Source: a virus (taxonomy: Duplodnaviria > Caudoviricetes). Taken from it: a stretch of DNA of 64,000 bases. A program made the translations under genes and the position numbers. Position 1 is the stretch's first letter. The number at the start of each line of letters is the position of its first letter. Below the pieces are notes generated by a model. That model made no database searches, had not been told where the DNA came from, and was given only the letters and a program-made list of their open reading frames with translations. This document shows, in pieces, positions 1 to 64,000 of the stretch. The stretch covers positions 192,001 to 256,000 of the IMG/VR virus record IMGVR_UViG_3300002307_000018; one strand, 5' to 3'.

Positions 1-9683: not shown

Positions 9684-10187
9684 TTAAGCTGCGTTAGCGT
9701 CTTTCATCTGTCGTTGATATTCGACCATTGACTTGAATCTATCTGCTGCGTATGACGCTGCCCAAGCGTTGGGCTTGGTCATTGGAATCACGTTACACAT
9801 TCCACGAATATAACCCACAGCTTCGTTAACCACAATGCTTGAATTATGAATCTCGTTTGGGTTAATATCCAAGTGAACTTCGATATCGTGTGCCACAACT
9901 TCGCTCAGTTTCAAGTACAGATCAGCGATCTTATACACTTCAGTCATTAGTCGCATACGTGGCTTGTTAACGTGTTGTTCGTAGTCACGCTCACGATCTA
10001 CTGCACCGAAAATCTTGCAACCTTGATTGCCGTTAATGTGAACTACTACCGCTGTAATATAGTCAGCATACCAAACGTTGTCGATTTGAAAACGTTCACT
10101 ATCGCAGCCGATATAAACTCGGGTATTAGTGTCACATGTTTCCAAAAATTGTACCACATCATCTACGTTGATATGCTTCTTATACAT
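9684..10187 (-). CDS. RNase H-like YkuK/DUF458 family protein
   Basis: VYIGCDS, RMRLMTEV, EVHLDIN, AASYAAD. Confidence 0.8.
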   Translation of the reverse strand: MYKKHINVDDVVQFLETCDTNTRVYIGCDSERFQIDNVWYADYITAVVVHINGNQGCKIFGAVDRERDYEQHVNKPRMRLMTEVYKIADLYLKLSEVVAHDIEVHLDINPNEIHNSSIVVNEAVGYIRGMCNVIPMTKPNAWAASYAADRFKSMVEYQRQMKDANAA

Positions 10188-10191
10188 GTTA

Positions 10192-10443
10192 TCACCTGTT
10201 TTTATGTTTGTTGTGTTCTTTGTTACGCTTAGAAGTCTTGGAGACTGCCTTGAGTAAATATTCTCTGCCTACAATGCCTACAGCGATTTCGTTATCCGCT
10301 ATCTGACTGGGCGTTGCAACTTTCTTGTACTGATTAAGCACGTATGTCCCTGTATCTAGACTGTTATATCGTACTTGCTTAATCTCACGTACACGAGCGG
10401 CTGATACTAATACACGCTCATAAATGTTTTCTACTTTACTCAT
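10192..10443 (-). CDS. RNA polymerase omega-subunit-like protein
   Basis: YERVLVSAARVREI...IADNEIAVG resembles RpoZ (F.LVL.AA.RARQ...ALREI..G). Confidence 0.55.
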   Translation of the reverse strand: MSKVENIYERVLVSAARVREIKQVRYNSLDTGTYVLNQYKKVATPSQIADNEIAVGIVGREYLLKAVSKTSKRNKEHNKHKNR

Positions 10444-10979
10444 AAGTTATCCTTGTTAAAAATTACCATCCAACCAAGCTTTTCCAAGTCTTGTCTAATC
10501 TCGTCTGTTACTGTACCTTCGCTTACATAGTTCTGTGCAACGGGTCCGGGTCCATCTGTGTACGCATCAGTAATGCCACTATTGTACCAATCAATATAAT
10601 CACCCTCACCACGCATATCGGATATGATACCGCCGGCATGACGCCAACTACAACTCCAAAAATCTTCTGCTAGAATCTTGAACACATCATCAGGTTTGGC
10701 AAAATCATTGTTACAAAGTGCTGCGTATAAGTGTTGTGCGTACACCTCGTTGATTCTAACTTTTTCTAATATCCAATTAGTAGTGCGTAAGTCCCATTCA
10801 AGATTGTCTTTTCTCCATTCAGGATCATCAATATTCTGTTCATCAATCTTATCCCACGATTCGTACCATTGAATCATGGCAACATATTGTGGATCATCTA
10901 CTGACTTGCCACTTTCAAGATGGCGCAGAATATAGTTTTGCTTTTGAAACGTATTCTTTTGTGGGCTAGTGCTAATCAT
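10440..10979 (-). CDS. conserved phage hypothetical protein
   Basis: 179-aa ORF overlapping next gene. Confidence 0.75.
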   Translation of the reverse strand: MISTSPQKNTFQKQNYILRHLESGKSVDDPQYVAMIQWYESWDKIDEQNIDDPEWRKDNLEWDLRTTNWILEKVRINEVYAQHLYAALCNNDFAKPDDVFKILAEDFWSCSWRHAGGIISDMRGEGDYIDWYNSGITDAYTDGPGPVAQNYVSEGTVTDEIRQDLEKLGWMVIFNKDNL

Positions 10980-10994
10980 TTCTATCTCTTATTC

Positions 10995-11071
10995 TGGTGG
11001 GCGCAGTAGGATTCGAACCTACGTAATCTATCGTGTAAGGATAGCGACTAAACCGCTCATACCATACGCCC
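10995..11071 (-). tRNA. tRNA-Val(UAC)
   Basis: cloverleaf, loop CTTACAC, CCA end. Confidence 0.92.
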
Positions 11072-11083
11072 GTTTTTACTTCT

Positions 11084-11168
11084 TGGTGCGAGAGGAGGGA
11101 CTTGAACCCTCAAACCTTGCGGCGTCTGGGCTTAAACCAGGTGTGTTTGCCAATTTCACCACTCTCGC
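11084..11168 (-). tRNA. tRNA-Leu(UAA)
   Basis: loop TTTAAGC, long variable arm, CCA. Confidence 0.92.
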
Positions 11169-11174
11169 TAATCT

Positions 11175-11612
11175 TTACTTTTTCGCATTTGTTTTTCCAA
11201 TCATTCCGATTGCAATTGCGTTCTTATGTTCTTCACTTTTTGGCTTGCCCTTATTACCACTTCCATGTTTGTTACCTTGTCTTCCAATTCCATTTCTACG
11301 ACATGCTTCTTCGTAACCGTATTTTCTTACGGCAATTTCCCACGGATTTTTCCATGTCCCGCAGTCTTTGGAATCCTGAACATTTTCCTTACGAGTTCCC
11401 CAATACAAATGAAGTGGATTAGAACACTTATCATTATTACAAGCGTGGCATAAATCCACTTTACTCGGAAAATTTGTATTGAGATATTGAGCCAATACTC
11501 CACGATGAACGGTACTATTTCCTCCTCGCTCTACACACGACTGTGTTAAGTCAAGATGTTTAGTTCTTTCGTCTCTGTCGCTATTCTTGATCCAATCTTC
11601 TACAATAATCAT
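11175..11612 (-). CDS. HNH homing endonuclease with NUMOD3-like tail
   Basis: CHACNNDKCSNPLHLYWGTRKEN; C-terminal KPKSEEHK; start MIIVEDW behind GAGAG. Confidence 0.85.
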   Translation of the reverse strand: MIIVEDWIKNSDRDERTKHLDLTQSCVERGGNSTVHRGVLAQYLNTNFPSKVDLCHACNNDKCSNPLHLYWGTRKENVQDSKDCGTWKNPWEIAVRKYGYEEACRRNGIGRQGNKHGSGNKGKPKSEEHKNAIAIGMIGKTNAKK

Positions 11613-11628
11613 ATCTCTCGCTAAATTC

Positions 11629-11703
11629 TGGTCCGGCGTGCAGGAATCGAACCTACGTTTAGGAGGTAGAAGCTCCCTGTATTTTCCACTATACGAACGC
11701 CAG
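11629..11703 (-). tRNA. tRNA-Arg(UCU)
   Basis: loop CTTCTAC, CCA. Confidence 0.92.
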
Positions 11704-11709
11704 ATAATC

Positions 11710-11785
11710 TGGTACTCCCCCCGTGAATCGAACACGGTACCAAGAAATTATGAGTTTCCTGCTCTGACCGATGAGCTAGAGGAGC
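11710..11785 (-). tRNA. tRNA with CAU anticodon (Met or Ile2)
   Basis: loop CTCATAA, lacks initiator GGG/CCC stem. Confidence 0.9.
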
Positions 11786-11801
11786 ATCTACTATAAAAGC
11801 T

Positions 11802-11830
11802 ATTATACTTGAAGTCATGTTAAAAGTCAA
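11802..11830 (-). promoter_or_regulatory. sigma70 promoter for tRNA block
   Basis: TTGACT-17-TATAAT. Confidence 0.85.
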
Positions 11831-11846
11831 CAAGCAATCGTTCCAT

Positions 11847-12347
11847 TTACTCTCGAACTATGCCAACCATGTGCAGTCTGTGCTGATCTGAACAGTTCAT
11901 AAACGAATGAAACAATCTTGTATCTACCCAATGTACTGTGCCCGTTTCCAAGTGTCGGTTTAATCCATGTTTGAACACAAAATATGCCTCAGGGTTGGTG
12001 ATCATGGGAATGTGTACACGTGGTGTATAGTCACGGTGCATACTATAACAAGCATAGGGACCTACCCACATGAAACGTGTGCGTGTCATGTTGAACTCTG
12101 TAATCAGGGCTTCAAAGACAGTATTCTTAAAGTAAGGATTGATTTGATCATAGTCAAACTCTTTGCCCTGACTTTTACCCACGCTACTAGTCCATGGATC
12201 ATCACCCAGTCTATGCTGTAGGCTTACTTGTTTACCCTTGTGACCAAAATCAGTCCAACATATGCCAGCTTCAAGTGTACGATATGCCGCTATTACTGGC
12301 TCCATGTCAATAGGTCTAAGTGCTTTTATCAACCGGTCATTGATCAT
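11847..12347 (-). CDS. 2OG-Fe(II) oxygenase (AspH-like)
   Basis: HRDYTPRVHIP ... DTRLFHSFMN. Confidence 0.75.
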   Translation of the reverse strand: MINDRLIKALRPIDMEPVIAAYRTLEAGICWTDFGHKGKQVSLQHRLGDDPWTSSVGKSQGKEFDYDQINPYFKNTVFEALITEFNMTRTRFMWVGPYACYSMHRDYTPRVHIPMITNPEAYFVFKHGLNRHLETGTVHWVDTRLFHSFMNCSDQHRLHMVGIVRE

Positions 12348-12978
12348 CTGATTTCCAATATTTTTTTAAATCATCAGGCATAGTATAGTCATTTCTATTC
12401 AACAACAGTGTAAAGTTGTCATAGTGATCACGACCCTGCCATGGACTACCCAGTGCTAGTGTAACTTTGATATCATCTGAATTGTTAGTCATACCATGTG
12501 GCCAACCACCGTCCATTAAAAATGGGCCAGTGACATTGGGTGCTGCTACAGTTCCAGTAGCGGTATTAAAATATAATGTATCTGTGTTACCCTGCAATAC
12601 TACTCTAAATTTGTTTTGTCTGGTGTTGACTTCATGCGGAGCACAGTCAATATGCTCGTTGTTGCTGTAATGCGGTTGAGTAATCAGCGCCATAATTCGT
12701 GATCGACTTTGTAGCCAATCAAACGCTACTTCTTCAAACCATTCTACGATTGATAGGGGTGCCCATTCAGTCCATTCAAATGTTTTACCCTTTCTGTGAT
12801 TGTTGATTCCTAAACGTTTTCCCGGATAATCGCCCATCTTAACCATTAGTGGAATCATTTTGGTACTGCGATAAGGATCCCACCATGAAAAAGAATCATC
12901 AATAGCCAATATCGAATTGGCTGCTGATTGTTTGTCTAAAACGGGAATGTCGATAGTACCGAATAAGATATCGTTCAT
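12337..12978 (-). CDS. 2OG-Fe(II) oxygenase-like protein
   Basis: HID...PHGMTN facial-triad pattern. Confidence 0.6.
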   Translation of the reverse strand: MNDILFGTIDIPVLDKQSAANSILAIDDSFSWWDPYRSTKMIPLMVKMGDYPGKRLGINNHRKGKTFEWTEWAPLSIVEWFEEVAFDWLQSRSRIMALITQPHYSNNEHIDCAPHEVNTRQNKFRVVLQGNTDTLYFNTATGTVAAPNVTGPFLMDGGWPHGMTNNSDDIKVTLALGSPWQGRDHYDNFTLLLNRNDYTMPDDLKKYWKSDDQ

Positions 12979-13026
12979 ACTGATATTTATTGTTCGGTAC
13001 TACTGACTGATACTTTATCTAGTGAT

Positions 13027-13590
13027 CTAGATCAAGTCTTCTGCTGTTAGTGTTGCGATTGTTTTATCGCCCAATGGAATTTCAGTCTTGATGTTGAGTT
13101 CAAGAATTGTGTCGTTGATTGACTGCTTTTGCTTCTTGAGCTTTAGTAGTTCGCTCTTGAGATCAGCAAGTTGTTCTTGCGTCAATACTGAAGTCATCAC
13201 AGAGTCTTCACGGCCGTACAACCGTGAGTTGTTATCTTGCGCCCGAATCTTTTCGAGTTTCTTATTGACCATATCAATGTCACGTGGGCCAACTGTAAGC
13301 ATTTCTTGTACTTGAGCAATACGCTTGTCCACAAATGCGGCTGTAGCCAATTGCATTGAGATACCCGATGATACATTGGCTGCGGCTACCAAACTACGAA
13401 TGTTGTAGTACGCAACTGATAGCGCAACACGACGGTAATCGTTGGCAACAAACTCTCGATTTGCTGCTGTGATGGCGTCGAACGCATCAACGTACTCTGA
13501 CACAGTGATTGCAGGTGCGACCTTGATACTGCGTAGTGTTTCTTGAATAGCGTTTTGTAATGCTGATGCTTTGCGTAATGTAATGTTCAT
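13027..13590 (-). CDS. coiled-coil phage protein (N-terminus reminiscent of DIP1984-like family)
   Basis: MNITLRKASALQNAI, helical heptads. Confidence 0.6.
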   Translation of the reverse strand: MNITLRKASALQNAIQETLRSIKVAPAITVSEYVDAFDAITAANREFVANDYRRVALSVAYYNIRSLVAAANVSSGISMQLATAAFVDKRIAQVQEMLTVGPRDIDMVNKKLEKIRAQDNNSRLYGREDSVMTSVLTQEQLADLKSELLKLKKQKQSINDTILELNIKTEIPLGDKTIATLTAEDLI

Positions 13591-13889
13591 ATATTTTCTC
13601 TTTAATTAACAGTGATTGAAATTTTAACGTGATGGTAAGGTCAAGTAAAAGACTGGACAATTGACAATAAGGTAACTTGCCGAGGCAGAGGTTCGACCCT
13701 TATGTGACATATGACAATAGACAACTGACATGGGTTCATATATTTGCGATTGACAATTGACAATGTTTTTGTATCGCTACACATGACACGAGCGCCATAA
13801 CGCGCAACAGTAAGCTTCGTTTTCAAGACGAAATGGTGTCTATCCTCATCTACCCTACACTACACGGTCAGTTTAAGAACTGACAAAAC

Positions 13890-13966
13890 TGGCTGGCAAG
13901 GCTGGGCTCGAACCAGCGACCTAATGATTAACAGTCATTTGCTACTACCAACTGAGCTACTTGCCA
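13890..13966 (-). tRNA. tRNA-Asn(GUU)
   Basis: loop CTGTTAA, CCA. Confidence 0.93.
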
Positions 13967-13975
13967 TCTGAAATT

Positions 13976-14051
13976 TGGTGCCCCCAGCCGGATTCGAACT
14001 GGCCACCCCCGCATTACAAGTGCGGTGCTCTACCAAATGAGCTATAGGGGC
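13976..14051 (-). tRNA. tRNA-Thr(UGU)
   Basis: loop CTTGTAA, CCA. Confidence 0.93.
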
Positions 14052-14069
14052 AAAACTTTTACTGCGAAA

Positions 14070-14231
14070 CTATTTAGCCTCTAAGATTCTAATGCGATTT
14101 TTTATTTTCGCTCGAATCTTCTTCTTACCTTCTTTCTCAACTAGTGCGTTGAGTTGTGTGACAGTCAATCCGCCTAAGCGAGTCTTGCCTGTCTTTGTTT
14201 TATTTGGATCTCGTTTTTGATTACGTTGTGC
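14070..14231 (-). CDS. small basic protein
   Basis: K/R-rich ORF between tRNAs; probable GTG start (VAQRNQKRD), as the longer call overlaps tRNA-Ser. Confidence 0.55.
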   Translation of the reverse strand, partial: AQRNQKRDPNKTKTGKTRLGGLTVTQLNALVEKEGKKKIRAKIKNRIRILEAK

Positions 14232-14253
14232 CACAATGTTTCCTTTAAATTGT

Positions 14254-14347
14254 TGGCGGAGCATGTTGGATTTGAACCAACGGTACGGGTTTTTGCCCAT
14301 ACGGTTTCTTAGCAGGAAACTGGTTTAAGCCACTCACCCAATGCTCC
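14254..14347 (-). tRNA. tRNA-Ser(GCU)
   Basis: loop CTGCTAA, long variable arm, CCA. Confidence 0.93.
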
Positions 14348-14378
14348 GTATGTACTGCTAAATCTTTACTATACAGCT

Positions 14379-14407
14379 ATTATACATGATGTCTGAATTA
14401 AAGTCAA
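14379..14407 (-). promoter_or_regulatory. sigma70 promoter for tRNA block
   Basis: TTGACT-17-TATAAT. Confidence 0.85.
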
Positions 14408-14422
14408 TGCGATTCGGACAAC

Positions 14423-14905
14423 TTAGTAATTTATATTGTCGAACTCAATCATTGAGATACGTGGTTCTTGGATCCATAAATCTATGGCTCGTAAGACTGT
14501 GCTGTATGCAACAGGCTTTTTATCCACATAGTTCTCTAAGTATCCCATTTTAAGTAGTAGCATTGGCAACTGACTAATCTTCTTAGCCAGCTTGTGCTGC
14601 TGCTCTATAGCGTGTTTGTCTCTAAAGTATGTGTTGTCTATGTGAGCATAGTCTGCTCCCATGGACCCACTGGTTACAATCATGGTCTTGTTCAACAAAT
14701 CATCAATAAGATTAGCTTGCTCAACACCACAGTATGCGTTGTTGAAAAAGATGTCGGCAGTACTTGCTACATTTACAATCGCATCATTGCTTCTAATATC
14801 GTAACCGTTGCTACGACTAAGCCCTATAACTGTGTGATCATGTTTGTAGTGATCGTATATTGCTTTTCCCAAACCTGAGGTATGTCCTGTGATAACTATT
14901 TTCAT
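14423..14905 (-). CDS. short-chain dehydrogenase-like Rossmann protein
   Basis: ITGHTSGLGKA, FFNNA, YxxxK. Confidence 0.8.
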   Translation of the reverse strand: MKIVITGHTSGLGKAIYDHYKHDHTVIGLSRSNGYDIRSNDAIVNVASTADIFFNNAYCGVEQANLIDDLLNKTMIVTSGSMGADYAHIDNTYFRDKHAIEQQHKLAKKISQLPMLLLKMGYLENYVDKKPVAYSTVLRAIDLWIQEPRISMIEFDNINY

Positions 14906-14931
14906 AGTACTTATTTACCCTAAATAAATGT

Positions 14932-15528
14932 ATGAACTATAAAACTATTCACAACACTCTTTTACCGATTCTAAGCAACGGGCGCAAGACAGGAATATTT
15001 TGCAGCGGTGGCTTTGACAGTACACTGTTATTGTTCTTGTGTTTGAGAATTATCAAAGAAGAAAATCTCGATACTGACTTACAGGTGTTTACTGTACCAC
15101 GACACGATGATAGTATTGTACACGCTCAACGTATTGTAGATTACATGAATAATATTTTTAAATACACTCTAAGCATACGTGCAGTGGGTGACCCTGATCT
15201 TGAACATGCAAAGCAAGTAAGTAGCGGTCTTAGACCGGCACTTGAATACTGTGAACAAATATTACTGGGTGATACTACCAACCCAGATGAAGTACCCAAT
15301 GGTCCCGTTCGTGTTCGCAGTACAAACGATCTGTACATACAGCCATTCATTGACTATACCAAACGTTCGACTGTTGCACTAGCGGCAGAGATTGGTTTCA
15401 TCGACTGTCAAATACTCTCACACACTTGCACTGAAAGCAAGACCGTACGTTGTGGTCGTTGCTGGCAATGTCGTGAACGTGCTTGGGCGTTTGATGCTAA
15501 CGATTATGTTGACGTTGGTTCAATGTAG
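14932..15528 (+). CDS. QueC-like PP-loop ATPase
   Basis: SGGFDS; SHTC...RCGRCWQCRER Zn site. Confidence 0.75.
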   Translation: MNYKTIHNTLLPILSNGRKTGIFCSGGFDSTLLLFLCLRIIKEENLDTDLQVFTVPRHDDSIVHAQRIVDYMNNIFKYTLSIRAVGDPDLEHAKQVSSGLRPALEYCEQILLGDTTNPDEVPNGPVRVRSTNDLYIQPFIDYTKRSTVALAAEIGFIDCQILSHTCTESKTVRCGRCWQCRERAWAFDANDYVDVGSM

Positions 15529-16186
15529 TCAGACGTTCAATCTCAGCAGCAGCCTCGTCTAACAGGTCTGCCAATCTGTCTGGCTCTCCATCTTGTACAC
15601 TCTTGCGAGTAGGAATCTGACGGCGAATCTCAGCACGTTTTCTAAGTCTGTACACTAAACTTTGTTCTTCCAATGGAAGATCACTAGTCAACGGTTCAGG
15701 CGTAGGTTCATACTTATTTTTCTCGTCGTATCCATGTCTATTCGCACGTGCGTCATATAGCGCATGATGTTGTGGTAATTTAGTCTCAGCCCACCAATCG
15801 CTAATCCGTTGCTGATCTAAATCAGTCCAAATCAACTCTACGTCTATACGCATACGATCACGATGATCGTCACCCAGCGAGGACATTAGATCAAGAAATA
15901 AGTGCCAGTCGGTCGCATAGTCTACGCAAATGGTAACACCAGTATTTTGATACTCTTCTAACCAGAATGCCAACAGATACGCAATGTGTTGAGTGTTGCC
16001 CACTATAGACGTGTGCTGTTGACCCAGTAATGGTAATACGGTATCAACTACAAACTGACTACACGCCTCACGCCTGAATTGGGTAGACTCGGCGTAAAAC
16101 TCACGACCGTTCTCGTCTACGATTCCAATACTAATCATTTCGGGATTCGTAAAGTCCGTGAACTCGGTGTCAAGAAAGAGGCGCAT
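15497..16186 (-). CDS. DEDD 3'-5' exoribonuclease with extra C-terminal domain
   Basis: FLDTEF ... HHALYDA. Confidence 0.8.
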   Translation of the reverse strand: MRLFLDTEFTDFTNPEMISIGIVDENGREFYAESTQFRREACSQFVVDTVLPLLGQQHTSIVGNTQHIAYLLAFWLEEYQNTGVTICVDYATDWHLFLDLMSSLGDDHRDRMRIDVELIWTDLDQQRISDWWAETKLPQHHALYDARANRHGYDEKNKYEPTPEPLTSDLPLEEQSLVYRLRKRAEIRRQIPTRKSVQDGEPDRLADLLDEAAAEIERLTTLNQRQHNR

Positions 16187-16207
16187 TATTTTATCCTAAA
16201 GAAAAGT

Positions 16208-16555
16208 TTATTGAAGAATTCTCTCAGAGCCTATTCTGTCCGTTGTTATCCAAGCATTGCCGGATGTACCAGGCTCAAATTTTGAAGACCAGTCTGACAT
16301 ATCCTCTGTTTCTGAATCAGGAACAAGGGTCACTCCGGATAGATTTACTCGTAGTATGGTGCGAGGTTCGTTACTATCATTCTGAAAATTAGAAAACCAT
16401 TCTGCCATATCACGATCCGCCCAAAAATAAGTTTGACCTCTCCTATTAGGATTAAATCCGTGCTTAAGAATTGTTGATAGATTCTTGTCACTCGTAACGT
16501 GATAACCAATTTTTGGCGGAGTAACTGATTCTGATAGTACGTCTTTGATTCGCAT
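16208..16555 (-). CDS. putative ADP-ribosyltransferase-fold protein
   Basis: GYHVTSDKNLSTILKHGF, YFW, ILRVNL; MRIKDVLSES N-terminus; ATAAATA upstream. Confidence 0.5.
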   Translation of the reverse strand: MRIKDVLSESVTPPKIGYHVTSDKNLSTILKHGFNPNRRGQTYFWADRDMAEWFSNFQNDSNEPRTILRVNLSGVTLVPDSETEDMSDWSSKFEPGTSGNAWITTDRIGSERILQ

Positions 16556-16583
16556 CTAGTATTTATCGCTCATTTGTTTAACC

Positions 16584-16868
16584 TCATCTGAAATCGTCCT
16601 TCATCCATCCAAGTAATATCCAGTGAGTTACATCGTATACTTTGCCTAATACATGATGGTCATACGGACCCGTAAAATGTAACGTACGTCCTTCAGTTAA
16701 ATTAACACCACCGTGGTCTTTAAGAAATTGGATCAACTCTGCTCGGGTGTAAAATGTTATTGAGTCACTCTTTGGATTCATACTCAAACTGACATCAGGG
16801 CGGCAAGTAAAGTCAAATAGATCAGTACTTCGCCACCGCTCAATGTCACGTGGGTAAAATGTAACCAT
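16584..16868 (-). CDS. hypothetical protein
   Basis: packed ORF, start reassigned. Confidence 0.6.
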   Translation of the reverse strand: MVTFYPRDIERWRSTDLFDFTCRPDVSLSMNPKSDSITFYTRAELIQFLKDHGGVNLTEGRTLHFTGPYDHHVLGKVYDVTHWILLGWMKDDFR

Positions 16869-16869
16869 A

Positions 16870-17550
16870 TTATTTCCTATGTCTAAAAGATTTCTTAACA
16901 TCAAACCCATGACCTAAAATCTTTTCCTTATCGGACTGATTGTCGTTCACGATTAAATCAGGCGATGGGTGCATGGTGTTTGCCACGTAGTACGATAAGT
17001 CTTGATACAACTGTTCTGCGGTGATGATCGTTGGGATTTCGTAGTTTGCCAGAACTGGAATATTCTGATCAATGATAACTTCAACGTCACGACTACCACG
17101 GCGTATCTGATCAATACTGTACACAGGTGCGCCAATCTCACGGGCGATCTGGGTCAAGATTGGATATTCTCCTCCAATTTCTTTAGTGAGATCGCTACGA
17201 CCACGCCAACGATACGCTGAGTTTTGATTGTATTCGTATTCTTCGGGGAAATTCTTCTCAGTGAACAGTCGGTATTCCAGTGGCATTATTTCATTGGTGC
17301 GCCATTTACGAACCACTAGATAACGTCTACCAGCAATCACAATGTACTTACTGTCGTAAGCGTGGTGATCTAAGAGTTCACGCTGCCACATTCTGGACAT
17401 ATTCAAGTCTCGTGCTTGATCATCAGTGAGGTTGACGCTACATTTAGCGGCAGCGATGGGCACTCTCGAATAAACAAATTTTGGATCGCCGCCTCCGTAT
17501 ACGTGTGCCACGTGATCATAGTAATCTTTATAGTTGCTTTTGATCTTCAT
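16870..17550 (-). CDS. conserved phage hypothetical protein
   Basis: 226-aa ORF, AGGAG SD. Confidence 0.75.
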   Translation of the reverse strand: MKIKSNYKDYYDHVAHVYGGGDPKFVYSRVPIAAAKCSVNLTDDQARDLNMSRMWQRELLDHHAYDSKYIVIAGRRYLVVRKWRTNEIMPLEYRLFTEKNFPEEYEYNQNSAYRWRGRSDLTKEIGGEYPILTQIAREIGAPVYSIDQIRRGSRDVEVIIDQNIPVLANYEIPTIITAEQLYQDLSYYVANTMHPSPDLIVNDNQSDKEKILGHGFDVKKSFRHRK

Positions 17551-17560
17551 CTATCACTCC

Positions 17561-18550
17561 TTAAATATCGTTAGCACACTCTTGCATTTGTTCACTAGTA
17601 CACCGACACATTGATTCCGAATCTCCATGAATATCTTCCTTGTATGGACAAGTATGCCATTCACGTTCAAAGAAATCACGTACCCATGCTAATCGTGCCT
17701 GTTCATCCAATGCAGTATATTCAACAATGTTTGCTTGAATATGATCGATCAGTGGATAGTACTCTTCGTCAATTGTTTGTTTGACTTGTGGGTTCATCAA
17801 CTTATCAGTGCGTGGGTTACGTGCCACAAACTTCTTGATCAAGTAGTATGGCGATTTGATCTTTGCCGACACTCCGTTATCTGTGTAGAAAACGAAACCC
17901 TCGTGCTTGACGTGCTTAACAATGTGTAACACTACTTCCAAGTTTACTCGGTAACCCAGTACTGGGTGACAGCCAAATCGATCAGCCATAACTCCATCAA
18001 CGTTGATAGTATCGACATCGGTTTCAATTGCCGAGTTCCAAGACTTTTCACGCCATCCTAACAAGTACATTCCCTCTTCTTCTGGGATAATGTGTGGGTC
18101 GTTCTTGTGAACACACTCAAACATAAAAGTCTTGGTTGGATATGTGGCGCATACCTTGCGATAGCGTTCAACATCGATCAACTCACGAATCATATCAACA
18201 TACTCTGAGTCAGTAGACCCAGTGGTAGATATTAACAAATCGTTGTTATGCCAAGTAATGGCGCCCATAAATCCATTGACTTTACGAAACATAGTCACCG
18301 GCGTATCGTCTGATAACACAGGTGCCTTGGCTTCGATTCCGTAGTTGTAGATTTTTGTAAATGGGTATGACACGATATCATAGTTGTCATCGATAATAGT
18401 TCCACGACATTCTTCTAGGAAATCATTCCATAGTGAGTCGTAGAACACACGGCGACGATACTTCAATACATAGATTCCATCTCCGGCTGGCTTCTTTGAA
18501 ACCAAGCGTGGGTTAGACTCTACGAATTCCTTTAATGCTTGCTTATCCAT
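17561..18550 (-). CDS. rnlA: T4 RnlA-like RNA ligase 1
   Basis: PFTKIYNYG, KVNGF, FECV, EGFV, KIKSPYY. Confidence 0.85.
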   Translation of the reverse strand: MDKQALKEFVESNPRLVSKKPAGDGIYVLKYRRRVFYDSLWNDFLEECRGTIIDDNYDIVSYPFTKIYNYGIEAKAPVLSDDTPVTMFRKVNGFMGAITWHNNDLLISTTGSTDSEYVDMIRELIDVERYRKVCATYPTKTFMFECVHKNDPHIIPEEEGMYLLGWREKSWNSAIETDVDTINVDGVMADRFGCHPVLGYRVNLEVVLHIVKHVKHEGFVFYTDNGVSAKIKSPYYLIKKFVARNPRTDKLMNPQVKQTIDEEYYPLIDHIQANIVEYTALDEQARLAWVRDFFEREWHTCPYKEDIHGDSESMCRCTSEQMQECANDI

Positions 18551-18962
18551 TATCTGTCTCATATAGTCGTGAAATGTCATACTCAAATCGATCTTGCATC
18601 TTTGCCAAGACATCTGCAGGAACGTTGTGTTCGTTCTGCCAAGTGCCGTGACAAGTAATAACTTGTGGTGTGATGTCTAGATCACGTGCGATCTTAAAGT
18701 ACGGTTTGAGTTCTTTGAGTGTGGTGAAAGTGTTAGACACAATCACCACCTCACCGTACACGGCGCCCTCTAACCACAATCGGGCTTGATCCTGACACCA
18801 ACGATGGGCTAGATACAATTTATTGACATCAAACTTGTATTCGGTGTCTTGCATAAAATACTGATCAGCCTCAAAGTGGGCTCCTGTGTATCCCTGTAAT
18901 AACATCTTAGCCAGTGTAGACTTTCCCGATCCTGGAATTCCACGAATTAAAATTAGTTTCAC
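18543..18962 (-). CDS. P-loop polynucleotide kinase-like (AAA_33)
   Basis: RGIPGSGKST, EADQYF, VSNTFT. Confidence 0.85.
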   Translation of the reverse strand: MKLILIRGIPGSGKSTLAKMLLQGYTGAHFEADQYFMQDTEYKFDVNKLYLAHRWCQDQARLWLEGAVYGEVVIVSNTFTTLKELKPYFKIARDLDITPQVITCHGTWQNEHNVPADVLAKMQDRFEYDISRLYETDNG

Positions 18963-18971
18963 TTTATTTCC

Positions 18972-27040: not shown

Positions 27041-27150
27041 ATCATTATTGAACACACTACACGGGAATCGAACCCGCCTACACCGTAAATTAACACGCTG
27101 CTATGTCCATCACTCAGCGTGGCCTACGCCTTTATGTGTTCAATAATGAT
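27041..27150 (-). ncRNA. stalk-closed ncRNA, unit E7, with tRNA-like T arm
   Basis: ATCATTATTGAACACAT / GTGTGTTCAATAATGAT; inner GCGGG-TTCGATT-CCCGT. Confidence 0.75.
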
Positions 27151-27231
27151 GACTCTTGGGGTGCTTCCCAGCAGGCCGATACTTCCCAGTATCATAGAGT
27201 CAACGTACTGCACTTATTGTGTATAATACAC

Positions 27232-27401
27232 AATATTGAAACTCACTGTCAGACCCCTTCCTAAGTGTATTGCGTCTGCTTGCTCACCTTCTGTTTTCTT
27301 GGCGTCTTGAGCGTATCATTTAAGACAGTACTGCGCTGAGCCACTTCAGGCCACGACTTACGTACTCCCTCAGCCAGTAACGGGCAATGAGTTTCAATAT
27401 T
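27232..27401 (-). ncRNA. stalk-closed ncRNA, unit E8
   Basis: AATATTGAAACTCATTG / CAGTGAGTTTCAATATT. Confidence 0.72.
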
Positions 27402-27410
27402 ATGTATGTT

Positions 27411-27503
27411 ACGCAATATTGAAATACACTCTCGACGCCTGGTCCCGTTGCTGCGGCCCACTCGGCGGGACTTTGCGACTTTGAATGTACTTCAATATTG
27501 CGT
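27411..27503 (-). ncRNA. stalk-closed ncRNA, unit E9
   Basis: ACGCAATATTGAAGTACATT / AGTGTATTTCAATATTGCGT. Confidence 0.75.
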
Positions 27504-27508
27504 ACTGA

Positions 27509-27521
27509 TTGTTAAAGAGCG
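27509..27521 (-). promoter_or_regulatory. boxA antitermination element
   Basis: CGCTCTTTAACAA matches rrn boxA (TGCTCTTTAACA) and lambda nut boxA. Confidence 0.7.
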
Positions 27522-27547
27522 TTTACTGCATTACTTACTATACTACT

Positions 27548-27576
27548 ATTATAACTGAATTCTGATTTACTGTCAA
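27548..27576 (-). promoter_or_regulatory. sigma70 promoter for ncRNA/tRNA block
   Basis: TTGACA-17-TATAAT; no ORF before E9. Confidence 0.88.
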
Positions 27577-27592
27577 GAGAATTTAACACTAT

Positions 27593-27784
27593 TTAAAAAT
27601 TAAATTCTCTGACCCAATCGAAACGCTGATTACCAAGGCGCACCCACTTGACTGCGTTAGAGTTTACATCTCCTACATGAGGACAAACACAAACCCACCC
27701 ACGATCCTGTGAGAACTTGACTGTTTCAGCGACACGGATAACTTCAACGATTTTACCGTTCATCTTAGCTACTGTTACAGTCAT
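27593..27784 (-). CDS. hypothetical protein
   Basis: GGAG SD. Confidence 0.7.
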   Translation of the reverse strand: MTVTVAKMNGKIVEVIRVAETVKFSQDRGWVCVCPHVGDVNSNAVKWVRLGNQRFDWVREFNF

Positions 27785-27800
27785 TGCAATCTCCTAATAA

Positions 27801-28007
27801 TTACGCCGCGTCTACATCAATACCGACACTACGCATATAAGCGTCAAGAGCATCTGAATAATAATCTTCCGCCATTACTCGCATAATCAAACTACGATCA
27901 AACTTCATGCCGTGAATAACCACGGGACCTTCAGCGTCTAGCTTGTCGCAGAATTTTTCTTCTGCACTCGCCATTTGATTCATTAGATCCATTGGGTTTA
28001 AGTCCAT
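27801..28007 (-). CDS. hypothetical protein
   Basis: AAGGA SD; start reassigned. Confidence 0.65.
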   Translation of the reverse strand: MDLNPMDLMNQMASAEEKFCDKLDAEGPVVIHGMKFDRSLIMRVMAEDYYSDALDAYMRSVGIDVDAA

Positions 28008-28038
28008 GATTGCTTCCTTTTCTCTAGTGTATGTGTAC

Positions 28039-28067
28039 ATTGTACACTATTACCGATTTATCGTCAA
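28039..28067 (-). promoter_or_regulatory. sigma70-type promoter
   Basis: TTGACG-17-TACAAT. Confidence 0.8.
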
Positions 28068-28068
28068 G

Positions 28069-28284
28069 CTATTTTTGCGTTAAATCCATATAAATTACAT
28101 TCCCAACTTGCTGCCACTTGTACTTGTGCCGCATTTGCTCAGTCATGATTTTGTCAACTGGCGCCCACAACTCTGGGTACAATTCTCGCATAGCATTCAT
28201 AAACGGAGTATCATACGCATAAGTAGCGTCTTGATACTTTTCCGCCAATCGAGCAATTTTCTCAACGTCAATTGTAATCTGCAT
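28069..28284 (-). CDS. hypothetical protein
   Basis: packed ORF, start reassigned. Confidence 0.6.
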   Translation of the reverse strand: MQITIDVEKIARLAEKYQDATYAYDTPFMNAMRELYPELWAPVDKIMTEQMRHKYKWQQVGNVIYMDLTQK

Positions 28285-28285
28285 A

Positions 28286-28552
28286 TTAGTCCAGACTGTT
28301 AAAAGCATCTTCAAATACTTTTAATACATCTTTAAGAGTATATATTTTATCTGTTTCAAATAGCCACCCACCGTTACCATGACGACCATCATCTACGCAA
28401 ATATAGCGTATGGGCTCATTGTCACGTCTGTGACTTGGGTGTGCATACTCAGTAATGTTAATCTGAGAATGCTTAGTGACAAAGAATTTGACATCAACTC
28501 CACCGTGCGACCCGTGCATTTTCATTGAAACAATAGCTACATTCTTAGCCAT
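28286..28552 (-). CDS. hypothetical protein
   Basis: AAGGA SD, own promoter. Confidence 0.7.
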   Translation of the reverse strand: MAKNVAIVSMKMHGSHGGVDVKFFVTKHSQINITEYAHPSHRRDNEPIRYICVDDGRHGNGGWLFETDKIYTLKDVLKVFEDAFNSLD

Positions 28553-28582
28553 AGTATTTCCTTTTGTTCAGTGTAAGTACGT

Positions 28583-28611
28583 ATTATAACTGAATACTGA
28601 TTTACTGTCAA
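28583..28611 (-). promoter_or_regulatory. sigma70-type promoter
   Basis: TTGACA-17-TATAAT. Confidence 0.85.
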
Positions 28612-28666
28612 GGAAAAGCACTAAACAGTGCTTAGTATTGTGTTGTATTTTTACAACACTTTTTAT

Positions 28667-28740
28667 TGGAAGGGGTGCTAAGAATCGAACTTAGGATAGC
28701 GAGTTCAAAGCCCGCTGTTATACCATTTAACTACACCCCA
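28667..28740 (-). tRNA. tRNA-Gln(UUG)
   Basis: loop CTTTGAA, CCA. Confidence 0.92.
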
Positions 28741-28746
28741 CTTGAT

Positions 28747-28821
28747 TGGTAGGTCGCCTCAGTATCGAACTGAGTTCTTTCGGGTAAGAGCCGAGTGCTT
28801 CACCATTAAAGCTTGCAACCT
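28747..28821 (-). tRNA. tRNA-Lys(CUU)
   Basis: loop CTCTTAC, CCA. Confidence 0.9.
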
Positions 28822-28829
28822 ATTGTACA

Positions 28830-28906
28830 TGGCTCCGTCTGTTGGTAACGATCCAACCTTCTTCGGTTAACAGCCGAGCATACTCACCATGAATATTAAG
28901 ACGGAA
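28830..28906 (-). tRNA. tRNA-Asn(GUU), variant T-loop
   Basis: loop CTGTTAA; T-loop ATCGTTA. Confidence 0.85.
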
Positions 28907-28915
28907 TTGAAATTG

Positions 28916-29009
28916 TGGCGGGTAGCAGAGGAGTCGAACCCCATCCCCATTACAGAGAACCTGGTTTTCAAGGCCAGTCGCAGGACCAACCCCGCTGCAT
29001 TACTACCCG
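28916..29009 (-). tRNA. tRNA-Ser(UGA)
   Basis: loop CTTGAAA, long variable arm, CCA. Confidence 0.88.
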
Positions 29010-29022
29010 TTGTTTTTGATTG

Positions 29023-29097
29023 TGGTAGTTCCAACTGGAATCGAACCAGTGGTCTTCACGATGTCAACGTGACGATTTACCGCTAATCTATGGAACT
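29023..29097 (-). tRNA. tRNA-Val(GAC)
   Basis: loop TTGACAT, CCA. Confidence 0.92.
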
Positions 29098-30040
29098 ATT
29101 TTTTAACTATTGCTGGATTATATTTATTTAATTGTATATCTCCAGGGAATGTACAATTTGGTCTAGAACAGGTTAGATACTCGTCAAGAAACTTGAAATT
29201 TGAAATATGTCCAAGTATTTTTACCTTACAAATTCCAGCACTGACCTGACCGTTTGCGTACACATCGATTCCTTCGCTACCAGCCGAACATCTCCAATTT
29301 TGAAAATAGTGTTGTCCTTCTGCCATGATAGTGTTCGGCAATGTACGTCTAGTGGTGTTATCGGAGTATACAGACTCACAATCCCACGTGAAATTCATAT
29401 TTAACTTCGTTGGATAGTTCTTAACGAAATTTAACTGCTCTTCGGTATACTGATGCAGATTTCTACTAACTGTGCTTTGATGCTGTAATATTTTTGGAAC
29501 AATGAACGGTTTGAACCGATCATCAACATCATCGACTATTTTCAATACAGTGTCCCACATTTGAGGGTGACACATCAAGTTAAATCTAATCGATACCCCG
29601 TTATCATTTAAAAATTCACAAAGTTCATTGATGCGTATCTTTTTACTATCATAGTACTCGGGGTGTAAAGACAGTATGACTAGATTGGGCAGATGTGGCA
29701 AAGATTTCCACCAACTAATGCCTCTAGTTCCGTTGGTTGTCAATATGATAACGGCATAGTCATGTAGTCGCTCAATAATATTACCGCACTTAGGATGTGC
29801 AGTCGGCTCACCACCTGATATGTTAATCATCAATCTTTTTTGCGTTGTTCGCTGCGTGTCAATCAACGTGTCAATAAACTTATCTATATCATGATCAGTT
29901 GGAAATCCTTGACTTTTAGCGAATTTTCCTTGTTTTAACGCAGGAGGACAATATGTACAATCCTGATTACAGAAATTCGTGATAACCCAATGAACAAAAA
30001 TGTCATTGTTTAAATTTTTTATTTCTATAATCTCTTTCAT
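29096..30040 (-). CDS. radical SAM protein with SPASM/twitch-like C-terminus
   Basis: CNQDCTYC, SGGEPT, TTNG, C-terminal Cys cluster. Confidence 0.88.
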   Translation of the reverse strand: MKEIIEIKNLNNDIFVHWVITNFCNQDCTYCPPALKQGKFAKSQGFPTDHDIDKFIDTLIDTQRTTQKRLMINISGGEPTAHPKCGNIIERLHDYAVIILTTNGTRGISWWKSLPHLPNLVILSLHPEYYDSKKIRINELCEFLNDNGVSIRFNLMCHPQMWDTVLKIVDDVDDRFKPFIVPKILQHQSTVSRNLHQYTEEQLNFVKNYPTKLNMNFTWDCESVYSDNTTRRTLPNTIMAEGQHYFQNWRCSAGSEGIDVYANGQVSAGICKVKILGHISNFKFLDEYLTCSRPNCTFPGDIQLNKYNPAIVKK

Positions 30041-30053
30041 ATTATCCTAATGT

Positions 30054-30137
30054 TGGTGCCCCCAGCGAGACTCGAACTCGCACGGATTTCTCCACTAGTT
30101 CCTAAGACTAGCGTGTCTGCCATTCCACCACAGGGGC
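30054..30137 (-). tRNA. tRNA-Leu(UAG)
   Basis: loop CTTAGGA, variable arm, CCA. Confidence 0.93.
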
Positions 30138-30155
30138 ATTGTACTCTTTACTATT

Positions 30156-30229
30156 TGGCGTACCCCCAAGGACTCGAACCTTGACTAGCGGTTTTGGAGA
30201 CCGATATGCTGCCATTACATTAGGGATAC
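30156..30229 (-). tRNA. tRNA-Trp(CCA)
   Basis: loop CTCCAAA, CCA. Confidence 0.92.
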
Positions 30230-30235
30230 AAAAAC

Positions 30236-30311
30236 TGGAGCGGGTGATCGGGATCGAACCGACGACAATCACGTTGGCAACGTGGCGCTCTACCATCTGA
30301 GCTACGCCCGC
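30236..30311 (-). tRNA. tRNA-Gly(GCC)
   Basis: loop TTGCCAA, CCA. Confidence 0.93.
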
Positions 30312-30386
30312 ATTAAATTTGTACTACGAAACTATTTATATGTTATACATACTGTCATATAATATGTATGCAAACTTCTCTCGATC

Positions 30387-31082
30387 TCAGCAAATATGCG
30401 GAGGAAGAAGTTTGATTTTCTCAAACTCAGTAATTGGGCCAAGATTTTCTGTAATTATACTAGTGTACTCTGTTGGAATCATATCCAAGGCCAGCATTCC
30501 ACGAGGAGCTGATGACTTACTTACAGTTTTATGAGGTATTCTATGATTGAACACATAGTAAAATCCAGACTTCATTTCTACTTCATATAGATCATCTGAC
30601 AAGTGTGGTACTGGGTTAAAGTCTCCACGATCAGTCGGAGTGTCGGCAGTCCAACTACAGAAATAATTTTTTACATCACTGTTATCTGTAAGCGGAATCA
30701 TTACTTTGCTTGCTACTATTCCATTTGCCAGTCTATCATGATGCCATCTTATAGTACCATTGGGTACTAATAGAGTTAGTTCAGCCCATAACAACGACAT
30801 TGAAACTGTAAACAATGTTTTGATTTCTTCAGCCACGTTGACGATTGCCGCTTCTAATTTTTTATTAGAAAATAATCTTGTTGGATCATATTCTACTCGT
30901 CTAGTGCATGGATATATCGCAGCCTGAGCAGGGTCTCTTTTATTATTTTGAAAGTTTTCTCCCCAGTCTTCTTCTTGCCAACACTGTTGTAGTGCTGAAA
31001 AAAGATCAGAATTCACTGGATTTGGAAACTGATAAATGCTAGTCCATGGTAAATTATTTTTCGTTGGATAAGAAGTATTCAT
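30387..31082 (-). CDS. 2OG-Fe(II) oxygenase (AspH-like)
   Basis: WHHD ... FNHRIPHKT ... R. Confidence 0.7.
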   Translation of the reverse strand: MNTSYPTKNNLPWTSIYQFPNPVNSDLFSALQQCWQEEDWGENFQNNKRDPAQAAIYPCTRRVEYDPTRLFSNKKLEAAIVNVAEEIKTLFTVSMSLLWAELTLLVPNGTIRWHHDRLANGIVASKVMIPLTDNSDVKNYFCSWTADTPTDRGDFNPVPHLSDDLYEVEMKSGFYYVFNHRIPHKTVSKSSAPRGMLALDMIPTEYTSIITENLGPITEFEKIKLLPPHIC

Positions 31083-31129
31083 AGTATGAATATTTATCAA
31101 ATCGTAAGCGACCCTGTATAAATACTCAC

Positions 31130-31666
31130 ATGGAATATGTCATTAAACTAAATCTACCGCAACTTGATCAGGTCTTGACTGCCGAGGCATTGTCAATGAT
31201 AAATGTGACTCCAACTGATGCAGTGCGTTCTTATTACAAACCCGCTGATATAATCAGATCAGAATTTCTAATCGTCAATGGTTTCAAATGGGATCGTATT
31301 TTTGATTTTTCTAAGCCACCCAAATATACAGCGCAAATCCACACTGATTCATTCTTACACAAATGTGCTTGGGGAATCAACTGGATATACGGCGCAGATG
31401 GACTTTTAAATTACTGGGATAGAAAAGATGTTGTTGAGAATGAAACCATAAACAACAAACTAGGTAATTTAGTTAGGTTTAAACCAACCGACATTCCTCC
31501 AATTAAAAGCTACTATATGACGCCGGCTGCATATCTTGTTAATGCAAGAGAGCCGCATCAGGCTGTTAGCATAGGCGATCGCCATTGTATCAGCGCACGT
31601 TGCAGTACATCATACAACTTTAGTTGGGAAGAAATCGTAGATCGATTTCAAGACTACATTATGTAA
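31130..31666 (+). CDS. 2OG-Fe(II) oxygenase-like protein
   Basis: IHTD ... PHQAV ... RHCISAR; TATAAATA upstream. Confidence 0.7.
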   Translation: MEYVIKLNLPQLDQVLTAEALSMINVTPTDAVRSYYKPADIIRSEFLIVNGFKWDRIFDFSKPPKYTAQIHTDSFLHKCAWGINWIYGADGLLNYWDRKDVVENETINNKLGNLVRFKPTDIPPIKSYYMTPAAYLVNAREPHQAVSIGDRHCISARCSTSYNFSWEEIVDRFQDYIM

Positions 31667-31667
31667 T

Positions 31668-31743
31668 TGGTGCCCCCTGTTGGTTACGATCCAACCTTTA
31701 CAGCTTTTCAAGCTGTCACTTTCACCAGATTAGTTTAAGGGAC
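31668..31743 (-). tRNA. tRNA-Phe(GAA), variant T-loop
   Basis: loop TTGAAAA; T-loop ATCGTAA. Confidence 0.85.
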
Positions 31744-31745
31744 AT

Positions 31746-31821
31746 TGGTCTCCACGCCAAGATTTGAACTTGGACCGCCTGGCTCCAGACCAGCTACGCT
31801 ACCAGATTACGCCACGCAGAG
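31746..31821 (-). tRNA. tRNA-Pro(UGG), variant
   Basis: loop TCTGGAG (C33), CCA. Confidence 0.8.
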
Positions 31822-31831
31822 ATTAAAACTT

Positions 31832-31909
31832 TGGTACCCTCGCTCGGAGTTGAACCGAGAGAATTTTTCCTTTTGAGAGAAACGACTTTGCCAATTTGTC
31901 CACGAGGGC
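31832..31909 (-). tRNA. tRNA-Leu(CAA) with short variable arm
   Basis: loop CTCAAAA, CCA. Confidence 0.82.
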
Positions 31910-31913
31910 ATTA

Positions 31914-32138
31914 CTATCGGCGCATTTTCCAAGTATAGTTTTCACCACTTGGCAATCGACCGTTTTCAACACTATCTACTCCCATCTTACCTACTTGATT
32001 GGGATTTTCTCCTACCATGGCCACGTATAAGCGACCGATAGTGCGTAGATGATTAGCTTGAGTTAGTGCTTCAATCATTTCCAGATATTCTTCACTACAT
32101 GCTTGACCGTCTGGTGCAGTCCAATATACTTTGTACAA
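31914..32138 (-). CDS. hypothetical protein
   Basis: ORF between tRNAs. Confidence 0.65.
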   Translation of the reverse strand: MYKVYWTAPDGQACSEEYLEMIEALTQANHLRTIGRLYVAMVGENPNQVGKMGVDSVENGRLPSGENYTWKMRR

Positions 32139-32157
32139 TATTTTCTCTTTTTCTAGT

Positions 32158-32232
32158 TGGTACCCCCTGATGGAATTGAACCACCATCACTAAGTTCGTA
32201 GCCTAGTATCCTATCCGTTGAACGAAGGGGGC
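32158..32232 (-). tRNA. tRNA-Arg(ACG)
   Basis: loop CTACGAA, CCA. Confidence 0.92.
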
Positions 32233-32241
32233 GTTGTTAAT

Positions 32242-32838
32242 TTAAAATCCAAACATTATTTTTCTAGCATCTTCAAAATAAATGTTCTCTGGGTGCAGCG
32301 GTCTTAGCGTAAGAATGATACGCTCGTTTGCTGACTGTCTGTTATCAAAATCGTGCCATATCTCTGTGTTAAACAAGACAGCCTCATTTGGCTTAGCACA
32401 CATTGTTTTCAATGGACAATGTTTGGAAGTATCGCAGCCAATAAGTCTACGGCCGGTTTGTCCAGGCGGATTATCGTCTGTTTGATAGTCTTTCATATCT
32501 TCATCCGAGAACCAACTAGTGATACACTTATCATCTAGTATTTTTATCGGATAGTTAAAACTAATGTGCGTAGCTATACCATCCTTGTGTACTCTGCCAT
32601 AATGGCCAGATTTACTAACCAACAATGATACACGCTCATGATTTAATTCAAACTGAGTAGACATCGGCGACATATCAAGAATCTCTTGACCCAGTTCTTT
32701 GTCGAATTTGTGTTGTGCAAACTGATATGGGAATTCTATCTTAGATGCAATATCCTGACAGCGATTGATTATTTGTGTCAACATTGGATACGTAAATCTA
32801 ATATAATATGGGCTACAATCTTCTATGATACTATACAT
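32242..32838 (-). CDS. 2OG-Fe(II) oxygenase-like protein (paralog of 40355-40990)
   Basis: HKD ... FNTEIWHD ... R; shared IEDCSPYYIRFTY N-terminus. Confidence 0.7.
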   Translation of the reverse strand: MYSIIEDCSPYYIRFTYPMLTQIINRCQDIASKIEFPYQFAQHKFDKELGQEILDMSPMSTQFELNHERVSLLVSKSGHYGRVHKDGIATHISFNYPIKILDDKCITSWFSDEDMKDYQTDDNPPGQTGRRLIGCDTSKHCPLKTMCAKPNEAVLFNTEIWHDFDNRQSANERIILTLRPLHPENIYFEDARKIMFGF

Positions 32839-32853
32839 ATCTTCTCTAAAAAT

Positions 32854-32930
32854 TGGTCGGAGTACAAGGATTCGAACCTTGGACTTCTTGCTCCCAAAGC
32901 AAGCACTCTACCAGACTGAGCTACACTCCG
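32854..32930 (-). tRNA. tRNA-Pro(UGG)
   Basis: loop TTTGGGA, CCA. Confidence 0.93.
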
Positions 32931-32940
32931 AAATTACTTC

Positions 32941-33177
32941 TTAACTATAGACATCACCGTGAGGTAACTCTGTGCCATTGGCAAGAGCAATAACCGCATC
33001 AACTGACTCCATTACTTCCCAGTTACCATGCGGAGGAATGAACACCATAGTGACTTCTACGATCTCACCAGTGGGTCTTGTTACCGTTGATTTAAATATA
33101 GATACAATTAAATCAGCATTGATTGCAATTGGCTCGTTTAGAAATTCTGGTCGTGCGTTAGTTAATTTAATAAACAT
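32941..33177 (-). CDS. FlbD/SwrD-like small protein
   Basis: MFIKLT...INADLI...VMESVDAV pattern. Confidence 0.5.
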   Translation of the reverse strand: MFIKLTNARPEFLNEPIAINADLIVSIFKSTVTRPTGEIVEVTMVFIPPHGNWEVMESVDAVIALANGTELPHGDVYS

Positions 33178-33195
33178 ATTTTCTCTAAGTTAATT

Positions 33196-33271
33196 TGGTT
33201 GCGACGTGACGGAATCGAACCGCCCCCTGTGGCTTATGAGACCACCGTGCTTACCTACACACTCACCCGCA
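33196..33271 (-). tRNA. tRNA-Met(CAU), initiator-like variant
   Basis: TGCGGG...CGCAACCA ends, loop CTCATAA, irregular acceptor. Confidence 0.72.
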
Positions 33272-33288
33272 ATTGTTACTATACTGAC

Positions 33289-33317
33289 ACTATAACACAC
33301 ACAGTATTTAGTGTCAA
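33289..33317 (-). promoter_or_regulatory. sigma70-type promoter
   Basis: TTGACA-17-TATAGT. Confidence 0.7.
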
Positions 33318-33318
33318 G

Positions 33319-33463
33319 GTATTTGTTGAGCAAGCTGCTATCACTGCCACGCCCAGTTCATTCGGCAGGGGTACGTCATGATGACGAACGTTCGTTCACT
33401 GACGGTTAGGAAAGGTAACCCGTGTGCATTTAACACTGCTCAAACAACTTGCTCAACAAATAC
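33319..33463 (-). ncRNA. stem-closed structured RNA (variant stalk)
   Basis: perfect 16-bp GTATTTGTTGAGCAAG / CTTGCTCAACAAATAC. Confidence 0.65.
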
Positions 33464-33467
33464 ATTA

Positions 33468-33542
33468 TGGTGGAGGGTAAGGGAATCGAACCCTTAACTC
33501 ATGCTTGCAAAGCACATGTGTTCCCGTTAGCACCAACCCCCC
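33468..33542 (-). tRNA. tRNA-Ala(UGC)
   Basis: loop TTTGCAA, CCA. Confidence 0.9.
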
Positions 33543-33552
33543 ATTAAAACTT

Positions 33553-33627
33553 TGGTACCCCCGACAAGAATCGAACTTGTAATAAAGGCTTATCAAGCCT
33601 CCGGTATAACCGTTTACCTACAGGGGT
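33553..33627 (-). tRNA. tRNA-Ile(GAU)
   Basis: loop TTGATAA, CCA. Confidence 0.9.
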
Positions 33628-33634
33628 GTATTTT

Positions 33635-33710
33635 CAATTTATTGAGTACACTACTCGCCCTAATCCCCTAAGCGGGGAGGTACGCTTAGACCAATGTACT
33701 CAATAAATTG
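33635..33710 (-). ncRNA. stalk-closed ncRNA, unit E10, pseudoknot cargo
   Basis: CAATTTATTGAGTACATT / AGTGTACTCAATAAATTG; CTAAGCG/CGCTTAG plus TCCC/GGGA. Confidence 0.75.
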
Positions 33711-33841
33711 TAGTGGCTGTCCCACTACTTGTCTCTTTTACTAACACGGTTACCGCCCGTGTATTCATCCAGAACCCCGCCCATTTAGTGTTTGTTTATA
33801 GTGATTCACACGGCTCTCGTTGCCTACATTCACTTACTGCT

Positions 33842-33876
33842 AAAAACAAAAAACCCTAGATTTCTGGTCTAGGGTT
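33842..33876 (-). terminator. Rho-independent terminator (putative attenuator)
   Basis: AACCCTAGA-CCAGAAA-TCTAGGGTT then TTTTGTTTTT. Confidence 0.85.
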
Positions 33877-33904
33877 CTGAGAATTTTATTTTGTATGCTT
33901 ACTA

Positions 33905-34063
33905 TTACATACAATTTCCCTGAACCCTGAACGCATCAATACGACCATTTGAGTGTGTCGGCATATTGCGTCCCTGTTTGCTAAACTCGGGCCAATATGC
34001 TTCCGCTGTGGCGTTTGACGCTACATAGACGGAACTCAAGAGGTTTAAAAGTTTAGTTTTCAT
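33905..34063 (-). CDS. putative 52-aa leader peptide (not in ORF track)
   Basis: MKTKLLNLLSSVYVASNATAEAYWPEFSKQGRNMPTHSNGRIDAFRVQGNCM; between promoter and terminator; TAA TAG double stop. Confidence 0.65.
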   Translation of the reverse strand: MKTKLLNLLSSVYVASNATAEAYWPEFSKQGRNMPTHSNGRIDAFRVQGNCM

Positions 34064-34075
34064 GTTTAAGTTAGT

Positions 34076-34104
34076 ATTATAATACAGCAGTGAATATTAG
34101 TCAA
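34076..34104 (-). promoter_or_regulatory. sigma70 promoter at head of tRNA array
   Basis: TTGACT-17-TATAAT. Confidence 0.9.
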
Positions 34105-34426
34105 GGACTATTTTCAATTTCTGTATAGTTATTTATCCATTTCGTAAAAAAGTACTATATAATAGCGATTTTTTACAGTTTACTCTATATTGAGAAAGTA
34201 TTTAGCTTCCTGTACTGCGTCATAATAATTTTTACTGCTTAATCTTTCGTAATTTCTACGGCAATATAAGTCTCCACGTGGCCACCACAATAACACAAAG
34301 TCACTGTGATCATCACGTTCAACTGTCCAAGAGATAGCTTGCATCATCGCATATAACTGTTAATGCAGATAATGGCAATGCCCACTGCTAGAACTATTAA
34401 GTCAATAAAGCCAAAGTACATCCAGA

Positions 34427-34591
34427 TCATGAGTTCACCGTATTGTAGGGACTAAATTCATCTTTTTCAAGAATAACATCAGTATAATCTCTATCATTCC
34501 ATGCTTTAACTACAAGCTCGGCCTCACGTAGACTATAGCCTGACCAGACGGGCACTCCACCGACCCAAACGATATATTTATATTCGCTCAT
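34427..34591 (-). CDS. hypothetical 54-aa protein (not in ORF track)
   Basis: AGGAG SD; behind promoter 34616-34644. Confidence 0.6.
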   Translation of the reverse strand: MSEYKYIVWVGGVPVWSGYSLREAELVVKAWNDRDYTDVILEKDEFSPYNTVNS

Positions 34592-34615
34592 GTATATTCT
34601 CCTATGTATGTGTGT

Positions 34616-34644
34616 AGTATACTTGAAACTGTATTTATTGTCAA
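34616..34644 (-). promoter_or_regulatory. sigma70-type promoter
   Basis: TTGACA-17-TATACT. Confidence 0.8.
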
Positions 34645-35276
34645 GGTTTATTTTCTAGTCTTTTAACTTCTTTATGGTTGTATGAGTATGCTGGGAAAGA
34701 ATCCATATACTTATTATATAAACCAAAAACACCCAATACGGCAATAAAAAGCGCCATAGTACCAAAAACCGGATGGCCAGTAGCGAACAATCGTAATACT
34801 AAGAAAAAAGAAACAAGTCCGACACCGTATGTCAAAAAAACACCAAATGAGTGTTCATGAACCCGTGAGCGGGCATTATCTAAATCTTGCTTATGCTTAT
34901 AAGCTTGTCCCTCGGGAGTAGCATAAAATCGATCCCATTCTTCGGATATTCGTTTGTATTCGGCTTCTTCTTCTTTTTCCAGCCTCATTTGCTCGGCTAA
35001 CTCTAGTGCCTGTTGCTGACGATAACCCGGAATTAGATCAAGCAATTTCTCACGTTGACGATATTCCTCTAGCTGACGTAGTTCCCAGATACGATCACTT
35101 TCAAGTCGTTCTTGACGGCTGGCCTGCTGAGCCATGCGCTCGGCATTTTGCTCAGCTAAATCATTCGCCTGTTTTGTCTGACGATTGATAGCATCGATTT
35201 GCCTGCAGGCGACACAATAGGCGACACCCTCTGACACTGGCTCGTAACAAGTAAAACAACGTGCAATGTAAGTCAT
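34641..35276 (-). CDS. membrane protein with N-terminal CxxC/CxxC and coiled coil
   Basis: CFTC...CVAC; two C-terminal TM helices. Confidence 0.7.
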   Translation of the reverse strand: MTYIARCFTCYEPVSEGVAYCVACRQIDAINRQTKQANDLAEQNAERMAQQASRQERLESDRIWELRQLEEYRQREKLLDLIPGYRQQQALELAEQMRLEKEEEAEYKRISEEWDRFYATPEGQAYKHKQDLDNARSRVHEHSFGVFLTYGVGLVSFFLVLRLFATGHPVFGTMALFIAVLGVFGLYNKYMDSFPAYSYNHKEVKRLENKP

Positions 35277-35291
35277 TAAATATTCCTTAGA

Positions 35292-35567
35292 TTAGTCAAA
35301 CTCACAGCCAACAGAATTGATCAGCGCACGATCATCATGTGCGGCAATCAGTGCATCAGTACGTGCAAGCTCAGACTCCATGATATCACGTACACGCTCA
35401 CGGTCAATGCTATCATACTCAACAGTAATGTTGGGCATAGTCAACAGCACTTCAGTAGCGTCTTCGATATCACTGCGAGTGATATTCATTGGGTAGATGC
35501 CCGTAGTGGGATTGTAAAAGCTGTAAACGTAGTCTACAAACTTAGTGAATGCGTGATTGTGTGTCAT
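35292..35567 (-). CDS. hypothetical protein
   Basis: 91-aa ORF. Confidence 0.65.
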   Translation of the reverse strand: MTHNHAFTKFVDYVYSFYNPTTGIYPMNITRSDIEDATEVLLTMPNITVEYDSIDRERVRDIMESELARTDALIAAHDDRALINSVGCEFD

Positions 35568-35616
35568 GTGATGCCCTTGTGTTTAGTGTAGTGCGTCACA
35601 GTAGTGACGCTTGAGA

Positions 35617-35874
35617 CTAGAGATTGATCTGACTCATCATTTCAGACCACTGCGACCATGTCATACAGTAGCCCTCGTACTTGCACTCGTACTGCAAGTT
35701 GTCACCCTTGTTACCCGTGCCCTCTGGCACTTGCTTGATGCTGCGTAACCAAGGCTTAGCGTGTTGCATCACGTAGCTTACGTAGTCAGTACTGTACTCA
35801 GCTTTGAACATCACGTCACCCAACGTGTCAGATACGACACGAATATCAAGCCCTGCGACACCGTACTTAAGCAT
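35617..35874 (-). CDS. hypothetical protein
   Basis: AAGGA SD, own promoter. Confidence 0.65.
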   Translation of the reverse strand: MLKYGVAGLDIRVVSDTLGDVMFKAEYSTDYVSYVMQHAKPWLRSIKQVPEGTGNKGDNLQYECKYEGYCMTWSQWSEMMSQINL

Positions 35875-35904
35875 TGTTACTTCCTTTCTCATTGAACAGT
35901 ACAT

Positions 35905-35933
35905 ATTATAGCAGTTCTGCCATTTACTGTCAA
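35905..35933 (-). promoter_or_regulatory. sigma70-type promoter
   Basis: TTGACA-17-TATAAT. Confidence 0.85.
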
Positions 35934-35954
35934 GGATTATCGTTACTAAGTGTG

Positions 35955-36085
35955 TTTTAGTACTAAATGTAGCTTAGCTACTAAGCGTGATTTAGTGTAT
36001 TAAGAGCATTTTAGTACTAAATTGTGCTTAATATAAGCATATTTTAGTACTAAACGTAGCTTAATATAAGCATATTTCAGTACTG
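35955..36085. repeat. AT-rich palindromic repeat cluster
   Basis: TTTAGTACTAAA x3; GCTTAATATAAGCATATTT x2. Confidence 0.7.
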
Positions 36086-36099
36086 TTTTTATAATAGTG

Positions 36100-36122
36100 A
36101 TAAATACTATCAGCGATAAATA
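36100..36122 (+). promoter_or_regulatory. tandem T4-late-like motif
   Basis: ATAAATACTATCAG duplicated before AGGAG SD. Confidence 0.6.
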
Positions 36123-36140
36123 CTATCAGGAGCAATTACT

Positions 36141-36470
36141 ATGACCAATACAACCGTTATTACAATAACCAGACCCAACACTAGTGTCAATTTTTTCTAT
36201 GACAGTATATACTGGTATACCGCACATTACAAAGTTTCACCAGTATATTCTGACTTTTGCAATCAGGGAAAAATTCTTAGTCTAGATAAGAATCTTAGTA
36301 CTGATGAATTGACAAGTACTAGAACGATTATTTTTTCTAACTCAGCCGCAAAAGATGAGTTTGGCACATTGATGTGTCAAGCACTTGGACTGTCTGTTGA
36401 TGAGTTTATGAAGGTTAGACAAGAGTATTGCGATACATCTGGCCATACCATAAACATTATCGAATTATAA
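36141..36470 (+). CDS. hypothetical protein
   Basis: AGGAG SD; MTNTTVITITRPNTSVNFF. Confidence 0.75.
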   Translation: MTNTTVITITRPNTSVNFFYDSIYWYTAHYKVSPVYSDFCNQGKILSLDKNLSTDELTSTRTIIFSNSAAKDEFGTLMCQALGLSVDEFMKVRQEYCDTSGHTINIIEL

Positions 36471-37067
36471 TTATCGAAATTCCGGCTTTATAGTCACTCG
36501 ACGTACAGCCAAAGTTTTGTTATGTGGGTAAGATATTGCGCTCATGCCGATATCTCCTATCAAATTTGAAATGTACGGCCATTTAACATCGTCTGGAGAC
36601 TTGAGAGTCTGTACGTTTATAAAATCATAGCGTTCACTGATGTACGAATTTGATTTCGAGATAATGTCTTTAGTCTGACCTTTTCTACTTAGATGTTCAG
36701 TATCTCTTATCACGTAATAAAATTCATATCGTTCATCTGATTCTGCATTTCTAATACATTGTTCCATAATTGCGCCAGTCACGGTGATCATTTTTTTACC
36801 GTAGAACATGTTGCCGCTGGTCATTAAAAATAGATTGGTCAACGTCCAAACAGGCATGGTGACCCAAAAGAACTGAGAACATATACCCATGCACTCGTCA
36901 TCAATGAATGCCCCAACCGCATATGAGTTTTCAATATTACTTATATATCTTTGAATATAAATGTCATGTTGAATCGGAACCCCGTACATTGTATCGTGTT
37001 TGTAAACACAATTCTCAATGATGTCTAGATCGGCCATTGTTAAATTTCTGACAGAAATTTCACTCAT
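36471..37067 (-). CDS. GNAT-fold-like protein
   Basis: VRNLTMADL...AVGAFIDDECMGIC strand pattern. Confidence 0.45.
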   Translation of the reverse strand: MSEISVRNLTMADLDIIENCVYKHDTMYGVPIQHDIYIQRYISNIENSYAVGAFIDDECMGICSQFFWVTMPVWTLTNLFLMTSGNMFYGKKMITVTGAIMEQCIRNAESDERYEFYYVIRDTEHLSRKGQTKDIISKSNSYISERYDFINVQTLKSPDDVKWPYISNLIGDIGMSAISYPHNKTLAVRRVTIKPEFR

Positions 37068-37702
37068 TTTATAATATAGTCACTATATTTTTTATAACTT
37101 TCATCTAACAACTCTAGATGTCTGGCTTCGTCGAGTACTCCACCGCCTATGATAAGGATAATTTTTCTTTTTCCTTCCTTTGGTATAATACTACCATGAG
37201 GCTTTGATCTATTGCTGAATACCCATGTATTGGTGTCTGTTGGATATCTTGGATGCTGATAGGTAGTACATTCTACGTCATTACACATATAAAACGTTTC
37301 GTGATCTTCATTGAGCAAAGAAATTCTATAAGAAGCTGGCTCTAGATGATCTATAGAGTTTTTGCCCATATAGTCAGTATGAGGCTTAACATCAATGATC
37401 TGTTCGAGCAAATACACACAGACCATTGATGTAAATGGCAAACTCTCTACTGCCTGAACCACTTCTGGGAATATCTTCTTAAAGTCTGGTCTCCATCCGC
37501 TACCGGGTATTTCGCCGGGCGTCTCTGGTATCAGCGGTGATTTGATTACAACGTGATTCCAAGGTTGATCAATGTCTGCTGCCCATGGATAGTCTACTCT
37601 GGATCCTCGTTTGTCGATGAATTTTTTTATTTTTTCTGCGTCGCATTGAACCATTGGTACTGCCAACGGCATATATATTACATCTTTAATAAGTTCGTTC
37701 AT
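37064..37702 (-). CDS. 2OG-Fe(II) oxygenase-like protein
   Basis: PHTD ... PHGS ... RK. Confidence 0.65.
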   Translation of the reverse strand: MNELIKDVIYMPLAVPMVQCDAEKIKKFIDKRGSRVDYPWAADIDQPWNHVVIKSPLIPETPGEIPGSGWRPDFKKIFPEVVQAVESLPFTSMVCVYLLEQIIDVKPHTDYMGKNSIDHLEPASYRISLLNEDHETFYMCNDVECTTYQHPRYPTDTNTWVFSNRSKPHGSIIPKEGKRKIILIIGGGVLDEARHLELLDESYKKYSDYIIK

Positions 37703-38445
37703 ACCTTAAACACCTTTTCAATAACCCATGCGTAGATATCTGTCTCATTAGTAACTTTGTAACTATAGTTTTTGGGATCACTGTGATGATTATTATGATG
37801 TCCAGCCCCTGTGAGTACGTTGAGAACTGTACTATTCAACCCAACTGCGTTTTCATTAGTTTTCACCCCAACCTTACCATGAGCAAAAATATTCACAGCG
37901 CAAGTCATCAGATACCACATTGCACTTCCAGCAACGATGAAATAAAACAAATAGAAACTGATAAAATACGTAGTGATCCACAGTGCTGTCCACAACAACC
38001 AGTAGTACTTGTTTTCAAATATAAAGTATGCTTTGTTTTTGGAACGTATGAGATCAGCAATCACTGATATTTTATAATCTTGTCTAGGAAACAAACCAAG
38101 AATCAACTTCCATGCAGGAATAAACAAAGGACTGTGTGGGTCTTGCTCAGTGTCCTCGTATGCGTGATGGCATCGATGCACTGCCACCCACGATAGCGTT
38201 GCTCCTTGACCAGTCAAAAATGCAAAGAACAGTAGTACTTTTTCTTTCATTGGAGTAGTCTTGTATGTTTTATGAGACAAATAGCGATGTATCGATATCT
38301 CGCTAATACAGCCAAAGAAGTAGCTGGCAGCTATAATAACAAATACAGTGTAAACATCAAAAAAAAGTACCGTTGCTGACCAAAACAGTATTTGATTAGT
38401 CCATACAACGAATAGGGTTTGATAATAAGGATGTAGATTCTTCAT
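37699..38445 (-). CDS. membrane fatty acyl desaturase (delta9-like)
   Basis: His boxes HRYLSH, HRCHH, HHNNHH; TM helices. Confidence 0.9.
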   Translation of the reverse strand: MKNLHPYYQTLFVVWTNQILFWSATVLFFDVYTVFVIIAASYFFGCISEISIHRYLSHKTYKTTPMKEKVLLFFAFLTGQGATLSWVAVHRCHHAYEDTEQDPHSPLFIPAWKLILGLFPRQDYKISVIADLIRSKNKAYFIFENKYYWLLWTALWITTYFISFYLFYFIVAGSAMWYLMTCAVNIFAHGKVGVKTNENAVGLNSTVLNVLTGAGHHNNHHSDPKNYSYKVTNETDIYAWVIEKVFKV

Positions 38446-38486
38446 AATGTTATTTAGCTAAGAGCACAGCGAACATAAATATATTT

Positions 38487-39035
38487 ATGGCCTACTGCGA
38501 CTTTATAAACTTCAACTACAGTGGTGAGAAAATCATTGAATTTCTTCCTCAAATCATTTCATTGAATCCCAAATTTGCAAAAAACGTGTATAGCTGCGGA
38601 CCTGATTTTACCAAGAAAATTGAATCGATTTTGAATCTGAAAAATTTTGATAGAATTTTGTACTTTGTTATGCCACCCAAGCATAAAAGTAGAATTCACA
38701 TTGACATGAACACTGAAACTAAGCAAGTTCAAAAAATATCATTTAATCTGCCATTAACTCAGTGCAGTAGTGTGGTCATGAATTGGTACAGTAAAAATCC
38801 CAATGCACCAATCGGTCAGAATCTAGGATCACATATGTCATCGTTTCCTGTACTAGAGCTAAGCGACTCGACATTGTTGTCAACGTACGAGTTAAATCGT
38901 CCAATGATTGCAACAGTAGATTCGTGGCACAATGTTGAAAATCATAATGAAACGGGTTACGATGAACATTTTATTAGCATTAGATTTCCTCTAGAAACGA
39001 CATACGAGGATATCTTAGAAATGATACCGCAATAG
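38487..39035 (+). CDS. 2OG-Fe(II) oxygenase-like protein
   Basis: IHID ... DSWHNV ... SIR. Confidence 0.7.
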   Translation: MAYCDFINFNYSGEKIIEFLPQIISLNPKFAKNVYSCGPDFTKKIESILNLKNFDRILYFVMPPKHKSRIHIDMNTETKQVQKISFNLPLTQCSSVVMNWYSKNPNAPIGQNLGSHMSSFPVLELSDSTLLSTYELNRPMIATVDSWHNVENHNETGYDEHFISIRFPLETTYEDILEMIPQ

Positions 39036-39123
39036 ATCGATCTATTAGGTCATCAAGCGCATTTTAGTTTTGTTTTTATGCAAGACAGTGTATGCGTATA
39101 AATAATAAAAACGGAGCATATTT

Positions 39124-39789
39124 ATGCATATGATATCAAACGATGGCTCACTGAGTGGCTGGGCTAAGAAGATTGAAGCCGAGATTCTGGCTTATCCACG
39201 TGATTGGTTTTGGCCACGTGATGCTAATCACAAGATTTTTGAGCAGGCAAAAATGATATTCATGAATCGTAATCTAAATTACTTTCATGTGGGTAACATG
39301 GTCGCAGCAGTATGCGAGGGTGATGAGTACAATCCCAATCTAGAAATGACTAGAAAGTTCTGTGGTTACAGTAGAACTCTGAGTGGCGATACTGGCCCAT
39401 TTGGTCGTATGTGTACTTGGAATTTGCAAGCTAATAAAGCACTGTTGCCGCACGTAGATGCGTACAAATATCACTTTAACATTGTTAGAAACATATTCAT
39501 TGTCAGTGGAAACAATAGTAGCGAAGTAACTATCAACATCAATGACGAGAATGTTGAAGTAAAACAGGGCACACTATTTCAGTTTAGCCCAGCAACCGAA
39601 CGTCATGCGTTTGTCAATACTAGTAGCGTTCCATTTTATTTTCTTGGCTATGACTTTTGGATTCCGGGAAAACTTAAAGAGCTAATGAAAGACAGTAAGT
39701 CAATCGTCGCTCTTATGAATAATCAAGAAAGACTAACAAAATTTGACAACCCAAAAGTTACTAATCACAAATACATTTCAAAGCACTAA
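39124..39789 (+). CDS. 2OG-Fe(II) oxygenase (AspH-like)
   Basis: PHVD ... RHAFVN; TATAAATA upstream. Confidence 0.65.
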   Translation: MHMISNDGSLSGWAKKIEAEILAYPRDWFWPRDANHKIFEQAKMIFMNRNLNYFHVGNMVAAVCEGDEYNPNLEMTRKFCGYSRTLSGDTGPFGRMCTWNLQANKALLPHVDAYKYHFNIVRNIFIVSGNNSSEVTININDENVEVKQGTLFQFSPATERHAFVNTSSVPFYFLGYDFWIPGKLKELMKDSKSIVALMNNQERLTKFDNPKVTNHKYISKH

Positions 39790-40358
39790 TAGTCAACAGT
39801 ATAGGAAATGATGTAACGATCACACTCAGTAGACAATGACTCAACTGAATGAGTCAATGATGTATTTAATAAGTATACATCATGATCTTGCATGACGTAC
39901 GATTGATCCCCGACACAAGTTCTACCCGTATTTGAATTCTTAAGACCAATGTTCAGTGTTAAACTGCGAGTTGAGTCTATGTGAGCAAGAACCGTACATC
40001 CTCTTTGCTGCTTAATAATACCAATTCTTTCAGAGTTGACATTATGTTTTAAAAAACGATCTAACAAACTATTTGAATTGATCATTGTTCGTCTGACATG
40101 ATATTTCAATAGTATGAGATTGTTGACAATTGAGTCGCACTCCTTTGGTAGATTTATATATACATTTCTAGCAAATCTAATGTCAGATGGAAGGTAACGT
40201 TGCCAATGCAATTCTCCCGTAGGAGAATGATACACTCTAGGATTGTTTGGATCATTGGGATCGCTAAGATCACCGCCAATTTTCGATATCATACTGTCAA
40301 TATCAAAGTCAAACTTAAAGTCAGTTGATAGTTTAAAGAATCCGTCAAACATTGTCAA
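39786..40358 (-). CDS. 2OG-Fe(II) oxygenase-like protein
   Basis: AHID ... LNTSLTHSV ... RYIIS. Confidence 0.7.
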   Translation of the reverse strand: MTMFDGFFKLSTDFKFDFDIDSMISKIGGDLSDPNDPNNPRVYHSPTGELHWQRYLPSDIRFARNVYINLPKECDSIVNNLILLKYHVRRTMINSNSLLDRFLKHNVNSERIGIIKQQRGCTVLAHIDSTRSLTLNIGLKNSNTGRTCVGDQSYVMQDHDVYLLNTSLTHSVESLSTECDRYIISYTVDY

Positions 40359-40990
40359 ATTCCGAATAGTATACGCTTAGCATCTGCAAAATACATTTTG
40401 TGCGGTTCTTTAAACCGTAACGTTAACATTACTCGCATGTTAGATGATTGGCTATTGTTCCAATCGTGAAATATTTCAGTATTGAACAGTATACACTCAC
40501 CCTGCTTAGCAGTCATTGATTTAAGTGGCACATGCTTTCCTCTGACAAATCCTCTGGCTTCTCTAGAGCGGCCGTTTATAGTGTCGATGGGATATATAGA
40601 CAAGTCTTTATCGTCATACCAGCTAGTCACGCATTTGTCATCATTGATTTGTACACTGTAGTTAATGCCGCATCTGACCGCCAAACCATCTTTATGAGGT
40701 CTGTAAATACATCTGGGCGCAGATATAAAGAACGATACTCGTGTATCATCAACATTGAGTGCGTCACGCATTGGCACATTTTCTAGTAACTTTTGTCCAG
40801 ATGATTGATCTAGCTTATAATGTACAAATGACTTGCGACCATTTTTATCAAGATAGGTTGATGGTTGTTCATCAATCATTTTTTGATAGTCATAATGTTC
40901 AGATGAACAGTGCTCAAATACTTGTTCGATACCAGAATAAGTGAATCTTATATAGTATGGACTACAGTCCTCGATAATATTATAAATCAT
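40355..40990 (-). CDS. 2OG-Fe(II) oxygenase-like protein
   Basis: PHKD ... FNTEIFHD ... R. Confidence 0.7.
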   Translation of the reverse strand: MIYNIIEDCSPYYIRFTYSGIEQVFEHCSSEHYDYQKMIDEQPSTYLDKNGRKSFVHYKLDQSSGQKLLENVPMRDALNVDDTRVSFFISAPRCIYRPHKDGLAVRCGINYSVQINDDKCVTSWYDDKDLSIYPIDTINGRSREARGFVRGKHVPLKSMTAKQGECILFNTEIFHDWNNSQSSNMRVMLTLRFKEPHKMYFADAKRILFGI

Positions 40991-42495
40991 AGTTTTGCCA
41001 GTTGATCAAAATAATCAGTATATCTAGCCAAATTTAAACTTTTAAGTTCAACCCAGTCAATATCTTTGATTGGCGTCTTTAACAAAAACTCTTTACTGTA
41101 ACCAAGAGACATCATTGTACCCAAATTCCATATACTGATCTTTCTATAATTGGTTGTTTTGTTATGTGTAAAAATTTGCTGAGTTACTGCCATGGCTCGT
41201 TTCTCAGTCCAAGTTTCGTTGCTCCATCTATTTTGTTCATCAAACGAAAAACCATACTTACTTGCGTTCTTATCAAACTCACTTTGTATTGTGTATTTGG
41301 TATTTTTATTGTTGTTTCCGAACAATCCCAGTTTATGAAACACCACTGTGTATAGATCATTGTCTTGTACCCATCGCTGAGTATTCCACAAATCTTGCTC
41401 TGTTTCTTTGGGTAAACCAACAATGAAACTCAATGTCATTGGAATCTTAGATTCCCATAGATCATGATATAGCTTTGGTATATACTCTCTTGCATGTTTT
41501 CCCGACCATGCTTTACCTACTAGATTACTAGCGTATGGGTGTAAACTTTCTAAACCGTGAAATGCTCCAAACAATCCGCTGTCTTTGAGCAAGTAAGCAG
41601 TGTCTGGAAATCTGTCAATCAAGTCTGCACGTAAGTACGCACTATATGTAATTTTAAATGGTAAACTTTGAACCATGTCATTGAATGCTCTAAGCTTTAT
41701 TTCGGTGTCATTGAACGTATCATCTAGTATCATGTAGTTGTTGGTACCAAACTTGGCATAGTTATCTAGCATTTCTTCTTTGATATATTCCATGCCACGA
41801 ATGTAATCTAACTTACCCTTGCCTAAGTGAGGGTACTGACAGAATCTGCAAGCAAAGATACAGCCACGACTGATATCTAATGGCAAGGGTTCATTTTTCA
41901 AAACAACATCACTTTCATTCCATTTGAAATCATCGTGTTCGATATTGTACTTGGGATTTCTAGCAGTGTCGTACATCATTCTGAACTTGGGATTTTCTAT
42001 TGAGTTTAACCCATAGTAATTAGTATGCAACTTGCCTAGTGGTAGTTGAGTTCCTTTTTTATAATGATCTAGATACTCTAAGAAGATATCCTCACACGCA
42101 TTGGTATAACTCATAACAGTAGCGTGTGGTATACCGCCCATGTACAAGTGATCAGAGCCGTATCCTCCTATTACAAACTTTATATTGGGATACTCTCGCT
42201 TAATTCTAAGACCCACATCAATGATATGCTTAGGAAACGAAGATAATCTACCATCAGGCCACTTGTGCATCTTGAATGCCATGAACGTAGCTGATACACC
42301 TATTACTGTGGTGTCACTCGTGATAAATTTCTTAGTGTACGTATACAGTTGCTCTTCGGACATATGAACAATAAAGTCAATGACTTGAGCACTATAGCCG
42401 TGCTTACGAATCCAGTGAGCAAGTTTATAGGGACCAATGTATCTAGTAAAATAGTTCCAATCTTGTGGGTCTGAATTCCAAAAAATAACGTCCAA
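40987..42495 (-). CDS. B12-binding-domain radical SAM enzyme
   Basis: N-terminal B12-like domain; SRGCIFACRFC; LDDTFN; FIVGLP. Confidence 0.88.
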   Translation of the reverse strand: MDVIFWNSDPQDWNYFTRYIGPYKLAHWIRKHGYSAQVIDFIVHMSEEQLYTYTKKFITSDTTVIGVSATFMAFKMHKWPDGRLSSFPKHIIDVGLRIKREYPNIKFVIGGYGSDHLYMGGIPHATVMSYTNACEDIFLEYLDHYKKGTQLPLGKLHTNYYGLNSIENPKFRMMYDTARNPKYNIEHDDFKWNESDVVLKNEPLPLDISRGCIFACRFCQYPHLGKGKLDYIRGMEYIKEEMLDNYAKFGTNNYMILDDTFNDTEIKLRAFNDMVQSLPFKITYSAYLRADLIDRFPDTAYLLKDSGLFGAFHGLESLHPYASNLVGKAWSGKHAREYIPKLYHDLWESKIPMTLSFIVGLPKETEQDLWNTQRWVQDNDLYTVVFHKLGLFGNNNKNTKYTIQSEFDKNASKYGFSFDEQNRWSNETWTEKRAMAVTQQIFTHNKTTNYRKISIWNLGTMMSLGYSKEFLLKTPIKDIDWVELKSLNLARYTDYFDQLAKL

Positions 42496-42570
42496 CTTAT
42501 TGTCTCCAAGTAAAAATATTTATCACTAGCTGTAATCTTTTATAAATATTAGCACACATAAGGTTAAGCA

Positions 42571-43521
42571 ATGTATATCACGCATGAAAATCATTTCAAA
42601 TTTGGATGGGGAAGTGGTCTTTATAACTTTGAAGATCAGACCGAAGAGTACTGGGCCAAATTTGGTCGTGCTGCTTATATACCAATCTCATTTAGAGCAG
42701 AGTGTATCAGAGCAGCCGAACTAATCGGTAAGCACAGTGAGAGTCCCATTATGATTTGTTTTAGTGGGGGTCTAAGCAGCGAGATAGTTGTAAAATCTTT
42801 TCTAGAAGCGGAAGTTCCATTTGAAGTAGTGATTATGAAACTTAACTTTGACAACGAAGATAATATCAACTACTATGATACCAAGTACGCAGTTGATTTT
42901 TGTCGTGATCACGACATTAACGTTAACTATATAACTGTTGATCTGATTGATTTTTTCAGAAACGTGTTGCCTGATTTAGCTCGACACTATAAAACTAATA
43001 ACTGGGAAACATTGTTACACATACAAATGATTAAACAATTTCCCAAACATCATCTTGTTATGGGCGGCGGAGATATGAATCTACGTCGTCATCGTAATTA
43101 CGGCCGTAACAAACTTGAAGGACTATTCATCGAAGAAGAATTGGTCTCTATTGCTGCAATCGAAACCGCACGAGAAGTGGGTGCCACCGGAGTGTCCTCT
43201 CGCTTCTTTTTTCATACACCCGAACTAATGCTAGCATGGTTACTAGACAATGATGTTAGTCATTGGATCAAGTACGAGGCTGCCGTGTTTAACAAGTTTG
43301 TTAATATGAATCACTGGGCCATTAAGCCATATACATTGTATCGTCATTGGCCCGATTGTGTTATTCGCTCTAAAGTTACGGGAAATGAACGTGCAATGGC
43401 TAAGATGAGTCAGTCCAGCGAGCATAGAGACATCAAATTATTTTTAGAGAATCTTAACATATACAAACGAGCAGAAGTAATCATTGACTATAAAGACTTA
43501 ATGTACTGGTTGAATCCGTGA
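42571..43521 (+). CDS. PP-loop-like protein, degenerate motif (paralog of 47701-48621)
   Basis: CFSGGLSSEIV instead of SGG.DS. Confidence 0.7.
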   Translation: MYITHENHFKFGWGSGLYNFEDQTEEYWAKFGRAAYIPISFRAECIRAAELIGKHSESPIMICFSGGLSSEIVVKSFLEAEVPFEVVIMKLNFDNEDNINYYDTKYAVDFCRDHDINVNYITVDLIDFFRNVLPDLARHYKTNNWETLLHIQMIKQFPKHHLVMGGGDMNLRRHRNYGRNKLEGLFIEEELVSIAAIETAREVGATGVSSRFFFHTPELMLAWLLDNDVSHWIKYEAAVFNKFVNMNHWAIKPYTLYRHWPDCVIRSKVTGNERAMAKMSQSSEHRDIKLFLENLNIYKRAEVIIDYKDLMYWLNP

Positions 43522-44099
43522 TAGTTAACGCAATCAATCATCATGACAGTAGTTTGAACCAGCCAATGACTGCACTGATTGACCCTGATGATCATGGTAA
43601 ATGGGCAGTTAGATATGTTTGGATTCAACACACAGACAATACACAGTTCTTATCCAACTACTTTAAAGATGGTAATACCAAAAACGTTAACGTACGTGCA
43701 ATGACTACTCATATCGGCGGAGACTGGCGATATCATAATAAAATATTTGAGTTAGGTGCCAAGAATGGAGACTTAGTATGGCGTGTTAAAGTGCTAAACA
43801 CAATTAGCAACAGCATTGACTATATTGAAGTATGGCGTAACAAGGACTTAATTAACGATTACTTTAACGATCATGATAGCAATAGCGTGTTGACTGATGG
43901 ATCTATTTGGGTCAGTGCAAGCAAAAAGAACTTGTCACGTGAAATTTTCAATACAGGATTCATTACCAGAACTTGGATTCCACCCATGAATATCTCTTGC
44001 TTACAAGCTATCAATTACTATACTGATTTTGTTACCAAGTCATCAAAGCACGACAACTGCATTATTAACACTAAATTCAACTCAACGCTTTATCTTTGA
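43518..44099 (+). CDS. hypothetical protein
   Basis: GTGA overlap within operon. Confidence 0.65.
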   Translation: MIVNAINHHDSSLNQPMTALIDPDDHGKWAVRYVWIQHTDNTQFLSNYFKDGNTKNVNVRAMTTHIGGDWRYHNKIFELGAKNGDLVWRVKVLNTISNSIDYIEVWRNKDLINDYFNDHDSNSVLTDGSIWVSASKKNLSREIFNTGFITRTWIPPMNISCLQAINYYTDFVTKSSKHDNCIINTKFNSTLYL

Positions 44100-44965
44100 C
44101 AATAAACACACTTATGAAAATTACAAACATATACAGTAGTTGGGGCAGCTATATTGACTTATCACTTGAAGAATTACTAAGTCATGACCAGCCTTTTTGG
44201 CAAAAGTTAATCTTTGAACGTAACATACTGGTGTTCAGAGGGTTACCAACGAATCTATCAGATGATGCGTTGTTTGATTTAAGCAAGCAATTTGGTAAAG
44301 TATGGACAAAAGAGATTTACAAATTACCATTCATTAGTCGTGGTAATGATAAAACAGTGAATGCTACTGCAGTGAAGCCCGTTAGTCATTTCAAAGCTGG
44401 TAATAATTACTTCTCACGTAAGCCAATGCATTATCATGCTGATATGGTTCACGTCAATGAGTATAGTTATCCTGGCAGAGCACTGTACATGTTTCAGAAT
44501 TCATTTGATAAGTCTGGAGTCACTACTTGGCTCAATCTAGAGTTAGGTTGGGCGCAGTGTACTGAAGAAGAGAAACGCTCATTCGATGGCTATACAGTGA
44601 TCATGCAGGACATGTACTTAGCTGGCACTAGAATGGAAAAGTTTCCATTTCTTAAAACTAATCCCAAGACCGGCAAGATAAGTCCATTGGTAAATTGCTG
44701 TTATCTAGGTGACCCAGATAAAAATCGTGCATGGATACATCACGTAGAAAAAGATGGCGTTGCATTATCGTATGAGGATACGTTAACGTTTGTATACAAT
44801 GTATATGAACTAATGGAAAGTAAGCCTAACACAATGTATGAACATGTCTGGACTGATGGCGATCTAATTGTGTACGATAATTGGTTCAATGTTCACAGAC
44901 GAACAGTAGTAAATGACTCTGCCGACAGCGAAAGAGTTTTAAAAAGAACAACTTTTAATTTTTAA
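44096..44965 (+). CDS. TauD/TfdA-family dioxygenase
   Basis: YHAD, HVWTDGDLIVYDNWFNVHRR, R.LKR. Confidence 0.85.
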   Translation: MTINTLMKITNIYSSWGSYIDLSLEELLSHDQPFWQKLIFERNILVFRGLPTNLSDDALFDLSKQFGKVWTKEIYKLPFISRGNDKTVNATAVKPVSHFKAGNNYFSRKPMHYHADMVHVNEYSYPGRALYMFQNSFDKSGVTTWLNLELGWAQCTEEEKRSFDGYTVIMQDMYLAGTRMEKFPFLKTNPKTGKISPLVNCCYLGDPDKNRAWIHHVEKDGVALSYEDTLTFVYNVYELMESKPNTMYEHVWTDGDLIVYDNWFNVHRRTVVNDSADSERVLKRTTFNF

Positions 44966-45718
44966 TCAATCTAACACTGCATCTTTAACATCTGCACGAA
45001 ACTTCCCGTCAATTCTAACTGAGAATGTTAAACGATTGACGGGATCAGTTCCATGATAGTCCATTTCATTGAACCAAACAAACTTCTTACTTTGATCAGT
45101 ATAGTGCTTTTCTTTAGTATCACCATCAAGCACATAGATACGCTTATAACGATTGCTGGTAGTGAACCATATGAAATCGTCATTGAGTCTATCAGGCACA
45201 TCTAGCGAGTCATCATAGTGTGGTATTGTTTCATTATTAGGCTCAGTGATAAAGAACATAACACGCCCAATCTCTTCAAAAGGTAGTTGATTGATCAAGC
45301 TGACAAGTTGTGGGAAATGAACTGAGTGTGGAGTCCAGTCGCAGTCTGCTGCTATTGACTTGTTAGACATTCTACGTGCGTCTACTACACGATTCAAACG
45401 TAAGAACACAGTCCAGAACGGATGCAGTGCGGGAGTCACCAATGATGTATACTTGATGCGCTGCTCTGTATTTGCAGCAGGTATCTTGTTATAGTACTCT
45501 AACTCACCACTGGTGAATATCTTGTTACGAGCATAGGTGGTAATCTCTTTGTCGCTCCACTCACTGTGTACACCAGCACTTACATAGCGTTTGATCCATG
45601 GTATCTGCGATAGACCATAGCACGTCTCGTTGTGTAATGCTTCCCAGTCTACAGTAGGGCAATACTCGTCTAGATATTTGAACGGGTGTTTGTCTGCACC
45701 AAGTCCTTTGATTGTCAT
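44966..45718 (-). CDS. 2OG-Fe(II) oxygenase-like protein
   Basis: PHYD ... DYHG ... SVRIDG. Confidence 0.7.
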   Translation of the reverse strand: MTIKGLGADKHPFKYLDEYCPTVDWEALHNETCYGLSQIPWIKRYVSAGVHSEWSDKEITTYARNKIFTSGELEYYNKIPAANTEQRIKYTSLVTPALHPFWTVFLRLNRVVDARRMSNKSIAADCDWTPHSVHFPQLVSLINQLPFEEIGRVMFFITEPNNETIPHYDDSLDVPDRLNDDFIWFTTSNRYKRIYVLDGDTKEKHYTDQSKKFVWFNEMDYHGTDPVNRLTFSVRIDGKFRADVKDAVLD

Positions 45719-46323
45719 ATATTATCTTTTATGATGTTGCTAAAGCTAGAGCGTTCTAACGATTCTAGAATAGTTGGCAGTGTGGGATAGTTTCTGAACT
45801 TAGTTTGAATAATTATTCTAGGCTCAGTACCGTTACATTTGAAACTATGATAGTTGTCTACATCTAGTGCGTATACGTCCCCCACTTCTGTATGAAGTTC
45901 TTCTATAAATGGAATTTGCTCGTACTCACGAATACTACAATTTCTAGAATAGCCAAGATTATAGGTACTAGTAATACTATTATCTAAGCTGTTGATTAGA
46001 TCATGATCATACCAACGTACCCAATCATCAGGATTACAACTGATTGCAATGTTCAATGCGCTGTTGCACTGTAGTCCGTCTCTATGAATTTTATAGCCAT
46101 GATCGGGTGAACTGTAAAACGCCTTTTGAATATAGCGTTGCTTGTCTGGATCAAATTGTACTTCTAATTCCCGATTGGTAAATATCTTGAAGAATGCGTC
46201 ATTGAGAGTTTTGTCAAAATGAATCCATTGATAGTCACTATCGGGTACTTTGCGTTTTAATATTTCATGCTTAAAGTACTCGATTGTTTCTAGTGGTAGT
46301 TTGCCAAGTTTTTTATATTTCAT
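45715..46323 (-). CDS. 2OG-Fe(II) oxygenase-like protein
   Basis: IHRD ... DNYHSF ... R. Confidence 0.7.
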   Translation of the reverse strand: MKYKKLGKLPLETIEYFKHEILKRKVPDSDYQWIHFDKTLNDAFFKIFTNRELEVQFDPDKQRYIQKAFYSSPDHGYKIHRDGLQCNSALNIAISCNPDDWVRWYDHDLINSLDNSITSTYNLGYSRNCSIREYEQIPFIEELHTEVGDVYALDVDNYHSFKCNGTEPRIIIQTKFRNYPTLPTILESLERSSFSNIIKDNI

Positions 46324-47132
46324 TTTAGTAGTGGTAAAAATATTTTGCTGGGATCATACTCCCACCATTTGCCTGATACGCTAGTTCCAAAGTCATAACT
46401 ACCGGGAGATTGATGATGATTGTTGTGCCAGCCCTGCCCCCAGCATAGATATCCTAAAAGAAGATTATTATGCGACTGATCCTTGGTTTCAAAGTTGCGA
46501 TACCCAAACCAACCTTTGATATGTCCATATACATTGACCAAGTTGTCTTGTGTAGACCCGATCAGAGTGACTAACCAAAATGCACACAATGCCAGCTTCC
46601 AATCAAACAGTGCTACAAGTGCCGGAACACCCCATAAAATATGCAGTGAGTGCTTGTGAAACCATACATGATTTGGCTTGCGTAGTAAATCAACTGCGTA
46701 CTTGAAGTTGACTGTGTTATTAGACTCGGTGACTTTAAGATACCAACCTACAAACGCATTGAATTTACCATAGTACACAGGTGAGTGCAAGTCTTGTGCT
46801 TTATCGCTGTGTGGGTGATGATAGCCACGATGTAGTGCTACCCAGAAGATTGATCCGCCCTGACCTGCAAACGTAGCAAAGAAAAGAATAATGTTTTCTT
46901 TCCATGTGGGTAGAGTGTGCGTCTTATGCGAGAATACTCTGTGATAGCCAACAGCAATACCAAGCCCACATACCAGTATCCACATGACGAACGTAGCCCA
47001 TAGATAGTATACTGGTATAACGCCCATAGCAAGCAATACAATTGCTAGTGTTCCAAAGAGTACTGCTGGTACCCATTGAAAGTAAAATGACTTAGAGATA
47101 GTGGTTAGATATTTGTTTAACTGTTCAATCAT
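46320..47132 (-). CDS. membrane fatty acyl desaturase (delta9-like)
   Basis: HRVFSH, HRGYHH, WHNNHH. Confidence 0.92.
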   Translation of the reverse strand: MIEQLNKYLTTISKSFYFQWVPAVLFGTLAIVLLAMGVIPVYYLWATFVMWILVCGLGIAVGYHRVFSHKTHTLPTWKENIILFFATFAGQGGSIFWVALHRGYHHPHSDKAQDLHSPVYYGKFNAFVGWYLKVTESNNTVNFKYAVDLLRKPNHVWFHKHSLHILWGVPALVALFDWKLALCAFWLVTLIGSTQDNLVNVYGHIKGWFGYRNFETKDQSHNNLLLGYLCWGQGWHNNHHQSPGSYDFGTSVSGKWWEYDPSKIFLPLLK

Positions 47133-47701
47133 ATATTTCCGCCAATTGGAAGAGTAGTTCTGTATTCTTGCTTTAAATAGTTACAACGCACTACTGATGG
47201 ATCACTGATTAGATAACGTTTGTACAATAGTTCCCAAGCATTGACATAGTAGCATTTATGCTGCGCTGGTACCGTATATTCATCAAAGTAACCATAGCGT
47301 TCATCATTGTATTTACTCCACAAAAATCTACGTAATAGCTTACTATGATTCTCTTGTACTAGTGTGTAAAACTTTAATCGTCCCGCTGCTTCTTGAACAG
47401 AAATGATCTCATCTAATACACGCTTAAGCGTGTGACCTGCACTGTTTGCACGATACAGTGTCATGTACCAAGCAGGCTCTTCCGTGCTTTCGTAGATTGA
47501 AATCATTGATTTGACTTCATCGTTTTCTACGTAACCATAAGCGTGAAAGTTCTTTAAATCGCTTAAGTAGTTATTGCAAAATATTTTATACACGTGCGAG
47601 TTAAAGTAAGTATCTTCGATTTCCCGCCCCATATACTTTTTACTCTCAAACAAGTTTCTAACTTGATTAACGTGAGTTTCGTTTAATTTTACTATCGACA
47701 T
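47129..47701 (-). CDS. GNAT-fold-like protein (related to 36471-37067)
   Basis: similar layout; shared ERY(E/G)(F/Y) stretch. Confidence 0.45.
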   Translation of the reverse strand: MSIVKLNETHVNQVRNLFESKKYMGREIEDTYFNSHVYKIFCNNYLSDLKNFHAYGYVENDEVKSMISIYESTEEPAWYMTLYRANSAGHTLKRVLDEIISVQEAAGRLKFYTLVQENHSKLLRRFLWSKYNDERYGYFDEYTVPAQHKCYYVNAWELLYKRYLISDPSVVRCNYLKQEYRTTLPIGGNI

Positions 47702-48621
47702 TAACTTTCCCCGAATAAATGTGCTTGTAGATCATCTACGAATATACCGTCTAAGCTAGACTCTAACCGTTTAACATGACTCTTATATAGTTCTGCGTAA
47801 GTTTCGCCGTTGAAACCCAGTAGTCTTTCGTAACCATGTGTCTTACGCTTTTCCAATAAGTCTGGCATATACTGATGTAGTATGGTGTTTTTTGATGACA
47901 CTGAGCTTAGCTTGTAGTTGTAGCGTTCACTGAATAACCAACGAATTTTTGGATGCTCTAAGTAGTAGCCCATCATTTCAGGTGTATACGAGAACCATTC
48001 ATTGACCAATGGTATCTCATACTTGTTTGAGAATCGCATTGCGCTTGCATCTTCGTTCTCACGTATGCAGTAGTACCAACGACTACCCGCACGATCAACA
48101 TGACGCTTGAACAACATTTCTCCGCCCATAACAGCCGGTGTTTGTAACTTGCGAATGTGATGATACACAGTTAAGTATGCCATTTGACGACACTGTATCT
48201 CTGATGCAAACTCCCATGCTTGACCACTGTGATAAAAGTCTTTGACATCAAACTCAATAACATCAATCTTGATGTCCATATCTTGAGCAATCTTTTCTGC
48301 CATATACAAATCAGAAATGTTGTAATCATCTTTGAACTTTATAAACAGTGCTCGTGGAGTTACACCAATGTGCTTGAATGCTCTAAGAACAATTTCACTG
48401 TCAGTACCACCGCTGAACATCACCATAAGGTCTTTACCAAATTCTTGATAGATTGCATCAGCAGTACGATACTGTTCGTTTAGCCAATCACTTGTTTTGT
48501 AATATGCTTTGTCAATTTGACCGCAAGTAACGTTATACTTTTCAATAGGAGTTTCTCTGTATCCATACAGTCGATCTCCGATTGTATATTTTAAATGATT
48601 GTTCAGTGTAAAATTGGTCAT
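47701..48621 (-). CDS. PP-loop (asparagine synthase/AANH-like) protein
   Basis: MFSGGTDSEIV; KRKTHGYE. Confidence 0.78.
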   Translation of the reverse strand: MTNFTLNNHLKYTIGDRLYGYRETPIEKYNVTCGQIDKAYYKTSDWLNEQYRTADAIYQEFGKDLMVMFSGGTDSEIVLRAFKHIGVTPRALFIKFKDDYNISDLYMAEKIAQDMDIKIDVIEFDVKDFYHSGQAWEFASEIQCRQMAYLTVYHHIRKLQTPAVMGGEMLFKRHVDRAGSRWYYCIRENEDASAMRFSNKYEIPLVNEWFSYTPEMMGYYLEHPKIRWLFSERYNYKLSSVSSKNTILHQYMPDLLEKRKTHGYERLLGFNGETYAELYKSHVKRLESSLDGIFVDDLQAHLFGES

Positions 48622-48622
48622 G

Positions 48623-48838
48623 TTACATTACGGCGATTAAGTCTCGTACCGTCATTACTGCACGTGAATCGTCCAACTGTACATCATGTTCTTCTTCATA
48701 GTATAGTTGCAACTCAACTGCGTCTAAGCTGTCTATACCCAAATCTAATAGATTGTCATCTAGATTCAGTGTAAGGTCTTTATCGAACAATGTTTTGATT
48801 GCTGCTTCTAAAAATTTAATTTTGTCTTGCTCTGTCAT
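48623..48838 (-). CDS. acpP: acyl carrier protein
   Basis: DLGIDSLDAVEL phosphopantetheine motif, acidic, about 71 aa. Confidence 0.88.
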   Translation of the reverse strand: MTEQDKIKFLEAAIKTLFDKDLTLNLDDNLLDLGIDSLDAVELQLYYEEEHDVQLDDSRAVMTVRDLIAVM

Positions 48839-49386
48839 TTGTTTTCCTTTGTGTACTCTGCTACCCATTGTGGCGTATAATACACTGTATGTTTACCTAT
48901 GGGCTTGAATTGCTTATATATATCTGGCCAGTCATTGAATAATGTAGCACGTTGTCCACGTTGAACTCTTTCAAAGTAATTGTAAATGGCCTTGTTATGA
49001 TCATTTGCAGTTATCCAAATACGTTCATAGTGCTGTGCTTCTGTCATCACCTGCGGCAGTATGTGTTTGCCTATGATAAACTGATTGCGATACTCAAGTG
49101 CAATGTACATTCTGGATAACACTATTGCTACAGTTGGATCAAGATCGTATTCATTCCAACCAAGACTACACATATACTTATCAGCATCGTCAGTGACAAC
49201 AAAATATTTCCCGTGTCCCTGTCTGAATCTGCCGCTGTTGAGTACATAAAACAAATTTGCTGAATTGTCGCTGTAGTCTGGATGATAGTTCTTGGCGTAT
49301 GCTGAGTTATTTGTGCGAGATAAACCGTGTTTAAGTACGTCAATCACTGTAGTGTTTGACGTATCGTGGATTTCATGTATCTTCAT
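48835..49386 (-). CDS. GNAT-fold-like protein
   Basis: YFVVTDDADKYMCSLGW...LSRMYIALEYRNQ. Confidence 0.5.
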   Translation of the reverse strand: MKIHEIHDTSNTTVIDVLKHGLSRTNNSAYAKNYHPDYSDNSANLFYVLNSGRFRQGHGKYFVVTDDADKYMCSLGWNEYDLDPTVAIVLSRMYIALEYRNQFIIGKHILPQVMTEAQHYERIWITANDHNKAIYNYFERVQRGQRATLFNDWPDIYKQFKPIGKHTVYYTPQWVAEYTKENK

Positions 49387-50057
49387 TTGTTCTGTGCGTA
49401 AAAAATGTGATGTCCAATAACAAAAGATTTCTTATACGGCCACTGTGGTTTTACCGTGTGGTTGTGAAAGAATAAAATGTTATCTTGAAATTCATCACTC
49501 CACTTATCTTCGGTAAGAACCAAATGAGAAATCTCTTCAGCTATCTTGTATCGTTCGCTAGTAACATCAGGTGATTTTTTACCCTGACATACCCAACTGA
49601 ATTGACAATGAATGCTTGTCTTATCTGTATTTGGATCCACTCGTTTAGTGGTTTGATAAATGACTAGACACGGACTAGATGCAAAGCCGCCATGACGCAC
49701 ACGATTCATCACTACTCTAGCAACAGCAACTTGACCCATATAGGGTTCGCCACCTGCTTCGTAATAAATGTTATGAGCCATGCACTTGATTTGCTCTTTA
49801 AGTGCCTTTAACTTTTTCTCTTCTACCAAAGTAGGAAGAGGGTCTGGCAATGCGATTGGTTGAATAATTTCAACTGTCTCTGCAACTTTCACTTCGATCT
49901 TTGGTATTTCAACTGCAGGCACATTGAATGGTATTTCATGTGTTACAGTGGTTACGTTGTATATATCGTTATTATAGTTTGTCAGTGACCCTATTACTAG
50001 TAAAGTTGGTATGATCGTGCATAATAAGATTAGTTTTAGCCTGCTTGATTTAAGCAT
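49383..50057 (-). CDS. SleB-like cell wall hydrolase (Hydrolase_2)
   Basis: N-terminal TM; CMAHNIYYEAGGE...VVMNRV...CQFSW. Confidence 0.88.
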   Translation of the reverse strand: MLKSSRLKLILLCTIIPTLLVIGSLTNYNNDIYNVTTVTHEIPFNVPAVEIPKIEVKVAETVEIIQPIALPDPLPTLVEEKKLKALKEQIKCMAHNIYYEAGGEPYMGQVAVARVVMNRVRHGGFASSPCLVIYQTTKRVDPNTDKTSIHCQFSWVCQGKKSPDVTSERYKIAEEISHLVLTEDKWSDEFQDNILFFHNHTVKPQWPYKKSFVIGHHIFYAQNK

Positions 50058-50154
50058 ATTATTCTCCTTTCTTAATACGTGAGCATAACGCACGTTAATA
50101 ATTTATCATAATTCACTACGCAAAGTATGACTCTTTTTCTAACGGCTGTTATGC

Positions 50155-52704
50155 CTACAGGTTCCAACAATCACAATTGCATTTTGTTACATTGTCAATT
50201 GTTTCTGGTATCGTTGGTGTTGCCGCATCACTTGGTGCTAGTGGTACGAGAATTCCTGGCAAGTACGGGTTACCGCTGAATCCAGTGAATGGACCCGGAC
50301 CAGGAAAAGTGGGCTGTGCAACGTTAGCCGGAGGGATTTTGTTGCCCTCACGATTAGGTGGTTGTACAGTTGGTGGTGGATCAATAACGATCTCTGCGTA
50401 TGGCATATTAAGTCCACCCTTTGCTATAAACAAATCGCTAATTGAACCATCTGCTTCAATGATTGGTATTAGCTTTGCTTGATATCCAAAAGGATATACG
50501 TTAACATAGGGCGGATTCGCTAAGCTATATCCGCTGCTAGTGCTAGTCATAGTAATAGATACAATTGTACCGTCACTGTCTAGTGTTGCAGTTGCACTTG
50601 CTCCACTAGGTTCTAATGCGCTAGGCACATCATTCTCTGGTGGTATACCTGCTTGTGCAAGACGTGCAGCATTACGTGATTCACGCATGGCTCCTAGCAA
50701 ACTTTGACCGCCTAGTGTAGTTGGGTCAGAGATTGCTGATAAAACGCTACCTATAGCTCCTGGTGCGTTCTGTTGAGCATAGGTGTCAATGCTTTGTACA
50801 AAGCTTTGAAAGTCATTTGTACTAGCAGATTGAGTTACTCCAGTCATTTGAGGAATAGCATAAGGTATTGCTCGTTGTGAAACAAACAATTGATTACCAA
50901 TATAGTTCCAATAGTTGTTCAGTGCCTCGCATTGAACCGTGTTTGTATCATAGATAGCACTGATCTGACTGTTAGCTGTATCAATCAGTGTTTGTATCGC
51001 TGCGTCTAATACAGGATCAAGTGGATCAGGTGGTGGTACTGGCGTAGGAACTGGTACCGGTACTGGTGGCGTCAGACTTAACTCATACAAGCTTTGATAT
51101 GTAAATTGCAATTCTTGCTTGGGTAACTTTGATAGAATGTCTTGAGCACTTTGCAACCATTGTATATACGGGTAACCTGATGCTGCGCCCATATAGTCTG
51201 ACTGCTGAAATGTTCCGCTGTTACCGCTACCCAATGCTACTGAACCCAATAGCTGATTAGCTGCAGGTATGTTTACTGCTGTACCATTTTCATTGTTCAG
51301 TTGTGGCAGTGCTAAACTGGTCAACTCTAAGTCTACTACAGTTAGTGCTAGCTTTTCAATGTTAGCTTGCATAATGTTCTTGACTTGCTGCATACTCATT
51401 GAAAACGCAGCACAAGCTGTAGCAATATCCTGTGGTATAATACCAGCTAGTGTTGATGCTAATGGTTCGCTCAGAGATTTAACTTGAGGATTCACACCAC
51501 CGTTGGTATAGATAAAGTAGTATGTCTTGCTTGATGTTGTGTCTGCACGATACTGTGGTATAGTCAAACCCAGATAGCTATTTGGGAATAGATACTGTGG
51601 GTCAAGTAAGTCTGCCAGTGTGCGTAGATTGTTCAGCTTGCAATTAAGTTGCAGTGTAATACCCTGATTCAATCCATACAAATCAGCACCACTAATGTAA
51701 GTGAACCCAAGATAGATTTTCTTTTCTTCTGCTGCCGTAGGTATGTACGTAGGTGTGCAAATCTGATTTAGCTCTGATGTAGTTAAGCCTGCATACTGCA
51801 TGGCTAAGCCTACAGCTTGTGTAAGAGCACCGTACTTTTGCAGTGTAAGCAACAGTATACTTGGTGTACCGAACTTATGAATGTTTGACAAATCAATGAC
51901 CTTGCCAGTATTGATCAAATCATTGCCCCATATTCTGAAACTTTGATTGACACCGCTTAGATCATTGGTGGTCAGATCATTGATGTTGCTGTAGTTGCCT
52001 GACATATAAGTCTTGCTATTGGTATAGCTTGAGACTTGCGTGTTGCTTTGTTGTGCTGAGCCATTGTACAGTTGTAGTGCATTGACAATGCTGTTATACT
52101 GATTGAACTGTCCTGAGAACAATTCGTTGTAAGCTTGTTGCGCTACACAGCCAATGAAACCATTGCTGAAATACTTGTCATAGTCAGGTGCAAGTGTAGT
52201 AGGCGTAGCTGGTGGATACGCAGCATAGTACTGATCAGTTGTTTTCTGCCATGCGTTGGCTCCTGGCCAACCTGTGACATAAGCATAGTTGCCATAGCTT
52301 TGATAGATATAGCTGTATGTTCCACTTGCGGGATATCCCTTTGGTGGATAGCTATCAGTAACCATAGTAGCACCCTGCCAACTACCATAGCCTGCGTATG
52401 ATGGCTTGAATGATTGTGGCTTGCTGTTACCCAGAGCTTCACATACTCCGCTGCCCAATGCTAACAGATTGCGATATGTAGCTACGCTAACTTGACCTAT
52501 GCTTGTCATTGCATAGATGTTAGCCAGTGCCGCAGTTAGTCTATTCAGACCAACATTATTAGTCACGGTGCCCTGCTGATATTTTGTAGGAGCATAGGTG
52601 CCGACCAATGCTAGCATAACTGCATTGATAGCAAAGCCGTTGTCACTTTGTAGCTGTGACAACGTATTGATTTGTAATGGGGTGTAACTGCCTGATTGAC
52701 TCAT
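50155..52704 (-). CDS. large putative virion/baseplate-associated protein
   Basis: 849 aa, Q/N/S/T-rich, Pro linker, coupled to PAAR gene. Confidence 0.6.
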   Translation of the reverse strand: MSQSGSYTPLQINTLSQLQSDNGFAINAVMLALVGTYAPTKYQQGTVTNNVGLNRLTAALANIYAMTSIGQVSVATYRNLLALGSGVCEALGNSKPQSFKPSYAGYGSWQGATMVTDSYPPKGYPASGTYSYIYQSYGNYAYVTGWPGANAWQKTTDQYYAAYPPATPTTLAPDYDKYFSNGFIGCVAQQAYNELFSGQFNQYNSIVNALQLYNGSAQQSNTQVSSYTNSKTYMSGNYSNINDLTTNDLSGVNQSFRIWGNDLINTGKVIDLSNIHKFGTPSILLLTLQKYGALTQAVGLAMQYAGLTTSELNQICTPTYIPTAAEEKKIYLGFTYISGADLYGLNQGITLQLNCKLNNLRTLADLLDPQYLFPNSYLGLTIPQYRADTTSSKTYYFIYTNGGVNPQVKSLSEPLASTLAGIIPQDIATACAAFSMSMQQVKNIMQANIEKLALTVVDLELTSLALPQLNNENGTAVNIPAANQLLGSVALGSGNSGTFQQSDYMGAASGYPYIQWLQSAQDILSKLPKQELQFTYQSLYELSLTPPVPVPVPTPVPPPDPLDPVLDAAIQTLIDTANSQISAIYDTNTVQCEALNNYWNYIGNQLFVSQRAIPYAIPQMTGVTQSASTNDFQSFVQSIDTYAQQNAPGAIGSVLSAISDPTTLGGQSLLGAMRESRNAARLAQAGIPPENDVPSALEPSGASATATLDSDGTIVSITMTSTSSGYSLANPPYVNVYPFGYQAKLIPIIEADGSISDLFIAKGGLNMPYAEIVIDPPPTVQPPNREGNKIPPANVAQPTFPGPGPFTGFSGNPYLPGILVPLAPSDAATPTIPETIDNVTKCNCDCWNL

Positions 52705-52979
52705 ATAAACGTTGTCCCGCTACCTTCGACGATTGGATGTCCACAAGATGTTTGCATACCTACATGAACAACAGGGCATCCATCAATGAAGATTGTTGAC
52801 TCTCCGTCTGATACAGTGTAGCTATGCACGTGCCGACCCTTGTTAGGTGGATGCGGTGTCAGTGGACTAACATGAAGCGCAACAGGACGTCCATCTAAAA
52901 AGACTGTATTTGATCCGCGCAGTAATCTACCACCTGCACTGTTTCTGTCGCCTACTCTACTGATCGCACCTGCTGCCAT
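52701..52979 (-). CDS. PAAR-domain spike tip protein
   Basis: SRVGD, GRPVALH, GCPVVHVG, CGH. Confidence 0.85.
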   Translation of the reverse strand: MAAGAISRVGDRNSAGGRLLRGSNTVFLDGRPVALHVSPLTPHPPNKGRHVHSYTVSDGESTIFIDGCPVVHVGMQTSCGHPIVEGSGTTFI

Positions 52980-53002
52980 GTTATTTGTTCCTAGTCTAGT
53001 AT

Positions 53003-53293
53003 TTAGGCTAACTTAATACCAGTAGTGGCCTGAATAAACTGATCAGCAAACTGTTTGTCAGTTGCTTCTGCTACAGTTACAGTTGACTTAAGAAGTTTGA
53101 TTTCTTTCTCTGGGTTTACTGTAAACAAGTACGGCATTAAACCTGGACCCTTGGGACCATGACCGATAACTTGTGGATGTGATAACTTGTAGTATGATTC
53201 TGTATCTTGTACTAACTTTGCTACCAGTTCCTCACCTGAGGTGAGTTTAAGTGTAATTACTTCGTTTACTGCAACGCCTTTATCAATTAACAT
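53003..53293 (-). CDS. small Sm-like-fold phage protein
   Basis: ITLKLTSGEELVAK beta-rich pattern. Confidence 0.6.
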   Translation of the reverse strand: MLIDKGVAVNEVITLKLTSGEELVAKLVQDTESYYKLSHPQVIGHGPKGPGLMPYLFTVNPEKEIKLLKSTVTVAEATDKQFADQFIQATTGIKLA

Positions 53294-53542
53294 TTAGTTT
53301 CCTTTTACTTTAGTGTTAAACTCTTCTTCGGACATACCAGCGATACCTTGATATCCGCCTGGGATGTGGGTAGTACCACGAAAAATCTGTGGCACTGATC
53401 GATATCCATTCTCAATTAAGAAGTCACGCGCCTCTGATTGCTCTGAGACATTGACTGTCTTGTATTCAACGCCACGTGACTCTAGTAGTGCTTTTGCCAT
53501 ATCACAGAATGGGCAATTGTCTTTTGTGTATACTGTAATCAT
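53294..53542 (-). CDS. glutaredoxin
   Basis: CPFC, SVPQIF, GG. Confidence 0.93.
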   Translation of the reverse strand: MITVYTKDNCPFCDMAKALLESRGVEYKTVNVSEQSEARDFLIENGYRSVPQIFRGTTHIPGGYQGIAGMSEEEFNTKVKGN

Positions 53543-54150
53543 TTCTTCTCCTTATGTGTAAGTGTTTTTGTGTATTCTACCTCAGCCTTGGCTACAAGCT
53601 CAATCGCTCGTTGAATGTCGGGTGTGATTTTAAAAGTCTCAGGTGGGTTCCCTGCTTTAATCATTGCGTTTGCTATTTCAGTAGCATTTTTTACAGCGAT
53701 GATATTATCATCATCAGGTATTAAATCAGGTACAATTTTCTTGACTTCTTCGTCTGGCAGCTTCATGCTGATGGTGTCTGGTTTTGATCTATCCTTAGCG
53801 GGTTCCGTCTCCGTAACTGTCTTTGACTTCAGTGAAGGCAAAGTAATAGAGCAGGGGTTTGTTATCTTGGCCGCACGATCACGAATCTTGATTGCTGTTC
53901 GATCCAGATAGTCCGCAAACCAGTCATAGAAACGAACACGCAGACATTTGTCCTTGGCGTTGATTTTCTCAAACTTGTCTATCAAATCGACTATTTCTTT
54001 AGTTCCTGGACGACGATCATCACCCTTGCCAGTTGGGTCGTTAGAATAAACTGGTTGGTCCGGAATGTGTGTACCATCTTTGATTCGTTCTAGTACCGCA
54101 TCTCTAGAGATTTTCTTTGGCTTGTAATTAGTTTGTGCTATTTTAGTCAT
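53539..54150 (-). CDS. hypothetical protein
   Basis: GAGG SD before MTKIAQT. Confidence 0.65.
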   Translation of the reverse strand: MTKIAQTNYKPKKISRDAVLERIKDGTHIPDQPVYSNDPTGKGDDRRPGTKEIVDLIDKFEKINAKDKCLRVRFYDWFADYLDRTAIKIRDRAAKITNPCSITLPSLKSKTVTETEPAKDRSKPDTISMKLPDEEVKKIVPDLIPDDDNIIAVKNATEIANAMIKAGNPPETFKITPDIQRAIELVAKAEVEYTKTLTHKEKK

Positions 54151-54216
54151 AATATTCCTCAATATCATTAGTATACTTGACCTACACGAGTAAGTCAAGT
54201 ATTTTGGATAAACTGA

Positions 54217-64000: not shown

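Follow-up and report, generated by a model that had tools for sequence, protein, structure and literature searches.

The window analyzed here, a stretch of 64,000 nucleotides, comprises bases 192001-256000 of the 264,637-bp IMG/VR virus record IMGVR_UViG_3300002307_000018, which derives from an uncultured giant freshwater phage and is 74% complete according to CheckV. The window holds 31 tRNA genes, every one on the minus strand, and also encodes a ribonucleotide reductase and a nicotinamide phosphoribosyltransferase. Near position 27500, a sigma-70-type promoter is followed by a match to the boxA element of bacterial rRNA (rrn) operons and by three predicted stalk-closed RNAs, E9, E8, and E7, which stand at the head of a long RNA operon; promoter, boxA, stalks, and downstream operon all lie on the minus strand (Table 1). 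No match was returned by a distant-mode blastn search of 50,697 phage records with positions 26900-27620.

Table 1. Features of the leader and the RNA operon, in window coordinates
Feature	Position	Strand	Description
Sigma-70-type promoter	27548..27576	-	TTGACA 27576-27571, 17-nt spacer, TATAAT 27553-27548; 12/12 match
Initial transcribed leader	27522..27547	-	TATAGTAAG-like block common to related leaders; no boxB-type hairpin; predicted unpaired except for a 2-bp contact
rrn-type boxA CGCTCTTTAACAA	27509..27521	-	Single match in the record; fits GYTCTTTAANA; unpaired in the predicted fold
E9	27410..27504	-	22-bp stalk, arms 27504-27483 and 27431-27410; 51-nt structured cargo; 5' arm 4 nt past boxA
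E8	27215..27418	-	Arms 27418-27385 and 27248-27215, 34 nt, 85% complementary; cargo of ~136 nt; fold of -63 kcal/mol; adjoins E9
E7	27041..27150	-	Arms 27150-27135 and 27056-27041, 16 nt, 100% complementary; 16-17-bp stalk; 78-nt cargo
Candidate 38-codon ORF	26899..27015	-	Sole frame of the 2.57 kb preceded by a Shine-Dalgarno sequence; downstream of E7
Rest of untranslated operon	24987..26895	-	tRNA-Asp, Glu, His, and Tyr; E6-E2 (26116-25153); tRNA-Asp and Glu
Two protein genes	22974..24969	-	291-aa TctC/Bug-family protein and 377-aa protein of no assigned family; no terminator found between RNA block and genes

The promoter

The promoter that an earlier, sequence-only reading of this DNA had proposed at this site is borne out by its full match to the sigma-70 consensus on the minus strand, and transcription is predicted to start near 27541. 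Perfect promoters of the form TTGACA-N16-18-TATAAT occur 20 times in the genome, compared with 0.30 expected from composition, and within 20-35 kb the seven promoters that score at least 11/12 are all on the minus strand, the one transcribed; given this excess and this placement, the phage clearly uses host-type promoters. Judged by eye, the promoter at 27576 is the only one of the 20 that leads to a boxA and noncoding RNA, and most of the other 19 have a ribosome-binding site followed by an ATG no more than a few dozen nucleotides away. Most of the 20 (for example those at window positions 28611, 27576, 22960, 8761, and 3783) also have in common an extension of the form TTGACA-n-TAAATCA, which suggests that they form a single phage promoter class.

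Identity and structure of the boxA leader

A boxA was indeed found where the sequence-only reading had put it, about 25 nt after the promoter; the exact gap to the -10 element is 26 nt, which places the motif about 20 nt into the predicted transcript. CGCTCTTTAACAA is the sole match with at most one mismatch on both strands of the 264,637 bp. Positions 27521-27509 score 12/13 against the Escherichia coli rrn boxA 13-mer TGCTCTTTAACAA and 11/11 against GYTCTTTAANA, a gammaproteobacterial consensus that may not be that of the host. Baniulyte et al. give this sequence as the BoxA consensus for nearly all gammaproteobacteria (PMC5725501).

We consider the chance that the match arose by accident beside a real promoter to be negligible. 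The search was post hoc, and four further GYTCTTTAANA matches in the genome, which lie inside coding sequence, do look like chance. The expected number of exact 12-mers, however, is only 0.054 for the whole genome and about 1e-4 if just the sequence within 60 nt of a perfect promoter (20 in all) is considered, and the motif stands in the same place in nine other leaders, which are not near-identical copies (mean column identity of 68%, with indels, in the alignment described below).

For comparison with bacteria, 120 rrn leaders were fetched by TCTTTAAMAA alone, 115-145 nt ahead of the 16S start. The bases preceding this core were GC or GT in 105 of them, and the resulting 12-mers were GCTCTTTAACAA (58 leaders), GCTCTTTAAAAA (20), GTTCTTTAAAAA (14), and GTTCTTTAACAA (13). 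These four forms are exactly those of the phage leaders, the window's own 12-mer among them, and the organisms behind the rrn leaders with the same 12-mers are mostly Gamma- and Betaproteobacteria, including Burkholderiales.

The boxA is unpaired in both the minimum-energy and the centroid folds. No hairpin of the boxB kind was found in the 20 nt ahead of boxA at 27521, and a boxC sequence (TGTGTGGG/UCUGUGUGGG) is absent from the leader; at the place equivalent to boxC lies a conserved 5' helix strand, with its arm core ATATTGAAG 10-11 nt past boxA. Leader and E9 together fold with -48 kcal/mol (z = -5.6), a value reached by none of 200 shuffled sequences. The other tRNA sub-clusters of the same phage were searched for boxA, and none has the motif. 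The 264.6-kb record, ~74% complete, contains no match to a NusB profile (PF01029).

A family of stalk-closed RNAs

The sequence-only reading had E9, E8, and E7 following boxA directly, which holds for E9 and E8; E7 is set apart from E8 by a 64-nt spacer. The E8 helix comprises at least 23 bp, and the E7 cargo contains a tRNA-like T arm. Exact copies of the arms ATATTGAAGTACA and TGTATTTCAATAT are confined to the minus strand and to 21.6-27.5 kb of the window. When viral contigs were scanned with the stalk arm CCATATTGAAGTACA, which yields a set independent of boxA, more than 112 loci were recovered, many of them with arm pairs 50-140 nt apart. The arms ATATTGAAGTACA/TGTATTTCAATAT define an RNA family with variable cargos, which spans 21682-27504 of the window and occurs in more than 112 viral contigs. 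Across 125 nonredundant elements, the median helix span is 22 bp, with 87% of the helices reaching at least 20 bp, and the median cargo length is 55 nt. An Rfam search of the whole window at gathering thresholds, and of positions 24900-27650 with E values up to 5, returned only tRNAs and noise. The Rfam families mir-653, SCARNA4, and 7SK were rejected as assignments for the stalk RNAs, all being far below threshold; the stalks fit no Rfam family.

In tRNA-oriented phage loci, the non-Watson-Crick stalk pairs read on the tRNA strand comprise 128 G.U versus 17 A.C, and the ratio is inverted on the other strand; double compensatory changes were seen at several stalk positions. On account of this strand bias, the compensatory changes, and the helix span, we take the stalks to be RNA helices of about two turns that are cotranscribed with the tRNAs. 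The stalks adjoin tRNAs within 0-3 nt. In relatives, the ACCA end of a tRNA often doubles as the first four bases of the next stalk arm.

A helix of about 22 bp, or two helical turns, has the size of an RNase III substrate. Whether the stalks are cut by this enzyme is, judging from their sequence, a question on which the probabilities are evenly balanced. No phage gene matched an RNase III profile (PF14622) in the 264.6-kb record, ~74% complete, and such cleavage would therefore need the host enzyme. Alternatively, the stalks may be protective helices or sites for a sequence-specific protein, with the RNAs freed by tRNA processing (RNase P, RNase E/Z, exonucleases) and boxA working in transcription as proposed below. 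This is a serious possibility, although we lean away from it. The close junctions with tRNAs, including the shared ACCA in relatives, mean that tRNA processing alone could free the RNAs; the phage record encodes no RNase III; and the arm sequence is conserved, beyond what pairing demands, across more than 100 contigs, whereas RNase III has little sequence preference. The last point suggests that a partner other than RNase III recognizes the arm sequence. Cleavage by RNase III, on the other hand, would fit helix lengths that cluster tightly around the substrate size, any cell with RNase III should cut an AU-rich duplex of 22 bp, and, as no tRNA adjoins E9 on the 5' side, its release from the leader would require an endonuclease.

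Content of the operon

From the predicted start (~27541) to the ATG of the next real gene at 24969, the operon runs for 2.57 kb almost untranslated, and this block holds six tRNAs and eight stalk RNAs. The claim of the sequence-only reading that no ORF intervenes is nearly right, in that no frame with a ribosome-binding site lies at E9 and E8; a 66-codon GTG frame (27461..27261), the only minus-strand frame there, does run across both without such a site. Farther downstream, the candidate 38-codon ORF is preceded by an AAGGA ribosome-binding site and would encode a peptide whose C-terminal half is hydrophobic; a Pfam search with it gave no match.

No terminator-like site was found in a consensus scan of the minus strand from 27500 to 22960, the position of the next perfect promoter, and the RNA block is probably cotranscribed with the two protein genes behind it. 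The first of them (24094-24969), directly behind the RNA operon, encodes a 291-aa protein matching the TctC/Bug family of periplasmic binding proteins (PF03401, E = 3e-14). This family is greatly expanded in Burkholderiales, and the gene is thus a possible hint at a Burkholderiales host. Directly after the promoter at 22960, and ahead of a tRNA-Gly, lies a gene (22678-22878, minus strand) whose 66-aa product matches Hc1, a chlamydial histone H1-like protein (PF07432, E = 8e-14).

A search of the operon for C-rich, G-poor (rut-like) 80-nt windows with a C/G ratio of at least 1.6 found none; a need for Rho protection is therefore not evident from the sequence. A role in the speed of transcription or in folding may be as important as protection from Rho.

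Conservation in related loci

Forty loci that can be oriented by their stalks (384 kb) were gathered without reference to boxA. GYTCTTTAANA occurs in them 26 times on the stalk strand versus 5 times on the opposite strand, and a reversed-motif control gave 3 and 5 matches, respectively. The spacing from boxA to the arm core is 10 nt in eight cases, as it is in the window, and ~92 nt where one tRNA lies between.

We aligned ten related metagenomic leaders of the type in which boxA runs directly into a stalk. The only invariant columns are the -35 and -10 elements, G-TCTTTAA-AA, and the arm core ATATTGAA. Substitutions within boxA are confined to Y2 and N10, the positions that are free in the bacterial consensus; indels vary the distance from the -10 element to boxA between 15 and 27 nt, and the cargos are unrelated. 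Conservation in relatives had been named in the sequence-only reading as a check on the proposed site, and both this invariance and the strand bias of 26 versus 5 show that the boxA is conserved. Related phages have in common a whole module, consisting of the TAAATCA spacer, the TATAGTAAG block, boxA, and the linker CAGACGC, which is also found duplicated (two copies in locus L018). Part of the conservation among the ten leaders is therefore due to common descent. Past boxA, the linker, located at 27505-27508 in the window, reads TCAGAC..CAAT in most relatives and TCAGTACGCAAT in the window, which recalls the enterobacterial/gammaproteobacterial rrn sequence ATCAGACAAT; this likeness to the rrn boxA-boxC linker may reflect chance, constraint, or capture of a host leader.

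boxA leaders among viral contigs and cultured phages

A scan of viral contigs with the pattern TTGACA-N16-18-TANAAT-N15-45-GYTCTTTAACAA matched at least 115 contigs, versus 2 when the boxA was reversed, a result on which the common descent of the module in the ten aligned leaders has no bearing. This count bears on a different account of the conserved motif, in which it is no Nus site but part of a phage-specific module that is recognized by a phage protein, serves as an entry site for RNase E, or tunes promoter escape, its likeness to boxA being a coincidence or a captured rrn relic. Such an account would agree with the sharing and duplication of the whole module among related phages, where some of the conservation is inherited, with the lack of a rut-like window in the operon, and with the absence of the motif from the other tRNA blocks of the phage. 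We nevertheless regard it as improbable: the same 11-12-mer recurs in the same position in unrelated leaders that differ in their spacers, their hairpins, and the genes downstream, variation is seen only at the two positions left free by the consensus, and the four phage variants are the common variants of bacterial rrn leaders.

Among the matches listed, 85 leaders are nonredundant, and 76 of these have enough downstream sequence to show what follows. About half (35/76) lead to tRNAs or stalks on the same strand: a same-strand tRNA lies within 120 nt in 22, more distant tRNAs follow in 11, and 2 run directly into a stalk. In 19 leaders the first tRNA begins 5-18 nt past boxA, and in 15 of the 22 (loci L114-L226) it is tRNA-Glu(UUC). 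A ribosome-binding site and an ORF come next in 22/76 of the listed leaders and something else in 21/76; an opposite-strand tRNA follows in none of the 76. A hairpin between the -10 element and boxA is predicted in 56/86 of the leaders listed, compared with 22 after shuffling, most commonly with a GAAA loop. A hairpin ahead of boxA is the rrn order (boxB, then boxA), unlike the lambda order. As in suhB, boxA stands beside a ribosome-binding site, here followed by an ATG, in ~22 viral leaders (L120, L140, L174, L187, and others), which may employ boxA in a different way, within phage mRNAs.

The order of these elements also bears on whether the site is a nut site of the lambda type, at which boxA would act only in concert with a boxB hairpin carrying an N-like protein of the phage, so that antitermination would be under phage control and not a plain use of the host rrn pathway. 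The boxA of lambdoid nut sites has the same consensus (PMC2800207), and some of the roughly half of viral promoter-boxA leaders that have no tRNAs downstream among the matches listed may be nut-like. For the window, we think a nut site very improbable. No small GNRA-type hairpin lies past boxA, where the next structure is the 22-bp stalk with its 51-nt cargo; the hairpins of other phage leaders stand ahead of boxA; and boxA alone is sufficient in rrn (PMC10250234). The four small proteins encoded upstream lack an arginine-rich N terminus, and searches of the flanking small ORFs against PHROGs and Pfam found nothing resembling an N-type or RNA-processing protein.

The arrangement of promoter, boxA, and tRNAs is absent from eight cultured tRNA-rich phages (T5, T4, KVP40, RaK2, XbC2, BDU-MI-1, Pyxpy01, and Synechococcus B3), in which GYTCTTTAANA matches are at control level and inside coding sequence. 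We conclude that the device is optional and belongs to some phage groups. A related tRNA-array leader (L177) compared with cultured phages gave matches at single tRNAs only. Xanthomonas phage XbC2 (L249), a cultured 368-kb phage, is the only one of the eight with a promoter-like site and a boxA, which do not stand ahead of tRNAs: near its left end, at position 1336 on the plus strand, TTGCAT, 17 nt, and TAGTAT are followed by GCTCTTTAAAA. This site could be used as a cultured test case for phage boxA. In the full-text literature outside subscription journals, we found no published account of boxA ahead of phage tRNA or noncoding RNA operons.

Discussion

Our results suggest that the site is an rrn-type transcription leader, operating without N or boxB, for antitermination of an RNA operon by host Nus factors, with the stalks either cut by RNase III or protecting RNA ends. 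We consider this interpretation likely. The rrn-like architecture proposed in the sequence-only reading thus finds support in its transcription half, where the fit to the consensus, the predicted unpaired state, the conservation, and the strand-specific enrichment all agree; its processing half, release of the RNAs by RNase III, is more tentative. The occurrence of the same leader in many other uncultured phages suggests that the host rRNA transcription machinery is probably used. Nus-factor binding, antitermination, and RNase III cleavage are steps that we infer from sequence features.

In the mechanism that we propose, host sigma-70 RNA polymerase would initiate at the perfect promoter, and the single-stranded boxA, emerging about 20 nt into the RNA, would be bound by host NusB/NusE (S10). 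The bound boxA would then nucleate an rrn-type antitermination complex with NusA, NusG, and SuhB, and the polymerase modified in this way could read the 2.57-kb block fast and without Rho-dependent or pause-induced loss. Transcription would go on into the two protein genes behind the RNA block. The 5' arm of the first stalk would take the place held in bacterial rrn operons by boxC and the 5' strand of the leader-trailer helix. The ~22-bp stalks would probably be substrates of host RNase III or else closing helices that protect RNA ends, and stable small RNAs would be released together with the adjacent tRNAs.

One can go further and suppose that the leader copies the whole of the rrn logic, such that NusB/NusE bound to boxA holds the 5' stalk arm at the exit channel and the polymerase chaperones the closing of the stalk, and that a promoter-proximal boxA is a general rule for the expression of tRNAs and small RNAs in aquatic phages. 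We consider this broader proposal unlikely.

boxA and the Nus factors were long regarded as devoted to rRNA and the lambdoid phages, a view recently extended to suhB and CRISPR arrays. What this case contributes is the proteobacterial form of the signal, the direct boxA-stalk junction that mirrors boxA-boxC, and controlled counts showing that such leaders are common in viral metagenomes. If the sites work as they do in rrn, many phages need host NusB, NusE, and SuhB for their tRNAs and small RNAs, which would amount to a dependency on the host as well as a regulatory connection with growth-rate control. The boxA variant could then cheaply mark the host phylum of uncultured phages, and the boxA-stalk junction would be a compact natural model for the chaperone role proposed for the rrn complex.

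Comparison with known systems

The closest structural parallel is the bacterial rrn leader, in which, as described by Warner et al., boxB, boxA, and boxC lie just past promoter P2 (PMC10250234). In that system, boxA is necessary and sufficient for formation of the antitermination complex, boxB is dispensable, and boxC lies 18-19 nt past boxA, where it forms part of the 5' strand of the leader-trailer helix (25-40 bp); according to one model, this strand is retained close to the RNA exit channel by NusB-bound boxA until the complementary strand comes out (PMC10250234). The rrn complex contains NusA, NusB, NusE, and NusG as well as SuhB and S4. Like the rrn leader, the phage site lies just past a strong sigma-70 promoter; many rrn leaders of Gamma- and Betaproteobacteria have exactly its boxA 12-mer; a conserved 5' strand of a long helix follows a few nucleotides later (22 bp in the phage, 25-40 bp in rrn [PMC10250234]); the linker TCAG(A)C..CAAT resembles rrn ATCAGACAAT; and the leader heads a long, untranslated, highly structured operon of stable RNAs that include tRNAs. 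It differs in being phage-borne and in having neither a boxB hairpin nor a boxC sequence. Its helix closes a 51-nt RNA, whereas that of rrn closes 1.5 kb, and one boxA serves several tandem helices, with no second boxA deeper in the operon. Its products would be tRNAs together with small RNAs that have no assigned function.

Compared with known RNase III helices, such as the pre-16S and pre-23S stems and the sites in T7 early mRNA, the putative processing stalks of the phage are likewise ~22 bp long, AU-rich, and formed by the flanks of the RNA to be released, and they show a pairing signature at the RNA level. Unlike those sites, the phage stalks have an arm sequence that is conserved across many phages. 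The tRNA cluster of phage T4 contains the stable RNAs C and D, which have no assigned function and are cotranscribed with the tRNAs. The association of small RNAs with phage tRNAs is common to both; the T4 cluster has no boxA leader and no shared closing stalk.

As in lambda nutL and nutR, a phage would here use boxA with host Nus factors for processive antitermination. Unlike a lambda nut site, the leader has no boxB past boxA and no N-like protein detected among the small proteins encoded upstream, it carries the full rrn boxA in place of lambda's shortened CGCTCTTA, and it precedes stable RNAs, whereas lambda's precedes an mRNA operon.

Outside rrn, boxA is also found in the 5' untranslated region of suhB (PMC5725501). 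That boxA is chromosomal and promotes termination by blocking translation, unlike the role proposed for the phage element. boxA is reportedly also present in the leaders of CRISPR arrays (work of Stringer et al. in eLife, 2020), where it is said to protect a long untranslated array of repeat units from Rho. CRISPR arrays are chromosomal, and the units of the phage operon are tRNAs and stalk-closed RNAs; the boxA of CRISPR arrays is nonetheless the closest functional analogy to the leader of this phage operon.

Follow-up and report, generated by a model that had tools for sequence, protein, structure and literature searches.

A putative leader-peptide transcription attenuator at the head of a phage tRNA array

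Leader-peptide attenuation and the control of phage tRNA genes

In the attenuators of enterobacterial amino-acid operons (trpL, hisL, leuL, thrL, pheL and ilvL), a short promoter-proximal ORF is followed by an intrinsic terminator that lies before the regulated genes. The antiterminator shares one strand with the terminator and has its other strand at the end of the ORF, and the position of the ribosome decides which of the two helices forms. The element analysed here, which heads the tRNA array of a large freshwater phage, has a similar arrangement and, as in the trpL-type systems, several members of its family are predicted to have three states (no ribosome, stalled ribosome and ribosome that has finished). 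However, trpL-type attenuators regulate biosynthetic enzymes, while the phage element precedes phage-encoded tRNAs and small RNAs. Moreover, trpL-type leader peptides contain a run of one amino acid, whereas the phage leader has no such run and samples all 20 amino acids. The phage ORF is also leaderless or nearly so and has no Shine-Dalgarno sequence, and the member studied here is without a convincing 1:2 anti-antiterminator. A survey of pheL attenuators has been published (PMC3082878).

Other leaders and uORFs function as sensors of general translation stress, for instance toiL of E. coli (PMC12121999), the vmlR leader of B. subtilis (PMC9226507) and the msrD leader (PMC10314930). In these systems, a short upstream ORF likewise reports stalling of many causes and raises a factor that relieves it. 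They respond to antibiotics, often rely on arrest peptides or Rho, and have ABCF factors or toxin-antitoxin genes as outputs. By contrast, the phage element has an intrinsic terminator and tRNA genes as its output, and its presumed signal is decoding speed. Judged by analogy, the function proposed for the phage element is closest to that of such uORF sensors, for instance toiL (PMC12121999). Conditional terminators of the PASIFIC type (PMC5314783) also have, in a 5' leader, an upstream helix that excludes formation of the terminator; this is a generic class that is silent on the sensor. In T-box riboswitches, the status of a tRNA switches between terminator and antiterminator, in outline as proposed here, but the T-box binds the uncharged tRNA directly and involves no ORF, and the phage element has neither a specifier nor a T-box motif.

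To our knowledge, how phages regulate their own tRNA genes is essentially unknown, and full-text literature searches returned no published description of such an attenuator before tRNA genes. The tRNA genes themselves have been discussed as compensation for codon usage or as a counter to host tRNA depletion and tRNA-cleaving defence (PMC10264068, PMC11555353, PMC12409363). The mechanism that we propose is classical leader-peptide attenuation; the tRNA output, the leaderless or near-leaderless ORF and the all-amino-acid leader were found in no described system.

Anatomy and folding of the leader

The window, i.e. the whole stretch of 64,000 nt analysed here, comprises bases 192001-256000 of a 264,637-bp IMG/VR virus record. 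In a metagenome search, near-identical DNA was found in many lake, freshwater and estuary metagenomes, and the INPHARED phage collection, searched in near, distant and protein modes, gave no matching relatives of the phage. The record has 31 tRNA genes, all on the minus strand at window positions 10995-33627, and all 20 amino acids are covered. The element is immediately upstream of this array with 31/31 tRNA genes downstream of it on the same strand (Table 1).

Table 1. Features of the element and of the beginning of the tRNA array (window positions)
Feature	Position	Strand	Basis or remark
A/T-rich region upstream of promoter	34105-34165	-	conservation
sigma70-type promoter TTGACT-17-TATAAT	34104-34076	-	11/12 consensus matches
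Leader ORF P0001, 52 codons + stop	34063-33905	-	ATG 12 nt after -10 box
Antiterminator 5' arm, codons 44-50 of leader ORF	33916-33935	-	minimum-energy fold
Inner 8-bp hairpin inside antiterminator	33891-33914 (33914-33907 with 33898-33891)	-	fold
Shared segment: antiterminator 3' arm = terminator 5' arm + 5 nt upstream flank	33865-33883	-	fold
Intrinsic terminator, 11-bp stem, 7-nt loop, U tract	stem 33878-33850, U tract to 33842	-	
Structured RNA directly behind terminator, ~130 nt	33711-33841	-	conservation; counterpart L059:6407-6545
E10 stalk element	33635-33710	-	within segment 33468-33710, without own consensus promoter before 33317-33289
tRNA-Ile	33553-33627	-	same promoterless segment 33468-33710
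tRNA-Ala	33468-33542	-	same promoterless segment 33468-33710
Next consensus promoter	33317-33289	-	first one after leader promoter

The initial annotation had placed a sigma70 promoter, an almost leaderless 52-codon ORF and a strong terminator (33842-33876) in succession on the minus strand, and all three are present. Transcription is predicted to start at ~34069 (-), and the predicted 5' UTR of the ORF is ~5 nt. ACTAACTTAAAC separates the -10 box from the ATG at 34063, with no purine-rich Shine-Dalgarno sequence, and the ORF closes with three tandem in-frame stop codons (UAA UAG UAA, 33907-33899). The promoter is unchanged in relatives except for one or two spacer bases. Upstream of it, the A/T-rich region is 97-100% identical in relatives, while the adjoining protein gene there is just 76-79% identical; this region is possibly an UP element or a regulator site. 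As a side observation, the conservation of the 60 nt upstream of the -35 box seems to go beyond the needs of a plain UP element.

The terminator is the sole convincing intrinsic terminator on the minus strand between 10 and 48 kb, and no other of the same sequence type exists anywhere in the 264.6-kb record. It had also been claimed that a segment in the last codons of the ORF (33922-33930) pairs with the terminator 5' arm to give a mutually exclusive helix, and folding and shuffled controls bear this out. UCAGGGUUC at 33930-33922 is complementary to the terminator 5' arm, and the minimum-energy fold pairs 33928-33922 with 33871-33877 and 33920-33916 with 33879-33883. The antiterminator helix uses up the terminator 5' arm, and the leader stop codon is at the top of the stem and in the loop of the inner hairpin. 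With 60, 100 or 190 nt of native upstream sequence, the probability of the terminator hairpin is 0.19-0.35. In dinucleotide shuffles it is ~0.92, and probabilities as low as the native ones were obtained in 2/500, 0/500 and 0/500 shuffles, respectively. The masking of the terminator by the upstream sequence is not due to chance.

While this thermodynamic competition is observed in the folds, the effect of a ribosome on it was modelled, with the footprint represented by 30 unpaired nt around the A site. In this model, the terminator probability is 0-0.25 without a ribosome or with the A site at codons 1-37, and it is >0.9 with the A site anywhere from codon 42 to the stop codon. Without a ribosome, the antiterminator has a probability of 0.73 in the window vs 0.25 for the terminator, and the antiterminator is the minimum-energy structure at all lengths before the terminator 3' arm emerges, both in the window and in three relatives described below (L003, L005 and L059). 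From the footprint model and the folding, we infer an RNA design in which termination is allowed by a ribosome that completes the ORF and blocked if the ribosome lags or is absent. Folding of the window member gave no convincing 1:2 anti-antiterminator by which an untranslated leader would be terminated. Thus, in this member, no translation is predicted to mean readthrough.

Conservation in close relatives and in a wider family

Protein and metagenome searches recovered close variants of the leader, i.e. P0002 on L003/L004, P0003 on L005/L006, L017 and P0004, the last with a peptide that is 61% identical. The leader frame is open in all of these and in the more divergent L059; relatives from protein searches are, however, biased towards open frames. 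As a check on the attenuator reading, it had been proposed beforehand to ask whether related phages keep the ORF and the pairing, and the outcome is positive: the ORF, the position of its end, the antiterminator and the terminator are retained in the five close variants and L059. Indels inside the ORF are of 9 and 3 nt, and insertions of 5 and 2 nt are found just behind the stop codon. The upstream 55-aa gene is 76-79% identical in the close relatives, and neighbouring genes are thus 21-24% different. Identity is 97-100% over 100 nt at the promoter, over the final 42 nt of the ORF and from the terminator through the following 150 nt, and 89-93% in the first two thirds of the ORF. The last 42 nt, i.e. 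the 3' third, have zero changes in the close relatives, synonymous sites included, and the antiterminator 5' arm is 100% nucleotide-identical in all of them. The terminator is identical in L003, while L005, L059 and environmental variants differ only in the loop and in one base of the U tract. In P0004, the last eight residues correspond to the window DNA read one base out of frame (as inferred from the protein sequence only), and the length of the ORF is again 52 codons. Thus, the frozen 3' end together with the frameshift in P0004 at an unchanged 52 codons suggests that the 3' end is constrained as RNA and the frame as a frame, while the peptide is unconstrained.

Some findings in the close relatives speak against the attenuator reading. 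Substitutions at codon positions 1, 2 and 3 amount to ~5, 5 and 9 events, which is only a mild third-position excess. In L005, the equilibrium fold prefers the terminator even without a ribosome, and in L003 the antiterminator arm is left partly exposed by a ribosome placed exactly at the stop codon. The variation among the three close variants was too small for RNAalifold, which returned one compensatory pair and several broken pairs in the 5' domain. Behind the element, L003 carries tRNA-Ile, tRNA-Ala and other tRNA genes. ORFs of 180-183 aa that are absent from the window are present between or beside the first tRNA genes in two relatives (L003:3586-4137 and, on the opposite strand, L005:811-1353); such a placement is typical of mobile endonuclease genes.

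Several searches gave nothing further. There was no match to the leader peptide in viral contigs, and none in a scan of genome contigs with the peptide alignment. A 17-nt antiterminator word had ten matches in viral contigs, all by chance, and a 30-nt word from the downstream structured RNA had none. The terminator pattern had 40 matches in genome contigs, all of them unrelated terminators. Three other candidates were rejected: P0005 and P0006 from a profile search are repetitive proteins and spurious, and L002, found via the neighbouring 91-aa gene, is not syntenic and has no tRNAs.

L059 was recovered by a scan for the terminator motif and aligns with the window only from the terminator onwards (81% identity). 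Its promoter, TTGACA-17-TACAAT, is followed by the same ACTAACTT with the ATG directly after it, 8 nt past the -10 box. The ORF has 47 codons and encodes a peptide (P0007) that is for the most part unlike that of the window and likewise includes all 20 amino acids; a protein search with it matched only itself. The antiterminator, GGUUCUGAAU with AUUC-A-AGAACC, is partly different in sequence with the lower helix re-written, and the 8-bp inner hairpin has an entirely different sequence in the same place, with the stop codon in its loop. Downstream follow the same terminator and structured RNA, and then tRNA-Ile, Trp and Ala. In the footprint model, L059 behaves as the window does.

The terminator motif is present at 64 viral loci, of which ~36 have tRNA genes 4-100 nt behind the terminator. 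Roughly half of the 64 have no tRNAs and represent ordinary terminators at gene ends; these were set aside. Screening of the motif loci together with L003 and L005 gave 21 distinct leaders with a recognisable promoter, the window included. They share a design, delimited here from IMG/VR loci, in which the ATG of a 22-57-codon ORF follows 6-12 nt behind the -10 box of a consensus promoter, a terminator (AACCCUAGA-loop-UCUAGGGU6) is located 25-33 nt after the stop codon, and the tRNA array comes next. The window differs in having, with L003, the longest -10 to ATG spacing (12 nt), and in its first tRNA being preceded by 220 nt of additional structured RNA; in the other leaders, the spacing is 6 nt (13 leaders) or 7-9 nt (6 leaders). 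At sigma70 promoters, a spacing of 6 nt from the -10 box to the ATG puts the transcription start on the A of the ATG. Thus, the mRNAs of those family members are predicted to be leaderless and, accordingly, the missing Shine-Dalgarno sequence is a family trait and not a defect of the window ORF.

The distance from the stop codon to the AACCC core of the terminator is 25-33 nt in 21/21 leaders and 28 nt in the window. The last 12 codons pair with their cognate terminator flank at a mean of -16.5 kcal/mol, compared with -12.5 kcal/mol for non-cognate flanks, and in a test with 12 representatives 0/20,000 permutations were as good as the cognate pairing. The antiterminator pairing thus covaries across the family. 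In footprint modelling, many members follow the three-state logic of trp, i.e. the terminator is favoured without a ribosome, the antiterminator with a ribosome early or midway in the ORF, and the terminator again with a ribosome at the stop codon.

In the window leader peptide, all 20 amino acids are present and five of them (C, D, H, I and W) are single, exactly as the initial annotation had stated; this variety recurs across the family. All 20 are present in ~4.6% of 52-residue windows of this phage's proteins and in ~9% of composition-matched stop-free shuffles. All five close variants keep the 20 kinds, with the single His at position 37, 17 or 13 depending on the variant. Beyond them, all 20 kinds are found in family leaders of 35-57 residues (including leaders of 35, 37, 40, 42, 43 and 47) from several unrelated peptide groups, leaders of 25-31 residues contain 18-19 kinds, and most family leaders hold 17-20 kinds. 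Trp and His are present in every family leader. The probability of the observed variety is 3e-2 to 3e-4 per leader. Because the variety recurs far beyond chance, we conclude that the all-amino-acid trait is a selected property of the family. In the window member, this trait comes with two reservations: the Ile, Asp and Cys codons are only in the last 11 codons of the window ORF, where a stall would favour termination, and the leader codons are not enriched for matches to the phage's own anticodons (85% vs 84% in phage genes). Since leader and array each cover all 20 amino acids, codon matching is not informative in this member.

A separate observation, for which there are no statistics, concerns relatives with short leaders (L027, L036, L051, L068, L070 and others), in which the residues before the antiterminator often name the first tRNAs. 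For instance, L051 has Ala-Ser-Ala-Trp in the leader and an array starting with Ala, Ser, Ser, Trp, and L025 has Ser-Trp-Ser...Cys in the leader and an array starting with Ser, Trp, Cys.

Competing readings and proposed mode of action

The covariation across 21 leaders, the fixed distance of 25-33 nt between stop codon and terminator, and the amino-acid variety support the leader-peptide attenuator reading of the initial annotation. We consider it likely that the element is a ribosome-mediated leader-peptide transcription attenuator heading the tRNA array, although translation of the ORF and regulated readthrough have not been shown. If so, feedback control of tRNA genes by leader-peptide attenuation would be described here for the first time, extending this type of attenuation beyond amino-acid metabolism. 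The element would also represent a natural case of leaderless initiation tightly coupling the first ribosome to the polymerase, and a compact, portable sensor of elongation status for synthetic biology.

Because the RNA switch itself is well supported while translation is only inferred, the terminator could instead be controlled by a factor other than the ribosome, such as an RNA-binding protein, a small RNA, a tRNA or a metabolite, with the open frame as a by-product of RNA constraint. The synonymous sites frozen in the 3' third of the ORF would suit this possibility, as would the lack of a Shine-Dalgarno sequence, the short 5' UTR and the gene-unlike codon usage of the window ORF, all three of which are awkward for an attenuator. 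Specifically, nearby protein genes behind consensus promoters all have a leader of 25-50 nt and a clear Shine-Dalgarno sequence, and initiation on a 5' leader as short as ~5 nt is usually weak. The codon usage scores -0.015 bits per codon, which is under the 5th percentile of phage genes and near the top of stop-free off-frame windows. However, control by such a factor would leave unexplained why the ATG is 6-12 nt after the -10 box in 21/21 leaders, why the frame always closes 25-33 nt before the terminator, why amino-acid variety is under selection, and why the ORF ends in tandem in-frame stops. In addition, an Rfam search of 32000-35000 with E up to 1 returned only tRNAs, and neither a T-box (RF00230) nor a riboswitch. 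We therefore regard this explanation as unlikely.

It is also improbable, in our assessment, that the locus is an ordinary small unit encoding a short early protein or a stable small RNA of ~225 nt, in which the terminator insulates the array from early transcription upstream and the competing helix just makes it leaky. A promoter followed by a terminator is the standard layout of a small RNA or small gene, the neighbours are small early-type genes with consensus promoters, the leader ORF is better conserved than these neighbours, and RNAs derived from attenuators can have second functions, as rnTrpL does (PMC6614838). The peptide, however, is unconserved in L059 and at the C-terminus of P0004, while the RNA geometry is conserved. 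AlphaFold2 predicts a lone helix and a disordered tail (mean pLDDT 64, residues 40-52 <50), a model of low confidence with no fold usable for a search, and the tail coincides exactly with the region of highest conservation. A PHROGs scan of the leader ORF and six neighbours gave nothing informative for the leader ORF and no family match. The mild codon-position bias, the gene-unlike codon usage and the helix with its tail fit a leader peptide better than a functional protein. An independent small-RNA gene would be expected to have an efficient, unmasked terminator, yet here the terminator is masked and crossed by RNA contigs. Moreover, the masking helix covaries and tRNA arrays are constantly associated with the element, which favours a regulated terminator rather than an incidental one.

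The RNA contigs come from three metatranscriptome studies. Assembled contigs cover 33691-34041 and stop at ~34041-34078, with the upstream genes uncovered. Two contigs of 151 nt bridge the terminator (33780-33929 and 33733-33883), and one divergent contig seemingly joins leader, terminator and tRNA-Ile. The best-covered part is the structured RNA, with contigs in all three RNA libraries. Being assembled and of low depth, these contigs cannot reveal where transcripts end, how abundant they are or whether they are regulated; they agree with a transcription start near 34069 and with natural readthrough. The structured RNA, which would be the first product on readthrough, shows 97-100% identity among the close relatives without matching any Rfam family, and four pairs of its hairpin at ~33747-33765 (loop GCGGUAA) are compensatory in L059.

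A further alternative is processive antitermination of the lambda PR'-tR'/Q type, with a phage factor acting on the polymerase close to the promoter so that it passes the terminator. It would account for a strong promoter and short terminated transcript ahead of a long operon, and the almost invariant 100 nt at and upstream of the promoter could then represent the binding site of such a factor. However, it needs neither the ORF nor the antiterminator helix, both of which are conserved and covarying, and a PHROGs scan limited to the neighbouring small ORFs found no Q-like gene among them. We judge it very improbable.

For the leader-peptide attenuator, we suggest the following model, in which the direction and size of the effect are inferred. 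Host RNA polymerase would initiate at the consensus promoter, and a ribosome would load on the AUG, which lies very near the start of the mRNA. Given prompt decoding of the 52 codons, this ribosome would be on the last ~ten codons as the terminator 5' arm emerges, and the zone that it occupies would reach the stop codon, 28 nt before the AACCC core. With the in-ORF antiterminator arm buried in the ribosome, the terminator hairpin would form and transcription would end at ~33842. By contrast, a delay of the ribosome anywhere within about the first 37 codons, or a failure to load, would allow the antiterminator (33928-33916 with 33883-33871) to form first. The polymerase would then continue past the terminator through the structured RNA, tRNA-Ile and tRNA-Ala towards the rest of the array. 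Almost all amino acids are represented in the leader, so that readthrough would be increased by slow decoding at many different codons. In other words, decoding speed would feed back on how much transcription enters the phage tRNA genes.

More tentatively, we speculate that leaderless pan-amino-acid leaders are general sensors of decoding speed that provide closed-loop control of tRNA supply in many large phages, with any tRNA shortage opening the terminator; at present we would not call this wider claim probable. If it were true, a shortage arising from a mismatch in codon usage, from host shut-off or from tRNA-cleaving defence nucleases would feed transcription of the array, and attenuation would have a previously undescribed class of targets and a previously undescribed sensing logic, widespread in environmental phages. 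The physiological trigger is inferred: anticodon nucleases, as first proposed, could be the trigger, as could host shut-off or simple autoregulation.

The reach of the element within the array is limited. At least seven further consensus promoters lie inside the array (33317, 28611, 27576, 22960, 22204, 14407 and 11830), which speaks against broad control. Thus, the element can be the sole control of the first segment only, down to ~33317. It can exclusively gate the structured RNA, E10, tRNA-Ile and tRNA-Ala, and further down it can only add flux. In a count over the minus strand at 10000-36000, at least 10 promoters of the type TTGACA-xTAAAT...TATAAT are spread over the array without a further intrinsic terminator, and its transcription seems to proceed in long overlapping units.

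Two minor observations concern the beginning of the array. A tRNA-like stretch at 33200-33270 (-), directly behind the consensus promoter at 33317-33289 with its extended -10, scores 34.6 bits with the Rfam tRNA model and is not called by ARAGORN; it may be an aberrant tRNA or a tRNA-like gene. In E10, the 5' stalk (AAUUUAUUGAGUAC) is kept in L003, L005 and L059 while the interior sequence is swapped, and the alignments to these three relatives break at 33693, within E10, which fits a constant stem with exchangeable cargo.

What the first reader, a model, noticed from the sequence alone, without database searches (positions are those of the whole stretch)
36141..49386. Phage-encoded ACP / desaturase / GNAT / PP-loop / oxygenase island resembling an acyl-modifying biosynthetic cluster
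Seen: an ACP with intact DSL motif adjacent to a PP-loop enzyme, two GNAT-like genes and a desaturase (46320-49386). A second desaturase + oxygenase + GNAT-like module lies at 36471-38445. The island also has a TauD, seven other 2OG-Fe(II)-type genes, a B12 radical SAM and a second PP-loop paralog. Known: PP-loop enzymes adenylate carboxylates to form amides, GNATs can transfer acyl groups from ACP, and desaturases and 2OG enzymes tailor acyl chains. Inference: a pathway making or attaching modified acyl groups (lipid remodelling, acylated virion proteins or a small molecule). No PPTase or ketosynthase is in the window, so it would rely on host fatty acid synthesis.
Basis: partly seen in the sequence, partly recalled or inferred. 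Interest (0 to 1): 0.8.

Follow-up and report, generated by a model that had tools for sequence, protein, structure and literature searches.

The report
Phage acyl-carrier, desaturase, acyltransferase operon
A giant freshwater phage and dozens of uncultivated relatives carry a tightly packed operon (an ATP-using PP-loop enzyme, two acyltransferases, an acyl carrier protein and a membrane fatty-acid desaturase) that probably makes or attaches a modified fatty-acyl group during infection. Its product is unknown, and I found no description of such a phage pathway.

Summary
The 13-kb "island" is not one unit, though. The conserved unit is an operon at 44966-50093 (- strand) whose genes overlap by 1-4 nt.

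In 34 non-redundant viral contigs, three genes are always adjacent:
- a virus-specific PP-loop ATPase;
- a new GNAT-fold protein (GNAT2);
- an SCD1-type membrane desaturase with all nine His ligands.

A second new GNAT (GNAT1) is present in 29/34 and a FAS-type ACP in 21/34. GNAT1 and the ACP are fused into one protein in three divergent lineages. Asp/Asn-hydroxylase-like 2OG oxygenases, B12 radical-SAM enzymes and extra PP-loop or desaturase paralogs vary from phage to phage, like tailoring enzymes.

The 264-kb record encodes no PPTase, ketosynthase, ferredoxin or PlsC, so the pathway depends on the host.

Best reading (about 0.5): a carrier-protein-templated pathway that tailors a fatty-acyl chain and N-acylates an acceptor. 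Its logic is closest to the JamABC/polyyne "ligase + ACP + membrane desaturase" cassettes, with a PP-loop enzyme in place of the ANL ligase and GNATs as off-loaders. Acceptor, product and the PP-loop's exact step are inferred, not shown.

Verdict: a new variant of a known kind, of moderate-to-high interest.

The parts
49383..50093 (-). Cell-wall hydrolase (Hydrolase_2 / endolysin-like). It is the first gene of the overlapping run. It lies upstream of the cassette in 7 of 12 relatives, at variable distance, and is probably not part of the pathway.
   Evidence: Pfam PF07486 2.7e-21; PHROG endolysin; synteny; 4-nt overlap with the next gene.
48835..49386 (-). GNAT1: a new GNAT-fold acyltransferase family (183 aa) seen only in viral or metagenomic contigs. 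It is fused to the ACP in three lineages.
48623..48838 (-). Acyl carrier protein, FAS type II-like (71 aa from the internal Met; the ORF could start at 48868).
   Evidence: PF00550 33 bits. DSLD invariant. The top 60 PDB matches of the profile are all AcpP or mitochondrial ACPs. Present in 21 of 34 lineages.
47701..48621 (-). PP-loop ATP pyrophosphatase of a virus-specific, unassigned family (306 aa). It has SGGTDSE and a near-invariant Cys144.
   Evidence: motifs. 617 representative clusters. Atlas clusters are 93-96% viral. The profile matches only the N-terminal HUP domain of NadE, MnmA, QueC and LarE. Members hit QueC 32/61, Asn_synthase 22/61 and NAD_synthase 12/61. It lies directly upstream of GNAT2 in 47 of 47 loci.
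47129..47701 (-). GNAT2: a second new GNAT-fold family (190 aa), always paired with the PP-loop gene.
46320..47132 (-). Membrane di-iron desaturase of the SCD1/DesC (delta-9) type (270 aa).
   Evidence: PF00487. Best PDB matches are human and mouse SCD1, at 2e-11. The His boxes HRVFSH / HRGYHH / HNNHH plus N200-x3-H204 are conserved in 13 phage sequences. Hydrophobic stretches consistent with membrane spans. More than 1500 90%-identity clusters. Adjacent to PP-loop/GNAT2 in every non-truncated locus.
45715..46323 (-). Asp/Asn-hydroxylase-like 2OG/DSBH oxygenase (202 aa), overlapping the desaturase stop codon.
   Evidence: Paralog of 40355-40990. Atlas features point to viral Asp_Arg_Hydrox clusters. 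HxD...H...R pattern. An orthologue is nearby in 6 of 12 loci. A DSBH-type gene directly follows the desaturase in many loci.
44966..45718 (-). Asp/Asn-hydroxylase-like oxygenase (250 aa), the last gene of the overlapping run.
   Evidence: Atlas structure TM 0.55-0.59 to viral Asp_Arg_Hydrox clusters; weak Pfam hit.
44096..44965 (+). TauD/TfdA-family 2OG dioxygenase (variable neighbour).
   Evidence: PF02668 2.8e-13; a homologue in only 1 of 12 loci.
42571..43521 (+). Second PP-loop paralog (316 aa) with a degenerate SGGLSSE motif.
   Evidence: 25% identity to 47701-48621, phmmer 1.5e-17; HMM 2.9e-35; sequence.
40987..42495 (-). B12-binding (class B) radical SAM enzyme (variable neighbour).
   Evidence: PF04055 5.6e-14. 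NCBIfam PhpK-family 5.6e-22 and lipid B12-rSAM 2.7e-14, all below the equivalog cut-offs. CxxxCxxC is present.
39786..40990 (-). Two Asp/Asn-hydroxylase-like oxygenases (190 and 211 aa).
   Evidence: PF05118 at 26 bits, above cut-off, and at 17.9 bits. Homologues of the 190-aa protein follow the desaturase in 5 loci.
39124..39789 (+). Cupin-like protein (221 aa).
   Evidence: Cupin_2 3.2e-4; hhalign to the DSBH profile E 0.005; homologues at 43-49% identity in 3 loci.
36471..38445 (-). Partial second module: desaturase paralog (37699-38445), an unknown 212-aa protein (37064-37702) and a weak GNAT2 paralog (36471-37067).
   Evidence: PF00487 2e-13; the two desaturases are 28% identical; GNAT2 paralogy is weak; no support for the 212-aa protein being an oxygenase.

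Best explanation
**What it is.** The finding contains one real functional unit: a co-transcribed phage operon. Its invariant core is a virus-specific PP-loop ATPase, a new GNAT-fold acyltransferase (GNAT2) and an SCD1-type membrane desaturase. This core is usually preceded by a second new GNAT (GNAT1) and a FAS-type acyl carrier protein, and is often followed by Asp/Asn-hydroxylase-like 2OG oxygenases.

**How it most likely works.** It is a carrier-protein-templated fatty-acyl tailoring and transfer pathway that runs on host supplies.
1. Host AcpS makes the phage ACP holo (inferred).
2. A fatty-acyl chain reaches the ACP, or the host ACP in lineages that lack a phage ACP. It comes either from host FASII or through the PP-loop enzyme adenylating a free acid (inferred).
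3. The membrane desaturase introduces a double bond. This reaction class is supported by the conserved metal ligands. The substrate form is inferred.
4. GNAT1 and GNAT2 move the acyl group from the thioester to amine acceptor(s). The fold is supported and the link to the ACP is supported by fusions. The acceptor is unknown.
5. The PP-loop enzyme does the ATP-dependent activation of a carboxylate, either amide formation on the head group or ACP loading (inferred).
6. The variable oxygenases and radical SAM enzymes decorate the product.

The product would be a modified N-acyl lipid, lipo-amino compound or acylated macromolecule made in the infected cell.
For: - **Gene order.** Gene order is conserved in 47 viral loci (34 non-redundant) at 35-66% GNAT2 identity. 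PP-loop sits directly upstream of GNAT2 in 47 of 47. The desaturase is adjacent in all non-truncated loci and in two different arrangements (PP-G2-DES and DES-PP-G2), which argues for selection on the linkage.
- **Translational coupling.** Seven consecutive gene junctions have spacings of -4, -4, +1, -1, -4, -4 and -4 nt.
- **Fusions.** GNAT1 and the ACP are fused in three proteins that are only 49-53% identical to each other.
- **Catalytic motifs are kept.** The ACP keeps DSLD. The PP-loop keeps SGGxDSE and Cys144. The desaturase keeps nine His plus Asn.
- **ACP type.** The ACP profile matches only FAS-type ACPs in the PDB.
- **Fold.** Both small proteins are GNAT folds.
- **Paralogs.** PP-loop, GNAT2 and desaturase paralogs recur together in the same island.
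- **Host dependence.** The 264-kb record has no PPTase, ketosynthase, ferredoxin or PlsC.
- **Precedents.**
  - Ligase + dedicated ACP + membrane desaturase cassettes: JamABC (bioRxiv 10.1101/291195) and the polyyne cay/pgn clusters (PMC9828172).
  - A carrier-protein-dependent GNAT, SbzI (PMC11685415).
  - Active phage delta-9 desaturases (PMC5776448).
Against: - No product, substrate or acceptor is identified.
- The ACP is missing from 13 of 34 lineages and GNAT1 from 5, so the thiotemplate is not obligatory.
- The PP-loop family cannot be assigned to any characterised family. Only its N-terminal nucleotide-binding part aligns, and PP-loop enzymes are not known to load carrier proteins.
- The PP-loop/ACP complex prediction gave no verdict.
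- Structural neighbours of both GNATs are generic small-molecule or protein acetyltransferases. No long-chain-specific relative stands out.
- No RNA run was listed, so there is no expression evidence.
- The record is only about 74% complete, so absent genes could lie in the missing part.
Confidence: 0.5

Rival explanations
1. The acceptor is a protein or peptide. The cassette lipidates or otherwise acylates a phage or host protein, or a ribosomal peptide. The Asp/Asn beta-hydroxylase-like oxygenases, the B12 radical SAM enzyme and the Asn-synthase-like PP-loop would then act as peptide-tailoring enzymes (RiPP-like logic).
For: - Asp_Arg_Hydrox-type oxygenases, class B radical SAM enzymes and Asn-synthase-like PP-loop enzymes are typical peptide tailoring enzymes (my knowledge of RiPP pathways).
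- The closest structural neighbours of both GNATs include the protein N-terminal acetyltransferases RimI, Ard1 and Naa.
- 22 of 61 PP-loop family members hit Asn_synthase.
Against: - The operon is gap-free, so it has no room for a precursor-peptide gene.
- No conserved small ORF was seen next to the cassette.
- The oxygenases and radical SAM enzyme are not conserved with the core.
- The always-present partner is an integral-membrane fatty-acid desaturase.
Confidence: 0.18
2. The desaturase is an ordinary stand-alone auxiliary metabolic gene that adjusts host membrane fluidity, as cyanophage vFADs do. The neighbouring genes do unrelated jobs and are linked only by vertical inheritance in a hyperplastic genome region.
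For: - Phage delta-9 desaturases that act alone are documented (PMC5776448).
- The surrounding island is highly variable.
- ACP and GNAT1 are dispensable in some lineages.
Against: - PP-loop, GNAT2 and desaturase stay adjacent in 34 of 34 lineages down to 35% identity, and across a rearrangement.
- The genes overlap by 1-4 nt.
- The GNAT1-ACP fusions argue for a shared function.
- Paralogs of all three core genes recur in the same island.
Confidence: 0.13
3. This is a nucleic-acid (tRNA or DNA) modification system. The PP-loop enzyme activates a nucleobase, as TilS, MnmA and QueC-type enzymes do, and the GNATs acylate it, as Mom-type enzymes do.
For: - PP-loop family members hit QueC (32/61), the MnmA HUP domain (15/61) and the TilS-type ATP_bind_3 (12/61).
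- The island lies 2.5 kb from a 31-tRNA array.
- A family member fused to a GNAT sits in a phage contig that carries aminoacyl-tRNA synthetase genes.
Against: - A FAS-type ACP and an obligatory integral-membrane SCD-type desaturase have no place in nucleic-acid modification.
- Only the generic nucleotide-binding part of the PP-loop domain matches those families.
- The GNAT domain of the fused protein is not related to GNAT1 or GNAT2.
Confidence: 0.07

Closest known systems
Thiotemplated fatty-acid desaturation cassettes: JamA/JamB/JamC (terminal alkyne) and the cay/pgn polyyne clusters (fatty acyl-AMP ligase + dedicated ACP + membrane desaturases + thioesterase); bioRxiv 10.1101/291195, PMC9828172
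   Same: An adenylating enzyme, a dedicated FAS-like ACP and one or more membrane-bound FA_desaturase-family enzymes are clustered together. In those systems the desaturase works on the ACP-tethered chain.
   Different: - Here the ATP-using enzyme is a PP-loop ATPase, not an ANL-family ligase. The only ANL gene of the record is about 190 kb away.
- Off-loading would be by GNATs, not by a thioesterase or PKS.
- The ACP is optional (21 of 34 lineages).
- The cassette is phage-encoded.
- Activity on acyl-ACP is untested.
Cyanophage vFAD delta-9 lipid desaturases (PMC5776448)
   Same: Both are phage-encoded DesC/SCD-type membrane desaturases with the three His boxes.
   Different: vFADs are described as an auxiliary gene acting directly on C16 lipid chains. 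Here the desaturase is always adjacent to a PP-loop ATPase and a GNAT.
Carrier-protein-dependent GNAT acyltransferases (SbzI of altemicidin biosynthesis, PMC11685415). From my own knowledge also the acyl-ACP-dependent N-acyl amino acid synthases, OlsB and bacterial ceramide synthase.
   Same: They share the GNAT fold and take the acyl donor from a carrier protein. Natural GNAT1-ACP fusions exist here.
   Different: There is no sequence relationship beyond the fold. No Pfam GNAT model is matched. Donor and acceptor are unknown.
PP-loop enzymes that adenylate a carboxylate (NH3-dependent NAD synthetase, QueC, asparagine synthetase B, LarE)
   Same: They share the SGGxDS PP-loop and the N-terminal HUP nucleotide-binding domain. 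NadE is the best PDB match at 4.5e-6.
   Different: - No family cut-off is reached.
- The C-terminal ~170 residues are unique.
- There is a single conserved Cys (C144) instead of QueC's Zn site.
- The family is 93-96% viral.
Predicted secondary-metabolite gene cluster of jumbo cyanophage S-SSM6a (Iyer et al. 2021, PMC7824862)
   Same: Both are multi-enzyme, BGC-like clusters in a large phage and include 2OG and cupin hydroxylases.
   Different: That cluster is built on carbamoyltransferases, a halogenase and a methylase, with no ACP, PP-loop or desaturase. This phage has a separate island of that flavour at 46-56 kb of its record.

Membership tests
Type II (FAS-like) acyl carrier protein | PP-binding domain with the conserved DSL serine in a ~75-aa acidic four-helix protein | tested here: met
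   PF00550 33 bits against a cut-off of 20.8. D36-S37-L38-D39 is invariant in 11 sequences. The top 60 PDB profile matches are all AcpP-type ACPs.
Type II (FAS-like) acyl carrier protein | Orthology to housekeeping AcpP (NCBIfam equivalog cut-off) | tested here: not met
   Best score 29.4 bits against a cut-off of 92. It is a divergent, dedicated ACP, not AcpP.
Type II (FAS-like) acyl carrier protein | 4'-phosphopantetheinylation of the serine | not testable with these tools
   No PPTase is found in the 264-kb record, so a host enzyme would be needed.
GNAT superfamily (both 183-aa and 190-aa proteins) | GNAT alpha/beta fold | tested here: met
GNAT superfamily (both 183-aa and 190-aa proteins) | Sequence match to a Pfam GNAT model, and the R/Q-x-x-G-x-G/A pantetheine-pyrophosphate motif | tested here: inconclusive
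   The window proteins hit no Pfam GNAT model. Only the L008 fusion gives a weak Acetyltransf_7 hit. GNAT2 has R84-x-x-G87-x-N89 conserved. GNAT1 has no clear motif.
PP-loop ATP pyrophosphatase superfamily | SGGxDS PP-loop in an N-terminal HUP domain | tested here: met
   SGGTDSE; S70, G72 and S75 are invariant. The profile matches NadE, MnmA, QueC, TtuA and TilS over residues ~51-130.
QueC / asparagine synthase / NAD synthase (specific families) | Score above the family's gathering cut-off over the full domain | tested here: not met
   QueC 17.7 bits against 22. Across 61 family members the hits split among QueC 32, Asn_synthase 22, MnmA HUP 15, ATP_bind_3 12 and NAD_synthase 12. The family is unassigned.
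SCD1/DesC-type (delta-9) membrane fatty-acid desaturase | FA_desaturase domain, three His boxes plus the ninth His and Asn ligand, and membrane-spanning hydrophobic stretches | tested here: met
   PF00487 42.7 bits against 29.7. It aligns with SCD1 at 1.8e-11. H64, H69, H101, H105, H106, H204, H236, H239 and H240 are invariant and N200 is near-invariant. Hydrophobic stretches consistent with membrane spans.
SCD1/DesC-type (delta-9) membrane fatty-acid desaturase | Delta-9 regiospecificity and substrate form (CoA, lipid or ACP) | not testable with these tools
   The NCBIfam DesA equivalog cut-off is not reached, 50 against 400.
JamABC / polyyne-type thiotemplated desaturase cassette | ANL-family fatty acyl-AMP/ACP ligase in the cluster | tested here: not met
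   No AMP-binding gene is in the window. The only one in the record is at ~50.5 kb, about 190 kb away. A PP-loop ATPase occupies the corresponding place.
JamABC / polyyne-type thiotemplated desaturase cassette | Dedicated ACP next to membrane desaturase(s) | tested here: met
   This holds in the window and in 21 of 34 lineages, and is absent in the others.
2OG-Fe(II)/Asp-Asn hydroxylase-like oxygenases (neighbour genes) | HxD...H iron triad and the 2OG-binding Arg | tested here: met
   H126 and D128 are invariant and H170 and R181 near-invariant in 14 aligned island and locus proteins. Only 39786-40358 exceeds the Pfam cut-off.

The most novel reading that the evidence does not exclude
Freshwater jumbo phages encode a lipid natural-product pathway of their own. 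In it, a virus-specific PP-loop ATPase family acts as a new kind of carboxylate-activating enzyme, either an ACP ligase or an amide synthetase for lipids. It works with two phage-only GNAT families and an ACP-linked membrane desaturase to make a novel unsaturated N-acyl compound that alters the infected cell, for example its membrane, signalling or superinfection exclusion.
Probability: 0.28. Interest if true: 0.8.

Novelty: new variant of a known kind. Interest (0 to 1): 0.62.

Why it matters
Phage auxiliary lipid genes known so far are single enzymes, such as the cyanophage desaturases. A conserved multi-enzyme, carrier-protein-based acyl pathway carried by an abundant group of lake phages would be different. 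The GNAT2 and desaturase families alone have 277 and more than 1500 90%-identity clusters. Such a pathway would mean phages synthesise their own specialised lipids or acylated products during infection.

It would also give functions to three protein families that are so far unnamed and largely or wholly viral: the PP-loop clade, GNAT1 and GNAT2. It might add a new activating-enzyme type to thiotemplated biosynthesis. The cassette is compact at about 3 kb and could be tested directly by heterologous expression.

Tried and rejected
**Searches that found nothing**
- blastn of the core against 50,697 GenBank phages, and tblastn of the neighbouring 849-aa protein and the PP-loop protein: no match.
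- tblastn of the desaturase gave only three distant hits. The "Acinetobacter phage MD-2021a" region looks like bacterial chromosome and told me nothing.
- The search for related loci with the second PP-loop paralog and with P0220 found nothing.
- The diverse PP-loop alignment A5 was too divergent for a pattern scan.
- A pattern scan with GNAT2 over prokaryote species genomes found no relative.
- No RNA run was listed.

**Tests without a verdict**
- Complex prediction of the PP-loop protein with the ACP scored 0.19 against a mark of 0.32. This is no verdict and is not evidence either way.
- The promoter and terminator scan was at chance level.

**Comparisons that did not narrow things down**
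- AFDB-cluster and VIA-wide searches of both GNAT models gave only generic GNATs, with no long-chain- or ACP-specific relative.
- hhalign gave no support for 37064-37702, 38487-39035 or 43518-44099 as DSBH oxygenases.
- hhalign gave no support for the 109-aa ORF at 36141-36470 as a carrier protein.
- The GNAT domain of the PP-loop-GNAT fusion P0320 is not related to GNAT1 or GNAT2, so that fusion is only weak support.

**Considered and rejected:** treating the whole 13 kb as one cluster. Only the core is syntenic.

Full report
**Context**

The window is bases 192001-256000 of a 264,637-bp IMG/VR virus record, estimated about 74% complete. It carries 31 tRNA genes, nrdA/nrdB, a nicotinamide phosphoribosyltransferase, a PRPP synthetase and an RNA ligase. 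Near-identical DNA occurs in freshwater and lake metagenomes from 14 studies. This is a large uncultivated freshwater phage. No GenBank phage resembles the region at the DNA level.

**Observation check**

| Coordinates | Assignment |
|---|---|
| 48623-48868(-) | ACP, PP-binding 33 bits, "LGIDSLDAVEL" |
| 47701-48621(-) | PP-loop protein, "FSGGTDSE" |
| 46320-47132(-), 37699-38445(-) | Two FA_desaturase genes |
| 44096-44965(+) | TauD |
| 40987-42495(-) | B12-class radical SAM with CxxxCxxC |
| 39786-40358(-) | Asp_Arg_Hydrox protein above cut-off |
| 42571-43521(+) | Second PP-loop paralog, motif degenerate (SGGLSSE) |

- **The two "GNAT-like" genes.** They have no Pfam hit. I built alignments from metagenomic homologues and predicted both structures.
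  - The 190-aa protein has pLDDT 83.9 and the 183-aa protein 92.5.
  - Foldseek gives 352 and 145 PDB matches at E<=1e-3, and every listed one is a GNAT.
  - Both are therefore GNAT folds that belong to no named family.
- **The "seven other 2OG genes".**
  - Four Asp/Asn-hydroxylase-like proteins have support. They share an invariant HxD and a near-invariant H and R.
  - One is a weak cupin.
  - Three candidates have no support.
- **The 198-aa protein at 36471-37067.** It is only a weak paralog of the 190-aa GNAT.

**What the conserved unit is**

A first scan with the PP-loop protein found 12 viral contigs. In these, GNAT1, ACP, PP-loop, GNAT2 and desaturase are collinear, while the rest of the island matches only sporadically.

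A second scan with the GNAT2 profile found 47 loci. These collapse to 34 lineages at 90% identity and reach down to 35% identity to the window. The gene orders in the 34 lineages are:

| Gene order | Lineages |
|---|---|
| G1-ACP-PP-G2-DES | 16 (plus one with G1 and ACP fused, and one with G2 duplicated) |
| G1-PP-G2-DES | 9 |
| ACP-PP-G2-DES | 3 |
| DES-PP-G2 | 3 |
| PP-G2-DES (G1 further upstream) | 1 |

- PP-loop, GNAT2 and desaturase are together in 34 of 34 lineages, and in two different arrangements.
- GNAT1 is present in 29 of 34 and the ACP in 21 of 34.
- In the window, eight genes from 50093 down to 44966 have junction spacings of -4, -4, +1, -1, -4, -4 and -4 nt. They form one translationally coupled run.
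- GNAT1 and the ACP are one polypeptide in L008, P0200 and P0174. These three are only 49-53% identical to each other and are closer to unfused members.
- The window also holds dispersed paralogs of PP-loop, GNAT2 and desaturase.
- Genes just downstream of the desaturase vary. They include DSBH oxygenases, a radical SAM enzyme, extra desaturases and extra PP-loop proteins. This is the pattern expected of tailoring enzymes around a fixed core.

**The parts**

- **Desaturase.**
  - It aligns with human and mouse SCD1 at 1.8e-11 and 4.6e-11.
  - Box 1 is HRVFSH, box 2 is HRGYHH and box 3 is HNNHH, and it also has N200-x3-H204. These are the nine-His-plus-Asn ligand set of the SCD1 di-iron centre (ligand assignment from my knowledge of the SCD1 structures).
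  - The nine His are invariant and N200 near-invariant across 13 phage sequences, including all paralogs.
  - It has hydrophobic stretches consistent with membrane spans.
- **ACP.** The top 60 PDB matches of its profile are all FAS-type ACPs, not PCPs or DltC.
- **PP-loop protein.**
  - It belongs to a family of about 617 representative clusters that is 93-96% viral.
  - Only the N-terminal nucleotide-binding part aligns with solved PP-loop enzymes: NadE at 4.5e-6, then MnmA, TtuA, QueC and LarE.
  - Across 61 members the Pfam hits split among QueC, Asn_synthase, MnmA, TilS-type and NAD_synthase models.
  - It has a near-invariant Cys144.
  - A distant member is fused to a generic GNAT. That GNAT is not related to GNAT1 or GNAT2.
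- **Distribution.** GNAT2 has 277 homologues and GNAT1 has 85, none of them named, many on large contigs of up to ~300 kb. No GNAT2 relative was found by pattern scan in 185,579 prokaryote species genomes.
- **Host dependence.** The record has no PPTase, ketosynthase, 2Fe-2S ferredoxin or PlsC acyltransferase.

**Mechanism**

The following are shown:
- a conserved, co-translated gene set;
- intact catalytic motifs;
- GNAT folds;
- a FAS-type carrier protein physically fused to one GNAT in some lineages;
- an SCD-type membrane di-iron enzyme as an obligatory partner.

The following are inferred:
- An acyl chain is carried on the phage ACP, or on the host ACP where the phage has none.
- The chain is desaturated at the membrane.
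- GNAT1 and GNAT2 transfer it to amine acceptor(s).
- The PP-loop enzyme supplies the ATP-dependent activation of a carboxylate.

I see two sub-models for the PP-loop step and cannot separate them:
- **(a) Amide formation on the head group or intermediate.** This is the chemistry of NadE, QueC and AsnB, the families its members most often hit.
- **(b) Adenylation of a free acid and loading onto the ACP thiol.** This would make the cassette a functional analogue of JamA/JamB/JamC and of the polyyne fatty acyl-AMP ligase + ACP + desaturase sets (bioRxiv 10.1101/291195; PMC9828172). LarE offers a PP-loop precedent for thiol attack on an adenylated carboxylate (my knowledge).

The complex prediction for the PP-loop protein with the ACP gave no verdict.

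**Rivals**

- **Protein or peptide acceptor (0.18).** It fits the hydroxylase, radical SAM and Asn-synthase-like enzyme types. It lacks a precursor gene, and those enzymes are not conserved with the core.
- **Independent stand-alone desaturase gene (0.13).** Cyanophage vFADs are a precedent (PMC5776448). The invariant linkage, the gene overlaps and the fusions contradict it.
- **Nucleic-acid modification (0.07).** It fits the PP-loop similarities and the nearby tRNA array. It does not fit a FAS-type ACP or a membrane desaturase.

**Comparison and novelty**

- I could not find this gene combination in 50,697 GenBank phage records, in the papers searched or in the jumbo-phage review PMC7824862. 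That review describes a different predicted biosynthetic cluster in cyanophage S-SSM6a.
- Each enzyme class is known, and the overall logic resembles known thiotemplated desaturase cassettes.
- What is new:
  - the phage setting;
  - the PP-loop enzyme in the activating position;
  - two phage-only GNAT families;
  - the breadth of the cassette in lake viromes.
- I rate it a new variant of a known kind, with interest 0.62.
- The same stretch was noted once more by this scan from an overlapping window (e1-5318451), with the same reading.

Noticed in passing
L019:5174-7661 (IMGVR_UViG_3300018420_000021; L020 is identical): Three tandem FA_desaturase paralogs sit in a different viral contig. They are flanked by two TctA transporter genes, a TctC-like binding protein, a Vut_1 (YhhQ-type) transporter and a dCMP deaminase, with a distant PP-loop protein 3 kb away. 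This recalls the "desaturase triad" of bacterial polyyne clusters (PMC9828172).
   Followed up: partly
G000:C1:46000-56000 (L022), outside the window: The same phage record has a second biosynthetic-looking island. It holds two radical SAM enzymes, an Asp_Arg_Hydrox oxygenase, a short AMP-binding (ANL) enzyme, a DUF2061 membrane protein and a carbamoyltransferase. The flavour is similar to the cyanophage S-SSM6a cluster described in PMC7824862.
   Followed up: partly
window 42571-43521 (+): The second PP-loop paralog has SGGLSSE instead of SGGxDSE. The Asp that is nearly invariant in the family is replaced, so this copy may have an altered activity or none.
   Followed up: no
window 22974-24107 (-): A 377-aa ORF inside the tRNA array gives a weak match to the PP-loop family profile (E about 3e-4 to 5e-4). 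It may be a third, very distant PP-loop protein.
   Followed up: no
L014:5177-7425 (Logan contig SRR13312978_78171): This phage-like contig carries class I and seryl-tRNA synthetase genes. It has two tandem paralogs of the PP-loop family, and the second is fused to a C-terminal canonical GNAT domain (P0320, 474 aa).
   Followed up: partly
L009:7408-8001, L010:7421-8017: In these cassette lineages the ACP slot between GNAT1 and PP-loop is occupied by a ~198-aa ORF instead; the L010 copy gives a weak Asp_Arg_Hydrox hit, the L009 copy has no Pfam hit.
   Followed up: partly
L038 (IMGVR_UViG_3300020733_000010, 178 kb): This locus has an expanded cassette, G1-ACP-PP-G2-G2-DES-PP-DES. GNAT2, PP-loop and desaturase are duplicated in tandem.
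   Followed up: no
window 36141-36470 (+): This 109-aa ORF of unknown function has 31%-identical homologues in L003 and in L016. In L016 it lies two genes downstream of a distant PP-loop family member. It is not ACP-like by hhalign.
   Followed up: partly
L021 (CAKLQH020000002.1, 'Acinetobacter phage MD-2021a'): The region of this GenBank "phage" record around its desaturase carries trpBC, btuB, baeSR, ugpQ and aidB. It looks like bacterial chromosome rather than phage.
   Followed up: no
window 44965/44966: The + strand gene run (42571-44965) and the - strand operon (44966-50093) converge with no intergenic base between their stop codons. No terminator-like hairpin was found there.
   Followed up: no
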